Shown here: positions 1 to 64,000 of the stretch, one piece after another | How positions within the stretch are numbered: the stretch's first letter is position 1 | Layout of the letters: the number at the start of each line of letters is the position of its first letter | From: Gryllotalpicola sp. | Lineage (GTDB): Bacteria; Actinomycetota; Actinomycetes; Actinomycetales; Microbacteriaceae | NCBI GenBank assembly: GCA_036398375.1 | Contig: DASWPQ010000060.1 | Coordinates: forward strand, 72,956-136,955 | DNA: 64,000 nt | Direction: 5' to 3' | The notes under the pieces: model-generated | Databases searched by the model: none | Told to the model about the DNA's origin: nothing | The model's input: only the letters and a program-made list of their open reading frames with translations | Program-made: the position numbers and the translations under genes

Positions 1-13
1 CGGGACGGGGAGG

Positions 14-667
14 CTACGCGTCTCCATCTCGGCGCTCTTCGCTCCCGGCATCCCCCGACGCCGCATCCCCGGCCCCAGCCTGCCTCGCCGCGGCATCCCC
101 AGGCTCGGCATGCCCAGGCTCGGCATGCCCGGACCCGACATGCCCGGACTCGGCATCCGCTGACGCCCGCCCGTCCAGACCGACGCCGCGCAGGGTCAGG
201 ATCAGGAACAGCGCCATGGCCGCCACGATCGCCGAGTCGGCGAGGTTGAAGATCGCCGGAAGCAGGGGGATCTTGATGAAGTCGACGACCTCGCCCTGGC
301 CGAAGGCCGGCGGTCGCAGCAGGCGATCGCAGAGGTTGCCGAGCAGCCCGCCGAGCAGCAGGCCGAAGACGACCGCCCAGGCCGCGGAGCGGATGCGCCG
401 GGCGTACCAGATCACGAACACGAGCACGCCGATGGCGATGATCGTGAAGACCCACGTCGACCCTGCCCCGATCGAGAAGGCAGCGCCCGGATTCCGGGTG
501 TACAGAAAGACGAGCAGGTTCCCGATGACCGGGACCCGCTCGCCTTCCGTGAGGTGCGCGACCACCAGCGCCTTGGCCACCTGGTCCACGATGAAGACGC
601 AGACGGCGACGGCGACGAGGACGACGATCGCGCGGACGCTGACCTTCGCTCGGGGGCTAGGCTCCAA
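14..667 (-). CDS. lspA: Lipoprotein signal peptidase II
   Basis: Motifs DQVAK, RNPGAAFS, GNLCDR, GEVVDFI, FNLAD; follows divIVA. TTG start at 667 is tentative (ORF is open to 697). Confidence 0.93.
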   Translation of the reverse strand: MEPSPRAKVSVRAIVVLVAVAVCVFIVDQVAKALVVAHLTEGERVPVIGNLLVFLYTRNPGAAFSIGAGSTWVFTIIAIGVLVFVIWYARRIRSAAWAVVFGLLLGGLLGNLCDRLLRPPAFGQGEVVDFIKIPLLPAIFNLADSAIVAAMALFLILTLRGVGLDGRASADAESGHVGSGHAEPGHAEPGDAAARQAGAGDAASGDAGSEERRDGDA

Positions 668-1370
668 AGCCCTGGAAGCTCGGAGCCGAACCGGCACCCT
701 GCGCGACCGGCGCGGAGCCGGTCGGGGCGGAGGAGCCCGTCGCCTCGAGGTCCTTCAGCTGGCCCTCGATGTAGTTCTTGAGCTTGGCACGGTAGTCGCG
801 CTCGAAGGTGCGCAGCTGGTCGATCTTGCCCTCGAGCGTTGCGCGCTGCTGGTCGAGCGCGGCGATCTGCTCCTTCTGCTTCGCCTCGGCCTCGGCGACG
901 AGGCGGGCGGCGGTCGCGTGGCCGTCCGCGATGAGCTCGTCGCGCTTGGCCTTGCCCTCGGCGACGTGCTCCTCGTGCAGGCGACGGGCCAGCTGGAGCA
1001 GGTTGTTGGTGCTCTGGGTCTCGTCGATCGGCTCGGGCGCGGCGACCGGCACGGCGGTCGTGGCGACGGGAACCGGAGCGGGGACGGGAGCCGGCACCGG
1101 GGCGGGGGCTGCGGCGACAGGGGCCGACACGGGCTCGGGCACAACGGCCGCCTCGACGGGCGCGGCGGAGGCGCCGCTGCGCTGCAGCTCGGCGACGCGA
1201 GAGTCGGCGGCGACCAGGCGCTGCTTGAGCTCGTCGTTCTCCTGGTTCAGGCGACGCAGCTCGACGACGACCTCATCGAGGAAGTCATCGACCTCGTCCT
1301 GGTCGTAGCCCTCGCGGAACTTCGTCGGCTGGAACCGCTTGTTGACTACGTCTTCCGGAGTAAGCGCCAT
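657..1370 (-). CDS. divIVA: DivIVA/Wag31 polar growth protein
   Basis: N-terminus MALTPEDVVNKRF...GYDQDEVDDFLD, coiled coil, FERDYRAKLK. Confidence 0.96.
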   Translation of the reverse strand: MALTPEDVVNKRFQPTKFREGYDQDEVDDFLDEVVVELRRLNQENDELKQRLVAADSRVAELQRSGASAAPVEAAVVPEPVSAPVAAAPAPVPAPVPAPVPVATTAVPVAAPEPIDETQSTNNLLQLARRLHEEHVAEGKAKRDELIADGHATAARLVAEAEAKQKEQIAALDQQRATLEGKIDQLRTFERDYRAKLKNYIEGQLKDLEATGSSAPTGSAPVAQGAGSAPSFQGFGA

Positions 1371-1431
1371 GGCTTTTCATCCTCAGCTTTCGAAACGGAC
1401 GTCTGAGACGTGATTGACCAAACTTAGCAAA

Positions 1432-1734
1432 TCAGAGCGAGGTGAATGCAGAGGCGACGTACATGAGGATGACGCAGCACAGCATCGTGATGGGCCAGCC
1501 GAAGTCGAGCGCCACCGGCCCGAACGACACCGGCGGGAGCAGCCGTCGGAACAGCCGGATCGGCGGGTCGGTCACCGCGTAGACGGCCTCGGCCGCGACC
1601 AGACCGGCCCCTCGGGGCCGCCAGCCGCGGCGCACCGCACGCACCAGGTCGAGCACGAAGCGCGCCCACATGGTCAGGAAGTAGATCAGCAGGAGGTAGT
1701 AGACGACGCTGGCGACGATCGAAACGGCAGGCAC
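1432..1734 (-). CDS. YggT/YlmG family membrane protein
   Basis: TDPPIRLFRRLLPP..GPVALDF motif; lies between sepF and divIVA. Confidence 0.9.
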   Translation of the reverse strand: MPAVSIVASVVYYLLLIYFLTMWARFVLDLVRAVRRGWRPRGAGLVAAEAVYAVTDPPIRLFRRLLPPVSFGPVALDFGWPITMLCCVILMYVASAFTSL

Positions 1735-1810
1735 GTGTGAATTATCTCGGAGGACGCGAGCGGATACCTGAACGCCGCGACCGGCGTTGCGTCGGCCCCG
1801 GGAGGTCCGC

Positions 1811-2302
1811 CTAGCCCTGCGCGAAGAAGGACTCGGACTCGCCGCCGGCGGCCTTCTGCTCGCCCAGCACGGAGACGTGCTGCGGCGAGAGCAGGAAGAC
1901 CTTGTTGGTGACGCGCTCGATCTTGCCGAGCAGCCCCTGAGACAGGCCGCTGGCGAAGTCGATGAGGCGGCGGGCGTCGCCGTCGTTCATCTGCGAGAGA
2001 TTGATGATGACCGGGATGCCGTCCCGGAAGGCCTCCGCGATCGCCTGCGCGTCGCGGTACTGGCGCGGGTGCACCGTGAGGATCTCGTTCATCTCGGGGA
2101 CCGCCTGGGCTCGGACTGGGGTGTTCTTGCGGATCGGCACGACCGGGGCGCGCTCCGGGCGCGGCTGGGGTGCGGGCGCCGCGGGTGCGGCGGCTGCTTG
2201 CGGGGCCGGAGCGGCGCTTTCGCGGGGGCGCTCCTCCTCGTACTCGAACTCCTCGTCCGCGAGCCCGAGGTAGACCATGGTCTTCTTGAGCGGGTTGGCC
2301 AT
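1811..2302 (-). CDS. sepF: Cell division protein SepF
   Basis: Amphipathic N-terminus KKTMVYLGL; [11 protein letters not shown]...KVFLLSP; GGAGG RBS. Confidence 0.95.
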
Positions 2303-2359
2303 TTCGTCCTCCGATGCGATGCACGTGCAGTGAATCGTCCTGCCACTGACTGCGCCAGA

Positions 2360-3049
2360 TTAACGCGCCGTCGGGCGCGGACCCGTGATTGCCGTGCCGA
2401 TGCGAAGGTGTGTCGCGCCTTCGAGGATCGCCGCGGGGAAGTCCCCGGACATCCCCGCCGAGATGTCGCTCGCCTGCGGGGCGAGCGCGCGAAGCCGATC
2501 GGATGCCGCCCGCACCCGCGCGAACGCGGCGCGGGGCTCCTCGCCCAGCGGGGCCACCGCCATGACTCCGCGCACGCGGAGGCCGGGCGCGGCGAGCGCA
2601 TGCTCGGCGAGAGATTCGAGGCCGGCGAGGGCGACGCCGCCGCGGCCGGGGTCGTCGCTGAGGTTCAGCTGCAGGAAGACGTCGACCGTCTCGTCCTCCG
2701 GATCCTCCGTGCGGCGCGCGAGCGCGTCGACGAGCGCCGGGCGGTCGACGGAGTGCACGATGTGCGCGTAACGCCGCACCTGGCGCACCTTGTTCGACTG
2801 CAGCTGGCCGATGAAGTGCCACACGAGACCGTCGAGATCGGCCGTCTCGGCCGCCTTCGCCTGTGCCTCCTGGTGCCGGCTCTCGCCGAGCTCGCGCACC
2901 CCGAGCGCGTGGAGCTCCCGGACGAGCTCGGCCGGGTGGAACTTGGTGACCACGATGGTCGTGAGGTCCCCCGGGTCGCGGTCGGCCGCCCGCGCGGCAT
3001 CCGTGATCGCGGATCGCACGGCGGCGAGCCGCTCCGCGAGCGACGGCAC
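2360..3049 (-). CDS. yggS: YggS/PLPBP PLP homeostasis protein
   Basis: VVTKF, WHFIGQLQSNKV, SAGMSGD, GATHLRIGTAI. Confidence 0.95.
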   Translation of the reverse strand: MPSLAERLAAVRSAITDAARAADRDPGDLTTIVVTKFHPAELVRELHALGVRELGESRHQEAQAKAAETADLDGLVWHFIGQLQSNKVRQVRRYAHIVHSVDRPALVDALARRTEDPEDETVDVFLQLNLSDDPGRGGVALAGLESLAEHALAAPGLRVRGVMAVAPLGEEPRAAFARVRAASDRLRALAPQASDISAGMSGDFPAAILEGATHLRIGTAITGPRPTAR

Positions 3050-3053
3050 CGGT

Positions 3054-4226
3054 TTACTTCAGGAAGTCGGGGATGTCGATGCCGTCCGCGTCGTCGAAGT
3101 CGCGGTCGGCGGGCAGCGCCGGTGCCTCGGGGGCCGCGGTCGGCGCCCAGGCGGCCACGGGCAGGTCCTCGGGCGCGAGCGCCTGGGTGTCCTCCCCGGC
3201 GGGCTCGGACGACGACGCGACGGACGCGCTCGCGATCTCCTCCGCGCGGTGCGCGCCGGGCTCGGACTTGATGTTCAGCTCGCCGCCGTCGAAGCCGGCC
3301 GCGATGACCGTGACGCGCACCTCGTCGCCGAGGGTGTCGTCGATGACCGTTCCGAAGATGATGTTCGCCTCGGGATGCACGACCTCCTGCACGAGGCGCG
3401 CGGCGTCGTTGATCTCGAAGATGCCGAGGTTGCTGCCGCCCTGGATCGACAGCAGGACACCGCGGGCGCCCTCGATGCTCGCCTCGAGCAGGGGGCTCGC
3501 CACGGCGAGCTCGGCCGCCTTGATGGCACGGTCGGCGCCGCGCGCCGAGCCGATGCCCATGAGCGCGGAGCCAGCGCCCTGCATGACCGACTTCACATCG
3601 GCGAAGTCGAGGTTGATGAGACCGGGGGTCGTGATGAGATCGGTGATGCCCTGCACACCGGCGAGCAGCACCTGGTCGGCCGTCGTGAAGGCCTCCATCA
3701 TGCTGATGCCGCGGTCGCTGATCTCGAGCAGGCGGTCGTTCGGCACGACGATGAGGGTGTCGACCTCTTCCTTCAGCCGGGCGACGCCCGCGGCGGCGGA
3801 GTCGGCTCGGCGCTTGCCCTCGAAGCTGAACGGCTTGGTGACGACACCGATCGTGAGCGCTCCTATCGACTTCGCGATGCGGGCCACGACGGGTGCGCCA
3901 CCGGTGCCGGTGCCGCCGCCCTCGCCTGCGGTCACGAAGACCATGTCAGCCCCGGCGAGCGCCTCTTCGATCTCCTCGGCGTGGTCCTCGGCTGCACGGC
4001 GCCCGACCTCGGGGTCGGCGCCCGCGCCGAGTCCGCGGGTGATCTCGCGGCCGACGTCGAGCTTGACGTCGGCATCGCTCATCAGCAGCGCCTGGGCGTC
4101 CGTGTTGATGGCGATGAACTCGACCCCGCGCAAGCCGAGCTCGATCATGCGGTTGACGGCGTTGACGCCGCCGCCGCCGATGCCGACCACCTTGATGACG
4201 GCGAGGTAGTTCTGGTTAGTGCTCAC
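3054..4226 (-). CDS. ftsZ: Cell division protein FtsZ
   Basis: [23 protein letters not shown]-terminal IDIPDFLK; GTG start at 4226 with GGAGG RBS. Confidence 0.99.
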
Positions 4227-4260
4227 GCTCTGGCCTCCGCTTGAACCTTGCTGTCGACCT

Positions 4261-4280
4261 TCAACCTCAACTAGAGGGTA
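4261..4280. promoter_or_regulatory. Putative FtsR (MerR-type) operator upstream of ftsZ
   Basis: Imperfect palindrome TCAACCTCAACTAGAGGGTA about 35 bp before the ftsZ start; resembles the C. glutamicum FtsR site as I recall it. Confidence 0.6.
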
Positions 4281-4399
4281 AAAGTTATGCTCGGTATGCA
4301 TTTACTTCTTCTGAAGGGTAGGACGCGGCATCCGAGTGCCCTTCGTCCCCGCGCGCGTGTCGCGCTTTTTTCTCGTTTTCGCTCGTGTTCGAGCAGAAG

Positions 4400-5500
4400 T
4401 CACCGCGTGATCGGGGCGCGTGGGCTCGAGACGTCGTAGACGTGCGCGCCGGCCGCGCCCTTGAGCAGGGCCTGAAGGTCGGCGGTCTTGAGCTCGATCT
4501 GATCCGGACCGCCCCACACCACGGTCTTGCCGCCCGCGAGGTTCAGCGTCACGTCGTTGGCGCTCGTCGCGCTCGCCCCCGTGACCGTCTTGCGCACGCT
4601 CGCGGGCAGCGCCGCGACGACCGCGGCGGCCGCCGCGAAGCCCTCGGACGAGGACGGCTGCTCCCCCGCCTTCAGCGCGACGAGCGGGTAGCCGGCCTGC
4701 CGCTTCGCACCGGCGGCGAGCACGACCCCCGCCTGGTCGACGAGCTCGTAGCTCGAGCCCTCCTTGACGACCGCGAGCGGGGTGCGCTCCGTGATCTCGA
4801 CCACAAGGGTGGACGGCGGCCGCAGCTGGGTCGAGTACGACTCGATGAGGCGGAAGTCGTCGAGGGCGTGGCGGATGTCGCCGCTCCGCACGAGCGGCAG
4901 CGGCGTGCCGAGCTCGCCGGCGAGCGCCTTCTGCACCGCCGCCGCCGTGACCGAATGGGTGCCGACGACCTCGATGTGCTTGAGCGACATGAGCGGCGAG
5001 TACGCCGTCACGACCGCTCCCCCGATCACGGCGACGACGACCGCGGCGCCGACGAGCTGCAGCTTCCGCAGCCGGCGTGTGCGCGCGGTGAAGCGGCGCG
5101 CCTCCTGACGCTCGACCCGGCGCCGCCGCCCGGCGGCACGGCGCACCGCCCGCCAGGACTCGAAGCGCGAGACGAGACCCCGCTCCGGAGCGCTCGCCGA
5201 GGCATCCGCCCGGGGCGATGCGCCCGGGGCGCCGGCCGAGCCCGACGGATCGGCCGAACCGGTCGAACTCGGCGCATCGGACGCGCTGCGGGCGGTCTGC
5301 GCGGCCTGCTCCTCGGCGCCGAACAGCGCGATCGGCTCGGTCAGCTGCGCATCCGACTCGACCGGCGGGGCAGCCGGGTCGACCGATCGCGCAGCCGGCT
5401 CGTGGGCGAGAACGGATGCCGGGGCCGGCCGCTCCTCGACGGGCGGCCGCTCGGGCCGCACGGGCAGCGGCCGCTGTGCCGGAGCGGTGGGGCGCCGCAT
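4400..5500 (-). CDS. ftsQ: FtsQ (POTRA domain)
   Basis: Long disordered N-terminus, single TM, P.TLVVEITERTP, YDVSSP; between murC and ftsZ. Confidence 0.9.
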   Translation of the reverse strand: MRRPTAPAQRPLPVRPERPPVEERPAPASVLAHEPAARSVDPAAPPVESDAQLTEPIALFGAEEQAAQTARSASDAPSSTGSADPSGSAGAPGASPRADASASAPERGLVSRFESWRAVRRAAGRRRRVERQEARRFTARTRRLRKLQLVGAAVVVAVIGGAVVTAYSPLMSLKHIEVVGTHSVTAAAVQKALAGELGTPLPLVRSGDIRHALDDFRLIESYSTQLRPPSTLVVEITERTPLAVVKEGSSYELVDQAGVVLAAGAKRQAGYPLVALKAGEQPSSSEGFAAAAAVVAALPASVRKTVTGASATSANDVTLNLAGGKTVVWGGPDQIELKTADLQALLKGAAGAHVYDVSSPRAPITR

Positions 5501-5504
5501 GCCG

Positions 5505-6920
5505 TCAGCCCTTCGCCGCCTGCTGCCGCTGGGCAGACTGGAGCGCATCGAGCAGCTGCGGCACGATCAGGTTGACGTTCCCGCAGCCGAGGGTGATGAC
5601 GAAGTCGCCGTCCCGCGCGAAGCCGGCTGTGAAGTCGGCGGCCTGCTGCCAGTCGGGGATGAAGGCGACCTTCGACGGGTCATGGAAGCGCCCGGAGACG
5701 AGCGCGCCCGTGACGCCGGGCACGGGGTCCTCCCGTGCGCCGAAGACATCGAGCACGATGGTCTCGTCGGCGTACTCCTCCAGCGTGTCCGCGAACTCCT
5801 GCGCCAGGCGCTGGGTGCGGCTGTAGGTGTGCGGCTGGTGCACGGCGATGATGCGGCCGTTGCCGACGACGCTGCGCGCCGCCTCCAGCACCGCCCGGAC
5901 CTCAGTGGGGTGGTGGGCATAGTCGTCGTAGACGCTCACCCCGCCGATCGTGCCGTGCAGCTCGAAGCGGCGGTGCGTGCCGCCGAAGTGCTCGAGCGCC
6001 TCGAGCGCAGGTGCCGCCTCGAAGCCGAGCCCCGTGAGCACGGCCAGCGCGGCGGCGGCGTTGAGCGCGTTGTGGCGCCCCGGGGTCCGCAGCTGCGCCC
6101 GGTGGCTCACGCCGTCGAGCGTGACCGTGAAGGCGACACCCCCATGCGTCGAGATGTCGCTGACGCGGACGTCGGCGCCCGCCCGCTCCCCGACGGTGAC
6201 GACGTTCTGGTGCGAGATGCGCGCCGCGACGGCCTGGGCGCCCGGATCATCGGCGCCCAGGACGACGAGCTCGCGCGCCCCGTCGGCGAAGGAGACGAAG
6301 GCGTCCTCGACGGCCGCGTAGGAGCCGTAGTGGTCGAGGTGGTCGTCGTCGACGTTGAGGATCAGCGCCACGGCGGCGGCGTAGAGCAGGAAGGAGCCGT
6401 CGGACTCGTCGGCCTCGATCACGAAGAGCTCGGAGTCGCCGTGCCTGGCGCTCGTCTCGAGCCCCTCGATGACGGCGCCGTTGACGAAGCTCGGGTCCGC
6501 GCCCAGCTGCACGAGGGCGGTGGCGAGCATGCCCGTCGTCGTCGACTTGCCGTGGGCGCCGGCGACGGCGACGAGCCGGCTCGCGCGGGCGAGCCAGGCC
6601 AGCGCCTGCGAGCGGTGCAGCACGGGGATGCCGTGCGCAAGGGCGTACTGGTACTCCGGATTGTCCTGCCACAGCGCGCCCGTGACGACGAGCGTGTCCG
6701 CGGCGCCGACGTTCGCGGCGTCGTGCCCGATGTGCACGGTGGCGCCCAGCTCGCGCAGCGTGCGCGTGTACTCGCTCTCGGCACGGTCGGACCCCGTGAC
6801 CGGGATGCCGGCGGCGAGGAACAGCCGGGCGATGCCGTTCATGCCCGATCCGCCGATCCCGACGAAGTGCGCGGCGCCGATCTTCTCCGGCAGCGGCATC
6901 GAGAGCTCGGGCTTGATCAC
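5505..6920 (-). CDS. murC: UDP-MurNAc first amino acid ligase MurC
   Basis: [34 protein letters not shown]. Confidence 0.97.
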
Positions 6921-6957
6921 GGGTTCCAGTATCTCCGTCTCGTGCTGGGAGGGGGGT

Positions 6958-8028
6958 TCAGACGCGCACGGCTTCGTCGATCAGAGCGACCAGGCGCGCA
7001 GCGCCGTCCGTGACGCCGACGGATGCCGCGGCCTCCGCCATCACCTCGAGCCGCGGTTCGTCGCGCAGCAGCGGCAGCAGATTCGCGCCGACCCAGTGCT
7101 CCGTGAACGCGCTGTCCGCCACGAGGATCCCGCCGCCGGCCTGCACGACGTCGGCGGCGTTGAAGCGCTGCTCGCCGTTGCCGACCGGGTACGGCACGTA
7201 GACGGCCGGCAGGCCGAGCGCCGTGAGCTCGCTCACCGTCGCGGCGCCCGCGCGGCTGACGACGATGTCGCAGGCGGCCAGCGCCTGCTCCATCTCGTCG
7301 AGGTAGTCGATGAGGTGGTAGCCCGGCAGCCCGGGGTCCTCGAACTCGTGCGCGTTGCCCTGGATGTGCAGCACCTGGTAGCCGCAGTCGAGCACCTTCC
7401 GCGCCGAGTCGAGCATGGTGCGGTTGATGCGGCGCGCGCCCAGGGAGCCGCCGGTGACGAGCAGGGTCGGGCGCTCGTCGAGGTCGAAGCGGTTGCGGGC
7501 GCGCACCCGTGCCTCCCGTCGCTCGAGCGTCGCGATCTCGGGGCGCAGCGGCATGCCGACGAAGCGGGCGTGCGGCAGCGGCGTGCCGCGGAAGGCCACG
7601 CCGACGAACTCGGTGATGCGCGCGCCGAGGCGGCTCGCGAGGCCGGGCTTCGCGTTCGCCTCGTGCAGCACGAGCGGCACCCTGGCGCGCCGGGCGGCAA
7701 GGTAGGCGGGGGCCGCGGCGTAGCCGCCGAAGCCCACGACGGCATCGACGCGCCGCTCGCGGATGAGCCGCTGCACCTGCCGCACCGTGCCCCACCAGCG
7801 GGCGGGGAAGCCGAGGGCGGCACCGTTCAGCCGGCGCGGGAACGGCAGCTTCGGGATCGTGACGAGCTCGTAGCCGCGCTGCGGGACGAGCCGGGATTCG
7901 AGCCCCTCCGCCGTCCCGAGCACGATGATCCCGGCATCCGGATGCAGCTCGCGCAGCTTGTCGGCTGTGGCCAGCAACGGATTCACGTGGCCGGCGGTGC
8001 CCCCGCCGGCGAGAAGGTACGTCGTCAC
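6958..8028 (-). CDS. murG: Lipid I GlcNAc transferase MurG
   Basis: [26 protein letters not shown]. Confidence 0.97.
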
Positions 8029-9266
8029 TTCTCAACCGTAGTGATCTGCGCGCCCGCCTGGCTGTGCTCGTCACGGGCGAAGGACAGCAGGATGCCGACG
8101 GCGGCGAGCGTCGACACGAGTGCCGTGCCGCCGGAGGAGATCAACGGCAACGGCACGCCCATGCCCGGCGCCAGGCCGACGACGACGGCGATGTTGATCA
8201 GGGCCTGGCCGATGATCCAGACGAACATCGCCCCGCTCACGACACGCGCGTACATGCTGGGCGCCGTGCGGACCACGCGCAGGATCGCGATGGCGAGGGC
8301 GACGAACAGCAGCAGGACCAGCACGGCCCCGACCATGCCGAGCTCCTCGCCGATGACCGCGTAGATGTAGTCGGTGGACGAGGCGGGCAGCCAGCTCCAC
8401 TTCGACTGGGAGTTGCCGAGCCCGACGCCGAAGACGCCGCCGTTCGCCATGCCCCACAGTGCCTGTTGCGGCTGGTAGCCCGTGCCGTTCGCGTCCGCCT
8501 GAGCGGGGTCCAGGAAGGCCGAGATGCGGCTGATGCGGCTCGCATCGCCCATCGACAGCACAAGGACGCCCGGTACCGCGAGCGCCCCGAGGAGGGCGAG
8601 CTGCCACAGCGGGACGCTGGCGAAGAACAGCGCCGCGAAAAGCACCATGCCGACGATGAGCGTCGTGCCGAGGTCGTGCCCCTTGAGGATCAGGAAGATC
8701 ACGACACCGCTCACGAGCAGCGCGGGAACCATCGTCTGGCCGAACTGCCTGATCCGCGCCTCCTTGCGCTGCAGGAAGGTGCCGAGCCAGAGGATGAGCG
8801 CGAACTTCATCAGCTCGGAGGGCTGGAACACGATCGGCCCGAGCGCGAGCCAGTTCCGGTTGCCGCCCTGCAGCACGCCGAGCGGGGTGAAGACGACGAG
8901 CGCTTGGAGGGCACAGGACCCGAGCAGCGCCAGGAAGGAGATGCGCTGCCAGAACCGCCGCGGCACGCGCGAGATGACCATCATGAACGCGACACCGATG
9001 ATCGCGTAGGAGCCCTGCGAGAAGAACTTGGCGAAGAAGCTCGATCCGTCGGCGTGCGCGGAGACGTAGGAGGAGGACAGCACCATGAGCAGCCCGAAGC
9101 CGACCATGAACAGCGTCAGCCCGAGCAGCAGCAGGTAGTTGGCGGACTCCGCCTCGAAGGCCCGGCCCATGCGGATCCGCGCCGAGTGCATCACCGCGCG
9201 GGCCCGTTGGGCTCCGTCCGTGACGGAGACGTGCGGGGCCCGGGGACGGTCGGCCTGCGTAGTCAC
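8025..9266 (-). CDS. ftsW: SEDS peptidoglycan polymerase FtsW
   Basis: FQPSELMK, GVGLGNS, TDYIYAVIGEELG, PLPLISSGG. Confidence 0.96.
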   Translation of the reverse strand: MTTQADRPRAPHVSVTDGAQRARAVMHSARIRMGRAFEAESANYLLLLGLTLFMVGFGLLMVLSSSYVSAHADGSSFFAKFFSQGSYAIIGVAFMMVISRVPRRFWQRISFLALLGSCALQALVVFTPLGVLQGGNRNWLALGPIVFQPSELMKFALILWLGTFLQRKEARIRQFGQTMVPALLVSGVVIFLILKGHDLGTTLIVGMVLFAALFFASVPLWQLALLGALAVPGVLVLSMGDASRISRISAFLDPAQADANGTGYQPQQALWGMANGGVFGVGLGNSQSKWSWLPASSTDYIYAVIGEELGMVGAVLVLLLFVALAIAILRVVRTAPSMYARVVSGAMFVWIIGQALINIAVVVGLAPGMGVPLPLISSGGTALVSTLAAVGILLSFARDEHSQAGAQITTVEK

Positions 9267-9320
9267 CTGGTCATCCTCACAAACGGATGCCGCGCCCGCG
9301 GTCCCGGCACGCCGGGGGCG

Positions 9321-10907
9321 TTACTCCGAATCCCCCGAGAGCCGGTCCCGCACGGCCTCCGCGAACCGCCGGCCGCGCTCGGCGTAGTCCGCGAACTGGT
9401 CCATCGAGGCAGCGGCCGGGGCGAGCAGCACCGTGTCGCCGTCCTGCGCGACGGCGGCGGCGAAGCGCACGGCGGCCCCCATGACGCCGGTGCCCTGCCC
9501 ATGGGCGCCCTGCCCACCGACACTGTGCTCGCCGACGCCCTGCTCGTCGACGCCCTGCTCGTCGACCTCGAACAGCGGCAGCTCCGGGGCGTGCGCGCGG
9601 AACGCCGCGCGCAGCGCGTCGCGGTCCGCGCCGATCAGCACGACACCGCGCAGCCGGGGGGCGTGCGTCGCGACGAGCTCGTCGATGTCGACGCCCTTCA
9701 GCAGGCCGCCCGCGATCCACACGACCGACGGGAACGCCTTCAGCGAGGCATCCGCCGCATGCGGGTTCGTGGCCTTCGAGTCGTCGATCCAGGTCACGCC
9801 GCGATCCACGGCGACGAGCTCGATGCGGTGCGCGTCGAGCTGGAAGGTCTTCAGCGCCTCGTGGATGGCCCCCGTCTCGACACCGTAGGAGCGGGCGAGG
9901 GCGGCGGCGGCGAGGATGTTCGCGACGATGTGCGGGGCGTTCAGGCCCGTCTGCGCGAGCTCCTCCGCCGTGGTGAGCTCGAGGGCCGTGTGGTGCCGCT
10001 CGTCGAGGAAGGCCCGGTCGACGAGGATGCCCTCGATGACGCCGAAGTCGCTCGGCCCGGGCACGCCGAGCCCGAAGCCGATGGCGCGGGCGCCCTCCTC
10101 GACCTCGGCCTCCTCGACCATGCGCATGGTCTCCTCGTCGTCCTTGTTGTACACGCAGGCGACCCGGGTGTTCTCGTACACCTTCGCCTTCGCGGCGCGG
10201 TAGGCGTCGAAGGAGCCGTGCCACTCGAGGTGGTCGTCGGCGATGTTGAGGCACACGCTCGCGTAGGGGTGCAGCTCGCCGGCCGGCCCGTGCCGGTTGA
10301 CGCGGTGCAGCTGGTGGCTGGAGAGCTCGACGACGAGGACGTCGAAGCCCTGCGGGTCGCGGATCGCGTCGAGGACGGGGACGCCGATGTTCCCCGCCGG
10401 GGCGGCTCGCAGCCCTGCCGCCGCGAGGAAGGTCGCGGCGAGCCGGGTCGTTGTGGTCTTGCCGTTCGTCCCGGTGACCGCGATCCAGTCGGCGGGCGTC
10501 CCGTCCGGCCGCACAACCTTGTCGCGCAACCGCCAGGCGAGCTCGATGTCGCCCCAGACCGGCAGGCCGGCCTCGTCCTCCGCCCAGTGCAGGATCGGAT
10601 GCCCGGGCGGGAAGCCCGGGTTCGCGATGACGAGCTCCGGCTCGAACTCGAGCAGCCTTTCTGGCGGCCCGTCGAGCGTCTCGTCGACCACCAGCTCGGC
10701 GCCGATGACCTGCAGCATCCGGGTGCGGTCCGCGTCGGCGGCCTGGGTGACGACGAGGACCTCGCTGCCGAGCTCGACGAGCGTGTCGGCGACGGAGAAG
10801 CCGGTCCGGCCGAGGCCGAACACGGCGACGCGCAGCCCCCTCCAGGTATCCGTGTGCCACGAGCTCAGCGCCTCGAAGTCGATGGCGCGCACGTGTCGTC
10901 CGCTCAT
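9321..10907 (-). CDS. murD: D-glutamate ligase MurD
   Basis: [33 protein letters not shown]; ATG overlaps mraY stop (ATGA). Confidence 0.96.
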
Positions 10908-12019
10908 GAGGGCTGACTCAGCCACTCGAGGTAGAAGGTGCCGATGCCGGCGGCGACGAGCAGACCGGCGATGATCCAGAACCGCACCACCACCGTCACC
11001 TCGGCCCAGCCCTTGAGCTCGAAGTGGTGGTGGATCGGACTCATCCGGAAGATGCGCTTGCCGTGCGTCACCTTGAAGTAGGCGCGCTGGATGATCACCG
11101 AGCCCGCCTCGATGACGAACAGTCCGCCGATCAGGATCAGCAGCAGCTCGGTGTGGCTCAGCACCGCGAGGGCCGTGAGCGCACCGCCGAGGGCGAGCGA
11201 GCCGGTGTCGCCGAGGAAGATCTGGGCCGGGCTCGTGTTCCACCACAGGAAGCCCACGAGCGCGCCCGTGATCGCGGCGGCCACGATGGCCAGCGCCAGC
11301 GGATCGTTGGTCGTGTAGCACTTGCTCAGGTTGTTCTGGTCGGTCGCCGCGCTGAAGCAGGACTGGTTGAACTGCCAGAAGCCGATGAAGATGTACGCAC
11401 CGATCGCCAGGATCGAGGCCCCGGGGGCGAGGCCGTCGAGGCCGTCCGTCACGTTCACGCCGTTGGTGGTCGCCGTGGCGAGCAGGTTGATCCAGATCAG
11501 GTACAGGATCACCGCGATCGCCGGGACGACGGTGGCGATCTTGGCGATGTCGAGGGCCGGGATGTCCCGCACCGCGGAGATGCCCATCGACGCCGGCGTG
11601 TAGCCGTACCGGTTCGGGAACTGGATCGCAAGCACCGCGAAGAGCGTCGCGACGATCACCTGGCCGGTGATCTTCGCCCAGCCGCCGAGCCCGAGGCTGC
11701 GCTGGTTGCGCACCTTGAGCAGGTCGTCGATGAAACCGACCGCGCCCATGCCGACGAGCATCAGCAGCACAAGCAGCGAGGGGGCCGAGATGCCGTCACC
11801 CCCGTACATCAGGCCGGAGACGAAGAATCCGAACATCGTCGCCAGGATGATGATGATGCCGCCCATGGTGGCGGTGCCCCGCTTGGCGTGGTGCGACTGG
11901 GGCCCGTCGTCGCGGATGAACTGGCCGAGCTGCAGCCGATGGAACAGCTTGACGAACAACGGAGTGAGGAAGAGCGAGAAGGCCAGGGCGAGACCGCCGG
12001 CTGTCAGAAGTGTCCTCAC
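10904..12019 (-). CDS. mraY: Phospho-MurNAc-pentapeptide transferase
   Basis: [39 protein letters not shown]. Confidence 0.98.
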
Positions 12020-13473
12020 GACAGTGATTCTCCCAGCCGGTCGCCGAGGAATCGCAATCCGGCGACCTTCGAGCTCTTCACGAGGATCGTGTCACCGGGC
12101 TGTGCGAGCGCCATGACGACGTCGTAGGCCTCCTCGGGGGTCTCCACATACTGCGATTCCTCCGAGAAGAAGGTGCCCTCGCGCATCGCCGAGATGTGCA
12201 TGCGTCGCGCGCCCGGCCCGACGGCGACGAGGCGGTCGATGCCGAGCACGACCACGTCAAGGCCGACCTTGTCGTGCTCCTCGCCCGCGTACTCCCCCAG
12301 CTCGGCCATCTCGCCGAGCACCGCGATGGTGCGGGCGCCGGGGCGCTTGAGCTTCGCGAGCGTGCGCAGCGCCGCCGCCACGGAGTCGGGGCTCGCGTTG
12401 TAGGCGTCGTTGATGACGGTGATGCCGTCGCGCCCCCCGAGCACCTCCATGCGCCAGCGCTCGGCGCGGCTGACCGCCTCGAGGCCGGCGACGATGTCGG
12501 CGAGGCCTACTCCGAGGGCGTGGGCGGTCGCCGCGGCCGCGAGCGCGTTCATCACGTGGTGCTCGCCGAGCACCTTGAAGGCGACCCGGGCCGCCGGCGC
12601 GTCCTGGGGGCTCTGACCGCCGGGGAGGACGAGCGTGAACGCCGTCCCCTCGGGGCTCAGCTCGATGTCGCGCGCCGTGACCTGCGCCCCCTGCGCCGGC
12701 GCGTGCTGGCCGAGCCCGAACCACAGCACCTCGCCGGCGCTCGTCTTCTCCGCCATCGCGGCCACACGGTGGTCGTCGGCGTTGAGCACGGCGACGCCGT
12801 CCGCGGGCAGCTCGGTGACCATCTCGGACTTCGCGAGCGCCGTCTGCTCGATGCCGCCGTACTCCCCCGCATGGGCGAGGCCGACCTTGAGCACCACGCC
12901 GACGTCCGGGTGCGCCATGCGCACGAGCCGGGCGATGTCGCCGACGTGGGCGGCGCCCATCTCGGAGACGAGGTAGCGCGTGGCATCCGTCACCTGGAGC
13001 ATCGTGATCGGCGCGCCGACCTCGTTGTTGAAGGAGCCCTGCGGGGCGACGGTCTCGCCGACCCGGCGCAGGATGCTGGCGAGCAGGTTCTTGGTCGTGG
13101 TCTTCCCGTTCGACCCCGTGATGCCGACGACCGTGAGCCCGCCGGCGGCGTGAGCGCGCGCGACGACCTCCGTCGCGAGGGCGCCGAGGGCGACCACGAC
13201 ATCGGGCACGATGATCTGCGGCGTGCCGGCGAGCTCCGGGAGCTCACGCTCGACGACGAGCAGTGCGGCGCCCCGTTCGACGGCCTGCGGCGCGAAGAGG
13301 TGCCCGTCGGTCGTCTCACCGGGCTTGGCGAAGAAGACGCCGCCGGGCTCGACCTCGCGGGAGTCTGTGGAGGAGGGGCCGGAGACGGTGCGCGAGGCAT
13401 CCGCCCCGCTGTGCCCGAGGTGAAGGGTTCCCGCGATCGCTGCGGCGATCTCGGCGAGGGTCAATTCGATCAT
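12016..13473 (-). CDS. murF: D-Ala-D-Ala adding enzyme MurF
   Basis: [42 protein letters not shown]. Confidence 0.96.
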
Positions 13474-13480
13474 TCAGATT

Positions 13481-15289
13481 TCACTGGTGGTAAGGCGGCA
13501 GCATGCTCGGTGCGCTGTCGGATGGGCTGACGCGGTACGTCTTGAGCACCTGGCTCATCACGGTGTGGAACAGCGGAGCCGCCGCCGGCGACATCCCGCC
13601 CATTTTAGTCGGGTAGCCGATGTTGACCGACACGAGGTACTGGGGGTCGTCGACGGGGGCGACGCCCATGACCGAGACGTAGTACTCGCCCTTGATGTAG
13701 CCGGAGCCGTTCGGGTTCGGCTCCTGCGCCGTGCCGGTCTTTGCCGCGATGCGGTAGCCGGGCGTCTTCAGCTTGGGCGCGTTCTCGCCCTGCTGCACGA
13801 CCGACTCGAGCATGTCGAGCATGGTCGTGGAGGTCGACTGCTTGATCACCCGAGTCGTCTTCTTCTCCGGCTGCTGGGTCAGCGTGCCGTCCGCCTGCTG
13901 GCAGCCCTTCACGAGCGACAGCGGCACCATCACCCCGCCGTTGGCCATCGCCTGGTAGGCCTGCAGCATCTGCGCCTGCGTGGCCGAGAGGCCCTGGCCG
14001 AACATCGTCGTGAACTTCGTCTGCACGTCCCAGCCGCTCGGCTTGCTCAGGATGCCGCTCGCCTGCGCCGGGAAGGCGACGGCGGTCGGGCTGCCGATGC
14101 CGAACTTCCGGTAGTAGTCGTACCGGGTCTGGTCCGACATGTTCTGGCCGAGCTCCGAGATGCCGACGTTGGACGAGTTCATGAGGATGCCCGTGAGCGT
14201 CATGTCCTCCGTGGGGTGCCACTCGGAGTCGGAGAGCTGGGCGCCGCCCGGGGTGGAGAAGGTGTACGGCGTGACGACGTGCGAGGAGGGGCTCGCGTAG
14301 CCCGTGTCGACCATGGCGGCGGCCGTCAGCGCCTTGAACGTCGAGCCCGGCTCGTACATGTTCGAGAACATCATGGCGGTGCTGCGGTACGCCGCCGGCA
14401 CACTGTCGATGTCGTTGGGATCGACGGAGGGGTACTGCGCGGCCGCCTTGATCTCGCCGGTCTTGATGTCGACGACCGTGGCCTGGCCGAACTGCGCCCC
14501 GAGCGAGCCCACCGTCTGGGCGAGGTTCTGGTTGAGGAACCAGGTGAGGTCGGAGTTCAGCGTCGTCACGAGCGTGCCGCCCTGCTTCGCGGCCTTGGTC
14601 ACCTTCGTGCTGCCGGGGATGGCCACGCCGTCCTGGCTGCGCAGATAGGTCTCCTCGCCGTTGCCGCCCTGCAGGCACTGCTGGTACTGCTGCTCGAGAC
14701 CCTCCGCACCCTGCCCGGCCGAGTTGATGTAACCGACGATGTTGCCGCCCACCGCGCCGTCCGGGTAGGTGCGCGAGGGGTGGCTGACGGGGGTCAGCCA
14801 GGGGATCTTGAGCGCCTGGATCTTGTCGAAGGTGGGCACGTCGACGTTCTTGACGAGCGGCGCGTACTGCGACTGCGCGTTCACCTTGAGCGCCGCGGTG
14901 AAGTCGGCGATGAAGCTCTTCACGGGCGTGCCGGTGATCTGCGAGAGCTTCGCCAGCACGGGGTCCGCGGCGAGCTTCGCGAGTGCCTGGTCCTGCGGCA
15001 GCGTCTCGTTCTTGGCGTTCGTGTACTCGCTGAGCGCGTTGACGGGCGAGGCGATGAAGTCGTAGCGCAGCACGCTGCCGGCCATCACCGTGCCGTCGTC
15101 CGAGACGATGTCGCCGCGGGCACCGTAGAGCGTGATCGCCGTTCCACGCCGTTCGGCCGCCTGGGCGGTCAGCGCGCTCGCCTGCACCACCTGGATGTCG
15201 AAGAGCTTGTAGACGAGGCTGACGACGACGGCCAGCACGAGCAGCAGGGCGAAGCTGGTGCGGCGCCTGGTCGATTTCCTGGCCTTCAC
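13481..15289 (-). CDS. ftsI: Class B PBP FtsI/PBP3
   Basis: EPGSTFK (SxxK), SSN (SxN), KTGTAQ; N-terminal TM. Confidence 0.95.
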   Translation of the reverse strand: MKARKSTRRRTSFALLLVLAVVVSLVYKLFDIQVVQASALTAQAAERRGTAITLYGARGDIVSDDGTVMAGSVLRYDFIASPVNALSEYTNAKNETLPQDQALAKLAADPVLAKLSQITGTPVKSFIADFTAALKVNAQSQYAPLVKNVDVPTFDKIQALKIPWLTPVSHPSRTYPDGAVGGNIVGYINSAGQGAEGLEQQYQQCLQGGNGEETYLRSQDGVAIPGSTKVTKAAKQGGTLVTTLNSDLTWFLNQNLAQTVGSLGAQFGQATVVDIKTGEIKAAAQYPSVDPNDIDSVPAAYRSTAMMFSNMYEPGSTFKALTAAAMVDTGYASPSSHVVTPYTFSTPGGAQLSDSEWHPTEDMTLTGILMNSSNVGISELGQNMSDQTRYDYYRKFGIGSPTAVAFPAQASGILSKPSGWDVQTKFTTMFGQGLSATQAQMLQAYQAMANGGVMVPLSLVKGCQQADGTLTQQPEKKTTRVIKQSTSTTMLDMLESVVQQGENAPKLKTPGYRIAAKTGTAQEPNPNGSGYIKGEYYVSVMGVAPVDDPQYLVSVNIGYPTKMGGMSPAAAPLFHTVMSQVLKTYRVSPSDSAPSMLPPYHQ

Positions 15290-15329
15290 AACGGCTCCCC
15301 TCCTCGCCCCGTGCCTGCGGCTGAGCTGC

Positions 15330-16007
15330 TCAATGCGTGCTCGGCGCGGGCAGCGGCCCGCTCCACGCTACGGGTCCGTTCTGCTGAGGGTCGACATTCG
15401 CGACCGGTGTGCCCGGATTCGAGGTGTGAGCGGATTTCTGCGGGGCCGGGGATGCCTGCGGGGAGGTGGCGTCCGTCACCACCTGCGACGGGGTCGCGCC
15501 CTTCGCGGTGACGAGCGGCACCCCGTCCAGCAGCGCGTTCGGCACGAGCGGCTTGTCGGTCGTGCCCGGGGCGGCGGCGGATCCGCCCGCCGGGGTGGGC
15601 GAGCCGATGACCTGGCCGTTCGAGAGGCGCAGGTACACGGGGGTGCCGTTCGCGACCATGCCGAGGGCGCCCGCATTGGCGGCGAGGTTCTGCGGGCTGG
15701 ACAGCCGGTCGCTCGCCTCCGAGGCGGCCTGGTCGTCGCGGCTGAGCTGCTTCTGCTGCTGCTGCAGCGAGTTCAGCTGGTAGGCGCCGTTGGAGACCCC
15801 GATGCTCAGCGCGAGCTGAGCGATGACGACGAGCACGAGCGCGCTGACGGCGATGCCGGCGTACAGCAGGCGCGGGCGCTGCCTGTGGCCGGTCGGGGCG
15901 GCGACGGGGGCGAGCAGCCCGCGGCGGCGCTCCTCGCGGCTCGGCAGCGGGAGCTGCGACACCCAGGGATGCTCCTCGATGACCGCCGTGTTGCCGTTCG
16001 TGCTCAT
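15330..16007 (-). CDS. ftsL: FtsL-like septal protein
   Basis: Single TM plus coiled coil, [13 protein letters not shown]; between rsmH and ftsI. Confidence 0.78.
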
Positions 16008-16957
16008 GCCGCCTCCTTCACTCGCTCTGCGGCGCGCAGGCGCACGGGGGCGCTGCGCGGGTTCCTGGCCTTCTCCTCCGCGCTCGCGAGCTCGGCGCCG
16101 CGGGTCAGCAGCACGAGCTCGGGGCGGTGCTCGGGCAGCTCCACGGGCAGGCCGACCGGTGCGGTCGACGTCGACCGCGCCTGGAGCGCCCGCTTGACGA
16201 TCCGGTCCTCGAGGGACTGATAGGACATCACGACGAGCCGGCCGCCGAGGTTGAGCGCGGCGATGGCCCGCGGCATGGCACGTTCGAGCACCGCGAGCTC
16301 CTGGTTGACCTCGATGCGCAGCGCCTGGAACACCCGCTTCGCGGGATGCCCCTGCTTGCTGATCGCGGCGGGCGTGGCGGCCTGCAGGATGTCCACGAGC
16401 TGCGCCGTGCGGGTGATCGGATGCTTCGCCCGCTCGCTCACGATGCGTGCGGCGTAGCGCTGCGCGAGCTTCTCCTCGCCGTATTCGCGGAAGATGCGCC
16501 GCAGCGCCTCCTCCGGGTAGTCGGCGATGATGCGCTCGGCGGTGAGGTCCGCGGTCGTGTCCATGCGCATGTCCAGCGGCGCGTCCTTGGAGTACGAGAA
16601 GCCCCGCTCGGGCAGGTCGAGTTGCATCGAGCTCACGCCCAGGTCGTAGAGGGCGCCGTCGATGGCGTCGAAGCCGAGCTCCTCGAGCGCCGCGTCGATG
16701 CCGTCATAGCTCGTGTGCACGGGGCGGAAGCGCTCGCCGAAGCGGGCGAGACGCTCGCCCGCGAGGCGCAGCGCCTCGGGGTCGCGGTCGAGGCCGACGA
16801 GGGTCAGGCCGGGGAAGCGCTCGAGCATCGCCTCGGCGTGACCGCCGAGCCCGAGCGTCGCGTCGACGACGACGGCGTCCGGCCGGCCGATCGCGGGGCC
16901 GAGCAGCTCGAGGCAGCGCTCGAGCATCACGGGGACGTGCAGTTTGCGGGGGTCCAT
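16004..16957 (-). CDS. rsmH: 16S rRNA m4C1402 methyltransferase
   Basis: [37 protein letters not shown]. Confidence 0.98.
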
Positions 16958-16984
16958 GGTTCCTGCGGGCGGGCCCGCCTGCCC

Positions 16985-17049
16985 TGATCCCCATCCATCC
17001 TGACGTGGCCGCGGGGAAGTCGGTCACGGCAGAGGATGGCTGGGAGTCA
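16985..17049 (-). ncRNA. mraW RNA motif (actinobacterial cis element)
   Basis: Long hairpin (CCATCCT/AGGATGG, CGTG/CACG) with CUUCCCC in the terminal loop, directly 5' of rsmH (mraW). Confidence 0.8.
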
Positions 17050-17060
17050 CGGCCTGCGGA

Positions 17061-17492
17061 CTAGAAGAGCCCGGGGATCACCTCCTCCGCGGTGTCGGAG
17101 AACGCGGCCTCCTGCTCGGCGAGGTATGCCGCCCAGGCCTGCGCGTCCCAGATCTCGGCGCGGCTGCCCGCGCCGATCACGGCCAGGTCCTTGCTCAGTC
17201 CCGCGTAGGCCCGCAGCGCCGGCGGGATCGAGATGCGGTTCTGCGCGTCGGGCTCCTCGTCACTCGCGCCGGAGAGGAACACGCGCAGGTAGTCGCGCGC
17301 CTGCTTGCTCGTGACCGGTGCCTGCCGGATGCGCTCGTGCATCGCCGCGAACTCGTCGCTGCTGAAGACGTAGATGCAGCGCTCCTGGCCGCGGGTGAGG
17401 ACGACGCCGCCCGCGAGCTCCGCGCGGAACTTCGCGGGGAGGATGACGCGCCCCTTGTCGTCGAGCTTCGGGGCGTAGGTGCCGAGGAGCAT
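17061..17492 (-). CDS. mraZ: Transcriptional repressor MraZ
   Basis: [37 protein letters not shown]. Confidence 0.97.
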
Positions 17493-17524
17493 GCGGCGCC
17501 TCCCTTCCCCAGCTGACCGCGTTC

Positions 17525-17558
17525 CCAACTGCCCCCACGATACTCCACAATCCCCCAC
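17525..17558 (-). promoter_or_regulatory. MraZ-binding GTGG repeat array (proximal)
   Basis: Minus strand GTGG/GTGG/GTGG/TTGG at an exact 10-bp period. Confidence 0.75.
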
Positions 17559-17631
17559 CTACAAGCGATTGCGGTGTCTTTTGGGGGCATTTTCCAGACG
17601 CTCGTCCCCGGAATCTCGCGGAAGTCCGTCG

Positions 17632-17666
17632 GTGGAGGATGGTGGAGGGAATGTGGAGCAACTGGG
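17632..17666 (+). promoter_or_regulatory. MraZ-binding GTGG repeat array (distal, opposite orientation)
   Basis: GTGG at 17632, 17642, 17653 and CTGG at 17662. Confidence 0.6.
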
Positions 17667-17719
17667 GCAGGGAGCGCCCGCGCAGCGGGACCCGGTGGAG
17701 GCATCCGCCCGCCTAGGCC

Positions 17720-17795
17720 GCGGAGATGTGCCGATTCGTCGGATGCCTCGGGCCGACCGCTCCGCCGGACCGACCCATCTCCGCCGAATCGACCC
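17720..17795. repeat. Imperfect palindromic intergenic element
   Basis: 24-bp arms 17720-17743 and 17761-17784 (19/24 match), plus partial direct repeat to 17795. Confidence 0.55.
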
Positions 17796-17902
17796 GCGGG
17801 TGGCGCGAAGTGGAGGACCCGACCTCGGCCGCCCAGGCGCGTGCCGAGGGGCGCCGAGGGGTCCGGGCTGGTGCCGACGGGTCCGGGCGCATCCGGGCAC
17901 AG

Positions 17903-17932
17903 AAAAAGGGCCGGCCCGAATGGGCCGACCCT
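17903..17932 (-). terminator. Intrinsic terminator of the DUF3040 gene
   Basis: AGGGTCGGCCC-ATTC-GGGCCGGCCCT followed by a T run on the minus strand. Confidence 0.75.
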
Positions 17933-17956
17933 GGAGTCGTGATGCGGATGCCGGAG

Positions 17957-18355
17957 CTACCGCTCGCCGTCCTGACGCTTGTCCCAGCGCTCGTTGAGCC
18001 GGTCCATGAAGTCGGCGGAGGACGAGGGCCGCTGCGCCCCGCGCCCCGAATGCTGGTCGTCGGGGGCCGCGAACAGCTTGTCGTCCGCACGCCGACGACG
18101 TGGGGTGATCGCCAGCAGAACGCCGGCGAGCATCAGCACGAAGCCGAGGATGCCGACCAACGGCTGCGGGACGAAGACACCCGTGATCAGCGTGGCGACA
18201 CCGACGACCGCGACGAGCACACCGAGCACGATGGCCCGGTAGGCGGGCCGACGGCGCGGGGCCTGACTGATATTCGCGACGAAGTCCGCATCGTTCTGGT
18301 AGAGGTTGCGCTCCATCTCATCGAGGAGGCGCTGCTCGTGCTCCGAAAGCGGCAT
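17957..18355 (-). CDS. DUF3040 family membrane protein
   Basis: MPLSEHEQRLLDEMERNL..D, two TMs, FMDRLNERWDKR; usual neighbour of mraZ. Confidence 0.9.
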   Translation of the reverse strand: MPLSEHEQRLLDEMERNLYQNDADFVANISQAPRRRPAYRAIVLGVLVAVVGVATLITGVFVPQPLVGILGFVLMLAGVLLAITPRRRRADDKLFAAPDDQHSGRGAQRPSSSADFMDRLNERWDKRQDGER

Positions 18356-18448
18356 CCCGATCCCCTCTTCTTCAGCTTTGATGCGTGCTGGTGACGCCCA
18401 AGTCTAATCGCGCCGATCCCGGTCGGCTAGGGCCGGTAATCTAAGCGA

Positions 18449-19552
18449 GTGGCGGAAAGCGTGAAACTCGTCGATCTGGTACAGGCCCGTCTCGACCGGT
18501 TCATCGTTGACCGCTCATCTATTGTCGCGAGCGTCGGCCCGGATGTGACCGCGCTGATCGACGACTCGCGGCACTTTCTCAGCGGTGGCAAGCGGTTCCG
18601 GGCGCAGTTCTGCCACTGGGGCTGGCGGGCCGTCTCCGGGGTGCGCGAGACACCCGTCACCCAGCGCGAGCTGGATGCCATCGTGGGGGTCGCCAGCGCC
18701 CTCGAGCTCTTCCATGCCGCAGCGCTCGTGCACGACGACGTGATCGACCGCTCGGACACGCGCCGAGGCGAGCCGAGCGCGCATCGCCGCTTCTCCGCGA
18801 CCCACGAGGAGCGCCGCTGGGCAGGCGACGCGGGCGCCTTCGGGACCTCCGCCGCGATCCTGCTCGGCGACCTGCTGCTCGGCTGGAGCGACGAGCTGCT
18901 GGATGAGTCGCTCGGCGAGCTCGCCGAGCCGTCCCGCGCTCGGGCCGCGCGCCGCCTGTTCAACACCATGCGCACCGACGTCACGGCCGGCCAGTACCTC
19001 GACGTGCTGGAGGAGAGCGCGTGGGTGGAACGGGACGAGCGCGAGCTGCTGCGGGCCGCGGAGCGCGTGATCGTGTTCAAGTCGGCCAAGTACTCGATCG
19101 AGGCGCCGCTGCAGATCGGCGCCGCGCTCGCCGGCGCGAGCGAGACCCAGCTCGACACGCTGAGCGCCTTCGGCCTGCCGCTCGGCATCGCCTTCCAGCT
19201 CCGCGACGACCTGCTCGGCGTCTTCGGGGATGCCGCCGTCACGGGCAAGCCGAGCGGCGACGATCTGCGCGAGGGCAAGCGCACCGTGCTCGTCGCGCTC
19301 ACGCGGGCGAAGGTCTCGGCCTCGGTGCGCCGCGCCTTCGACGAGCTGCTCGGCGACCCCGGGCTGGACATCGAGCAGGTGCTGATGCTGCAGGGCGCCA
19401 TGCGCGACTCCGGCGCCGTCGACGAGGTGGAGCGCATCATCGACCACGAGGTGGGCCGCGCCAATGCGGCACTGGACGAGGCATCCCTCGCTCCCGAGGC
19501 CATCGCCGCGCTGCGTCAGCTCACGCACCGCGTGACGAGCCGAGACAGCTGA
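18449..19552 (+). CDS. Polyprenyl (GGPP) diphosphate synthase
   Basis: GGKRFR, LVHDDVID..RRG, FQLRDD, DDLREGKRT. Confidence 0.95.
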   Translation: MAESVKLVDLVQARLDRFIVDRSSIVASVGPDVTALIDDSRHFLSGGKRFRAQFCHWGWRAVSGVRETPVTQRELDAIVGVASALELFHAAALVHDDVIDRSDTRRGEPSAHRRFSATHEERRWAGDAGAFGTSAAILLGDLLLGWSDELLDESLGELAEPSRARAARRLFNTMRTDVTAGQYLDVLEESAWVERDERELLRAAERVIVFKSAKYSIEAPLQIGAALAGASETQLDTLSAFGLPLGIAFQLRDDLLGVFGDAAVTGKPSGDDLREGKRTVLVALTRAKVSASVRRAFDELLGDPGLDIEQVLMLQGAMRDSGAVDEVERIIDHEVGRANAALDEASLAPEAIAALRQLTHRVTSRDS

Positions 19553-19704
19553 CTGCGGCGGCGCCCCCCGGTCGCCCGCGGCGGCGGCTCACCGGTCGCG
19601 CTGCTCGGATCCGAGGCGCGCACTCGTGTTCCGAGCAGCGCAAGCCGCCGATTCCGAACGCAACACGCCCCGCGAGCGAGCGGGGACCGGTGCCCGGGCG
19701 CCCG

Positions 19705-20046
19705 CTACGCGAGTGCCTGGGCCACCCGGCGCACCTCGGTCTTGCGGCCGCTGCGGAGGGCGTCGATGGGGGCCGCGCCGAGCGCTTCCTCCGGGTCGAG
19801 CAGCCACCGCATCGCCTCCTCGTCGCTGAAGCCGGCATCGGCCAGCACGATCAGGGTGCCGCGCAGCTCGCCGAGCGGCTCGTTGCCGCTCAGGAAGTCG
19901 GCGGGCACCACGAGCACCCCGTCGCGCCGGGCGGCGAGCAGGTGCCTGTCTTCGATGAGTCGACGCACGCGTGACGGCGGAACCCCGAGGATCTCGACGA
20001 GCTCGGGCACGGTCAGCCAGGTGCGTTTGGACGACGGATCTGCCAT
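19705..20046 (-). CDS. Rv2175c-family DNA-binding protein
   Basis: WLTVPELVEILG HTH; LRGTLIVLADAGF, EVRRVAQALA; divergent from the kinase. Confidence 0.9.
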   Translation of the reverse strand: MADPSSKRTWLTVPELVEILGVPPSRVRRLIEDRHLLAARRDGVLVVPADFLSGNEPLGELRGTLIVLADAGFSDEEAMRWLLDPEEALGAAPIDALRSGRKTEVRRVAQALA

Positions 20047-20140
20047 GGAGAAAATCGTGCCATGACTTGAGCACGGGGCGTTCACCGGATTCTGACGTGT
20101 CGGGAAGGACGCGGAATATATCGCTACCTAGACTCGTGGG

Positions 20141-22135
<1,995 letters not shown>

Positions 22136-22207
22136 GCGCCCGGATGCCTGAACGCCCGGGTGGCTGAGCAGCCGGGCCGCCCCGGACCGGGCTGAGCCCG
22201 GCCGGTC

Positions 22208-23581
22208 TCAGCCCTTCGCGAGCTCCTCGGCCACGAGGAAGGCGAGCTCGAGCGACTGCATGTGGTTCAGGCGCGGGTCGCACAGCGACTCGTAGCGGGT
22301 CGCGAGGGTCTCCTCGTCGATCATCTCGCTGCCGCCGAGGCACTCGGTCACGTCGTCCCCGGTGAGCTCGACGTGGATGCCGCCGGGATGCGTCCCGGTC
22401 GCACGGTGCGCCTCGAAGAATCCCTTCACCTCGTCCACGACGTCGTCGAAGCGGCGGGTCTTGTAGCCCGTGGGGGTCGTGATGCCGTTGCCGTGCATGG
22501 GGTCGGTGACCCACAGCGGGTGCGCATCGGAGGCCTTGACGGCCTCGAGCAGCGGCGGCAGCGCGTCCCGGATCTTCCCGGCACCCATCCGCGTGATGAA
22601 GGTGAGCCGGCCGGGCTCACGCTCCGGGTCGAGCTTGTCGATGAGCCGGAACACGTCGTCGGCGCTCGTCGTCGGCCCGAGCTTGACGCCGATGGGGTTG
22701 CGCACGCGGGAGAGGAAGTCGACGTGGGCGCCGTCGATGTCGCGGGTGCGCTCGCCGATCCAGAGGAAATGGCTCGACACGTCGTACGGCGTGCCGGTGC
22801 GCGAGTCGATGCGCGTGAGCGGGCGCTCGTAGTCCATCAGCAGTGCCTCGTGGCTCGCATAGAACTCGACGCTCTTGATCTCGTCGAAGTTGGCGCCCGC
22901 CGCCTCCATGAACTTGATGGCGCGGTCGATCTCGCGCGCGAGCCCCTCGTAGCGGACGTTGGCCGGGTTCTCGGCGAAGCCGCGGTTCCAGCTGTGCACC
23001 TCGCGCAGATCGGCGAAGCCGCCCTGGGTGAACGCACGGATCAGGTTCAGGGTGGATGCCGCCGTGTGGTAGCCCTTGATGAGGCGCGCGGGGTCCGCCT
23101 GACGCGACTCCGGCGTGAAGTCGTAGCCGTTGACGATGTCGCCGCGGTAGGCCGGCAGGGTGACATCCCCCCGCGTCTCGGTGTCGCTGGAGCGGGGCTT
23201 GGCGAACTGCCCGGCCATCCGCCCCATCTTGATGACGGGCATCGAGGCGCCGTAGGTGAGCACCACGGCCATCTGCAGCACGGTCTTGACGCGGTTGCGG
23301 ATCTGGTCGGCTGTGGCGCCCGCGAAGGTCTCGGCGCAGTCGCCGCCCTGCAGCAGGAACGCCTTCCCGCTCGCGGCGACGGCGAGCCGGTCGCGCAGCT
23401 GGTCGACCTCGCCGGCGAACACGAGCGGGGGCAGCGTTGCGAGCTCGGCGCTCGCGGCCTGGACGACGTCGGCGTCGGGCCAGCTGGGCTGCTGCTTGAT
23501 GGGCAGCGTCCGCCAGTGATCGAGGCCCGCGAGCACGAAGGGATCGGGGAGGACGGCGGGGGGTTCGACCACGGAAGTCAT
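22208..23581 (-). CDS. aroG: Class II DAHP synthase
   Basis: LLQGGDCAE, GRMAGQFAKPRS, WIGERTR, DPMHGN, CDPRLN. Confidence 0.97.
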   Translation of the reverse strand: MTSVVEPPAVLPDPFVLAGLDHWRTLPIKQQPSWPDADVVQAASAELATLPPLVFAGEVDQLRDRLAVAASGKAFLLQGGDCAETFAGATADQIRNRVKTVLQMAVVLTYGASMPVIKMGRMAGQFAKPRSSDTETRGDVTLPAYRGDIVNGYDFTPESRQADPARLIKGYHTAASTLNLIRAFTQGGFADLREVHSWNRGFAENPANVRYEGLAREIDRAIKFMEAAGANFDEIKSVEFYASHEALLMDYERPLTRIDSRTGTPYDVSSHFLWIGERTRDIDGAHVDFLSRVRNPIGVKLGPTTSADDVFRLIDKLDPEREPGRLTFITRMGAGKIRDALPPLLEAVKASDAHPLWVTDPMHGNGITTPTGYKTRRFDDVVDEVKGFFEAHRATGTHPGGIHVELTGDDVTECLGGSEMIDEETLATRYESLCDPRLNHMQSLELAFLVAEELAKG

Positions 23582-23646
23582 AGTTCTCCGATTTTATGGG
23601 CTCGGTGCGGGCTTGGTGCCGGCTTGGTGCGGTGGGGCTCGGCGGC

Positions 23647-24342
23647 TCAGCGGTTGAGGCTCGGCGTCGTCGCCTTGACCGAGCTGGCGTACACGTCGAC
23701 GTACTCCTGACCGGAGAGGCGCCAGAGCTCGTACTGGATCTCGTCGGTGACCGAGCGCAGGATGAAGCGATCCCCCTCGAGCCCCGCGTAGCGGGTGAAG
23801 TCGAGGGGCTCACCGATGACGATGCCGATGCGCCGCACCCGCGGAACCCGCGCGCCGCGCGGCATGAGCTCCTGCGTCCCGATCATGGCGACCGGGATCA
23901 CGGGGACGCGCGCCTCCAGCAGCATCCGCGCCAGCCCGGTCCGGCCGCGGTACATGCGGTGGTCGGGGCTGCGTGTGCCCTCGGGGTAGATGCCGAGCAG
24001 ATCGCCGGAGGCGAGCACCCGCAGGCCGGTGTTGAGCGAGTCCTCCGATGCCTTGCCCCCGGAGCGGTCGATCGGGATCTGCCCCGTGCCGAGCATGAAC
24101 ATCTTGGTCGCCCAGCCTCGCAGCCCTCGACCCGTGAAGTATTCGCTCTTGGCGAGGAAGGACACGTGCCGGTCGAGCATCAGCGGCAGGAAGATCGAGT
24201 CGAAGAACGACACGTGGTTGCTCGCGAGGACCGCCGCGCCCTCCTTCGGCACGTTCTCGATGCCCACGACCCACGGCCGGAACACCGCCTTGAGCAGCGG
24301 ACCGAGCGCGATGTACTTGAGGAACCAGAAGAAGCCGTTCAC
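23647..24342 (-). CDS. 1-acyl-glycerol-3-phosphate acyltransferase (PlsC family)
   Basis: NHVSFFD, FLAKSEYF, YPEGTRS; GTG start at 24342. Confidence 0.93.
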   Translation of the reverse strand: MNGFFWFLKYIALGPLLKAVFRPWVVGIENVPKEGAAVLASNHVSFFDSIFLPLMLDRHVSFLAKSEYFTGRGLRGWATKMFMLGTGQIPIDRSGGKASEDSLNTGLRVLASGDLLGIYPEGTRSPDHRMYRGRTGLARMLLEARVPVIPVAMIGTQELMPRGARVPRVRRIGIVIGEPLDFTRYAGLEGDRFILRSVTDEIQYELWRLSGQEYVDVYASSVKATTPSLNR

Positions 24343-24360
24343 AGCCGCCCCCCTGCTCGT

Positions 24361-24511
24361 CCGGCCCGCCTGGCCAGCCTTGTGCGCGCGTCCCCGCCGC
24401 GCGCACCCGGCGAGCCGCCGTACAGGCCGCCGGCCCGCCTGGCTCCTCTTGTGCGCGCGTCCCCGCCGCGCGCACCCGGCGAGCCGCCGTACAGGCCGCC
24501 GGCCCGCCTGG
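24361..24511. repeat. 69-bp intergenic tandem repeat (2.2 copies) with internal hairpin
   Basis: Units 24361-24429, 24430-24498, partial 24499-24511; each full unit has GTGCGCGCG-N7-CGCGCGCAC. Confidence 0.92.
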
Positions 24512-24517
24512 TCGCGG

Positions 24518-25468
24518 TCATTTCGTCGTGGCGTGCACCCGGGCGAGGTCGGCGGCGCCGACGACGCCGGCGTCGTTGACGAGCTCGGCGATCTTGAACT
24601 CCGGCTCGGGGTGGTAGCCGCGCGCCGGCAGCGTCTGCAGGAAGGCCTGACGGATGGGGGCGAGCAGCTTCTCGCCGGCTGGCGCCACGCCGCCGCCGAA
24701 CACGAACACCTGGGGGTCGAGGATCGCGGCGAAGCTCGCGCACGCCTGACCGATCCAGTCACCGAGCTGCCGAAGGGCCTGCAGCGCTCCGGGGTCGTCC
24801 TGCTGGATGAGGTCCCCGATGTCCTTGCCGTGCAGGTAGTTGCCGTTCCTTGCACGCACGTCCGCGAGCCCCTGGCCGATGCCGCCCGCGTCGGCGAGCG
24901 TGTTGGCGTAGCGCTGCAGGGCGCGCCCGGAGCCGTACTGCTCGATGCAACCGTTGGCGCCGCAGCCGCAGGGCAGGCCGTTCGGGACGATGCGCATGTG
25001 CCCGAGCTCTGCACCCGCGCCGAAGCCGCCGCGGAACAGGCGGTCGTTCGCGACGACCGCCCCGCCGACTCCCGTTCCGATCGTCAGCATGACCATGTCG
25101 GAGGTGAGCCGGCCGGCCCCGAAGCGGAACTCGGCCCAGCCCGCCGCATTGGCGTCGTTCTCGATGATCACCGGGACGGAGACCTTCTCCTCGATGGCCT
25201 CGCGCAGCGGCTCATGGCGCCACGGCACGTTCGGCGTGTAGTAGACGATCGACTGGGTCGCGTCGATGAACCCCGGGGCCGCCACGCCGGCGGCGACGGC
25301 ATCCGTGCCATCGGCCAGCTCGTTGATCATGTCCACCACGACCTGCTTCAACGCGGTGGAGTCGCCCGCCGGCGTCGGCTTGCGGTCGTGGTGCACGATC
25401 TGCCCGTGTTCATCGACCAGAGCTCCCGCTACTTTGGTTCCCCCGATGTCGATGCCGATCGCGTGCAC
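24518..25468 (-). CDS. ROK family glucokinase
   Basis: GIDIGGTK, ENDANAA, GTGVGG, ELGH..CGCG..GCIE. Confidence 0.95.
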   Translation of the reverse strand: MHAIGIDIGGTKVAGALVDEHGQIVHHDRKPTPAGDSTALKQVVVDMINELADGTDAVAAGVAAPGFIDATQSIVYYTPNVPWRHEPLREAIEEKVSVPVIIENDANAAGWAEFRFGAGRLTSDMVMLTIGTGVGGAVVANDRLFRGGFGAGAELGHMRIVPNGLPCGCGANGCIEQYGSGRALQRYANTLADAGGIGQGLADVRARNGNYLHGKDIGDLIQQDDPGALQALRQLGDWIGQACASFAAILDPQVFVFGGGVAPAGEKLLAPIRQAFLQTLPARGYHPEPEFKIAELVNDAGVVGAADLARVHATTK

Positions 25469-25597
25469 GCGCCAACGCCTTTCTTTTGGCTGGATGTCGG
25501 GTGTGTGGAGGGCGAAGCCCTCGATGGAACCCGTCTAAAGTGTATGCAGTCAGTCCGCCGCGTGCCACGCGCGGCGCCCGGTATCAAAGGAGCTACC

Positions 25598-27418
25598 GTG
25601 CACGAATCCGTGATTCCTGCCCTTGTCCCGGCTGACCCCGGGGCCAATACGACCGACCTGCTCATCGAGAGAGCGAGCCTGACGCCGGAGAAGGTGCTGT
25701 TCGGCATCCCCGACGGCGGGGAATGGCGCGACGTGACGGCCGCCGAGTTCCTCGCGCAGGTCCGTGCCCTCGCGAAGGGCTTCGTCGCCGCGGGCATCCA
25801 GCCGGGCGACAAGATCGGCCTCATGAGCCGCACCCGCTACGAATGGGCGCTCATCGACTTCGCGATGTGGTTCGCGGGCGGCATCCTCGTGCCGGTCTAC
25901 GAGACGAGCTCGCCGAGCCAGCTCGCCTGGAATCTCACCGACTCGGGAGCCATCGGCGTCATCCTCGAGAGTGCCCAGCACCACGCGGCCTTCGACGAGG
26001 TCGCCGCCGAGCTGCCCGCCGTGCAGAAGGTGTGGCAGATCGAGCTCGGCGACCTCGACAAGCTCGTCGCGGGCGGCGCAGGCGTTCCCGACGAGGAGAT
26101 CGAACGGCGGCGACACCTCGCCAACGGCGACGACGTGGCGACGCTCATCTACTCCTCCGGCACGATGGGCAAGCCGAAGGGCGTGGTGCTCACGCACGCG
26201 AACTTCGTCGAGCTGGCGCGCAACGCCGGCGAGAAGCTCGGCGAGGTGCTCGAGGACGGCGCATCCACGGTGCTGTTCATCACGATCGCCCACGTCTTCG
26301 CGCGCTTCATCTCGGTCATGTCCGTGCACGCCGGCGTCCGGGTCGGGCATCAGGCCGACACGCGCAAGCTCATGGACTCGCTGCAGTCCTTCCACCCCAC
26401 CTTCCTGCTGATGGTGCCGCGGGTGTTCGAGAAGGTCTACAACACGGCCGAGCAGATCGCGGAGGCCGGAGGCAAGGGCAGGATCTTCCGCGCGGCGGCC
26501 GACACCGCCGTCGCGTACTCGGAGGCGCGGGCGGCGGGCAAGGTGCCGTTCGGGCTCAAGCTCAGGTTCAGCCTCTTCGACCGGCTCGTCTTCTCGACCC
26601 TGCGCACCAAGATGGGCGGCCGGGTGCAGTACGCGATCTCCGGCTCCGCTCCCCTGTCGCCGCGCCTCGGCAACTTCTTCGCGGCGCTCGGGGTGCAGAT
26701 CCTCGAGGGCTACGGGCTCACGGAGACCACGGCGCCCGTGTCCGTGAACCTGCCTGGCCGGTTCAAGATCGGCACGGTCGGCCCCGCGCTGCCCGGCAAC
26801 GCGATCCGCATCGCCGCCGACGGCGAGATCGAGGTCAAGGGCGTGTGCGTCTTCAAGGAGTACTGGAAGAACCCGGGCCTCACCGCCGAGGCCTTCGACG
26901 ACGGCTGGTTCAAGACGGGCGACCTCGGCGCCCTGGACGACGACGGCTACCTGCGCATCACCGGGCGGAAGAAGGAGATCATCGTCACGGCGGGCGGCAA
27001 GAACGTCGCCCCGGCGGTGCTGGAGGACGCGGCCCGGTCCCACCCGCTGATCGACCAGATCGTGGTCGTCGGCGAGCAGCGGCCCTTCATCGCTGCGCTC
27101 GTCACGCTCGACACCGAGATGCTCCCGGTGTGGCTTCGCAACAACGGCGAGGATGAGCACCTGACACTGGAGGCGGCCGCGCAGAACGACGCGGTGCTCG
27201 CCGAGGTGCAGAAGGCGGTCGACACCGCCAATCAGCATGTCTCGCGGGCGGAGTCGATCCGCAAGTTCACGATCCTGCCGACGAGCTGGACCGAGGAGAG
27301 CGGGCACCTCACGCCGAAGCTGTCGATCAAGCGGAACGTGATCGTGAAGGACTTCGCCGAGGACATCGACGCCCTCTACACGGGCGTCTCGACGAAGAGC
27401 CTCTCCCTGCAGGGCTGA
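25598..27418 (+). CDS. Long-chain fatty acyl-CoA synthetase
   Basis: YSSGTMGKPKG, EGYGLTET, TGDLG, TGRKKE; AAAGGAG RBS before GTG. Confidence 0.95.
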   Translation: MHESVIPALVPADPGANTTDLLIERASLTPEKVLFGIPDGGEWRDVTAAEFLAQVRALAKGFVAAGIQPGDKIGLMSRTRYEWALIDFAMWFAGGILVPVYETSSPSQLAWNLTDSGAIGVILESAQHHAAFDEVAAELPAVQKVWQIELGDLDKLVAGGAGVPDEEIERRRHLANGDDVATLIYSSGTMGKPKGVVLTHANFVELARNAGEKLGEVLEDGASTVLFITIAHVFARFISVMSVHAGVRVGHQADTRKLMDSLQSFHPTFLLMVPRVFEKVYNTAEQIAEAGGKGRIFRAAADTAVAYSEARAAGKVPFGLKLRFSLFDRLVFSTLRTKMGGRVQYAISGSAPLSPRLGNFFAALGVQILEGYGLTETTAPVSVNLPGRFKIGTVGPALPGNAIRIAADGEIEVKGVCVFKEYWKNPGLTAEAFDDGWFKTGDLGALDDDGYLRITGRKKEIIVTAGGKNVAPAVLEDAARSHPLIDQIVVVGEQRPFIAALVTLDTEMLPVWLRNNGEDEHLTLEAAAQNDAVLAEVQKAVDTANQHVSRAESIRKFTILPTSWTEESGHLTPKLSIKRNVIVKDFAEDIDALYTGVSTKSLSLQG

Positions 27419-27494
27419 CGCTGCCCGGAGAACGCGACGTCCCCGCCCACTCCGCCACAGCGACGCGGCTACGTGCTCGCCGCGACGATAAGCA

Positions 27495-27986
27495 TCAGAA
27501 CCAGTCGGACTCTCGGATCTGCTTCATCGCCTCGCGACGGGTGGGCTTCTCCAGCCGGTCGAGGTAGAGCAGCCCGTCGAGGTGGTCGGTCTCGTGCTGG
27601 AGGGCCTGGGCGAGCACGCCCTCGCCTTCCACGAAGACCTCGTTGCCGTCGACGTCGTAGCCGCGGGCGCGCGCCCAGGGGTGGCGGGGCGTCTCGAACC
27701 AGAGGTTCGGCACGCTCAGGCATCCCTCGCCCACCAGCTGCTTCTCGCCACGCACCTCGATCACCTCGGGGTTGATCAGATAGCCGAGCTGGCCGTCGAC
27801 GTTGTAGCTGAACACGCGCGCCGTCACGCCGATCTGGTTCGCGGCCACGCCCGCGCGCCCCGGCAGCTGCACGGAGTCCACAAGGTCGGCCACGAGCGCC
27901 CGGACACCGTCGTCGAACTCCGTGACGGGGTCGCAGACGGTCTTCAGCACGGGGTCGCCGAACAGGCGGATGGGGCGTACGGTCAC
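27495..27986 (-). CDS. def: Peptide deformylase
   Basis: GVAANQIG, EGCLS, QHETDHLDG. Confidence 0.96.
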   Translation of the reverse strand: MTVRPIRLFGDPVLKTVCDPVTEFDDGVRALVADLVDSVQLPGRAGVAANQIGVTARVFSYNVDGQLGYLINPEVIEVRGEKQLVGEGCLSVPNLWFETPRHPWARARGYDVDGNEVFVEGEGVLAQALQHETDHLDGLLYLDRLEKPTRREAMKQIRESDWF

Positions 27987-28030
27987 CTATCCACGTTACC
28001 CGACGGGACTGTTCGCTCCGGGAGCCGGGG

Positions 28031-31000
28031 TCACTCCTGCGTCAGCGGCCGGACGACGACGAGCAGGTCGCCGGCGTCGACCTGCTGCGTCGCCGGGACC
28101 GCGAGACGCTCGATGACGCCGGCGATGGGCGAAGTGATCGCCGCCTCCATCTTCATGGCCTCGATCGAGGCGACCGTCTGCCCGGCCGTGACCGCCTCCC
28201 CCGCCGCGACGCGCAGCGTCACGACGCCGGAGAACGGGGCGGGGATCTGACCGGGCGTGCCGGGGTCGGCCTTCTCGAGCGCCTTGGTCGCGACCTCGAC
28301 GTGCCGGTCGCGGACGAACACGGGCCGCAGCGAGCCGTTGAGCTTCGTCATCACGGTGCGCATGCCGCGGGCATCCGGCGCCCCGATGGCCTCGAGTCCG
28401 AGGTACAGGACCACGCCGGGCGCCACGTCGACGCGGTGCTCCGCCCCGACGGACAGCCCGTACAGGTAGTCGGAGGTCTCGATGATGGAGAGGTCGCCGA
28501 AGAGCTCGCGGGTCTCCTCGAACTGCCGGCTCGGCCCGGGGAACAGCAGCCGGTTGAGGGTCGTCTGCCGCTCGCGGCCCGGCGCGGCCAGCGCCGCGGT
28601 GTCGCCGGCCGAGAGCGGGGTGATGCCGACGTTGACCTGGCGCCCCGCGAGCACCTTGCTGCGGAACGGCTCGGGCCAGCCGCCGGGCAGGTCGCCGAGC
28701 TCGCCGGCCATGAAGGAGATCACCGAGTCGGGAATGTCGTAGTTCTGCGGGTTCTGCTCGAAGTCGGCCGGATCGGCGCGCACCGCCGCCAGCTGCAGCG
28801 CCAGGTCGCCGACGACCTTCGAGGACGGGGTGACCTTGGGGATGCGGCCGAGGATGCGGTTCGCGGCGGCGTACATGTCCTCGATGAGCTCGAAGTTGTC
28901 CCCGAGCCCCAGCGCGATCGCCTGCTGGCGCAGGTTGGAGAGCTGACCACCGGGGATCTCGTGCCGGTACACGCGCCCGGTCGGCGCGGGCAGACCCGAC
29001 TCGAAGGGCGAGTACAGGCCCCGCACGGCCGCCCAGTAGGGCTCGAGCGCGGCGACGTTGTCGAAGTCCAGGCCCGTATCGCGCTCGGTGTTGGCCAGGG
29101 CCGCCACCAGCGCGGAGATCGAGGGCTGGCTGGTCGTGCCGGACATAGGGGCGGATGCCACGTCCACGGCGTCTGCACCTGCGCGCGCCGCGGCCAGCAG
29201 CGTGGCGAGCTGGCCGCCCGCGGTGTCGTGGGTGTGCACGTGCACCGGCAGCTCGAACTCCCGCCGCAGCGCGGTCACGAGCTTCTCGGCGGCGGCGGGC
29301 CGCAGCAGGCCGGCCATGTCCTTGATGCCGATCATGTGCACGCCGCTGGCGACCACCTTCTCGGCGAGCCGCAGGTAGTAGTCGAGCGTGTAGAAGCCCT
29401 CGCGCGGGTCGTTCAGGTCGCCGGTGTAGCACAGGGCGCCCTCGGCGATCGTGCTCTCCGTCGCGAGCACGGCATCGATCGCCGGCCGCATCTGCTCGAC
29501 GTCGTTGAGGGCGTCGAAGATGCGGAAGATGTCCACACCCGTGACGGCGGCCTCGGCGATGAAGGCATCCGTCACCTCGGTCGGGTACGGCGTGTACCCG
29601 ACCGTGTTGCGGCCGCGCAGCAGCATCTGGATCGCGACGTTCGGCAGCGCCGTGCGCAGCGCCGCCAGGCGCTCCCACGGGTCCTCGCCGAGGAAGCGGA
29701 GTGCGACGTCGTAGGTCGCACCGCCCCAGGCCTCTACGCTGAGCAGCCCCGGGGTGAGTCGGGCGAGGTACGGTGCGATCGCGAGCAGGTCCTTGCTGCG
29801 CACCCGGGTCGCCAGGAGGCTCTGGTGGGCGTCGCGGAAGGTCGTGTCGGTGACCGCGACGGCGGTCTGGGCGCGCAGCGCCCGCGCGAAGGCGGTCGGC
29901 CCGAGCTCGAGCAGCTGCTGCCGCGTGCCCTCGGGGGCCGGCAGGGTGAGGTCGGCGACGGGCAGCTTGGCCGACGGCTCGGCCACGTGGAGTGGGCGGT
30001 CGCCGTGGGGCTTGTTCACGGTGACGTCTGCGAGCCAGCCCAGGATCTTCGACGCCCGGTCCTGCGACGGCCGCGCGCGCAGCAGGTTCGGACGGTTCGC
30101 GATGAAGTCCGTCGCGATCTCCCCCGCGATGAACGCGGGCTCGTCGACCAGGGCCTGCAGGAAGGGGATGTTCGTGGCCACGCCGCGGATGCGGAACTCA
30201 GCCAGCGCGCGCCGCGCCCGGTTCACGGCCATCGGGAAGGTGCGGCCGCGACAGGTGAGCTTGACGAGCATGGAGTCGAAGTGCGGGCTGACCTCGCTGC
30301 CGGTGCCCATCGAGCCGCCGTCGAGGCGGATGCCGCCGCCGCCCGGCGAGCGGTAGGTCGTGATGGTGCCGGTGTCTGGACGGAACCCGGCCGCCGGGTC
30401 CTCGGTCGTGATGCGGGTCTGCATGGCGAAGCCGCTGACCCGCAGGGTGTCCTGCGACAGGCCGATCTGCGCGAGCGTCTCGCCCGCGGCGATGCGCATC
30501 TGCGCCTGCACGAGGTCGACGTCGGTGACCTCCTCCGTCACGGTGTGCTCGACCTGGATGCGCGGGTTCATCTCGATGAAGACGTGCTGGCCCTTGCGCT
30601 CCCCCGCCGCCTCGACCAGGAACTCGACGGTGCCCGCGTTGACGTAGCCGATCGACTTGGCAAATGCGACGGCGTCGCGGAACAGCGCCTGGCGGATGCC
30701 GTCGTCCAGGTTCGGGGCCGGGGCGATCTCCACGACCTTCTGGTGGCGGCGCTGCACCGAGCAGTCCCGCTCGAACAGGTGGAGCGTCTGCCCGGCGTCG
30801 TCGCTGAGGATCTGCACCTCGATGTGCCGCGGCGTGAGCACCGCCTGCTCCAGGAACATGGTCGGGTCGCCGAAGGCGGAGTCCGCCTCCCGCATCGCCT
30901 CTTCGAGCGCGGGCCGCAGCTCGGCCTTCGTGTCGACGCGGCGCATGCCGCGCCCGCCGCCGCCCGCGACGGCCTTCGCGAAGATCGGGAAGCCCACCTC

Positions 31001-31447
31001 GTCGGCAGTCGCGAGCAGCTCGTCGATATCGCGCGACGGCGGCGTCGACTTCAGCACAGGCACCCCCGCCGCGATCGCGTGCTCCTTCGCGGTGACCTTG
31101 TTGCCGGCCATCTCGAGCACTTCCTTGGGCGGGCCGATGAAGGCGATCCCGGCGTCGCGGGCGGCCTCGGCCAGCTCGGGGTTCTCGGAGAGGAATCCGT
31201 ACCCCGGATAGATCGCGTCCGCTCCCGACTGCTTCGCCACCCGGATGATCTCCGCGATGTCGAGGTAGGCGCGCACGGGATGCCCCGGCTCGCCGATCTG
31301 GTACGCCTCGTCCGCCTTCATCCGGTGCAGCGCATTGCGATCCTCGTAAGCGAAGACCGCGACGGTCCGTGCCCCCAGCTCGTATGCGGCGCGGAATCCG
31401 CGAATGGCGATCTCGCCCCGGTTGGCGACCAGAATCTTACGGAACAC
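28031..31447 (-). CDS. pyc: Pyruvate carboxylase
   Basis: ANRGEIA biotin carboxylase, FRDAHQSLLATR carboxyltransferase, EAMKM biotinylation site. Confidence 0.98.
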   Translation of the reverse strand: MFRKILVANRGEIAIRGFRAAYELGARTVAVFAYEDRNALHRMKADEAYQIGEPGHPVRAYLDIAEIIRVAKQSGADAIYPGYGFLSENPELAEAARDAGIAFIGPPKEVLEMAGNKVTAKEHAIAAGVPVLKSTPPSRDIDELLATADEVGFPIFAKAVAGGGGRGMRRVDTKAELRPALEEAMREADSAFGDPTMFLEQAVLTPRHIEVQILSDDAGQTLHLFERDCSVQRRHQKVVEIAPAPNLDDGIRQALFRDAVAFAKSIGYVNAGTVEFLVEAAGERKGQHVFIEMNPRIQVEHTVTEEVTDVDLVQAQMRIAAGETLAQIGLSQDTLRVSGFAMQTRITTEDPAAGFRPDTGTITTYRSPGGGGIRLDGGSMGTGSEVSPHFDSMLVKLTCRGRTFPMAVNRARRALAEFRIRGVATNIPFLQALVDEPAFIAGEIATDFIANRPNLLRARPSQDRASKILGWLADVTVNKPHGDRPLHVAEPSAKLPVADLTLPAPEGTRQQLLELGPTAFARALRAQTAVAVTDTTFRDAHQSLLATRVRSKDLLAIAPYLARLTPGLLSVEAWGGATYDVALRFLGEDPWERLAALRTALPNVAIQMLLRGRNTVGYTPYPTEVTDAFIAEAAVTGVDIFRIFDALNDVEQMRPAIDAVLATESTIAEGALCYTGDLNDPREGFYTLDYYLRLAEKVVASGVHMIGIKDMAGLLRPAAAEKLVTALRREFELPVHVHTHDTAGGQLATLLAAARAGADAVDVASAPMSGTTSQPSISALVAALANTERDTGLDFDNVAALEPYWAAVRGLYSPFESGLPAPTGRVYRHEIPGGQLSNLRQQAIALGLGDNFELIEDMYAAANRILGRIPKVTPSSKVVGDLALQLAAVRADPADFEQNPQNYDIPDSVISFMAGELGDLPGGWPEPFRSKVLAGRQVNVGITPLSAGDTAALAAPGRERQTTLNRLLFPGPSRQFEETRELFGDLSIIETSDYLYGLSVGAEHRVDVAPGVVLYLGLEAIGAPDARGMRTVMTKLNGSLRPVFVRDRHVEVATKALEKADPGTPGQIPAPFSGVVTLRVAAGEAVTAGQTVASIEAMKMEAAITSPIAGVIERLAVPATQQVDAGDLLVVVRPLTQE

Positions 31448-31522
31448 GTAGGCCCTTCATGAGCTTCGCCGGTTCAGCGAACGGTTAGGTTCCTCCAGAC
31501 TACTAACGGTAGGTTTCTGCTC

Positions 31523-32368
31523 GTGCATGTTCTGAGCGTCAGTTCTCTCAAGGGCGGTGTCGGCAAGACCACGGTGACCCTGGGACTTGCGTCGGCGGCG
31601 TTCGCCAAGGGCCTGCGCACGCTCGTGATCGATCTGGACCCGCAGTCCGACGTGTCAACCGGCATGGACATCTCGGTCGCCGGCCACCTCAACGTCGCGG
31701 ACGTGCTGGCTTCGCCTAAGGAGAAGATCGTGCGCGCCGCGATCGCTCCGAGCGGGTGGACGCGGGGGCGCCCCGGCAAGGTCGACGTGATGATCGGCTC
31801 GCCGTCTGCCATCAACTTCGACGGACCGCACCCCTCAGTGAAGGACCTCTGGAAGCTCGAGGACGCGCTCGTCCACCTCGAGCACGAGTACGACCTCACC
31901 CTCATCGACTGCGCGCCGAGCCTCAACGCCCTCACGCGGACCGCCTGGGCGGCATCCGATCGCGTCGCCGTCGTCACCGAGCCGGGCCTGTTCTCCGTCG
32001 CCGCCGCCGACCGCGCGCTGCGCGCCGTGGAGGAGATCCGCCGCGGCCTCGCCCCGCGCCTGCAGCCGCTCGGCATCATCGTGAACCGGGCCCGCGTCCA
32101 GTCCCTCGAGCACCAGTTCCGCATCAAGGAGCTGCGCGACATGTTCGGCCCGCTCGTGCTCTCCCCCCAGCTGCCCGAGCGCACCTCGCTGCAGCAGGCG
32201 CAGGGTGCGGCGAAGCCGCTGCACGTGTGGCCCGGCGAGTCCGCGCAGGAGATGGCCCACAACTTCGACCTGCTGCTGGAGCGCGTGCTGCGCACCGCGA
32301 AGCTCGGCGAGTACGCACAGGTCGAGTCGGCCGAGCCGGCCGGCGCCGCGCCCAGCGGCGAGCAGTAG
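31523..32368 (+). CDS. ParA/Soj family ATPase
   Basis: KGGVGKTT, IDLDPQ, IDCAP. Confidence 0.92.
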   Translation: MHVLSVSSLKGGVGKTTVTLGLASAAFAKGLRTLVIDLDPQSDVSTGMDISVAGHLNVADVLASPKEKIVRAAIAPSGWTRGRPGKVDVMIGSPSAINFDGPHPSVKDLWKLEDALVHLEHEYDLTLIDCAPSLNALTRTAWAASDRVAVVTEPGLFSVAAADRALRAVEEIRRGLAPRLQPLGIIVNRARVQSLEHQFRIKELRDMFGPLVLSPQLPERTSLQQAQGAAKPLHVWPGESAQEMAHNFDLLLERVLRTAKLGEYAQVESAEPAGAAPSGEQ

Positions 32369-32441
32369 CCTCCGCCGGAGTCCGAACGGCGTTCTCCGGC
32401 CGAGGTCCGACAACTCGCGCCGTCGGGCACCGGCGCGAAGC

Positions 32442-32999
32442 TCAGCTCACCTGTTTCCGCGCTGCGCGGCGCGCGGCGAGTTCGTCCTCCGGGTCGGCGG
32501 CCGCCTCGCCCGTGGGGTCGATCTCGACGAGCGAGGCCTCGACCTCGCGCAGCACCCGCCCGACGGCGATGCCGAACACGCCCTGGCCCTGACTGACGAG
32601 GTCGATCACCTCATCGTTCGAGGTGCAGAGGTAGACCGAGGCGCCGTCGCTCATGAGCGTCGTCTCGGCGAGGTCGGTGACGCCCGACTCGCGCAGCTGG
32701 TTCACGGCGACGCGGATCTGCTGCAGCGAGATGCCGGTGTCGAGCAGTCGCTTCACGAGCTTGAGGACGAGGATGTCGCGGAATCCGTAGAGCCGCTGCG
32801 AGCCCGAGCCGGATGCCCCCCGCACGGTCGGCTCGACGAGCCCCGTGCGCGCCCAGTAGTCGAGCTGGCGGTAGCTGATGCCGGCGGCCTTGGCGGCGAC
32901 CGTGCCCTTGTAGCCGACCTCATCGGCCATATCGGGCAGCCCGTCCGTGAACAGGTACTGCAGGTCGAGGCGGCCTTCGGGGCCCACGGCTTCGCTCAT
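32442..32999 (-). CDS. MerR family regulator (Rv1830-like)
   Basis: AAGISYRQLDYWARTGLV..GSGSQRLY, GQGVFGIA. Confidence 0.93.
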   Translation of the reverse strand: MSEAVGPEGRLDLQYLFTDGLPDMADEVGYKGTVAAKAAGISYRQLDYWARTGLVEPTVRGASGSGSQRLYGFRDILVLKLVKRLLDTGISLQQIRVAVNQLRESGVTDLAETTLMSDGASVYLCTSNDEVIDLVSQGQGVFGIAVGRVLREVEASLVEIDPTGEAAADPEDELAARRAARKQVS

Positions 33000-33118
33000 G
33001 CGCGTACCTTTCGTGAGGGGATCAGCGCCAACCCGAACGGCGCTGAGTCAACGGTACCCAGCACCGGCTGGACCGGCAATTACATCCGGCGCGTCGGCCT
33101 CGGCGTGTCGGAACTTTA

Positions 33119-33135
33119 ACCTTCAACCCGAGGGT
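33119..33135. promoter_or_regulatory. Second FtsR-like operator
   Basis: ACCTTCAACCCGAGGGT, 13/17 identical to the ftsZ-upstream AACCTCAACTAGAGGGT. Confidence 0.5.
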
Positions 33136-33190
33136 CAGGGATGCGGTCGCGATGCGCGCGGCCGTTGCCGCATTCGCCGTCCCCGTCACA

Positions 33191-33883
33191 CTACGGCAGC
33201 AGCCGGTCGAGCCCGGCGCGCAGCAGACTGCCGCGCACCACATCCAGCTGACGGGCGATGTCCTGTGCGGTGTCGACGGTCTTCGCCCGGCTCGAGGTGT
33301 CCCGGCGGCGGGCGATCGGGGCGATCGCGCTCTCGATCAGGCCGAGCTCCCGCTCGACGGCCGCGCGCACCGTGCGCAGATGCCGCGGCTCGATGCCGCG
33401 CTCGCCCAGATCGACGAGCGCCGTGAGCACCTGCAGTGCGCCCTCGTCGAAGACCTCGGCCGCCTGGATGAGGGAGGCGCTCACCGCGTCGCGCAGCAGC
33501 TGCGCGTTCGCACCCGCCTCCCGCAGCAGCTCCTCACGCGTGTACCGGCGGCCCGTCGAGAGCATGTTCGGCCGCCCGGGGCCGCCCGGTGCGAGGGGGC
33601 TGAGGCCGGCATCGAGGTCCGCGAGGTGCTCGCGAATCACCTTGAGCGGCAGATAGTGGTCGCGCTGCATGGCGAGCACGAGCTTGAGCCGCTCGAGGTC
33701 GTCCGGGGAGAACTTGCGGTAGCCGGACGGCGTGCGCGACGGGGAGACCAAGCCCTGCTCCTCGAGGAAGCGCAGCTTCGACGGCGTGAGCTCCGGGAAC
33801 TCGGGCGTGAGCTTGGCGAGCACCTGGCCGATGCTCAGAAGGACCGGCCCGGCGTCCTTCGCCTGGGCCGCCGAACGCGGCAC
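33191..33883 (-). CDS. ftsR: MerR family regulator FtsR/Rv1828-like
   Basis: LSIGQVLAKL..EFP.LTPSKLRFLE..GL..RT.SGYRKF, YLPLKVI; directly after the FHA gene. Confidence 0.88.
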   Translation of the reverse strand: MPRSAAQAKDAGPVLLSIGQVLAKLTPEFPELTPSKLRFLEEQGLVSPSRTPSGYRKFSPDDLERLKLVLAMQRDHYLPLKVIREHLADLDAGLSPLAPGGPGRPNMLSTGRRYTREELLREAGANAQLLRDAVSASLIQAAEVFDEGALQVLTALVDLGERGIEPRHLRTVRAAVERELGLIESAIAPIARRRDTSSRAKTVDTAQDIARQLDVVRGSLLRAGLDRLLP

Positions 33884-34344
33884 TACTTCTTGCCCAGGTC
33901 TGCCCGCGACGCGTAGAACGTGAAGCGGTACTTGCCGATCTGGACCTCGGCACCGTCGACGAGGAGCGCGGTCTCGATGCGCACGCCGTCGTAGTAGGTG
34001 CCGTTGAGCGACCCGAGGTCACGCACTTCGAAGAGGGTGCCGTGGCGGGTGAACTCCGCGTGGCGGCGGGAGACGGTGACGTCGTCGAGGAACACGTCGG
34101 CGTCGGGGTGACGGCCGGCGACCGTCGCGTCCGCGTCGAGCAGGAAGCGCGCGCCCGTGTTGGGGCCGCGGCGGACGATCAGCAGCGCGGACCCCGAGGG
34201 CAGCGCGTTGATGGCCTCGAGCTCGTCGGCGGTGACACCCGTCCCGTCGACGTTCATCGCCTGCGCGAATTCGTCATTGAAGCGCGCAGTCGTCGCTGCG
34301 TTGGCTCTCGCCGGTTCGCGCAGGGGGTTCTCGTCGGCCACCAT
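33883..34344 (-). CDS. garA: FHA protein GarA/OdhI
   Basis: GRHPDADVFLDDVTVSRRHA, DLGSLNGTY, QIGKYR; N-terminal TT. Confidence 0.9.
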   Translation of the reverse strand: MVADENPLREPARANAATTARFNDEFAQAMNVDGTGVTADELEAINALPSGSALLIVRRGPNTGARFLLDADATVAGRHPDADVFLDDVTVSRRHAEFTRHGTLFEVRDLGSLNGTYYDGVRIETALLVDGAEVQIGKYRFTFYASRADLGKK

Positions 34345-34421
34345 CGTCCTCCTTCGACTTCTTAGCGTATCGGAAAGGTCACGGCTCGGAACGGGGCAAA
34401 GCCACGCATAGAATGCGGACC

Positions 34422-35246
34422 GTGCCCCCTCTTCACGTGGATCTCTGGATTCTGATCGGCATCTGCGCCCTGACCTGGATTCTGTCCCTCGCAACGCGGG
34501 AACACTCCTGGGTCGATCGCATCTGGTCGATCGTTCCGGTCGTCTACGTGTGGGTGTTCGCCGCGGCCGCCGGACTGCACGACACGCGGCTCGATGTGAT
34601 GGCCGTCCTGGTGACTCTATGGGGAGCCCGGCTGACGTTCAACTTCGCGCGCAAGGGCGGATACGCCCGCGGCGGGGAGGACTACCGCTGGGCCCGCCTG
34701 AGGGCGCGGATGTCCCGTCCGCTGTTCGAGGTCTTCAACCTGCTCTTCATCGTCTGCTATCAGAATGTTCTGCTGCTGCTCATCGCCCTGCCGGCGTACA
34801 CCGCGTGGCAGCATCCCTCGCCCTTCACCTGGCTCGACACGCTCGTCGCGGCCGCCTTCCTTGCGGCGCTGGTCGGCGAGACGGTCGCCGACCAGCAGCA
34901 GTGGGACTTCCAGCAGTGGAAGAAGAGCGAGCGGTCCGCGGGGCGCGAGCCGAGCATCCGCTTCGTCCAGACCGGGCTGTTCCGCTACTCCCGCCATCCC
35001 AACTTCTTCTTCGAGCAGGCCCAGTGGTGGGTGCTGTTCTTCTTCGGATGCGTCGCCGCCGGCTCGCTGTGGCAGTGGACCGTCATCGGCCCGGTGCTGC
35101 TGACCGGCCTGTTCATCGGCTCGACGAACTTCACCGAGCAGATCTCCCGCGAGCGCTACCCCGAGTACCACGAGTACCAGGGCCGGGTCTCAGCCCTGAT
35201 CCCCTGGTTTCGCCGGTCGGGGGAAGGCCTCGCGCATGTGCGCTGA
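34422..35246 (+). CDS. DUF1295 (steroid 5-alpha-reductase-like) membrane protein
   Basis: SWVDRIWS, GEDYRW, ETVADQQQ, GLFRYSRHPNFFFE; TAGAAT -10 before GTG. Confidence 0.9.
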   Translation: MPPLHVDLWILIGICALTWILSLATREHSWVDRIWSIVPVVYVWVFAAAAGLHDTRLDVMAVLVTLWGARLTFNFARKGGYARGGEDYRWARLRARMSRPLFEVFNLLFIVCYQNVLLLLIALPAYTAWQHPSPFTWLDTLVAAAFLAALVGETVADQQQWDFQQWKKSERSAGREPSIRFVQTGLFRYSRHPNFFFEQAQWWVLFFFGCVAAGSLWQWTVIGPVLLTGLFIGSTNFTEQISRERYPEYHEYQGRVSALIPWFRRSGEGLAHVR

Positions 35247-35705
35247 GCCGAGGTAGCCGGCGATGCCGAGCAGCACGAGGCTGAAGGCGATCTGCTCGGT
35301 GATCATCCACGCGGGGTACAAGTGCGGGATCGCCGCGAGCACGAGCGTCACGACCGGGAAGAGGCGCGCGAACAGCGTGAGCCGCTGATAGGCCCAGTAC
35401 CAGCCGTGAGAGGCGCGCCAGGTGAAGTAGAAGAGCGTGGCCGTGATGCCGAGGACGACGAAGGTGCGCATCCAGACCGGCCAGGTGACGGATGCCCCGT
35501 GCACGGCCGTCCCGACCGCGACGGCCACCGCGGCCACGCCGAGCGCCAGCTCGAACACGAGCAGCCACACCACGCGGGTGAAGGCTTTCCGGGTGAGCGG
35601 GTGCGCGACGGCATCCGCCCCGACCCGCACCTTCGCGTGCTTGCCGCCCGCCACGCGGTCGAGGAACCGGAACAGCGGTTCGGCGCGACGGAGCAGGGCG
35701 TTCAT
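35190..35705 (-). CDS. Hypothetical 4-TM membrane protein
   Basis: Four hydrophobic segments; converges on and overlaps the DUF1295 gene by 57 bp. Confidence 0.7.
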   Translation of the reverse strand: MNALLRRAEPLFRFLDRVAGGKHAKVRVGADAVAHPLTRKAFTRVVWLLVFELALGVAAVAVAVGTAVHGASVTWPVWMRTFVVLGITATLFYFTWRASHGWYWAYQRLTLFARLFPVVTLVLAAIPHLYPAWMITEQIAFSLVLLGIAGYLGSAHMREAFPRPAKPGDQG

Positions 35706-35792
35706 GTCAGCGACCGAGGTTACCCGGTATGTCTGTGCCTTCCGCGTGTCCCGCGGCGTCCCCTGTCGGTGGCGGGGGTTAGCGTGGATCCC

Positions 35793-36281
35793 ATGTCGTG
35801 CATCCGCTTCAACACCCCCGCCCAGCGTGAACAGATGCGCAAGCTGGCGCCGAGCATGCTGACGCCCGAGGAAGTCGCGGCCCTGCATCCCGCCCCGCCG
35901 GTGACCGAGAGCAAGATCCGGCGCCTGCGGCTGCTCGCGGCGAGCGAGAACCCGAAGATCCGCGAGGCCGTCGCCTCCGGCTACAACACCCCGGCGGACC
36001 TCTTCGAGGTGCTCGCCGCGGACCCGGACGAGGGCGTGCGCGGCTGCGTGGCCCGGAACGAAGCGACGCCGTGCGACGTGCTGCGGGGTCTCGTGGCCGA
36101 TCCGAGCGAGCAGGTGCGCGGATTCCTCGCCCTGAACTACTACGTCCCGGCGGACGCGATGGACCGGCTCCGCGAAGACCGGAGCCGTACCGTGCGCGCG
36201 CTCGTGCGCTGGAAGACGGAGCTCGCCGCCGAGGAACCGCAGGCCGCGACGCCGCGGGACGCGGAACTGCAGAGCGCGTAG
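35793..36281 (+). CDS. LRV/HEAT-like repeat protein
   Basis: About 24-aa repeats LA.DP.E.VR..VA.N..TP; TAGCGT -10 before ATG. Confidence 0.8.
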   Translation: MSCIRFNTPAQREQMRKLAPSMLTPEEVAALHPAPPVTESKIRRLRLLAASENPKIREAVASGYNTPADLFEVLAADPDEGVRGCVARNEATPCDVLRGLVADPSEQVRGFLALNYYVPADAMDRLREDRSRTVRALVRWKTELAAEEPQAATPRDAELQSA

Positions 36282-36326
36282 CCGCTCGCGCGGCATCCGC
36301 CCCCTGCTCTTTACCAGGCCCGGCTC

Positions 36327-36857
36327 TTACAGGCCCGTCAGCAGCGCGTCGATCCGCACCCGCAGCTGCGGCCAGGAGTTCGCGAGCCCGGGGTGCAGTT
36401 CCAAGGTGTCGATGTCGGCGAACGGGACCCAGCGCAGCTCGATGCTCTCCGCATCGCCGATCACGGGCGTGAAGGCCCGGTCGATGTGCCCTACGACGGT
36501 CGTGTAGCTCCACCAGCCGAGGTCCCACACCGATTCGAAGTCGATGACGACCTCGCCGATCGGGATGCCGGCCTCCTCGTGCGCCTCGCGCACGGCGCCG
36601 TCCGCGGCCGACTCGCCGTCGTGGCGCGCACCGCCGGGGAGGCCCCAGGTGCCGCCGAAGTGGCTGTAGACGGCCCGGTGCTGCAGCAGCACGCCGACCT
36701 CGCGGTGGACGAGCAGCAGCCCCGCCGCCCCGTAGGTGCCCCAGAAGCGGCGCCCGTCCGGCCCCGTCACCCAGCCGTCGCCGCTGCTCAGCGGCCGTCT
36801 GGGCAGCGGCGCGCGCTCGTCGGCATGGGCCGAGAGGGGGACGTCGGGATCGCTCAC
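36327..36857 (-). CDS. NUDIX hydrolase
   Basis: GDGWV..FWG.YGAAGLL; Nudix box GG.RH.GES..GA.REAHEEAG. Confidence 0.92.
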   Translation of the reverse strand: MSDPDVPLSAHADERAPLPRRPLSSGDGWVTGPDGRRFWGTYGAAGLLLVHREVGVLLQHRAVYSHFGGTWGLPGGARHDGESAADGAVREAHEEAGIPIGEVVIDFESVWDLGWWSYTTVVGHIDRAFTPVIGDAESIELRWVPFADIDTLELHPGLANSWPQLRVRIDALLTGL

Positions 36858-36861
36858 CCTC

Positions 36862-37440
36862 TTACTCTGTCACGGCCGAGGGCGCCGGGTCCGCGATGGG
36901 TCGCGCCAGGTCGTCGCGCAGATCCGCCCCGGGCAGGCTCGCGAGCAGCCGGCCGGGCAGGACGAGCTTCGAGGCGCGGAGGCCGGAGCCGATCAGCACC
37001 AGCGGCTGCAGGGCGGCCTCGCTCGCCACGAGGATCGGCCAGCCGTTCGGCAGCCCGATCGGGGTGATGCCGCCGAACTCCATGCCGGACGAGTCGACCG
37101 CCTCCTCCTGCGGCAGGAAGGAGGCCTTGCGCACGTCGAGCACACGGCGCACGGTGCCGTTGATGTCGGCGCGGGTGTGCGAGGGCACGACGCAGGCGGC
37201 GACCCGCTGCACGCCGTCGCGCTTCCCGGCGACGACCACGCAGTTGACGAGGACCGTCTTGTCGAGGCCGTACTCGGCCTCGGTGGCGGCCGTCTCGGAC
37301 AGTGCCGGGTCGATCTCGACCACGCCGACCTCGTCGGCCAGGCCGAGGGCCGCCAGGGCGGCCGCGACGGGCGGCGCGACGAGGTCGAGGCGGGTGGAGA
37401 CGGGAACGGTGGTCAGCGAGCCGAGTGTGTAGACGCCCAT
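36862..37440 (-). CDS. YbaK/EbsC (ProXp-like) family protein
   Basis: NCVVVAGKR, GMEFGGITPIG, IGSGLRASK. Confidence 0.85.
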   Translation of the reverse strand: MGVYTLGSLTTVPVSTRLDLVAPPVAAALAALGLADEVGVVEIDPALSETAATEAEYGLDKTVLVNCVVVAGKRDGVQRVAACVVPSHTRADINGTVRRVLDVRKASFLPQEEAVDSSGMEFGGITPIGLPNGWPILVASEAALQPLVLIGSGLRASKLVLPGRLLASLPGADLRDDLARPIADPAPSAVTE

Positions 37441-37538
37441 GCCCCTACGCTATGCCGGAGCGGGGAGGAACTCGCGCCCGGAGGCGGGATGTGACGTCCC
37501 GGAACCCGCCTCCGCACGCGCGAGTCCCGTCGCTCGTG

Positions 37539-38414
37539 CTACCGTGTCGCGACGTCGGCGGGCTGCTGCGCCGGGTAGGGCTCGGCGAAGTCGGCGGAGC
37601 GGCTGACCCGCTCCCACGCCTGCGCCTCGGCGAGCTGCGCCTGCGAGTAGGCCAGCGCCATCTCGACGGCGTTGACGCCGAGCAGCAGGTGCGAGGGCGG
37701 GTTCTGCCGCCCGGCCGCCGCGACGATGATCTCGGCGGCACGCACGGGGTCGCCGGCCGGCCGGCTGCCGGTCTGGCGCATGCGCGTGTTCATCGCGCCG
37801 ACCGTCTGCTGGTAGGCCTCGGGGATGTCGCGGACCGTCATCGACGAGCCGGCCCAGTCGGTCGCGAACCCGCTCGGCTCGACGACCATGACCTGGACGC
37901 CGAAGGGCGCCGTCTCGACGGCGAGCACCCGGCTGAAGCCGTCGACCGCGAACTTGGCCGCCTGGTAGCTCGCGATGCCCGGCGAGCCGCCCACGCGGCC
38001 GCCGACGGAGGAGAACTGCACGACGAGCCCGCCGCCCTGGGCGCGCAGCTGCGGCAGGGCCGCCTTGGTCACGTTGTAGACGCCCCAGAAGTTCGTCTCG
38101 AACTGGGTGCGGAAGTCGGCGTCGTCCGTCGTCTCGATGGGCGAGACGTTGGAGTAGCCGGCGTTGTTGACGAGCACGTCGATGCGGCCGAAGCGCTGCA
38201 CGGCCGTCTCGATCGCGGCGCGAGCGGCCGCGGCATCCGTCACATCGAGGGCGACGGGCGCGATGGCCTCGCCGTACTGCGCGACGACGTCATCGAGCTG
38301 CCCGGGCGTGCGCGCCGTGGCGACCACGAGGTCGCCGGCGGCGAGGGCCGCCTGGACGAGGGCGCGGCCGAAACCGCGCGAGGAACCGGTGATGAACCAA
38401 ACCTTCTGTGACAT
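37539..38414 (-). CDS. Short-chain dehydrogenase/reductase
   Basis: TGSSRGFG, NNAG, YQAAK. Confidence 0.95.
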   Translation of the reverse strand: MSQKVWFITGSSRGFGRALVQAALAAGDLVVATARTPGQLDDVVAQYGEAIAPVALDVTDAAAARAAIETAVQRFGRIDVLVNNAGYSNVSPIETTDDADFRTQFETNFWGVYNVTKAALPQLRAQGGGLVVQFSSVGGRVGGSPGIASYQAAKFAVDGFSRVLAVETAPFGVQVMVVEPSGFATDWAGSSMTVRDIPEAYQQTVGAMNTRMRQTGSRPAGDPVRAAEIIVAAAGRQNPPSHLLLGVNAVEMALAYSQAQLAEAQAWERVSRSADFAEPYPAQQPADVATR

Positions 38415-38418
38415 GACA

Positions 38419-38467
38419 GTTAGTACAACATGGTTTCATTAATTATGCAACTCAGTTGTGTTAACGT
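38419..38467. promoter_or_regulatory. Divergent SDR/TetR promoter with imperfect palindromes
   Basis: AT-rich spacer with CAACTCAGTTG and related CAACATGGTTT; TAACGT -10 before the tetR GTG. Confidence 0.55.
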
Positions 38468-38473
38468 GGAGGG

Positions 38474-39121
38474 GTGAGCACAACCGGATTCCAGCGCGCC
38501 CGCTCGGGCGAGGCGAAGCAGCAGCGCGAGCAGGCGATCCTCGACGCCGCCGCCGCGCTGGGCGCCGCGCGCGGCATCCGCACGGTCACGCTCACAGACA
38601 TCGCCGAGGCCATCGGCATGCACAAGTCCGCGCTGCTGCGCTATTTCGAGACGCGCGAGCAGATCTTCCTCAAGCTCACCGCGGCGGGCTGGCGGGACTG
38701 GTCGGCGGCGCTGCGCGCCGAGCTGACGGCGACGGATGCCTCCCCCACGGCCGTCGCGCGGGCGCTCGCGGACTCGCTCGTCGCCCGCCCCATGTTCTGC
38801 GATCTGCTGGCGCAGGCCCCGCTCAACCTGGAGCGGAACGTCTCGCTCGAATCGGTGCGGGCGTTCAAGCTCGTCACCCTCGAGGAGGTCGAGGCGATCG
38901 GGGCGGAGCTCACCCGGCTGCTCGGGCTCACCGTGCCGCAGCGCGTCGACGTGATCGCCACCGCCACGAGCATGGCCGGCGCGCTGTGGCAGATGGCGAC
39001 GCCCGGGCCCGAGGTCGAGGAGCTCTACCGCAACGACCCGCGGCTGAGGCACGCCATCGTCGACGTCGCGCCGCGGCTCGTCCGCGTGCTGAGCGCGCTG
39101 CTGACGGGGATGCGCGGCTGA
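38474..39121 (+). CDS. TetR family regulator
   Basis: FQRARS, ILDAA..L, VTLTDIA..IGMHKSALLRYF HTH. Confidence 0.93.
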   Translation: MSTTGFQRARSGEAKQQREQAILDAAAALGAARGIRTVTLTDIAEAIGMHKSALLRYFETREQIFLKLTAAGWRDWSAALRAELTATDASPTAVARALADSLVARPMFCDLLAQAPLNLERNVSLESVRAFKLVTLEEVEAIGAELTRLLGLTVPQRVDVIATATSMAGALWQMATPGPEVEELYRNDPRLRHAIVDVAPRLVRVLSALLTGMRG

Positions 39122-39239
39122 GGGCGCGGCGGACTCAGCCCAGCGCACCGGCGAGCTCGCGCAGCGGAACCGTGCGATCAGCCGAGACCTCCATGGGCGG
39201 TCCCCCTGACGCTGCCCGCACGGCGCCTACACCCGTGTA

Positions 39240-39488
39240 TTAAGCACCTTTTTCAGGGCGAGCCAATTTCGAGAGGCCTCTTCGCTCATCGGATCTCAGT
39301 TGCACAGCGCCAGGGAGCCCCCTGGGCGGTCGCCCGCTGTACCAGAGGCCGGTTTCCTCGTACCACTGAATCTTGCGGTAGTGATCATCAAGGGCGGTAC
39401 GGACGGCCCCTCTAACCACCGCATAAAGGGTCCAGACGATGAACGCGAAAAGCAAGATGTAGAACACAACCACAATCACAACCCCCAT
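39240..39488 (-). CDS. Small single-TM hypothetical protein
   Basis: Hydrophobic N-terminal helix, GGAG RBS, basic tail; atypical codon usage. Confidence 0.6.
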   Translation of the reverse strand: MGVVIVVVFYILLFAFIVWTLYAVVRGAVRTALDDHYRKIQWYEETGLWYSGRPPRGLPGAVQLRSDERRGLSKLARPEKGA

Positions 39489-39875
39489 GACTCTCCATCC
39501 TCTCTGCGGGAATTCAGTCTGCGGAAGTGCAGCCTATGCGAGCACACGATTCATTGTCCAGATAAGTTCGCGCAGCCTCAACGGGCTCACCGTCAGCGGA
39601 TCTTCATCAGTAGTGCCGAAATCTGAAAATTCCTTAATTTGAGACGAAGTCCGGCGTAATTCTGAGAATCACGCACCTCCGCAGCCAGCGCCATCCCCAC
39701 CTTGCACGCCTGACCTGCCGCGGGAAAACGCTCCACGGACCCCGACGCGATTCCCGGATGCCGCCTATTCAGGGGCCTTACCAGCCCACAGGTTTTCTGT
39801 AGCTTCCCGGCAGGCGATGGCCGACAAAAAAACCGGTCACTGTCTTTCACTCCCGTTTGAACGAAAGAAGAACTC

Positions 39876-40580
39876 ATGCTGCGAAACCGCACGATTGCTT
39901 TCACCGGAACGGCCGTCCTCGCACTCGCCCTGACCTTCGGGGCAGGCATCACGGCCGCCAATGCTTCAACGACGACCAGCGAGCCGGCACTGACCCCCGA
40001 TCAAGAAGCCAGCCTCCGCTCGAACATGACAGCGGTCGGCATCAGCCCCGCCATGCGGGATCGGCTCATCGACAAGCTCGAGTCCGGACAAGCGCTGGAC
40101 TCGATGACCGGCGCGACTCCCACTTCTGAGTCCACGGAAGACCTCGGCACAGTGACTCGCACCATCAGCGTCTATCCTGACGGCTCCATTCGTACAGAGG
40201 ACATCGAGAACCCGACTGTGGCGACGCCCGCCGGCACTCTGGGAGGCGTACACGTGCTCGAATCGATCAGCGGCTGCACGACGTCCGGCGGCTGGCACAA
40301 CGGCTGCACGGTCAAGATCGCAGACCTCGTGAGCTCGGCGTGGTTCGTCATCGACTACATGCCGAGCTCGGCCAATGCAGCACAGGTTCGAGACATGCGA
40401 CAGAAGACCTGCGCAAACGCGATCGGCTCCTGTTCCGTGTCTGGCTCCATCAAGCGCGCAAACCAGAGTTCCGCAGGACCCGCCTGGGCGGAGATGTCCT
40501 ACACGGCCCACGCAGGGCCGATCACGGATTCAGGCGCCATGGGCATCCGCGTCTCCGGTACGAAAGTCACGCTCTACTAG
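39876..40580 (+). CDS. Secreted hypothetical protein with two Cys pairs
   Basis: Sec signal ending ANA; four Cys in the C-terminal half. Confidence 0.8.
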   Translation: MLRNRTIAFTGTAVLALALTFGAGITAANASTTTSEPALTPDQEASLRSNMTAVGISPAMRDRLIDKLESGQALDSMTGATPTSESTEDLGTVTRTISVYPDGSIRTEDIENPTVATPAGTLGGVHVLESISGCTTSGGWHNGCTVKIADLVSSAWFVIDYMPSSANAAQVRDMRQKTCANAIGSCSVSGSIKRANQSSAGPAWAEMSYTAHAGPITDSGAMGIRVSGTKVTLY

Positions 40581-40809
40581 ACCCAGCTGGCGGCGGTCCC
40601 CGTATCCCCTAGATGGGTCAACCACGCATCAGCTGCTCACGGAGGCGCCTCGGAGCACCAGTGCGAGGCGCCTCCGCGCGAAGCGATCGGAGAGGGTTGA
40701 TGAATCGTTCAGGGGCGGTGCCGAGCTCGGCCCCGTTGACCGAGATCTGGATCGGTCCGCACGACGACCTCGAGGTCGATTGCCTCGAAGCCGATCGGTC
40801 TCGCACCGC

Positions 40810-41451
40810 TCAGCGCAGCGCGCCGGCGAGCTCGCGCAGCTGCGCCTCCGCCGCCGCGAGCTCCTCCTCATAGCGACCCTGCTCCCCCGCCATCGACGGC
40901 ACCGAGGTCGACAGGGTGCGGCTCACGGTGACGATGTGCAGCTCCATGCCGAGGGCCGTGCCGAGGATCAGCTCGAGCGGCGGGACCGTGTGATCCCAGG
41001 TGGCCGTCGCGGTGTCGACGTCGTAGATCGCGCCGCGGCTCGAGACGATCACCGCAGGCCGGCCCTTCATCGGCTGGGTGTCGGAGTCGAACGGGGCCAT
41101 GAGCCCCGGAACGTGCACGTGGTCGAGCCAGGTCTTGAGGAACGACGGGATCGAGTAGTTGTACATCGGCGCGCCGACGACGAGCACGTCCGCCGCGCGC
41201 AGCTCGGCGAGCACGGCCTGCTGCACGGCGTCCGCCTCCGGCAGGCTCGGCGCGTCGGCGGGGCGCAGCCGCGGCGGCCAGTGCAGGGAGGCGTGCGGCA
41301 GGTGCGGGACGGGGTCGGCGACCAGGTCGTGGGCGACGACCGTGTGATCCGCGCCGCCCGTGGCCCAGGCATCCGCGAACACGCCGGTCAGCCGCCGGGA
41401 GACGGACGAGACGGGATCGATCGACGAGTCCAGACGCAGCAGTGACGGCAT
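40810..41451 (-). CDS. azoR: FMN-dependent NADH-azoreductase
   Basis: LLRLDSS..SVSRRL, APMYNYSIPS.LK.W.D, SSRG. Confidence 0.9.
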   Translation of the reverse strand: MPSLLRLDSSIDPVSSVSRRLTGVFADAWATGGADHTVVAHDLVADPVPHLPHASLHWPPRLRPADAPSLPEADAVQQAVLAELRAADVLVVGAPMYNYSIPSFLKTWLDHVHVPGLMAPFDSDTQPMKGRPAVIVSSRGAIYDVDTATATWDHTVPPLELILGTALGMELHIVTVSRTLSTSVPSMAGEQGRYEEELAAAEAQLRELAGALR

Positions 41452-41484
41452 GAGGTCACGCTACCGGCAATACTGGCTGCTGAC

Positions 41485-41979
41485 ATGGCCAAGAAGACCT
41501 CCGCCGCCCCCGCGACCGCCGCGACGACCGCGCTCGCCCGGGCAGGCATCCGCTTCACCCCGCACTCCTACGCGCACGACCCCGCCGCCACCGACTTCGG
41601 CGCCGAGGCGGCGCGCGAGCTCGGCGCCGCCCCGGCGCGCGTGTTCAAGACGCTGATGGTCGCCTCGGACGCCGGCTTCGGCGTCGGCATCCTGCCCGTG
41701 GACGCTCTGCTCGATCTCAAGGCGCTCGCCGCGGCCCTCGGCGGGAAGAAGGCCGAGCTGGCCGAGCCGCGCACGGCCGAGCGCAAGAGCGGCTACGTCG
41801 TCGGCGGCATCTCGCCGGTGGGTCAGCGGACCCCGCTGCCGACCGTGCTCGACTCCTCCGCCGCGGGCTTCGCGACGATCCTCGTCTCCGGCGGACGACG
41901 CGGCTTCGACCTGGAGCTCACCCCGGCGGACCTGCTCGCCGCCACCGGCGGCCGCTACGCCGACATCCGGCGGGGCTAG
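41485..41979 (+). CDS. ybaK: Cys-tRNA(Pro) deacylase YbaK
   Basis: VFKTL, GYVVGGISPVGQ, VSGGRRG. Confidence 0.92.
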   Translation: MAKKTSAAPATAATTALARAGIRFTPHSYAHDPAATDFGAEAARELGAAPARVFKTLMVASDAGFGVGILPVDALLDLKALAAALGGKKAELAEPRTAERKSGYVVGGISPVGQRTPLPTVLDSSAAGFATILVSGGRRGFDLELTPADLLAATGGRYADIRRG

Positions 41980-42347
41980 TCCTCCGCGCGCCCGGAGATC
42001 GTGATCAGCTCGCGCAGGCAGTAGTGCAGGAGCGGCTCCGGGAAGTCCGGGTCGAGGCGGTTGTAGACGACGCGGCCGTCCTTGCGGGTCGCGACGAGCC
42101 CGGCCGCGCGCAGCAGGCGCAGGGCGTAGCCGGCGGAGTCCTCGCTGACGTCGAGGGCGAGGGCCAGGTCGCCGACGCAGAGCTCCTCGGTCTCGTCGAG
42201 GGCGAAGACGATGCGCAGCCGCAGCGGGTCGGCCATGACCGACAGGAGGCCGGCCAGACGGGCGGTCTCGTCGGCCGTCGGCACGGCCTGGCGGGCGCGG
42301 GCGACGCCGGCGGCATCGATCGGATGCTCGTGCTGCATCGTCGTCAT
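41976..42347 (-). CDS. ArsR/SmtB metalloregulator
   Basis: ADPLRLRI..L, ELCVGDLA, LR.LR.AGLV..RKDGRVVY. Confidence 0.92.
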   Translation of the reverse strand: MTTMQHEHPIDAAGVARARQAVPTADETARLAGLLSVMADPLRLRIVFALDETEELCVGDLALALDVSEDSAGYALRLLRAAGLVATRKDGRVVYNRLDPDFPEPLLHYCLRELITISGRAED

Positions 42348-43846
42348 TGCGCCGCCAGGAACGCCTCGGGCTTCAGCTCGAAGGCCGTGCGGCAGCCGGG
42401 CGAGCAGAAGTAGTACGTCATGCCCTCGTGCTCGAAGCTCGCGGCGGCGGTCCCGGGGCTGACGGTCATGCCGCAGACGGGGTCGCGGTGGGTCCCGTCG
42501 GGGTCGGATGCCATGCCGTGGTGTTTCGTCATCTCGAGGTTCCTCTCATCGAAGTGACCGGCGCAGCGGTCGGAGCAGAAGTAGAAGGTCTCGCCGTCAC
42601 GCATGCGCCAGGCGACGGCATTGGCGATCTCGACCTGCATGCCGCAGACCGGGTCCTTGGCGTAGCGGCCGGTGTCCCTCCGGGTGCGGTAGAGCCAATA
42701 CATGACGGCGAAGAGCACGAGGGCCGCGATGTCGAGCCAGCTCGTGCCTGGGCTGCGAGTGAATACGGCCCAGACCGGCCCGTGCTCCGCCATTGCCGCG
42801 AGGTGCTCCGGCGCAGGAATCCGCACGAGGCGGAACAGGTACTCGACCGCAAGACCCGCCGCGCTCATCGTCGCCCAGAAGACGGCGAGGATCTTGAGCG
42901 TGACCCTGGGGCCGAAGTATCCGCGGTAGATCGCGAGCAGCGGCAGGGCGATCAGGTCGGCGAAGACGAAGGAGACCACGCCGCCGAAGCTCGCGCCGCC
43001 GTGCCAGAGCGTCGCCGCGAGCGGCACGTTGCCCACCGAGCAGACGAAGCTGATAATCGCCAGGAACGGGCCGACGACGACGTTCTCGAGGCTGGACCAG
43101 AAGCCGTGGCCCGTGAGGAACAGGGATTGCCACACGGCGTCGGGCACGAACACCGTGATGAGCCCGGCGACGAGGAATCCGATGATGAGCTCCTTCCGGA
43201 TCATCGTCAGGTCGCTGACCAGGTAGGCCGCCGCGTCCGACCAGCCCTGGCGGCTGCGCAGGCGCTGCCGCAGCGGCAGCTCGTCGTGCACCTCGGCGTC
43301 GTCGTGGTGGTGCCCGTGGGTGGTCTGCCCGCCACCGGCCTGCTCGCCGCCTCGATGGCCCTCGCCGCGCTGGCCGCCGCTTCGGCTCCGGTCCAGATGC
43401 GCATGGGCCTCCGCGGCGGTGCGGCCGCCGAACACGCGCGTGCCCACGAGCGCGAGCAGGGCGATCATGATCGCTCCACCGACGAACTCGGCGAGGGCGA
43501 ACTGCCAGCCGAGCAGCAGCCACAGCACGAGCCCCATCTCGATGACGAGGTTCGTGCTGGCGATCATGAAGACGAGCGAGGTCGTGAAGTCCGCGCCGCG
43601 CCGGAACAGCGTCTTGGCGAGCGCGCTCGCCGCGTAGGAGCAGGAGGAGCTGACCATGCCCCAGAATGTCGCCTTCGCGAGCGTCGCGGGCCGGTGGTCG
43701 CCGAGCATCCGCTGCATGCGCTCACGCGAGACGAACGCCTGCACCGCTCCGGACAGCGCGAAGCCCAGGAACAGCGCCCAAAGCGTGTCCCAGAACATGC
43801 TGAAGGCGTCGACGAGCCCGTCGCCCAGCATCCGCACGAGATCCAT
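42344..43846 (-). CDS. DUF318-type permease with two C-terminal YHS domains
   Basis: SSSCSY and FVCSVGNVP motifs; His-rich loop; DPVCGM...YFCS..C twice. Confidence 0.88.
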   Translation of the reverse strand: MDLVRMLGDGLVDAFSMFWDTLWALFLGFALSGAVQAFVSRERMQRMLGDHRPATLAKATFWGMVSSSCSYAASALAKTLFRRGADFTTSLVFMIASTNLVIEMGLVLWLLLGWQFALAEFVGGAIMIALLALVGTRVFGGRTAAEAHAHLDRSRSGGQRGEGHRGGEQAGGGQTTHGHHHDDAEVHDELPLRQRLRSRQGWSDAAAYLVSDLTMIRKELIIGFLVAGLITVFVPDAVWQSLFLTGHGFWSSLENVVVGPFLAIISFVCSVGNVPLAATLWHGGASFGGVVSFVFADLIALPLLAIYRGYFGPRVTLKILAVFWATMSAAGLAVEYLFRLVRIPAPEHLAAMAEHGPVWAVFTRSPGTSWLDIAALVLFAVMYWLYRTRRDTGRYAKDPVCGMQVEIANAVAWRMRDGETFYFCSDRCAGHFDERNLEMTKHHGMASDPDGTHRDPVCGMTVSPGTAAASFEHEGMTYYFCSPGCRTAFELKPEAFLAAQ

Positions 43847-43855
43847 CGCCCCCAC

Positions 43856-43889
43856 AATACCTGTAAATCCGTACGGTTTTCCAGATATT
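43856..43889. promoter_or_regulatory. 34-bp palindromic operator (likely ArsR)
   Basis: AATACCTGTAAATCCGTACGGTTTTCCAGATATT, 28/34 symmetric, overlapping the TATTGT -10. Confidence 0.75.
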
Positions 43890-43948
43890 CCCGCGCCCCC
43901 GCGCCCCACCCCCGCGCCCCACCCCCGCGTCCCACCCCCGCGCCCCGC
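43890..43948 (-). repeat. G-tract tandem repeat (about 13-bp unit)
   Basis: Iterated CCCCACCCCCGCG on the plus strand. Confidence 0.75.
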
Positions 43949-43954
43949 GGGAAC

Positions 43955-44016
43955 TAGTTCCCGTTCCGGACAGAGGTCGCCGCAGCCGCGGGCGCAGCTG
44001 TCCGGAACGGGAACTA
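43955..44016. repeat. Perfect 19-bp inverted repeat
   Basis: TAGTTCCCGTTCCGGACAG-N24-CTGTCCGGAACGGGAACTA. Confidence 0.88.
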
Positions 44017-44068
44017 ATCGGTGGGCGGCCACGGACCGGGGCCGGGGGCCGGGGCCGAGGACCGGGGG

Positions 44069-45100
44069 CTAGCCGACGACGTCGCTCGAACGCTGCCAGA
44101 TGTTGACGCCCGCGTCGACGGCGTGCCGGTCGATCTCGGCGAGCTCGTCCGAAGTGAAGTCCAGCTTCTGGAGCGCCGCGAGGTTGTCCTCCAGCTGGGC
44201 GACGCTCGACGCGCCGATGAGCGCCGAGGTCACGCGCGCGTCGCGCAGCACCCACGCGATCGCCAGCTGGGCGAGGCTCTGCCCGCGCCCCTCCGCGACG
44301 GCGTGCAGGGCGCGCACCCGCTCGATGGTCTCCTCGGTGAGGAATCCGTCCCGCCACGACGGCGCCGTGGTGGCGCGCGATCCCTCGGGGACGCCGTTCA
44401 GGTACTTGTTCGTCAGCAGACCCTGCGCGAGCGGGCTGAAGGCGATGAGGCCGAGACCGAGCTCGCCGACGGCGTCGAGCAGGCCGCCCTCGACCCAGCG
44501 GTTGAACATCGAGTAGCTCGGCTGGTGGATGAGCGTCGGCGTCCCCATCGCCTTCAGGATCGCGACGGCCTCGCGGGTCCGCTCGGGCGAGTAGCTGGAG
44601 ATGCCCGCATACAACGCCTTCCCGCTGCGGACGGCCCTGTCGAGGGCGCCCATGGTCTCCTCGAGCGGGGTGTCCGGGTCGGCGCGGTGCGAGTAGAAGA
44701 TGTCGACGTAGTCGAGCCCCATGCGCCCGAGCGAGGCATCGAGGCTCGCGAGCAGGTACTTGCGGCTGCCCCACTCGCCGTAGGGGCCGGCGTGCATCCG
44801 GTAGCCGGCCTTGGTCGAGATGATCAGCTCGTCACGGTACGGCCGGAAGTCCTCGGCCATGATCCGGCCGAAGTTCTTCTCGGCGCTGCCGGCAGGCGGG
44901 CCGTAGTTGTTGGCGAGGTCGAAGTGCGTCACGCCGAGGTCGAAGGCGCGGCGCAGGATCGCGCGCTGCGCCTCGAGCGGCGCGGAGTCGCCGAAATTCT
45001 GCCACAACCCGAGCGACACGGCGGGCAGCAGCAGCCCGCTGCGCCCCGTGCGCCGGTAGGGGATGGACTCGTAACGGCTTTCGGAGGCGAGATAGGGCAC
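44069..45100 (-). CDS. Aldo/keto reductase (L-glyceraldehyde-3-phosphate reductase-like)
   Basis: SLGLWQNFG, HFDLANNYGPP.GSAE, STKAGY, SPLAQGLLT. Confidence 0.93.
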   Translation of the reverse strand: MPYLASESRYESIPYRRTGRSGLLLPAVSLGLWQNFGDSAPLEAQRAILRRAFDLGVTHFDLANNYGPPAGSAEKNFGRIMAEDFRPYRDELIISTKAGYRMHAGPYGEWGSRKYLLASLDASLGRMGLDYVDIFYSHRADPDTPLEETMGALDRAVRSGKALYAGISSYSPERTREAVAILKAMGTPTLIHQPSYSMFNRWVEGGLLDAVGELGLGLIAFSPLAQGLLTNKYLNGVPEGSRATTAPSWRDGFLTEETIERVRALHAVAEGRGQSLAQLAIAWVLRDARVTSALIGASSVAQLEDNLAALQKLDFTSDELAEIDRHAVDAGVNIWQRSSDVVG

Positions 45101-45161
45101 TCCGTCAGCCTGCCAGATTTCCCCCGCCGGCCCCAGACTCAGTCGCCCGGCAGTCCCGGAT

Positions 45162-46028
45162 TCAGTCCGTCAGACCCAGGGCATGCGCGAGTCGCACGTA
45201 GTCCTCACGGATGTCGTCCCCTGCGGCGGCGATGAGCTGCACGGCCACATGGTCGGCACCGGCGTGCAGGTGCGAGTCCAGACGCGCCGCGATCGCAGCG
45301 TCGTCCCCGTAGACGACGAGGTCGTCGATGAGGCGGTCGCTGCCGGGGCTCTCGAGGTCCTCGTCGCTGTAGCCGAGCCGCTTCAGGTTGCTCACATAGT
45401 TGCGCAGGCCCAGGTAGGGCTTGTCGACGCTCGGGCGGCCCAGCTCGCGCGCCTCCTCCGCGTCCTCGCGCCGCACGACCCGCTGCTCGGTGGCCAGCAG
45501 CCTGTCCGGCCCGAGGATCTCGCGGGCGCCCTCGTTGAAGGAGGGCGTGACGAGATAGGGGTGCGCGCCGGCCGAACGGTCGCGCGCGAGTTCGAGCATC
45601 CGCGGCCCGAGCGCGGCGAGCACGCGGCGCTCGGCCGGCACGAGCCGGTCGTCGAGCACGTCGAGGTAGTCGACCATCGCCGCGTAGGGCTTGAGCGCGC
45701 GGCCGCCCTGGTTCTCGGGGTGCCCCACGCCGACGCCGACCAGCACCCGGCCTGGGTGCGCCTCCTCCACGCGGTGGTAGGAATCGGCGAGCTCGCTCGG
45801 ATCGCCCGTCCAGATGTTGACGATGCCCGTCGCGACCGTGATGGTGCTCGTGTTGGCGATGAGCGATTCAACGAGCTCGAGGTTTGCCGGGGAGCCGCCG
45901 ATCCAGATCGCCCCGAAGCCGAGCGCCTCGAGATGGTAGGCGAGCTCGGGGGTCGGATCCGCCCGCCCGCTGATCCAGACGCCGTATCGGCCGAGTGCGG
46001 GCGTGCTCACTTCGCTGTAGTCGCTCAT
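45162..46028 (-). CDS. LLM-class (putative F420-dependent) oxidoreductase
   Basis: VATGIVNIW, GVGVGH, AALGPRML, GAHPY, AGADHV. Confidence 0.88.
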   Translation of the reverse strand: MSDYSEVSTPALGRYGVWISGRADPTPELAYHLEALGFGAIWIGGSPANLELVESLIANTSTITVATGIVNIWTGDPSELADSYHRVEEAHPGRVLVGVGVGHPENQGGRALKPYAAMVDYLDVLDDRLVPAERRVLAALGPRMLELARDRSAGAHPYLVTPSFNEGAREILGPDRLLATEQRVVRREDAEEARELGRPSVDKPYLGLRNYVSNLKRLGYSDEDLESPGSDRLIDDLVVYGDDAAIAARLDSHLHAGADHVAVQLIAAAGDDIREDYVRLAHALGLTD

Positions 46029-46094
46029 ATCAGGGGTAGCCCTCTCCGTCCCGACTCTATTCCCGTCTCTTCCCGACAGGTGCCGGTTGCGCGG

Positions 46095-47366
46095 TCAGAG
46101 ACCAAAGTACGAGCGGATGCCTGCGGCCGCCTCGAGGAAGGCGTCGACGTCCTCCGCCGTGTTGTAGAGATACACGCTCGCCCGGACGCTCGAGGTGAGC
46201 CCGAGGCGCCGGTGCAGGGGCTGCGCGCAGTGGTGCCCCACGCGCACCGCGATGCCGCGCACGTCGAGGTACTGCCCCGCGTCGTGCGCGTGCACACCCG
46301 CCACCTCGAAGGCCACGAGCCCGGCGCGCTCCGCCCCGGCCGGGGGCCCGATGAGACGGATGCCGGGCAGCCCGGCCAGTCCGTCATAGAGCCGCGCGGC
46401 CAGCGCCGCCTCATGCGCGCGGATCGCCTCCAGACCGGCATCCGTCAGATACCCGACCGCCGCACCGAACGCGACCGCCTGCGACACGGGCTGCGTGCCC
46501 GCCTCGAAGCGCTGCGGTGTGGGCAGGAACTCCGCGCCGTCCATGGTGACGGTCGTGATCATCGAGCCGCCGGTGCGGGCGGGCGGCAGGGCGTCGAGCA
46601 GCTCGCGGCGGCCGTAGAGCACGCCGAGCCCGGTCGGGCCGAGCATCTTGTGCGCGCTGAAGGCGGCGAAGTCCACGCCGAGCGCGTGCAGTCCGAGCGC
46701 GCGGTGCGGGGCCGACTGGCAGGCATCCAGCACGGTGAGGGCGCCGACGGAGGTCGCGAGCGCGACCATCCCCGTGACATCCGCCACCATGCCGGTCACG
46801 TTCGAGACGTGCGCGAAGGCGATGAGCCGGGTGCGCTCGGTGACGACCGCGCGGGCGTCCTCGACCGTCCAGAGGCCGTCGTCGTCGACGGGCACGTAGC
46901 GCAGGGTCGCGCCGGTCTGCGCGGCGAGCTCCTGCCACGGGATGAGGTTCGCGTGGTGCTCCGCCTCGGTGACGACGAGCTCGTCGCCCGGGCCGAGGGC
47001 GAAGCGCCGCGCCGCCTCTCCCCCGCGGCCGCGCGAGGCGACGCCGATCGCGAGGGCGACCGTGTTCAGGGCGTCCGTCGCGTTCAGCTGCCAGGCGATC
47101 TCGTCGGCGTCCGCGCCGACGAAGCGGGCCACGGCCTCCCGCGCGCCCTCGAACTCCTCGGTCGCCTCGGCGGCGAGAGTGTGCGCGCCGCGATGCACAG
47201 CGGCGTTGCGGCGTTCCAGGAAGTCCTGCTCGGCGTCCAGCACGACCTGTGGGCGTTGCGCCGTCGCGGCCGAGTCGAGGTAGACGAGCGGATGCCCGTT
47301 CACGGTCTGGTCGAGGAGGGGGAAGTCCGCCCGCAGGTCCGCGAGCGGTGTCGTCAGAGTCGCCAC
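46095..47366 (-). CDS. sufS: SufS-type cysteine desulfurase
   Basis: YLDSAATAQ, EHHAN, SAHKMLG, RVGHHCAQP. Confidence 0.92.
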   Translation of the reverse strand: MATLTTPLADLRADFPLLDQTVNGHPLVYLDSAATAQRPQVVLDAEQDFLERRNAAVHRGAHTLAAEATEEFEGAREAVARFVGADADEIAWQLNATDALNTVALAIGVASRGRGGEAARRFALGPGDELVVTEAEHHANLIPWQELAAQTGATLRYVPVDDDGLWTVEDARAVVTERTRLIAFAHVSNVTGMVADVTGMVALATSVGALTVLDACQSAPHRALGLHALGVDFAAFSAHKMLGPTGLGVLYGRRELLDALPPARTGGSMITTVTMDGAEFLPTPQRFEAGTQPVSQAVAFGAAVGYLTDAGLEAIRAHEAALAARLYDGLAGLPGIRLIGPPAGAERAGLVAFEVAGVHAHDAGQYLDVRGIAVRVGHHCAQPLHRRLGLTSSVRASVYLYNTAEDVDAFLEAAAGIRSYFGL

Positions 47367-47446
47367 GCCCCCAACGCTATGCCCGCGATGCGCACTCCGT
47401 CTGGGAGGTTACGCCCGGGAAGGCCGCGCGGATGCCGACGGAAGGA

Positions 47447-48148
47447 TCAGGCGGCCACGTCGCGCCCGCCCGGCTGCGCGAAGCTGAAGGTGAACTCGCG
47501 GCGCACGGCGAAGCCGAGCCGTTCGTAGACGCCCTTCGCGCTGTCGTTGTCGGCGCGCACGTGCAGGAACGCCCGCTGCCCCTCGGCCCGGATGCCGGAG
47601 ACGACGGCGCGCACGACCCGGGCCGCGAAGCCGCGGCCGCGGAACTCGGGGTCCGTGCACACGGCGCTCACCTCGACCCAGCCGGTCGGATTCATACGGC
47701 GGCCGGCCATCGCGGCGAGGCGGCCGTCGACGCGGATGCCGGCGTAGCCGCCGAGCTCGATCGTGCGCGGGGCGAAGGGGCCCGGCTTGGTGCGCTCGAC
47801 CAGGTCGATCATCTCGGGCACGTCGGCCGCGCCCAGGGCCAGGACGTCGTCCCCGTCGCCCGGCGCGCTCTGAAAGCCGTCGTCCGTCATCTGCAGCCCG
47901 ACGCCTGTCTCGCCCGACCAGCTCGCGGGGGCCGTTCGCCCCGGCAGCCCGATGCCTTCGCCGATCGGCACGAGCGCGGCGAGGGCCTCCCAGTCGGCGG
48001 CGGTGGCGTCGTCGGGCACGGCGCCCCAGACCGACACCTCGGGGTCATAGCGCAGGGCACGGCCGGAGCCGAGCGCGAAACGCGCGTGGGCGCCGGAAAG
48101 GGAATGCCAGGCGGGGTTGTCGAGTACGGAGATCGCGGGCGAAGTCAC
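47447..48148 (-). CDS. GNAT acetyltransferase (FR47-like)
   Basis: LDNPAW, EVSAVCT.PEFRGRG, YERLGF. Confidence 0.9.
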   Translation of the reverse strand: MTSPAISVLDNPAWHSLSGAHARFALGSGRALRYDPEVSVWGAVPDDATAADWEALAALVPIGEGIGLPGRTAPASWSGETGVGLQMTDDGFQSAPGDGDDVLALGAADVPEMIDLVERTKPGPFAPRTIELGGYAGIRVDGRLAAMAGRRMNPTGWVEVSAVCTDPEFRGRGFAARVVRAVVSGIRAEGQRAFLHVRADNDSAKGVYERLGFAVRREFTFSFAQPGGRDVAA

Positions 48149-48278
48149 CCGTCCAGCCTAGATTCGATCGCCGACACCCATTGCGGCGGTGACCGCGCAT
48201 GCCTCGGGACGCAGCGGCGCCCCGAGCCCGCTCGGACCCGGGGCGCCGCGCGCGGCATCCGCTCGTCAGCTCAGCACG

Positions 48279-49238
48279 TCAGCTCAGCACATCCGCGAGG
48301 AACGCGACGGCCTGGGCGACCGCGCCCTTGGCGGCGAAGGTGTCGTGCAGTCCGTTGACCATCACGAAGTCGTGCACGATGCCCTGGTAGCGCACCGCGG
48401 TCACCGGCACACCGGCACGGCGCAGCTTCGCGGCATACGCCTCGCCCTCGTCACGCAGCACGTCGGCCTCACCGGTGATCACGAGCGCCGCCGGCAACCC
48501 CGCGAGCTGCTCCTCGCTCGCCCGCAACGGGGAGGCCGTGATCTGCGCCCGCTCCTCCTGGCTCGGAGCGTACTGATCCCAGAACCACTTCATGCCCTCG
48601 AGCGTCAGGAAGTAGCCCTCGGCGAACTCCCGGTAGCTGGCGGTGTCGAAGCGCGCGTCGGTGACCGGATAGAACAGCAGCTGCCCGGCGATCGGCACGC
48701 CGCCGCGCTCCTTGGCCAGCAGGGTCAGGGCGGCGGTCATGTTCCCGCCCACCGAATCACCCGCGACCGCGAGGCGCGAGCCGTCCAGATCCTTCTGCGC
48801 CCCCGAGGCGACGATCCACTGCGCGGTCGCCCACACCTGCTCCAGCGCGTGCGGGTAGCGCGCCTCGGGCGAGCGGTCGTACTCCGGGAACACCACGGCG
48901 GCGTTAGCGCCGATCGCGAGGTCGCGCACCAGCCGGTCATGCGTGTGCGCATCGCCGAACACCCAGCCGGCCCCGTGCGTGTACAGGATCACCGGAAGCG
49001 TCCCGGTGACGCCCTGCGGCCGCACGATGCGGACCGTGACCGTGCCCGTCGGGCCGCCGGGGATCTCGATCCACTCCTCATCGACCTCCGGCTTGAAGAT
49101 CGGCTCGTCCTGCACACCATCGACGGCCTTACGACCCTCCTCCGGCGCCAACTGGTAGAGGAACGGGGGCTCGCTCGTGGCATCGACGAACGCCTGCGCC
49201 GCCGGCTCCAGAGAAACATTGCGCGGATTGCCGCTCAT
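48279..49238 (-). CDS. HSL-family alpha/beta hydrolase
   Basis: HGAGWV, GDSVGG, DVLRDEG, HDF. Confidence 0.93.
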   Translation of the reverse strand: MSGNPRNVSLEPAAQAFVDATSEPPFLYQLAPEEGRKAVDGVQDEPIFKPEVDEEWIEIPGGPTGTVTVRIVRPQGVTGTLPVILYTHGAGWVFGDAHTHDRLVRDLAIGANAAVVFPEYDRSPEARYPHALEQVWATAQWIVASGAQKDLDGSRLAVAGDSVGGNMTAALTLLAKERGGVPIAGQLLFYPVTDARFDTASYREFAEGYFLTLEGMKWFWDQYAPSQEERAQITASPLRASEEQLAGLPAALVITGEADVLRDEGEAYAAKLRRAGVPVTAVRYQGIVHDFVMVNGLHDTFAAKGAVAQAVAFLADVLS

Positions 49239-49262
49239 GGTCTGACTCCTTCTCGTTGTGAT

Positions 49263-49313
49263 GAGAACGGTCGTTCTCGCCTTCGTTCACGACTATAGAG
49301 AACGATCGTTCTC
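49263..49313. promoter_or_regulatory. Two TetR operators
   Basis: GAGAACGGTCGTTCTC (49263-49278) and perfect palindrome GAGAACGATCGTTCTC (49298-49313) between the divergent genes. Confidence 0.85.
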
Positions 49314-49333
49314 AATGCAAGTAGACTGGGCGC

Positions 49334-49891
49334 ATGAGTGAGGAGAACCGCACCAGGATCGTCGAGGCCGCCGACGAGCTCTTCTACGCGCGCGGCATCG
49401 GGCAGGTCGGCATGGATGCCGTCCGTGATGCGGCGGGCGTCTCGCTGCGCGCCCTGTACAACGAGTTCCCGTCGAAGGAGGACCTGATCGTCGCCGTCCT
49501 CGGCAAGCGCCATGAGATGTGGACGAGCGGCGTCTCCAGAAAGGTCGACGCCATCGCAGAGCCGCGCGCGAAGCTGCTGGCCGTCTACGACTACCTCGCC
49601 GACTGGTTCGACGATGGCGACTTCCGCGGCTGCGGCTTCATCAACGCCTTCGGCGAGCTGGGGGCGGCCAGCCCGCGCGTCGCCGAGACCGTGCAGGACC
49701 ACAAGGCGGACTTCCAGCGCTACGTCGACGCCCTCGTCGAACGCGCCGGCGGCCCGGCATCCCTCGGCCCCCAGCTGGCCATGCTCGCGGAAGGCGCGCA
49801 GACGACCGCCGCCATCTCCGGCACGACGGAGGCCGCGCACCACGCCCGAGCGGCCGCGGAGACGCTCATCGCCGCCGCCGGCCTCGCCTGA
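49334..49891 (+). CDS. TetR family regulator
   Basis: HTH AAGVSLRALYNEFPSKEDL; RGCGFIN. Confidence 0.94.
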   Translation: MSEENRTRIVEAADELFYARGIGQVGMDAVRDAAGVSLRALYNEFPSKEDLIVAVLGKRHEMWTSGVSRKVDAIAEPRAKLLAVYDYLADWFDDGDFRGCGFINAFGELGAASPRVAETVQDHKADFQRYVDALVERAGGPASLGPQLAMLAEGAQTTAAISGTTEAAHHARAAAETLIAAAGLA

Positions 49892-49961
49892 ACGGCGACG
49901 GCGGGCGACGGCGATGCATGCCGGAGCGGCACCACGGGTGCCGGCGGCCACGACAGCGTGA

Positions 49962-50891
49962 CTACGGAAGGATGTAGCCCGCTGCCGTGAAGAGGCGGTA
50001 CCACTCCGTGCGGCTCAGCGGCAGCTCGCTGCCGGCGGCGGACTCGCGCACGCGCTCCGGCTTGGTGGTGCCGAGCACGACCTGGAGCCGCGCCGGGTGC
50101 CGGGTGATCCACGCGACGGCGATCGCGGTGGGCGTGACGCCGTACTTCGCCGCGAGCTCGTCGATCGCGTCGTTGAGCTCCGCGTAGTTCTCACGGTCGC
50201 CGAGGAACACGCCGTTGAAGAACTGCTTCTGGAACGGCGACCACGCCTGCAGCGTCATGTCGTTCAGGCGCGAGTAGTCGAGCAGCCCGTTGTCACGATC
50301 GATCGACTGGTCGAGCCCCGCCATGTTCGCGGCGATGCCCGAGGCGAACAGCGGCGCGTGGGTGATCGACAGCTGCACCTGGTTGAAGGCGAGCGGCTGC
50401 TTCACGTACTTCTTCAGCAGCTCGATCTGGCCGGGGCGCTGGTTCGAGACGCCGAAGTTGCGCACTTTGCCGGCTTGGAAGAGCTCGTCGAAGGCCGAGG
50501 CGACCTCCTCCGGCTCCACGAGGGTGTCGGGACGGTGCAGCAGCAGCACGTCGATGTAGTCCGTGCGCAGCGCCTTCAGCGAGCCCTCGACCGACTCGAG
50601 GATGTGCTCCTTCGAGAAGTCGAAGGAGCCCGGGCGGATGCCGGTCTTGGTCTGGATCACGATCCGCTCGCGCTCGGAGGAGGAGAGCTGCAGCGCGTCG
50701 CCGAAGCGCTGCTCGCACACGTGCGGGGCGCCGCCGTAGACATCCGCATGGTCGAAGAAGTCGATGCCCTCCTCGCGCGCGGTGCGGTACAGGGTGCGGA
50801 TCGCCTCGTCGTCGAGGTCGGCGATGCGCATGAGCCCGAGGATGATGTTCGAGGTCGTGAGATCGGTCTGGGGAAGGGTGAGTTTCTTCAC
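49962..50891 (-). CDS. Aldo/keto reductase (YdhF-like)
   Basis: FFDHADVYG, LLLHRPD, GKVRNFGVSN, QAWSP. Confidence 0.93.
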   Translation of the reverse strand: MKKLTLPQTDLTTSNIILGLMRIADLDDEAIRTLYRTAREEGIDFFDHADVYGGAPHVCEQRFGDALQLSSSERERIVIQTKTGIRPGSFDFSKEHILESVEGSLKALRTDYIDVLLLHRPDTLVEPEEVASAFDELFQAGKVRNFGVSNQRPGQIELLKKYVKQPLAFNQVQLSITHAPLFASGIAANMAGLDQSIDRDNGLLDYSRLNDMTLQAWSPFQKQFFNGVFLGDRENYAELNDAIDELAAKYGVTPTAIAVAWITRHPARLQVVLGTTKPERVRESAAGSELPLSRTEWYRLFTAAGYILP

Positions 50892-50916
50892 CCGTCCATT
50901 CTCCCGCTGACCGCCG

Positions 50917-52374
50917 TCATCGTCGCGAGGGCTCGTGCGCCAGCGAGATCGGCTCGGACACCGCCTCGAGGGATTTGCGCTCGGCGTCCGTGCCGAAGAC
51001 GATCGCGATGATGCCGCCCAGGATCATGACGCCCGCGCCCACGAAGTAGCCGATCGTGAGCGGCCCTCGCTGCGAGCCGTCCCCGACGAGCGCGCCGAAC
51101 ACGCTCGGCGCGACCGCGCCGAAGATCTGCGCCAGGGCGAAGAAGTACGAGATCGCCTGGCTGCGCAGCTCGAGCGGGAAGGTCTCGCTCACGGTCAGGT
51201 AGGCGCTGGATGCCCCGGCGGAGGCGAAGAAGAACGCCACGCACCAGAAGACCGTCTGCGTGACCGCGTCGAGCGTTCCCGCCTGGAAGAGGATCGCCGA
51301 GGCGGTGAGCACGAGCCCGGAGAGCACGTAGGTCCCGAAGATCATCTTGCGCCGCCCGACGGTGTCGAAGAGCCGGCCGAGCACGAGCGGGCCGACCAGG
51401 TTGCCGACGGCGAAGGGGAAGAAGAAATAACCGGTCTGATCGCGTGGGATGTCGTAGAAGTTCTGCAGCACGAGCGCGTAGCTGAAGAAGATCGCGTTGT
51501 AGAGGAACGACTGCGTGATCATCATGGCGGCGCCGGTGAGGGTGCGCTTCGGATACTTCGTGAAGAGCACCCGGGCGATGACGCGGAACGGCACGTGCTC
51601 GATGGGACGCAGCTCGATCGCCTCGTCGTCCGAGACGGGCCGGAGCTGCCCGCCCTGGGACTCGACGCGCCGTTCGATCTCGTCGACCGTGCCATCGGCA
51701 TCCGCCGCATGCCCGTGGGTGACGAGCCAGCGCGGACTCTCCGGGATGTGCCGGCGCAGGTAGATGATGAACAGGCCGATCACGGGGCCGATCCAGAATC
51801 CGATGCGCCAGCCCCAGTTCTGGTCGATGACGTCAGCGTTGTAGAGCGGCAGGCTCGCCGCCGCTCCGAGCGCCGCCCCGCCCCAGTACGTGCCGTTGAT
51901 CGCGATGTCCACGTGCCCGCGGTAGTGCGAGGGGATGAGCTCATCGATGGCCGAGTTGATCGCCGCATACTCGCCGCCGATGCCCGCGCCGGCGACGAAG
52001 CGGAAGAGCAGCAGGAACCAGTACGAGAAGGAGAAGCCCGCGATCCCGCTGCCGACGAGGTAGATCGCGAGGGTCAGGATGAAGAGCCGTTTACGGCCGA
52101 GGCGATCGGAGAGCCAGCCGAAGTAGAGGGCGCCGCAGACCTCGCCGACGAGGTAGACGGTGCCGACCACACCGACTTCGGCGCTCGTCAGGTTCAGCGT
52201 CTGCGCGTAGCCGTTCGAGGCGACGATCTGGATCTCGAGCCCGTCGAGCACCCAGGAGATGCCGAGGCCGAAGACCACGGACCAGTGGAACCTCGTCCAG
52301 GGCAGCCGGTCCATCCGAGCCGGAACCAGACTCCGGACGGTCCCCCCTGCGCTCGAGCTCGACGTCGCTGTCAT
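50917..52374 (-). CDS. MFS transporter
   Basis: SDRLGRKR, GAGIGGEY, DTVGRR, SETFPLELR. Confidence 0.93.
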   Translation of the reverse strand: MTATSSSSAGGTVRSLVPARMDRLPWTRFHWSVVFGLGISWVLDGLEIQIVASNGYAQTLNLTSAEVGVVGTVYLVGEVCGALYFGWLSDRLGRKRLFILTLAIYLVGSGIAGFSFSYWFLLLFRFVAGAGIGGEYAAINSAIDELIPSHYRGHVDIAINGTYWGGAALGAAASLPLYNADVIDQNWGWRIGFWIGPVIGLFIIYLRRHIPESPRWLVTHGHAADADGTVDEIERRVESQGGQLRPVSDDEAIELRPIEHVPFRVIARVLFTKYPKRTLTGAAMMITQSFLYNAIFFSYALVLQNFYDIPRDQTGYFFFPFAVGNLVGPLVLGRLFDTVGRRKMIFGTYVLSGLVLTASAILFQAGTLDAVTQTVFWCVAFFFASAGASSAYLTVSETFPLELRSQAISYFFALAQIFGAVAPSVFGALVGDGSQRGPLTIGYFVGAGVMILGGIIAIVFGTDAERKSLEAVSEPISLAHEPSRR

Positions 52375-52569
52375 CCGCTCTCCCCTTTCCCCTTCCACAC
52401 GCCTTCTGCGCCCATCTGTGCACAAAGGAAGCTAGTCATCACTCCGCGCTCGAGGAAGTGGCTTGCATTCTGCACGCGAGCGTGGCAAGGCCGCAGGAGG
52501 CGCGGGGAGGCGCCGTCCGGGGAGGACACGCGGGCGTCGGGAGCACGCGGCTCGCGGGCGTCGTGCGGA

Positions 52570-52719
52570 TGCGAGCGTCTTCGAAGCCCCACCCGACTCC
52601 GAAGACGTGCACGCAGACCGGCACCTGATAGCCCCGGCAGGGGCCGCGACCACCTCGTCGTGGTCGTTGCTTTCGAGGCGTCGGGATTCGCGCAATCCCC
52701 CGGATCCCCGTTGATCCGT
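52570..52719 (-). ncRNA. Candidate structured RNA (unassigned)
   Basis: Five consecutive hairpins with G-U pairs on the minus strand, directly after a TTGACG-N17-CAGTGT promoter. Confidence 0.55.
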
Positions 52720-52825
52720 TGGCAACACTGCACTGCTCCCGACGGCACGTCAAGTCACGGTTCGGGCAAGATCCACACCGCGCCGGAGCGCCGATCGACG
52801 GCGACGCGGTCCGCTTCGACGCGGG

Positions 52826-53266
52826 CTAGGAGTCGGCGATCGTGCTGAGCAGCGCGCAGGCGCGGGCGATCGCGTCGCGGTCCTCTGCGCTGAGCGCCTG
52901 CAGCTGGGCGTCCAGCCAGGCGTGACGCTGGGCGCGCGCGGCGATGGCGAGCTCGGCGCCCTCTGGCGTGATGCTGAACAGCACCTTCCGGCGGTCGTTG
53001 GGGTCGGGGGTACGGACCGCATAACCGGCCGAGGTGAGCCGGTTCACGCTCTGGCTCATCGAGGCGGGAGCGACGTGGTCGTGCTCGCTCAGCCCGGTCA
53101 GGGTCTGCGGGCCGCTCTTGTACAGCCGGGTGAGGACGTCGAGCGCCGTGTCGCCGAGTGTGCCCTCCGGTCGCTCGCTACGGAAGCGGCGGTAGAGCCG
53201 CCCCACCGTCGACCGCACCTGACCGCCGAGCCCGTCGGAGTCCTCACGTGTTGCGCCTGTGCCCAT
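52826..53266 (-). CDS. MarR family regulator
   Basis: SMSQSVNRL..AGY..R.PDPNDRR..ITPEG. Confidence 0.93.
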   Translation of the reverse strand: MGTGATREDSDGLGGQVRSTVGRLYRRFRSERPEGTLGDTALDVLTRLYKSGPQTLTGLSEHDHVAPASMSQSVNRLTSAGYAVRTPDPNDRRKVLFSITPEGAELAIAARAQRHAWLDAQLQALSAEDRDAIARACALLSTIADS

Positions 53267-53272
53267 GAGTCA

Positions 53273-53308
53273 TTAGTATACCTAAAAGTAAGCCTTTAGT
53301 ATACCTAA
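53273..53308. promoter_or_regulatory. Tandem MarR operators
   Basis: TTAGTATACCTAA at 53273-53285 and 53296-53308, each TTAG-N5-CTAA. Confidence 0.8.
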
Positions 53309-53357
53309 TCACCGCGTTGGACCACCCTCGCTCGCGTTCCTCATGATCGGAGCACCC

Positions 53358-54818
53358 ATGACTTCCCCTCACGCCGCCGAGGAGGCGGCTGCCACAGGCA
53401 GCACCCCCTTCTCCTGGCGGTTCACCACTCCGCTGTTCATCGGTTCCGCGCTGAACCCCATCAACAGCTCGATGATCGCCACCGCCCTTGTGCCGATCGC
53501 CACCGGTCTGCACGTTCCCATCGGCCAGACCGCGTCCCTCGTGACCGCGCTCTACCTCGCCAGCGCCATCGCCCAGCCCACGGCCGGCAAGGTCGCGGAG
53601 GTCTTCGGCGCGCGCCGCGTCTTCCTCGCCGGGATCGTCCTGGTCCTGATCGGCGGCGTCCTCGGCGGCGTGGCGCGGGACGTCCCGATGCTGCTCATCG
53701 CCCGGGTGCTGATCGGCCTGGGCACCTCCTGCGCCTACCCCTCGGCGATGATGCTCATCCAGCGGCGCGCCCGGGCCGCAGGGCTGGAGAAGCCGCCGGG
53801 CGGGGTGCTCGGCGGTCTGCAGATCGCGGGCATCGCGACCGCCGCGCTGGGCCTGCCGATCGGCGGCGTGCTCGTCGAGACCGCCGGCTGGCGCTGGGTC
53901 TTCCTGGTCAACGTCCCCGTGACCCTCATCGCGCTGGCCGCCGCGCTGATCTGGATTCCACGCGACCCGCCCCAGCAGGCGCCGCGGAACGCACGCGAGG
54001 TCCTCTCCCGCATCGACCTCACCGGCATCCTCGGCTTCGCTCTCGCGATGACGGCCCTGCTCGGATTCCTGTTCTCCCTGCCGAACCCGAACTGGGTCGT
54101 GCTGGCCGGCTCCGTCATCCTGTTCGTCGCCCTGACCCTGTGGGAGCTGCGCGCCGCGCATCCGTTCTTCGATGTGCGGATGCTCGTCCGCAACGCGGCG
54201 CTGACGCGGACGTATCTGCGCTTCGCGCTCGTCGCGGTGTGCGTGTACGTCGTCCTCTACGGCATCACCCAATGGCTGGAGGTCGGGCGGGGGATGTCCG
54301 CGCTCGCCTCCGGACTGCTGCTCCTGCCGATGAGCGTGATCTCCGGTGTCGTCGTGGTGCCGATCTCGCGGCGCAACCTCGTTCGCGGCCCGGTCATCGT
54401 CGCCGGCCTGGCCAGTCTGGTCGGCGCCGTCGGCGCGCTGTTCCTCAGCTCGGGAACGGACATCGTCTGGATCGTGGCGATCACCCTCGCCTTCGGCATC
54501 GCCCTCGGCACGGCATCCAGCGGCAATCAGATCGCGCTCTACACCCAGGCTCCACCGGATCAGCTCGGCGTCGCATCCGGCCTGTTCCGCACCTTCGGCT
54601 ACGTCGGATCCATCGCCTCCTCCGCGATCACCGGCGTCGTCTTCCACACCCGCGTCAGCGACAGCGGCGTCCACCTCATCGCATGGATCATGATCGGCCT
54701 CAGCATCGCCACGGTGGCACTGTCGGTCCTGGACCGCTCCGTGCGGAGCCCCGGCAGACCCGATCGCCCCGAACGTCCGTCCGCACGCGTCCCGTCCTCA
54801 AGAATCATCAGAGAGTAA
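53358..54818 (+). CDS. MFS (DHA2-like) efflux transporter
   Basis: LNPINSSMIATAL, GWRWVFLVNVP, many TMs; GGAG RBS before ATG 53358. Confidence 0.92.
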   Translation: MTSPHAAEEAAATGSTPFSWRFTTPLFIGSALNPINSSMIATALVPIATGLHVPIGQTASLVTALYLASAIAQPTAGKVAEVFGARRVFLAGIVLVLIGGVLGGVARDVPMLLIARVLIGLGTSCAYPSAMMLIQRRARAAGLEKPPGGVLGGLQIAGIATAALGLPIGGVLVETAGWRWVFLVNVPVTLIALAAALIWIPRDPPQQAPRNAREVLSRIDLTGILGFALAMTALLGFLFSLPNPNWVVLAGSVILFVALTLWELRAAHPFFDVRMLVRNAALTRTYLRFALVAVCVYVVLYGITQWLEVGRGMSALASGLLLLPMSVISGVVVVPISRRNLVRGPVIVAGLASLVGAVGALFLSSGTDIVWIVAITLAFGIALGTASSGNQIALYTQAPPDQLGVASGLFRTFGYVGSIASSAITGVVFHTRVSDSGVHLIAWIMIGLSIATVALSVLDRSVRSPGRPDRPERPSARVPSSRIIRE

Positions 54819-54828
54819 GGAACCGACC

Positions 54829-55395
54829 ATGCCCGTCAACCCCCTCGGCGTTCTGCTGCGCGGCCGCCGCGCCGGACACCACACGCTCGCCTGGGCGCGT
54901 CCGGAGCTGCAGGCGCCCGAGAACCTCGCGCTCACGAGCCCCGCCTTCGACCACGGCGCCCCCATCCCGGAGCGCTACAAGGGCCGGATGCGCGGCGAGA
55001 ACATCTCGCCCGCCCTCGGCTGGACGCCGCCGCCGCCCGGCACCGCCGAACTCGTGCTCATCGTGGAGGACCCGGACGTGCCCTTCGGCAAGCCCGCCAC
55101 CCACGCGCTCACCGTCGGGATCGACCCGGCGCTGACCGGCATCCCCGAGAACGGCCTCGCCCACCCCAGCGCGATCGCCGGGCTCACCCACGGCACGGGC
55201 GCCCTCGGCCGCCGCGGCTGGGCCGGCCCCCTGCCCATCCGCTCGCACGGGCCGCACTCCTACGTCTTCCAGCTCTTCGCCATGGACGGGCACCTGGAGC
55301 TGCCCGAGACCTTCACCCTCGCGCAGGCGGTCCAGGCCATGGCCGGGCACGTGATCGGGCGCGCCCGGCTCGAGGGGAGCTACGAGATCCGCTGA
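54829..55395 (+). CDS. YbhB/YbcL (PEBP) family protein
   Basis: NISPALGW, VEDPDVP, GP.P..HG.H.YVFQLFA. Confidence 0.92.
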   Translation: MPVNPLGVLLRGRRAGHHTLAWARPELQAPENLALTSPAFDHGAPIPERYKGRMRGENISPALGWTPPPPGTAELVLIVEDPDVPFGKPATHALTVGIDPALTGIPENGLAHPSAIAGLTHGTGALGRRGWAGPLPIRSHGPHSYVFQLFAMDGHLELPETFTLAQAVQAMAGHVIGRARLEGSYEIR

Positions 55396-55470
55396 CGGCG
55401 CGCCCGGCCGGAGCCGGCAGGCGCCGGCAGGCGCCGTCGCGGGCTCCGCACCACCGGTAGCCTGGCCCTC

Positions 55471-56016
55471 ATGCATCGCACGATCCGGCCTCTCTTCGCC
55501 GTCGCCGCCCTCGCGGCGCTGGCCCTGACCGGCTGCGCCGGCGGAGACGGCGGCGCCCCCGCCGCCGCAACGACCCCGAACGCCTCGTCCTCCCCGACCC
55601 CGGCCACCGCCGCCGAGTGTCGGGGCGTGTTCGTCACGGTCCAGTACGGCCTGCTCGGCGGCGATGACGTCGACGCCTGCGATCCGGTGACGAGCACGGC
55701 GACCGCGGCGTCCGTGCTGAAGGACCTCGGAATCACGACCGCGGGCACGACGAAGTACGGCGATCAGGTCGTCTGCCGCGTCAACGGCCGGCCCTCGGCG
55801 TCGACGCCGATCGAGGTGCCCGGCCACGCGCCGTACACCGAACAGTGCCAGAGCATGCCGGCCGCCTTCGCCTACTGGTCGATGTGGGTGCGCGACTCTG
55901 CCGCGGGCCAGTGGGGCTACGCACAGAACGGCGTGGCCGCGGAGCAGCTGAAGCCGGGCCAGACCCTCGGGCTGAAGTTCACCACCGGCACGGACACCGC
56001 CGCGCCGCAGGGCTAG
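55471..56016 (+). CDS. Lipoprotein, probable ECF-associated substrate-binding protein (DUF4430/transcobalamin-like)
   Basis: Lipobox LTGC; VCRVNGRP, YWSMW, WGYAQ.G...LKPGQ. Confidence 0.7.
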   Translation: MHRTIRPLFAVAALAALALTGCAGGDGGAPAAATTPNASSSPTPATAAECRGVFVTVQYGLLGGDDVDACDPVTSTATAASVLKDLGITTAGTTKYGDQVVCRVNGRPSASTPIEVPGHAPYTEQCQSMPAAFAYWSMWVRDSAAGQWGYAQNGVAAEQLKPGQTLGLKFTTGTDTAAPQG

Positions 56017-56024
56017 GCTCCGCG

Positions 56025-58040
56025 GTGCGCTTCCGCCCCGCCCCGCTGCGGCAGGCCGCGATCTTCGCGGCCGTGTTCGTGGCCGCGCGCGTGGTGTACC
56101 GGGCACTCTTCGCCGGAGCATCCGGCTCGGGCATCCGTCTGCTCGATCTGCCGCTCGTGCTGCTGCCCGCCCCGTTCAGCGGCGTGGAGCTGCTCGGACC
56201 GGTCACGAGCGGCGGCCTGTTGAGCGCGCTGCGCTCGGCCCTGCCCTTCGTCGCCGTCATCCTCTTCTTCGGCGTGCTCAACGCGGTCGTCGATGTGCGC
56301 CCGATCGTTGCGGCCTCAGCCCGCCGCGGACCCGTGCGCTCGCTCGCGCGCGCCCTCGTGATCGCCGGGCAGACGTTCCCCGCGCTGGGAGCGGCCGTGG
56401 GACGTGCCGCCCGTGCCGCCCGGCTGCGCGGCGAACGGCCGGGGCCGAGCACGCTCGTCCCCGTGCTCGAGGGCACGATCGAGCGGGCCGTCGCGCTCGC
56501 CGCCTCGCTCGAACTGCGCGGCTTCGCGGCCGAGCGCCGGGTCGACGGCGTGTGCGAGGCACCCGTGCGGGCGCGGGATGCCGCACTCGAGCGCCCGGGC
56601 TGGCGCCTGGAGATCCCGTCACTCGCCCTCTCCCCCGGCACGCTCACGGTGCTGACCGGGCCGACCGGCGCCGGCAAGTCGAGTGTGCTCGGCGCGCTCT
56701 CCGGCCTCTTCCAGCACGTCGACGGCGGCAGGCAGACCGGATCGCTCCTGGTCGGCGAAGTCGACCGGGCGCGCGTGCCGCCGCGGGAGACCTCCGGGTT
56801 CGTCGGGGCGGTCGCGCAGCAGGTGCGCGCCGCCTTCGCCGGGGAGACGGTCGCCGAGGAGCTCGGTCTCGCCCTCGCGCTGCGCGGCGTGGCGCCCGTC
56901 ATCGTCGCCGCGCGGGTGCGCGAACTCGCCGAACAGCTCGGGATCGCGTCGCTGCTCGACCGCCCCGTCGGCGCGCTCTCGGCGGGCGAGGCCGTGCTGA
57001 CGGCGCTCGGCGCGGCCGTGATCGAAAACCCGGCGCTGCTGCTGGTGGACGAGCCGCTCGCCGAGCTCGACGAGCACGCCCGGCCGCGCGTCGTCGCCGC
57101 CCTCGACGCGCTCGCGCACCGGGCGGGCGTCTGCGTCGTGGTCGCCGAGCATCGGGCCGCATGGTTCCGCGACGTCGCGGACGGCTGGCTCGCGATCGCG
57201 GGCGGCGAGCTGCGCGAGACGGATGCCTCCGCCGCGGCATTTGCATCAGGGAACCTTTTCTCAGCCCCAGGGAACCAATGCTTCCCGGCTCCCGCGTCGG
57301 GGCGGCCGGTCCCGTCCCGGGGAGCCACGGAAACAATGGTTCCCTGGGATTCGAAAACGGTTCCCTCGCGCAAGTCCCGCGGAGACGTCATCGCCGAACT
57401 CCGCGGGGTGAGCGTGCGGCGCGGCGGGCGACTCGCGGTCGACGCCGTCTCCCTCGAGCTCGCGGCCGGCGAGCTGGTCGCGCTCACGGGCCCGAACGGG
57501 GCGGGGAAGTCCTCGCTGCTCGCCGCGTTCGCGGTGCCCGAGGCCGCCGGTCGTGTGCTCGTGCGCGGCCAGGACGCCCGGGGGCTCGCGCCGCGCGCCC
57601 GGCACGCGGCGGTGGCCCTCGTCCCCGAGCTCGTCGAGGAGCTCTTCGTGACCGACTCGGTCGCGGCCGAGTGCCGCCGCGCCGATCGGCGCTGGCATCC
57701 GTCCCTCCCGACCTCCGGGCGGCTGGGCGCGCTGCTCGGTGTCGAGCCGGCGGTGCTCGGCGGCACGCATCCGCGCGACCTCTCCGGCGGCCAGCGGATC
57801 TGCCTCGCCATCGCGCTGCAGCTCGCCGCCGAGCCCGCCGTGCTGCTCGTCGACGAGCCCGTGCGCGGCCTCGACGCCCGGGCCCGCGGCGAGGTCGCCG
57901 CCGCGCTACGGCGTGCTGCGGCCACCGGGGCGGCCGTGCTCTTCGCGACCCATGAGCGCGACTTCGCGGCTGCGCTCGCCCACCGCACACTGCGGCTCGA
58001 GTCCGGGCGGCTCGTCGCTCCGGAGGAGGTGCCCGCATGA
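56025..58040 (+). CDS. ECF T-component fused to tandem ATPases
   Basis: N-terminal TMs with RLRG/ELRGF; GPTGAGKS/LSAGE/VDEP and GPNGAGKS/LSGGQ/VDEP. Confidence 0.88.
   Translation: MRFRPAPLRQAAIFAAVFVAARVVYRALFAGASGSGIRLLDLPLVLLPAPFSGVELLGPVTSGGLLSALRSALPFVAVILFFGVLNAVVDVRPIVAASARRGPVRSLARALVIAGQTFPALGAAVGRAARAARLRGERPGPSTLVPVLEGTIERAVALAASLELRGFAAERRVDGVCEAPVRARDAALERPGWRLEIPSLALSPGTLTVLTGPTGAGKSSVLGALSGLFQHVDGGRQTGSLLVGEVDRARVPPRETSGFVGAVAQQVRAAFAGETVAEELGLALALRGVAPVIVAARVRELAEQLGIASLLDRPVGALSAGEAVLTALGAAVIENPALLLVDEPLAELDEHARPRVVAALDALAHRAGVCVVVAEHRAAWFRDVADGWLAIAGGELRETDASAAAFASGNLFSAPGNQCFPAPASGRPVPSRGATETMVPWDSKTVPSRKSRGDVIAELRGVSVRRGGRLAVDAVSLELAAGELVALTGPNGAGKSSLLAAFAVPEAAGRVLVRGQDARGLAPRARHAAVALVPELVEELFVTDSVAAECRRADRRWHPSLPTSGRLGALLGVEPAVLGGTHPRDLSGGQRICLAIALQLAAEPAVLLVDEPVRGLDARARGEVAAALRRAAATGAAVLFATHERDFAAALAHRTLRLESGRLVAPEEVPA
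57249..57365. repeat. 117-bp palindromic element in frame within the ECF ATPase gene
   Basis: About 45-bp imperfect arms GGGAACC..CCCAGGGAACCA..GGCTCCC and their complement. Confidence 0.82.
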
Positions 58041-58825
58041 CGGAGCTGCGCCCTCCGTCGTTCGAGTCCGCCGCGAGGAGCCGCATCCGCCTCGACTGGC
58101 GCGGCCTCGCGCTCGTCGCGGGCAGCCTGCTCGCGGCCGCCGGCTTCGCCTGGCCGTTCTTCGCGCCCGCGCTGCCCGCCGACGCGCAGAAGGCCGTGCC
58201 CTACCTCGCGTTCGCGCTCGTGCCCGCGCTCGTCGCCGCGCTCGCCATGGTGCTCGACGCCCAGGTCGCGAGCGCGAAGGCCGTCGCGCTGCTGGGCGTG
58301 CTGGGCGCGATCGGTGCTGTCACGCGCGTCGCCGGGGACACCGTCGGCGGCATCGAGCCCGTCTTCATCGTGCTGACCCTCGCCGGGCGGGCCTTCGGCG
58401 CACGCTTCGGCTTCCTGCTCGGCGCCGTCGTGATGACCGTCTCCGCGGTGATCTCCGGCGGCATCGGGCCGTGGCTGCCGTTCCAGGTCTTCGCGTGCGC
58501 CTGGGTCGCCGCAGGCGCCGGCCTGCTGCCCGGCATCCGTTCGAGGCTCGGTGAGCTCATCCTGCTCGCCGGCTACGGCGCGATCGTCTCCTGGCTCGTG
58601 GGCGCCGCCCTCAACCTCTGGTTCTGGCCGTTCGCGATCGGCTCGGGCACCAGCATCTCCTACGCGGCGGATGCCTCGCTCGCCCACAACCTGAAGGCCT
58701 TCGCGCTCTACTCGCTCGCGACCTCGACGCTCACCTGGGACACCGTGCGCGCGATCACGACGGTCGTCGGCATCGCGCTGGTCGGCCGGCCCGTGCTCGC
58801 CGCCCTCCGCCGCGCGAAGCTCTGA
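58037..58825 (+). CDS. ECF S-component (CbrT-like)
   Basis: GIEPVF, GRAFGARFGFLLG, GGIGPWLPFQ, WDTVRA. Confidence 0.87.
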   Translation: MTELRPPSFESAARSRIRLDWRGLALVAGSLLAAAGFAWPFFAPALPADAQKAVPYLAFALVPALVAALAMVLDAQVASAKAVALLGVLGAIGAVTRVAGDTVGGIEPVFIVLTLAGRAFGARFGFLLGAVVMTVSAVISGGIGPWLPFQVFACAWVAAGAGLLPGIRSRLGELILLAGYGAIVSWLVGAALNLWFWPFAIGSGTSISYAADASLAHNLKAFALYSLATSTLTWDTVRAITTVVGIALVGRPVLAALRRAKL

Positions 58826-58901
58826 AGACGACGCGAAGCAGCCACGTGCCCTCCGCAGCGCGCGACGACTCGTGCCGGGCGCGGACCGGAACGACAGGAA
58901 A

Positions 58902-61900
58902 TCACACGCTGAAGTACGTGGACTCGGGGTGGTGGAACACGAAGGCGTCCGTCGACTGCTCCGGGTGCAGCTGCAGCTCCTCGGACAGCTCGACGCCGAT
59001 CCGCTCGGGCCGCAGCAGCTCGACGACCTTGCCGCGGTCCGTCATGTCCGGGCACGCCGGGTAGCCGAGCGAGAAGCGCGCGCCGCGGTACTCGAGCTTG
59101 AACAGCCCCTCAGTCGCCTTCGGGTCCTCGTCCGCGAAGCCGAGCTCACGGCGGATGCGCGCATGCCAGAACTCCGCGAGCGCCTCGGTGAGCTGCATCG
59201 CCAGGCCGTTGAGCTCCAGGTAGTCGCGGTAGCGGTTCGCGGCGAAGATCTTCGCGGTCGCCTCGCTCACCGACTGCCCGGCGGTGACGAGCTGCACGGG
59301 CATCACGTCGACCTGACCCGAGGCGCGCGGGCGCACGAAGTCCGCGAGGCACAGGTGGCGGTCGCGGCGCTGCCGCGGGAAGTGGAAGCGCAGCCGCTCG
59401 GTGCCGAGTGCCCCCGGAACGCCCGGGGCCGAACCGCCGTCCGGGGCCAGCAGCCCTGGCGCGCCGAGCACACCGCCCTCGTCGTCGCCGTGGTGCAGCA
59501 CCACGATGTCGTCGCCCTCGGAGACCACGGGGAAGTAGCCGTAGGCGACGGATGCCTCCATCAGCCCCTCGGCGAGGATGCGGTCGAGCCAGTACCTCAG
59601 CCGCGGCCGGCCCTCGGTCGCCACCAGCCGCTCGTAGCTCTGCCCGCCCTCGCCCCGGCCCGGCTTGAGGCCCCACTGCCCCATGAAGGTCGCGCGCTCG
59701 TCGAGGAACGCCGCGAAGTCAGCGAGCGGGATGCCACGCACGATGCGTGTGCCCCAGAACGGCGGCGCGGGGACGGGGTTGTCGGCCGCCACGTCCGAAC
59801 GCGCCGGCATCGCCTCGGGCTCGGTCAGGGTCAGCTGGGGGCCCTCCCGGTGGATGCGCTTCTTGAGCGGCGGCAGGCCGACCGTCTCCGGGTCGGCGCC
59901 GCGGGCGATCCTGACGAGCGGCTCCATGAGGGCGAGTCCCTCGAAGGCGTCCCGGGCGTAGCGCACTTCGCCGTCGAACAGGGACGCGAGGTCGTCCTCG
60001 ACATAGGCGCGGGTGAGGGCCGCGCCGCCGAGCAGCACCGGCCAGCGGCCGGCCAGCCCGCGCTGGTTCAGCTCCAGCAGGTTCTCCTTCATCACGACCG
60101 TCGACTTCACGAGCAAGCCGCTCATGCCGATGACGTCGGCGTGGTGCCGCTCGGCGGCGTCGATGATGTCGAGGATCGGCTGCTTGATACCGAGGTTGAC
60201 CACCTCGTAGCCGTTGTTGCTCAGGATGATGTCGACCAGGTTCTTGCCGATGTCGTGCACGTCGCCGCGGACGGTGGCGAGCACGATGCGTCCCTTGCCG
60301 GCCGCGGCATCCGTCTTGTCCATATGCGGCTCGAGGAATGCGACCGCCGTCTTCATCACCTCGGCGGACTGCAGCACGAACGGCAGCTGCATCTCTCCGG
60401 CCCCGAAGCGCTCGCCGACGATCTTCATGCCCTCCAGGAGATGCACGTTGATGATGTCGAGCGCGCTGGTGCCCTCGGCCATCGCCTGGTCGAGGTCGTC
60501 CTCCAGGCCCTTCGCCTCGCCGTCGATGATGCGCCGCTCCAGACGCTCGCCGACGGGCAGCGCGGCGAGCTCGGCGGCGCGCTGGTCGCGCAGCGCCTTG
60601 GTGTCGACGCCGGCGAAGATCTCGAGCATGCGCGCGAGGGGGTCGTAGCTGAGCGTGCCGTCGGCCGCGTAGGCGCGCCGGTCCCAGACGAGGTCGAGGG
60701 CGACCTGGCGCTGCTCCTCGGGCAACGAGGCCAGCGGCACGATCTTCGCGGCGTCGATGATCGCCGAGTCGAGTCCTGCGTTCACCGCCTCGTGCAGGAA
60801 CACCGAGTTGAGCACCTGGCGCGCGGCGGGGTTCAGGCCGAAGGAGACGTTGGAGACGCCGAGGGTCGTGTGGATGCCCGGATACTTCTCCGTGAGCCGC
60901 TGGATGGCGGAGAGCGTCTCGATCGCGTCCCGGCGCGTCTCCTCCTGACCCGTCGCGATCGGGAAGGTCAGGCAGTCGACGATGATGTCCTCGACGTCGA
61001 GGCCCCATTCGCCCGTGAGCGCCTCGACGAGGCGGGTCGCGATGGCCAGCTTGCCGTCGGACGTGCGCGCCTGGCCCTGCTCGTCGATCGTCAAGGCGAC
61101 GACGGCGGCGCCGTGCTCCTTCACGAGCGGCATGATCCGCCCGAAGCGCGACTCGGGCCCGTCGCCGTCCTCGAAGTTCACGGAGTTGATGACCGGGCGC
61201 CCGCCGATGAGCTCGAGCCCGGCCTGCAGCACGGCGGGCTCGGTGGAGTCGACGACGAGCGGCAGGGTCGAGGCGCTCGCGAGCCGCGAGACGACCTCGC
61301 GCACATCGGCGACGCCGTCACGGCCGACGTAGTCGATGCACACGTCCAGCAAGTGCGCGCCCGCACGGATCTGCCGACGGGCGATCTCGACGCAGTCGTC
61401 CCAGCGCTCCTCGAGCATCGCCTCGCGGAAGGCCTTCGAGCCGTTGGCGTTGGTGCGCTCGCCGATGGCGAGGTACGAGGCGTCCTGCTCGAAGGGGACG
61501 TGCTGGTAGAGGCTCGCGACACCCGGGTCGTCTTCGACCTCCCGCGTCACGGCCGGGGTGCGGCCCAGTCGCTCGACGACGGCGCTGAGGTGCGCGGGCG
61601 TGGTGCCGCAGCATCCGCCCACCAGCCCCAGCCCGAACTCGCGCACGAACTGCTCGTGCGCCGTCGCGAGCTCGGCCGGCTGCAGCGGATACTCGGCGCC
61701 GTTCGCGCCGAGCACGGGCAGCCCGGCATTGGGCATGCAGATGACAGGCACCTTCGAGTGCTTCGAGAGGTAGCGCAGGTGCTCGCTCATCAGGTCGGGG
61801 CCGGTCGCGCAGTTCAAGCCGATGGCGTCGACGCCGAGCGGCTCGATCGCGGTCAGTGCGGCCCCCACCTCCGAGCCCATCAGCATGGTGCCGGTGGTCT

Positions 61901-62519
61901 CGACCGTGATCTCCACGAAGACGGGCAGCCGGATGCCTGCGGAGGCGTTCGCGGCCTTGCAGCCGTTCACGGCCGCCTTGGTCTGGAGCAGGTCCTGCGA
62001 GGTCTCGATGAGGAAGGCGTCGGCGCCGCCCGCGATGAGCCCCGCGGCCTGCTGCCGGAAGGTGTCGCGCAGGTGCGCGTACGTCGTGTGGCCGAGGCTC
62101 GGCAGCTTGGTGCCGGGGCCCATCGAGCCGAGCACCCAGCGCAGCCGGCCGTCGCGGGACTCCCACGCCTCCGCGCGTTCGCGGGCGATGCGCGCCCCGG
62201 CCGCGGCGAGCTCCTCGATGCGGTCGTCGATGCCGTAGTCGGAGAGGTTCGACCAGTTCGCGCCGAAGGTGTTCGTCTCCACCGCGTCGACGCCGACCTC
62301 GTAGTACGCGTCGTGGATCGCGCCGATGACGTCGGGGCGGGACACGTTGAGGATCTCGTTGCAGCCCTCGAGCTGCCGATAGTCGTCGAGGCTCGGCTCG
62401 TGGGCCTGGATCATGGTGCCCATTGCGCCGTCGGCGACGACGACGCGGGTCCTCATCTCGTCCAGCAGGGCCTGTGCGCGGGGCGGGACGGCGGCGGGGG
62501 CGGGGAGGGGCGACGTCAC
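58902..62519 (-). CDS. metH: Cobalamin-dependent methionine synthase
   Basis: DGAMGT, GLNC, GGCCGT, IGERTN, GDVHDIGKN, HPEQST. Confidence 0.98.
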   Translation of the reverse strand: MTSPLPAPAAVPPRAQALLDEMRTRVVVADGAMGTMIQAHEPSLDDYRQLEGCNEILNVSRPDVIGAIHDAYYEVGVDAVETNTFGANWSNLSDYGIDDRIEELAAAGARIARERAEAWESRDGRLRWVLGSMGPGTKLPSLGHTTYAHLRDTFRQQAAGLIAGGADAFLIETSQDLLQTKAAVNGCKAANASAGIRLPVFVEITVETTGTMLMGSEVGAALTAIEPLGVDAIGLNCATGPDLMSEHLRYLSKHSKVPVICMPNAGLPVLGANGAEYPLQPAELATAHEQFVREFGLGLVGGCCGTTPAHLSAVVERLGRTPAVTREVEDDPGVASLYQHVPFEQDASYLAIGERTNANGSKAFREAMLEERWDDCVEIARRQIRAGAHLLDVCIDYVGRDGVADVREVVSRLASASTLPLVVDSTEPAVLQAGLELIGGRPVINSVNFEDGDGPESRFGRIMPLVKEHGAAVVALTIDEQGQARTSDGKLAIATRLVEALTGEWGLDVEDIIVDCLTFPIATGQEETRRDAIETLSAIQRLTEKYPGIHTTLGVSNVSFGLNPAARQVLNSVFLHEAVNAGLDSAIIDAAKIVPLASLPEEQRQVALDLVWDRRAYAADGTLSYDPLARMLEIFAGVDTKALRDQRAAELAALPVGERLERRIIDGEAKGLEDDLDQAMAEGTSALDIINVHLLEGMKIVGERFGAGEMQLPFVLQSAEVMKTAVAFLEPHMDKTDAAAGKGRIVLATVRGDVHDIGKNLVDIILSNNGYEVVNLGIKQPILDIIDAAERHHADVIGMSGLLVKSTVVMKENLLELNQRGLAGRWPVLLGGAALTRAYVEDDLASLFDGEVRYARDAFEGLALMEPLVRIARGADPETVGLPPLKKRIHREGPQLTLTEPEAMPARSDVAADNPVPAPPFWGTRIVRGIPLADFAAFLDERATFMGQWGLKPGRGEGGQSYERLVATEGRPRLRYWLDRILAEGLMEASVAYGYFPVVSEGDDIVVLHHGDDEGGVLGAPGLLAPDGGSAPGVPGALGTERLRFHFPRQRRDRHLCLADFVRPRASGQVDVMPVQLVTAGQSVSEATAKIFAANRYRDYLELNGLAMQLTEALAEFWHARIRRELGFADEDPKATEGLFKLEYRGARFSLGYPACPDMTDRGKVVELLRPERIGVELSEELQLHPEQSTDAFVFHHPESTYFSV

Positions 62520-64000
62520 CCGAACAGCGTATCCGCGGGGGTGCTCGCCACGTCGTCCGCCGAGGGCGCCGACCCCGACAGCACGGGCTCCGGCAGGTGC
62601 AGCTCGGCGAGCGCCGCGCGGGCCGCGAGCCAGCCGGACTGCCCGTGAACACCGGGCCCGGGGGCGGTCGATGCGCCGCAGAGGTAGACGCCGGGAAGGG
62701 GGGTGCGCCACGGCGTGCCCGACAGGCGCGGGCGGGCCAGCAGCTGCGTGGCCGAGGTGGCGCCTGCTGCGATGTCGCCGCCCACGTAGTTGGGGTTCTC
62801 GCGCTCGAGCCGGGCGGCGGTGCGGGAGGAGACGGCGAGCACCGTGTCGCGGAAGCCGGGGGCGAGGCGCTCGATCTCCGCCGTCACGGCGTCCGCTCGG
62901 TCGACCGTGCTGCCGGCCGGAACGTGCGTGTACGCCCACAGCACGTGCCGCCCGGCCGGCGCGCGGGTGTCGTCGATCACGGAGGGCTGGCTGACGAGCA
63001 CATAAGGGTGCGGGGGATGCCTGCCCGCCGCGACCTCCGCCTCGGCGCGGGCGATGTCCGCCCGGGTGCCGCCGAGGTGCAGCGTGACGGCCTCGCGCAG
63101 CTCCGGTGCTGCCCACGGCACCGCCTCGCTCAGGGCGAAGTCCACCTTCGCGACCCCGGAGCCGTAGCGGAACCGGCCGAGCCGCCGACGAAAGGACCCC
63201 GGCAGCCGCTCCCCCGCGATCCGGGCGAAGGCGCGCGGTGTGACGTCGAGGAGCACGACGTCCGCGTCGGCCACCTCATCGAGGACCGTCACCTCGACGC
63301 CCGTCTCGATGCGCCCGCCGTGCGCCACGAGATCCGCGGCGAGCGCCTGCGCGATCGCCCCGCTGCCGCCGCGTGGGAGAGGCCAGCCGGCGGCGTGCGC
63401 GAGCGCGGCGAGGACAAGGCCGGGGGCGGCCGCCCCCACGGCGGGGAGGCGCCGGTTGGCGTGGGCGAACACGCCCGTGAGCAGCGCCGGCGCGGCATCC
63501 CCCCGGAACGCACCGTCCCAGGAGCCGCCGCCCTGCTCGAGCGCCCGCAGCCCGAGGCGCAGGGCGGCCGCGGGGTGTGCGGGCGGCAGGAAGGTGCCGC
63601 CGACGGCCGCGTCGACGATGTGCCGGATGTCCGCCGCGAGCGGCCACAGCAGGCGCCGCCAGGTGGAGGCATCCGCCCCCAGCCCCTGCGCCGTGCGCTC
63701 GAGATCGCGCCACGCCAGGACGCCGCGCCCCGGCGCGAGGGCGTGCGCGTAGGAGATCTCCGGCGTCAGCAGCTCGATGCGCTCCGCGAGCCCGAAGGCG
63801 CGGAAGAACGCGGACTCCGCGGCCATCGGGTGCACCGCCGAGCAGACGTCATGCCGGAAGCCGGGCAGGGTCAGCTCACGGGTGGCCGTGCCGCCGCCGA
63901 GGTGGTCCGCGCGCTCCAGCACCGTGACCGCGAGCCCCGCGCGGGCGAGCGTGACCGCCCCGGCCAGCCCGTTGGGCCCCGAGCCGACGACGATCGCACG
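62516..64000 (-). CDS. FAD-dependent phytoene-dehydrogenase-like oxidoreductase (5' end beyond window)
   Basis: VVGSGPNGL, HDVCSAVHP, NPNYVGGDI, PGPGVHG. Confidence 0.9.
   Translation of the reverse strand, partial: RAIVVGSGPNGLAGAVTLARAGLAVTVLERADHLGGGTATRELTLPGFRHDVCSAVHPMAAESAFFRAFGLAERIELLTPEISYAHALAPGRGVLAWRDLERTAQGLGADASTWRRLLWPLAADIRHIVDAAVGGTFLPPAHPAAALRLGLRALEQGGGSWDGAFRGDAAPALLTGVFAHANRRLPAVGAAAPGLVLAALAHAAGWPLPRGGSGAIAQALAADLVAHGGRIETGVEVTVLDEVADADVVLLDVTPRAFARIAGERLPGSFRRRLGRFRYGSGVAKVDFALSEAVPWAAPELREAVTLHLGGTRADIARAEAEVAAGRHPPHPYVLVSQPSVIDDTRAPAGRHVLWAYTHVPAGSTVDRADAVTAEIERLAPGFRDTVLAVSSRTAARLERENPNYVGGDIAAGATSATQLLARPRLSGTPWRTPLPGVYLCGASTAPGPGVHGQSGWLAARAALAELHLPEPVLSGSAPSADDVASTPADTLFG

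Follow-up and report, generated by a model that had tools for sequence, protein, structure and literature searches.

A structured RNA with its own promoter-like sequence in Gryllotalpicola, ancestrally located between oxidase and catalase genes

Does the stretch between a regulator gene and a transporter gene of Gryllotalpicola encode an RNA and, if so, does this RNA serve the genes behind it or act on its own? The question is raised by a 452-nt gap that separates a MarR-family gene (52829-53266) from an MFS transporter gene in the window, that is, the whole 64,000-nucleotide stretch of DNA analyzed, which comes from a wood-decay metagenome. In this gap a minus-strand RNA of ~145 nt, covering about 52720-52576, is found downstream of a promoter-like TTGACG-17-CAGTGT arrangement. 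A preliminary description, made by reading the nucleotides, had proposed that a novel RNA, composed of five consecutive hairpins and preceded by a promoter of its own, lies upstream of the MFS gene and is either a small RNA or a long regulatory leader. Gryllotalpicola occupies wood-decay and insect-gut habitats; to our knowledge few structured RNAs are known in the Microbacteriaceae, and none has been described for this genus. The features of the locus are collected in Table 1.

Table 1. Features of the RNA locus, in window coordinates
Feature	Position	Strand	Remarks
-35-like hexamer TTGACG	52748..52753	minus	TTGAC invariant in 10/10 homologues, spacer sequence variable
-10-like hexamer CAGTGT	52725..52730	minus	fits CAnnnT
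Remnant homologous to the last GMC codons of relatives	52754..52775	minus	blastn from ~52774, alignment
P1, 6-bp hairpin, loop AAYGGN	52701..52718	minus	predicted RNA 5' end
P2/P2b 5' strand, GCGC...CCGnCnnnCG	52674..52694	minus	MFE fold and consensus fold; overlaps hairpin 2
P3, 7-bp hairpin CGACCAC/GUGGUCG	52647..52666	minus	
P4, short hairpin GGCCCC/GGGGCU	52630..52645	minus	length variable, 3-4 bp in relatives
P2/P2b 3' strand	52608..52628	minus	MFE and consensus fold, covariation
P5, 13-bp 3' hairpin, G-rich loop GGGUGG	52576..52607	minus	conservation ends here
200-nt fast-evolving RNA-MFS spacer	52375..52575	minus	catalase gene at this place in most relatives
MFS transporter (Sugar_tr/MFS_1)	50920..52374	minus	first downstream gene here
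Aldo-keto reductase	49965..50891	minus	last gene of the conserved string

The 156-nt RNA of the minus strand folds at -79.2 kcal/mol with a z-score of -3.29, none of 200 shuffled sequences being as good, and the plus strand of the same stretch has a z-score of -1.82. The five hairpins first recognized by eye all form when folded alone, with energies of -7.6 kcal/mol (52718-52701, z -3.9), -6.8 kcal/mol (52699-52683, z -2.1), -11.6 kcal/mol (52666-52647, z -3.2), -10.7 kcal/mol (52645-52630, z -1.8) and -20.7 kcal/mol (52607-52576, z -5.3). However, the second of them (GGGAUU/AAUCCC) is not conserved in relatives; there, and in the fold of the whole molecule, its place is taken by a long-range GCGC/GCGC helix, the closing stem of a multi-branch junction. 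An RNAalifold consensus of eight sequences and a covariance-model alignment of ten agree on P1, P2/P2b, P3, P4 and P5, with P2 enclosing hairpins P3 and P4 in a three-way junction. Several unpaired stretches are conserved as well, namely GGGGGAU after P1, AGCAA, and the GCCrACCCC and GGrCU that flank P4. The P1-P4 core is present in all ten sequences, and P5 is swapped for unrelated sequence in the lineage of genome G004 and contig L059. No canonical intrinsic terminator was found at P5, the 10 nt past this hairpin holding one or two U, although the same genome contains ~120 strong hairpins followed by at least five T in 10 nt; read-through beyond P5 is therefore expected. Two further arrangements, a closing helix between a G-rich linker and the C-rich tail and a switch between P5 and an alternative hairpin, were considered and discarded: both are seen only when single sequences from some lineages are folded, in differing registers and without covariation. 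A pairing of the P5 loop with the C-rich tail is confined to a single subgroup, again without covariation.

Covariation had been named from the outset as a check on the RNA, and pairs changed on both sides exceed the controls in both alignments analyzed. In the model-fitted alignment 94% of the cells are paired, against 31-44% in slid controls, and both partners have changed in 15 pairs (shuffles, 5.0 ± 1.7; slid controls, 3-5). The plain MAFFT alignment of the core gave 93.9% of cells paired (28-41% in slid controls) and 7 pairs changed on both sides (2.6 ± 1.2 in shuffles, 2-3 in slid controls). The changes support the 5' hairpin, the three-way junction and the 3' hairpin. While the P1 stem is invariant except for A-U to G-U replacements in two sequences, compensatory changes occur at 6-8 pairs of P2/P2b and at 5 pairs of P5. 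In P3, where 98.6% of the cells are paired, C-G becomes U-G at two pairs, in four sequences each, and A-U becomes G-C or U-A in two sequences. The support given by covariation is clear but modest, since only ten distinct, related sequences are available. The paired cells hold 44 G-U against 6 A-C combinations, from which it follows that the minus strand is the RNA strand; the same orientation had been deduced earlier from the G-U pairs of the window.

The promoter hexamers and the 17-nt spacer between them (52753-52748 and 52730-52725) were borne out as first described, and the proposal of an own promoter gains weight from the conservation of both hexamers around a variable spacer in the ten sequences, a CAnnnT box standing 17-18 nt from TTGAC in each. 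In the 64 kb of the window TTGAC-N18-CANNNT is matched at this site only, the expectation being 0.27 occurrences. Compared with the actinobacterial TAnnnT, the -10 box retains A2 and T6 and has C in place of T1; because it starts with C, the site was not called in a strict sigma-70 scan. In the comparison of homologues P1 begins 6-7 nt past the -10 box, hence the predicted transcript starts with P1. From these features we infer that a SigA-type promoter belonging to the RNA drives its transcription on the minus strand, with a start at about 52720. Across species none of the reading frames is kept open or in register, which speaks against a small protein.

The limits of the element are also marked by its rate of change. 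The whole region is covered, in the gene order of the window, by contigs of a close strain from public runs. Between both sequences, the ~150 nt of the RNA differ by three substitutions (52628, 52630 and 52679) and the promoter spacer by one (52743), whereas ~17 substitutions and 3 indels were counted over the 75 nt of the downstream flank (52496-52570) and ~12 substitutions over the 52 nt of the upstream flank (52765-52816); differences start again at 52570, past P5. The change at 52679 turns a G-U into an A-U pair, its partner being 52623 in the 3' strand of P2/P2b. At the level of sequence comparison, these data show that selection acts on the promoter and the RNA and that the element is functional. 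They also bear on the view that there is no RNA feature at all and that the repeats are DNA operator palindromes for transcription factors, or are incidentally conserved. Three of the repeats have 6-nt centres, like the binding sites of dimers, and in the window a MarR-family gene stands just upstream. Nevertheless, compensatory changes keep the pairing between positions 60-80 nt apart, the preference for G-U over A-C is relevant for one RNA strand only, and the element contrasts with its flanks in substitution rate; moreover, the MarR gene belongs to a divergent pair with an MFS-efflux gene and is found beside the RNA in no relative. An origin of the pattern in DNA operators or in incidental conservation is thus highly improbable.

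The novelty of the RNA was examined by comparison with known families and with related genomes. Rfam 15 gave no match at gathering thresholds in the whole window, and a search of 52300-52900 at E ≤ 10 gave three chance matches to eukaryotic snoRNAs or miRNAs, of 10-15 bits against cut-offs of 42-61, so the Rfam check leaves the claim of novelty standing. By blastn against 60 relatives the region was found in genomes of the same genus, seven of which match at 70-78% identity, the similarity spanning roughly 52575-52774, that is, the RNA, the promoter and ~20 nt upstream. Covariance model R1 found one copy in each of eight of the nine Gryllotalpicola species genomes, the negative one being a 1.8-Mb assembly in 200 contigs, and the element is also carried by three metagenome contigs (L059, L060 and L071). 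The same model found no copy in 150 other Microbacteriaceae genomes, in a search with strict filters in which few candidates per genome were scored, and none, with its filters off, beside the GMC oxidoreductase orthologues of five other genera, where a 21-bit match proved to be the FAD-binding coding region of the GMC gene. The core-only model R2 detected no copy in 150 genomes of the order; its single match, of 32.7 bits, is antisense inside a HrpA-like helicase gene and hence due to chance. Pattern scans of genome and metagenome collections, the source of the three metagenome contigs, recovered copies from Gryllotalpicola only, the remaining matches being due to chance. The idea that relatives have another copy upstream of the GMC gene was also discarded, all the weak matches (18-25 bits) lying in coding sequence. 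In the literature nothing relevant was found on Gryllotalpicola RNAs or on RNA motifs linked to catalase. Lack of an Rfam match, confined conservation, covariation and G-U asymmetry together support the initial view of a novel structured RNA on the minus strand: a previously undescribed element, narrowly distributed in one genus, Gryllotalpicola.

A 24-nt string of P1 and its linker (CGGATCAA..GATCCGGGGGAT) is shared with terminator hairpins of rhizobia and sphingomonads (L025:7727-7768; L028:1300-1335; L031:3515-3552), two of which directly follow a tRNA gene. The covariance model indicated that these alphaproteobacterial hairpins are unrelated, and they were rejected as homologues.

The neighbouring genes give a picture of the locus older than that of the window. 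Ancestrally, one strand carries in succession a GMC oxidoreductase gene, the promoter and the RNA, a gene for a 716-aa HPII-type catalase, the MFS gene and the aldo-keto reductase gene. The GMC oxidoreductase is cholesterol-oxidase-like according to NCBIfam, with a score below the cut-off; such an enzyme likely produces H2O2, and catalase removes peroxide. The GMC gene ends 0-10 nt before the -35 box, or overlaps it, in the seven relatives first examined (7/7), and the catalase gene of relatives starts ~55-75 nt past P5. Order, strand and short gaps are preserved in the catalase-MFS-reductase string. No orthologue of the GMC oxidase was found in the window genome, whose catalase is only a 45%-identical paralogue located elsewhere. 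What persists of the oxidase upstream of the -35 box is ~20-40 nt homologous to its last codons, reading ..DLARTVT-stop, with the TGA stop overlapping the -35 box. A catalase remnant was sought in the 200-nt spacer, where the best match (28 nt, E 0.005 in a tiny search space) was not significant. Since the window has lost both oxidase and catalase, the MFS neighbour stressed in the preliminary description is secondary: it is indeed the first downstream gene here, with the last hairpin ending at 52576 and the MFS ATG at 52374, which agrees with the ~200 nt first estimated, but in most relatives the large catalase gene lies behind the RNA. Among NCBIfam models, that of the aromatic acid/H+ symporter family comes nearest to the MFS protein. 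No catalase gene follows the RNA in the window, in genome G007 or in contig L059, and G004 additionally lacks the MFS gene; where catalase is absent, the promoter and the RNA stand directly in front of the remaining genes.

Other features were observed around the element. The MarR-family gene, on the minus strand and with the Rv0880 family as its best NCBIfam match, is divergently paired with a gene for an MFS_1 efflux-type transporter (53343-54815, plus strand), a typical regulator/efflux pair, which takes as a whole (52829-54815) the place of the GMC gene found upstream of the RNA in all relatives. In G. koreensis (L029:6541-7452) the GMC gene is immediately preceded, on its own strand, by genes for an ArsR-family regulator and an SRPBCC (AHSA1-like) protein, which extend the co-directional string to six genes. 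In G007 (L002:1690-1740) the stretch from the RNA to the MFS start contains a 9-bp perfect inverted repeat, GTCATGCAA..TTGCATGAC, a possible operator that the other genomes lack. About 25-35 nt upstream of the catalase start there is a conserved box, CGTTAGCG, followed 12-14 nt on by GGGAAC, also given as GGGGAAC (L024:3404-3472, L029, L030, L060; L026:1350-1422), and GGGAAC lies in the loop of a small hairpin abutting the ATG. This box, which may be the promoter or operator of the catalase gene itself, remains with the catalase in G. ginsengisoli (G003/L026), despite a 1-kb gene between box and RNA. The latter, a luciferase-like monooxygenase gene, is an insertion (L026:345-1355) absent from this place in the other Gryllotalpicola loci examined.

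The closeness of the oxidase stop to the -35 box, with no terminator before the RNA, makes read-through from the oxidase gene likely. This would suit a passive intercistronic element for stability or processing of an oxidase-catalase-MFS-reductase message, in which strong terminal hairpins such as P1 and P5 would guard the message on their upstream side against 3' exonucleases and that on their downstream side against decay dependent on the 5' end, without sensing or any independent function. However, a protective hairpin needs no conserved three-way junction with invariant unpaired nucleotides, nor would it account for promoter hexamers conserved around a free spacer, and the RNA is kept in the window though the oxidase gene is gone. 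A purely passive role is accordingly quite improbable.

The reading that we favour, tentatively and with somewhat less than even confidence, is that of a cis-acting 5' leader of the co-directional genes behind it, in preference to a stand-alone small RNA. The RNA would head a gene string, ancestrally composed of large catalase, MFS and aldo-keto reductase genes and here of the MFS and reductase genes. Its conserved junction would sense or bind a small molecule or a protein, and the 3' module, which varies (P5 or what replaces it), would govern the amount of transcription, or of stable message, that reaches the genes; short transcripts, stopped or trimmed and with P1 and P5 at their ends, would build up as a side product. 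The position of the element agrees with this arrangement, as the next gene is co-directional in nine of the ten contexts and in eight of them starts ~55-95 nt past the structured part. So do the constancy of the catalase-MFS-reductase string, the absence of a U-tract after P5 and the retention of promoter and RNA before whatever remains of the string. That the core is maintained in all the sequences and the 3' module replaced in the G004/L059 lineage is as expected of a conserved sensor joined to a variable output module.

In its conserved core and variable 3' module, in its place upstream of co-directional genes in nine of the ten contexts, and in having a promoter-proximal multi-stem junction with conserved unpaired nucleotides, the element resembles leaders of the riboswitch type. 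It differs from them in lacking an Rfam match even at E ≤ 10, a U-tract terminator and a conserved pairing with the ribosome-binding site, in being found in one genus, and in having a copy, that of G003, with no co-directional gene behind. A conserved structured sensor with covariation is present (P1-P4 in 10/10 sequences; 7 pairs against 2.6 ± 1.2), but no output module competing with the sensor was detected, nor a U-tract terminator through which it could work. We know of no riboswitch class that controls catalase. An unlikely specification of the leader is that the three-way junction, as the sensing part of a new riboswitch or of another direct RNA sensor, ties the expression of catalase and of the transporter/reductase pair to a metabolite or signal linked to the oxidase.

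Several observations weigh against a leader of any kind. In G. ginsengisoli the RNA is kept although the convergent luciferase-like gene ends ~25-30 nt past P5 and the catalase, with its upstream box, is 1 kb away; hence the RNA cannot be the catalase leader there. The consistency of the downstream genes, suggested in the preliminary description as a means to tell cis from trans action, was in this way only partly obtained: co-directional in nine contexts, with a convergent gene directly behind the RNA in the tenth. In the window, 200 nt of fast-evolving sequence separate the RNA from the MFS start; no output logic was recognized, with neither U-tract terminator nor conserved pairing of the ribosome-binding site; the -10 box beginning with C escaped the strict promoter scan; and the small set of related sequences keeps the covariation statistics modest.

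Some of these same observations would be explained by a stand-alone, trans-acting small RNA of ~145 nt with its own promoter, ending at or trimmed to P5. It would act by base pairing, through the C-rich GCCrACCCC or the G-rich loops, or by protein binding, and its adjacency to oxidase and catalase would reflect inherited synteny, possibly along with a role in peroxide stress. The conserved block consists of promoter and RNA, its limit falling no more than 5 nt from the end of P5; both predicted ends carry stable hairpins, and the spacer before the MFS gene evolves fast. Furthermore, the RNA was kept through independent rearrangements, namely the loss of the oxidase here, the absence of catalase in three contexts and the convergent insertion in G003, whose copy, with no co-directional gene behind, scores 110 bits and has compensatory changes. 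On the other hand, P5 lacks the U-tract of the canonical terminators of the genome and is not kept in the G004/L059 lineage, and in nine of the ten copies a co-directional gene follows at a short distance. A look for transcripts found no RNA run listed for this DNA, and among the contigs of the one metatranscriptome from the same study none covers the element. We rank a free small RNA, a possible explanation, second to the leader.

Two known small RNAs are useful for comparison. The 6C RNA (Rfam RF01066) is a phylum-wide actinobacterial small RNA with two C-loop hairpins. As a short, GC-rich, multi-hairpin actinobacterial RNA with its own promoter, the element is like 6C, and its conserved C-run could likewise pair with purine-rich ribosome-binding sites; it matches neither 6C nor other small RNA models, its loops are rich in G instead of C, and it forms a three-way junction confined to a single genus, unlike the two C-loop hairpins found across the phylum. 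With the enterobacterial peroxide-stress small RNAs of OxyS type, taken as a lead only, it shares a length of ~110-150 nt, at least three stem-loops, an own promoter and a neighbourhood of peroxide defence. However, it has no homology to them in sequence or structure and no OxyR-like regulator beside it, the genes upstream in G. koreensis being ArsR-like, SRPBCC and GMC oxidoreductase.

The RNA is placed between a gene for a likely H2O2-producing oxidase and a gene for a large catalase. If, as the favoured leader reading would have it, the RNA regulates those genes, it would represent a new RNA-based control of peroxide handling during the oxidation of lignocellulose or sterols. Should it instead act as a free small RNA, we would be dealing with a young regulator, specific to this lineage, the emergence of which can be dated to a single genus. 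Several Gryllotalpicola species are cultured type strains, so that the function of the RNA is directly testable.

Follow-up and report, generated by a model that had tools for sequence, protein, structure and literature searches.

A predicted cobalamin importer with a transcobalamin-like lipoprotein, encoded opposite metH in Gryllotalpicola

A three-gene operon in Gryllotalpicola encodes a lipoprotein, a single polypeptide made up of a shortened EcfT and two ABC ATPases (T-A-A fusion), and an S component. On the basis of sequence and structure comparisons, the three genes likely specify an ECF-type ABC importer of the dedicated kind (group I) that takes up cobalamin or related complete corrinoids. 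Corrinoid specificity is supported by homologous operons, 11 of which have an upstream cobalamin riboswitch and two of which have nrdJ downstream, and from which we infer the ligand. This kind of system is already known, having been predicted by Burroughs in 2007 and Rodionov in 2009, and there is a similar operon in Lactobacillus sakei. The T-A-A fusion, the beta-only lipoprotein, the eight-helix S component, and the riboswitch-free linkage to metH are new here.

Operon layout and encoded proteins

All elements of the operon described in the initial annotation (lipoprotein, T-A-A fusion, and S component) were found (Table 1), as was the 76-bp distance from the S component to metH, with convergent stops at 58825 and 58902. 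Only 75 bp separate the stop of a PEBP gene (55395) from the lipoprotein ATG. Within the operon, the lipoprotein and T-A-A genes are 8 bp apart, and the T-A-A stop and the S start share a 4-bp overlap (ATGA). The spacer between the S and metH genes contains no recognisable terminator and has a folding z-score of +2.2. The genes are real, with homologues in the hundreds and the same gene order in 66/66 related loci that span the operon. T-A-A is encoded by a single ORF in all 66 of these loci, and its orthologues share the start position. Many genera have the order lipoprotein, T-A-A, S, and convergent metH in common, and the genes upstream are not conserved.

Table 1. Features of the operon and the adjacent metH gene, numbered within the window (the whole 64-kb stretch of DNA that was analysed)
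Feature	Positions	Strand	Description
Putative -10 hexamer TAGCCT	55458-55463	+	Sequence reading; 7 nt before lipoprotein ATG
Lipoprotein ORF	55471-56016	+	181 aa; Pfam PF28005, "SCO2322" family
T-A-A fusion ORF	56025-58040	+	671 aa; GTG start at 56025
Shortened EcfT (T) domain	56025-56549	+	Fusion residues 1 to ~175
Two ABC ATPase domains (EcfA-EcfA')	56550-58040	+	PF00005 twice
S component ORF	58037-58825	+	262 aa
Spacer between convergent S and metH stops	58826-58901		76 bp
metH, cobalamin-dependent methionine synthase	58902-62456	-	1184 aa; TIGR02082, 1367.6 bits

The lipoprotein has a signal peptide with a lipobox (L-T-G-C22), the Cys22 of which is conserved in the alignment, predicting export to the cell surface. 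This is followed by a low-complexity linker (residues ~23 to 48) and a transcobalamin beta-domain-like (SLBB/DUF4430-type) beta-grasp domain (residues ~49 to 175) with four invariant cysteines. The AF2 model has a pLDDT of 85.5 overall and of >90 within the domain. A fold search upholds the earlier description of the lipoprotein as transcobalamin-like. In VIA-align, the model matches bovine transcobalamin (2bb6_A, residues 317 to 414; Z 10.9, rmsd 2.4, 93 aligned residues), 5no0 (Z 10.4), 2pmv (Z 9.9), the DUF4430 structure 3u7z (Z 9.9), and 4kkj (Z 9.7). The beta domains of transcobalamin, intrinsic factor, and haptocorrin, together with 3u7z, are thus clearly first, with the next fold at Z 6.1. 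Foldseek places the same proteins at its top ranks, among them 5np4, the isolated human transcobalamin beta domain crystallised with cyanocobalamin. The lipoprotein is most likely an extracellular corrinoid catcher. In the local Pfam copy, no family was found for it at an E value of ≤0.01; the precomputed annotation, given to the identical sequence and many homologues, is PF28005 ("SCO2322" according to the Atlas). The NCBIfam model NF040672 scores 23.8 bits (cut-off, 85), and several homologues are labelled DUF4430 in UniRef. A tblastn search of the whole Gryllotalpicola genome with toroid-like candidates from two riboswitch-bearing loci (L084 and L085) found no alpha/alpha-toroid partner. 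The candidate genes themselves give faint TED (E = 2.7e-4, just below the cut-off) and Cobalamin_bind (E = 0.11) signals.

The second gene had been read as a single polypeptide joining EcfT to both ATPases, and this is confirmed by PDB matches exclusively to EcfT and by two complete ABC domains. The T profile (A4) matches only EcfT chains in the PDB (4hzu_T, E = 1.9e-10; 4huq_T; 5d3m_D; E values up to 9.1e-10), with its residues 58 to 171 aligned to EcfT residues 101 to 233. Compared with full-length EcfT, the domain is truncated at both the N and C termini; it has two to three hydrophobic segments and two coupling helices that end in RLRG (133 to 136) and LELRG (162 to 166). In these X-Arg-Gly coupling motifs, Arg135 does not vary, and at least 90% of sequences retain Arg165-Gly166. 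Pfam CbiQ (PF02361) has no match to the N-terminal 192 aa of the fusion at an E value of ≤1, and a genome-wide PF02361 search misses the fusion. The T domain does match the stand-alone T homologue of L084 (tblastn, E = 2.5e-10), which is itself CbiQ positive (33 bits). Both ATPase domains are intact (Walker A at 212 and 489, signature at 318 and 586, and Walker B at 338 and 606) and are joined by a linker of ~60 aa.

Eight helices are predicted for the S component, two of which are extra helices at the N terminus. Against 177,635 PDB sequences, the only significant match of the S profile (A2) is CbrT (6fnp_A; E = 2.3e-6, 30.2 bits), with residues 73 to 181 aligned to CbrT residues 5 to 114 (~110 residues), a match weak enough that it supports a relationship and not orthology. 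The one other sequence listed has an E value of 1.9. The proposal of a CbrT-type S component is therefore consistent with the sole PDB sequence match of the profile. The S component scores 23.3 bits against Pfam PF12822, below the cut-off of 30.7, and its homologues in L082 to L085 score above it; NCBI names close homologues "ECF transporter S component." The AF2 model (pLDDT 79) shows the six-helix fold of solved S components, with Foldseek probabilities of 0.96 to 1.00 to FolT, RibU, ThiT, and PanT and of 0.90 to BioY. FolT and RibU rank first in the structure search (TM by target, 0.56 to 0.70), so that the fold of S does not discriminate among substrates. In the S tree, the clade of the window forms one group (100/98 support), with a riboswitch-bearing pair as its sister.

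Riboswitches, transcription start, and the link to MetH

Eleven homologous operons have a cobalamin riboswitch upstream on the same strand (L082 to L085, L091, L096, L097, L101 to L103, and L105). In a phylum-wide sample of 20 loci, a riboswitch was found upstream on the same strand in 7 and nearby on the opposite strand in 2 more. At the Gryllotalpicola operon, the absence of a riboswitch reported in the initial annotation was confirmed: no cobalamin riboswitch was found in the window, either at the gathering score or at an E value of ≤10, and neither RF00174 nor RF01482 has a match in the genome assembly, which is 88.7% complete. This absence is not peculiar to the operon but typical of the Microbacteriaceae, in which only four genuine matches occur among 120 relatives. 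All four are directly upstream of homologous SLBB + T + A-A + S operons, two of which have nrdJ next in line.

The lipoprotein ATG is not preceded by a Shine-Dalgarno sequence, and TAGCCT may serve as a -10 element that probably gives rise to a leaderless transcript. A scan for the sigma-70 consensus gave no match. The earlier suggestion of a leaderless first gene gains comparative support from a conserved TANNNT, located 6 to 7 nt before the start codon and without a Shine-Dalgarno sequence, in 34 related loci of Gryllotalpicola, Agromyces, Cryobacterium, and Microbacterium. The 33 other loci have a Shine-Dalgarno-like GGAGG/AAGG instead and belong largely to small-genome lineages, e.g., Pontimonas and Aurantimicrobium. 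If the mRNA is leaderless, the operon has no place for a cobalamin riboswitch like the one by which its relatives are regulated.

A survey of 121 Microbacteriaceae genomes found S in 23 and MetH in 20. Every one of the 20 genomes with MetH is S positive, and MetH is absent from every S-negative genome, although these counts overstate independence because the genomes are kin. Together with the conserved linkage to metH, this co-occurrence favours the earlier view that the importer supplies MetH. A single S-positive genome, G040, lacks both MetH and NrdJ. The search for CbiC was negative in all 121 genomes. In the Gryllotalpicola genome, CbiC, CobS, and CbiB were not found, MetE is present, and MetH is the only firmly placed B12-dependent enzyme of those searched for (MetH, NrdJ, and methylmalonyl-CoA mutase); absences from this genome are provisional because of the incompleteness of the assembly. 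It also has six FecCD-type permease genes, which leave room for another B12 route.

Proposed mechanism and alternative explanations

In the proposed mechanism, the operon would be transcribed as a leaderless mRNA from the -10 box 7 nt before the ATG. The lipoprotein, on the outer face of the membrane, would capture the corrinoid and presumably hand it to the S component, and the T-A-A fusion would power toppling of S, releasing the cofactor into the cytoplasm. Since no corrin-ring or nucleotide-loop synthesis was detectable, the imported cofactor is what would make the adjacent MetH usable, with MetE as a B12-independent back-up. More speculatively, the beta-only lipoprotein and the two extra helices of S might form a site for corrinoid capture and hand-off, making this ECF importer dependent on a binding protein in the manner of classical ABC importers. 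In this tentative extension, the leaderless operon and metH would constitute a "B12-use cassette" without a riboswitch, whose parts are inherited, transferred, or lost together in a family that has abandoned B12 in other respects.

The ECF module could also import B12 with a lipoprotein that does not bind corrinoids and that functions in stabilisation or assembly of the complex or binds a cell-wall polysaccharide or another soluble ligand. Such a role would fit a protein that corresponds to just the beta half of the transcobalamin sandwich, in a genome where no toroid partner was found. In addition, Wza-type polysaccharide export proteins, which are SLBB relatives, appear in its fold list at Z ~5, other SLBB domains bind different ligands, and the characterised ECF-CbrT works without an accessory protein (PMC5997447). 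However, the Z scores of the transcobalamin clade stand 4 units over those of all other beta-grasp folds, and cyanocobalamin was present in the crystals of the isolated human beta domain. The lipoprotein gene is also first in every related locus that spans the operon, and in relatives its homologues lie directly behind the riboswitch. A lipoprotein that does not bind corrinoids is thus unlikely.

Least probable of the alternatives is import of another micronutrient (folate, cobalt, or nickel), with the metH linkage being coincidental or reflecting folate supply. By sequence, S matches only CbrT, the riboswitches of the relatives are cobalamin specific, and a transcobalamin-like domain would be unexpected in a system for folate or a metal. 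FolT and RibU, the structures that best match the S model, would agree with such a substrate, but this ranking is uninformative because the fold is common to all S components. Good scores are also obtained with ATPase family models such as cbiO, and MetH also uses methyl-tetrahydrofolate. Import of heme or another tetrapyrrole would have a precedent in lsa1836-1840 of L. sakei, a deletion mutant of which is presented as confirming a role in heme uptake (bioRxiv 10.1101/864751); ECF heme importers exist (PMC7299338). Heme is nonetheless a highly improbable substrate here, given that relatives are under cobalamin riboswitches with nrdJ downstream, that the S gene tracks MetH, and that no heme-related neighbour was found within the window.

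Comparison with known systems

ECF vitamin importers are the textbook case of ABC importers that operate with no binding protein outside the cell. A dedicated form for B12, CbrTUV/CbrUVT, was reportedly predicted genomically by Rodionov et al. in 2009 on the basis of cobalamin riboswitch control. CbrTUV/CbrUVT has since been named as a B12 transporter (PMC6593275), and ECF-CbrT of Lactobacillus delbrueckii has been characterised (PDB 6FNP; Santos et al. 2018, PMC5997447). Like the system in the window, ECF-CbrT is an ECF-type importer encoded beside the gene for a B12-dependent enzyme (nrdJ there and metH here) in a host that does not make B12. However, CbrT has 182 aa and six helices and uses the shared general ECF module (group II), whereas the S component in the window has 262 aa and two extra N-terminal helices and appears to have a dedicated module. 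The window also differs in having T, A, and A' in one polypeptide, with T cut to ~175 aa, and a lipoprotein gene in first place.

The initial annotation noted that ECF systems normally lack extracellular binding proteins, but the pairing of an ECF system with a transcobalamin-like extracellular protein has been predicted and described before. Burroughs, Balaji, Iyer, and Aravind (2007, Biol Direct 2:4, PMC1796856) reported transcobalamin-like SLBB surface proteins in CbiO/CbiQ operons and proposed that they scavenge B12 in a bacterium without B12 synthesis. Those systems share with the window an exported beta-grasp protein of the transcobalamin C-terminal clade, the gene for which accompanies those for the ECF ATPase and T. 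However, the earlier proteins are mostly multidomain, often fused to an alpha/alpha toroid, and several have Gram-positive anchor motifs, whereas the lipoprotein in the window is small, consists of the beta domain only, with two probable disulfides, and is without a toroid partner elsewhere in the genome. The lsa1836-1840 operon of Latilactobacillus sakei encodes S, fused A-A', T, and exported transcobalamin beta-like and alpha-like proteins and is the only operon of such layout with genetic data that we found in the literature (bioRxiv 10.1101/864751). It differs from the window in belonging to the Firmicutes, in having both alpha and beta proteins, in the separation of T from the ATPases, and in its assignment to heme uptake; the passages of the preprint that were consulted mention neither a riboswitch nor a connection with metH.

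Bacterial transcobalamin-like proteins have been predicted B12 catchers since 2007, and we found no report in the literature of a B12-binding test on them. The Microbacteriaceae variant reduces the system to one beta-only lipoprotein, one fused motor with a pared-down EcfT, and one S component, and it offers a tractable, minimal case for such a test. It would show that B12 uptake encoded by a leaderless mRNA, as this one appears to be, can be retained with no riboswitch to control it. Because MetH does not occur without the importer, the importer may be a clean predictive marker of B12 dependence in this widespread soil and freshwater family, and it could aid the annotation of many genes that at present carry the label "hypothetical protein" or "ABC transporter ATP-binding protein."

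A further comparison is with the actinobacterial riboswitch operons of the SCO2322 type (PF28005/NF040672), in which homologous S, T, and A-A' families are arranged in the same order as in the window. In 7 of the 11 riboswitch loci (L082 to L085, L091, L096, and L097), the first gene was recognised as SLBB-like. These operons mostly have a separate full-length EcfT (317 to 349 aa in L084 and L085), sometimes with the addition of an alpha/alpha-toroid-like protein and nrdJ. In contrast, the clade of the window is riboswitch free and combines a probable leaderless start with the T-A-A fusion and a convergent metH.

Operon layout and predicted leaderless start

The putative importer genes lie in a region of about 70% G+C from a member of the Microbacteriaceae and form the three-gene operon (55471 to 58825) that had been described in the initial annotation, with 76 bp between the stop codon of the S component gene and that of the convergent metH. 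Among named organisms, Gryllotalpicola species are its nearest relatives. The gene junctions consist of an 8-bp gap and then a 4-bp overlap (ATGA). Folding of the 76-bp spacer was worse than that of shuffled sequences, and consensus scans of positions 55200 to 59100 revealed neither a sigma-70 promoter nor an intrinsic terminator. The genes encoding the MarR regulator, the MFS efflux protein, and the PEBP/YbhB protein are not conserved beside the importer in relatives.

Features of the importer operon and its surroundings
Feature	Position	Strand	Remarks
MarR regulator gene	52826-53266	-	Divergent from MFS efflux gene
DHA2-type MFS efflux gene	53343-54818	+	Upstream of importer
PEBP/YbhB gene	54829-55395	+	Directly after MFS efflux gene
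Lipoprotein gene	55471-56016	+	181 aa, lipobox Cys22
T-A-A fusion gene	56025-58040	+	671 aa
S component gene	58037-58825	+	262 aa, membrane protein
metH	58902-62456	Convergent to operon	TIGR02082, 1367 bits

Only 75 bp of intergenic space precedes the lipoprotein ATG. A Shine-Dalgarno sequence is absent, and a TAGCCT motif ends 7 nt 5' of the start codon. Leaderless actinobacterial genes usually have a -10-like box just before the start codon. The pattern TANNNT, located 6 to 7 nt from the start, recurs in 34 related loci from four high-G+C genera, with variable flanking bases. In 33 further loci, mostly those of lineages with small genomes, a sequence resembling a Shine-Dalgarno site (GGAGG or AAGG) takes its place. 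Based upon base frequencies at 70% G+C, TANNNT would occur by chance at one of two fixed positions in <1% of sequences. Judging from these sequence features, the operon transcript is probably leaderless.

The lack of a riboswitch that had been noted for the importer extends beyond the operon, as no cobalamin riboswitch was matched in the window even at an E value of ≤10, and none was found in the genome to which it belongs (88.7% complete). The midpoint-rooted S protein tree groups the sequences that are metH linked and riboswitch free into a single clade (support, 100/98) and places a pair with riboswitches, also of this family, as its sister (95/90). The S sequences linked to nrdJ are placed elsewhere in this tree.

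Riboswitches, MetH, and B12 synthesis across genomes

Four lines of evidence, namely, riboswitches in relatives, the phylogenetic profile, the missing synthesis genes, and synteny, agree on a B12 system. Cobalamin riboswitch matches were found in 5 of 120 other Microbacteriaceae genomes, and four of these are directly upstream of operons built from the gene families of the window. The first or second genes of those four operons are homologous to the window lipoprotein family (hhalign probability, 95 to 96%); nrdJ follows two of the operons, and in two there is also a gene for a larger exported protein, in which alpha/alpha-barrel signals are faint. The fifth match (L081, on the 8,670-bp contig G050:C9) is the strongest of the family sample, at 79 bits, and precedes a gene for a TonB-dependent receptor. 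It was set aside as probable contamination because such a receptor is a Gram-negative feature within a Microbacteriaceae assembly.

Sampling across the phylum showed the S family in 108 of 301 genomes, a tally that takes in six unpublished genomes (G168, G294, G121, G138, G240, and G268), which entered into no other result. The gene order T, A-A, S is kept in all 20 of the phylum-wide loci, drawn from 19 genomes that represent about 17 families; in seven of these loci, a riboswitch precedes the operon on its own strand, and two further loci have one nearby on the opposite strand. The idea that an operon unlinked to metH implies a riboswitch fails, because the operons of genomes G040 and G053 and of locus L013 are unlinked to metH yet riboswitch free. 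The G040 operon (L086; G040:C20:4000-20000) has the arrangement SLBB, T, A-A, S, and neither MetH nor NrdJ was found in that genome.

The phylogenetic profile covers 121 Microbacteriaceae genomes from 101 genera, of which 23 have S and 20 have MetH. Every one of the 20 genomes with MetH also has S, and the 98 genomes lacking S all lack MetH as well, although these counts do not represent independent events because the genomes are kin. Apart from G040, the S-positive genomes without MetH are two with an nrdJ-linked operon. CbiC was found in 0 of the 121 genomes, and CobS and CbiB were not detected in the 88.7% complete genome of the window, which does encode the B12-independent methionine synthase MetE (contig C50, approximately 42955 to 44763). 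A tblastn search with the NrdJ of locus L083 found no NrdJ in this genome; that query was used in place of PF08471, for which the search was uninformative (the control was unmatched). A methylmalonyl-CoA mutase gene (714 bits; contig C40, 313 to 1857) is the sole gene on a 2,056-bp contig, and none was found in the 120 other Microbacteriaceae genomes, same genus included. The contig is either a contaminant or a recent acquisition, and, because of this isolation and the absence from relatives, the mutase was not relied on as a second B12 consumer.

Among 80 loci from at least eight named genera and from MAGs, the order of lipoprotein, T-A-A, S, and convergent metH was found in nearly every sufficiently long locus. 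The block is also kept in L088 (G129:C12:221617-232851), a locus from another family of the same order, and its S protein nests within the Microbacteriaceae clade of the S tree, which hints that the whole block may have been transferred.

The lipoprotein, the T-A-A fusion, and the S component

The AlphaFold model of the lipoprotein, built on 40 homologues, has a mean pLDDT of 85.5, with values of >90 over residues 49 to 175. In a search against all representative structures, the top matches were the bovine and human transcobalamin beta domains, intrinsic factor, haptocorrin, and a DUF4430 structure (3u7z), with Z scores of 9.7 to 10.9 and rmsd values of 2.4 to 3.2 over 93 to 96 residues, whereas all other beta-grasp proteins had Z scores of ≤6.1. 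The kinship to DUF4430 and the transcobalamin beta domain that had been anticipated for this protein is thus what the fold search returned, and the Foldseek top list was identical. Four cysteines (C50, C70, C102, and C126) are invariant or nearly so in the alignment of homologues, which suggests that the lipoprotein may hold two disulfides. Precomputed collection annotation and the ESM Atlas both assign it to Pfam PF28005 (SCO2322), and Pfam and NCBIfam scans gave nothing usable besides a sub-threshold SCO2322 match. The NCBIfam alignment pairs residues 131 to 176 (window positions 55861 to 55998) with model positions 4 to 47 of 144, that is, the C-terminal part of the lipoprotein with the N-terminal part of the model. 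In the full-text literature, we found no paper that names SCO2322-2325, and, judging by titles and abstracts, none of the publications mentioning DUF4430 appears to characterize a bacterial DUF4430 protein.

The T domain (the N-terminal ~175 residues of the fusion) does not match Pfam CbiQ even at an E value of ≤1, and its identity therefore rests on profile-to-PDB and transitive matches. Against the whole PDB, its profile (from alignment A4, which leaves out L083:4064-4906) matched EcfT chains only (E value, ~1e-10), over a region with two coupling helices, and both Arg motifs are present and conserved. Compared with the fused T, the T proteins encoded separately in relatives (317 and 349 aa) are longer by ~55 to 80 residues at the N terminus and by ~90 at the C terminus. 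Motifs are intact in both ATPase halves, and each of the 66 related loci spanning the fusion has T-A-A as one ORF. In loci L014 (10393-12006) and L026 (10504-12147), the whole T-A-A fits in a stop-to-stop frame of 538 to 548 codons, versus 671 aa in the window; the compact T-A-A of some small-genome freshwater lineages is an extreme compaction of the ECF module.

Close homologues of the S protein are named "ECF transporter S component" by NCBI. The S profile had a single significant match in the PDB, to 6FNP chain A (182 aa, listed as "membrane protein"; E value, 2.3e-6), with the alignment beginning at profile position 73. This chain was taken as CbrT because the remaining chains of the entry are the ECF module (PMC5997447). 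In the structural model, a canonical S fold is preceded by two extra N-terminal helices. Structure searching with this predicted model confirmed the S fold, with FolT and RibU first and CbrT absent among the matches listed, and cannot assign the substrate. Several database S proteins of different genera share a conserved Pro/Ser/Thr/Arg-rich C-terminal tail (columns ~390 to 450 of S alignment A2), and in some genomes the S match runs up to the metH match or a few bases into it (e.g., G024:C1:2233279-2233283). This tail is possibly an artifact of an ORF called too long, in which the conserved metH 3' end is translated in antisense.

Proposed mechanism, alternatives, and known systems

We propose that the operon encodes a dedicated importer for cobalamin or related complete corrinoids. 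The anchored beta-grasp domain would capture a complete cobamide outside the membrane and pass it to the S component, with the extra S helices as a possible docking site. T-A-A would hydrolyze ATP and topple S, releasing the cofactor inside; ECF-CbrT, like other ECF transporters, is known to work by ATP-driven toppling of S (PMC5997447, PMC10368641). The imported cofactor would be used by MetH, with MetE covering B12-free growth. With neither of the nucleotide-loop enzymes (CobS and CbiB) found, cobinamide alone would presumably be of no use to the cell.

It is conceivable, if unlikely, that the ECF module imports B12 while the lipoprotein is no corrinoid binder. Import of heme or another tetrapyrrole rather than cobalamin is suggested by an L. 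sakei operon of similar build but is contradicted by the riboswitch and MetH/NrdJ associations, and we consider it highly improbable. Folate, metals, or other micronutrients have no specific support as substrates and would be very surprising ones.

CbrT-type ECF B12 transporters were reportedly predicted in 2009. Transcobalamin-like exported proteins with CbiO/CbiQ-type genes were predicted in B12 nonproducers in 2007 (PMC1796856), and one CbrT-type ECF B12 transporter was characterized in 2018 (PMC5997447). A similar operon has already been described in L. sakei. Rv2325c/Rv2326c of M. tuberculosis may belong to the same family as the window importer. A review goes no further than to name it as a putative system of the ECF or cobalt type (PMC7761784). 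Relative to these systems, what is new is the riboswitch-free, metH-linked form with its predicted leaderless start, the joining of a minimal EcfT to the ATPases in the T-A-A fusion, a lipoprotein with the beta domain only, and the clean co-occurrence with MetH.
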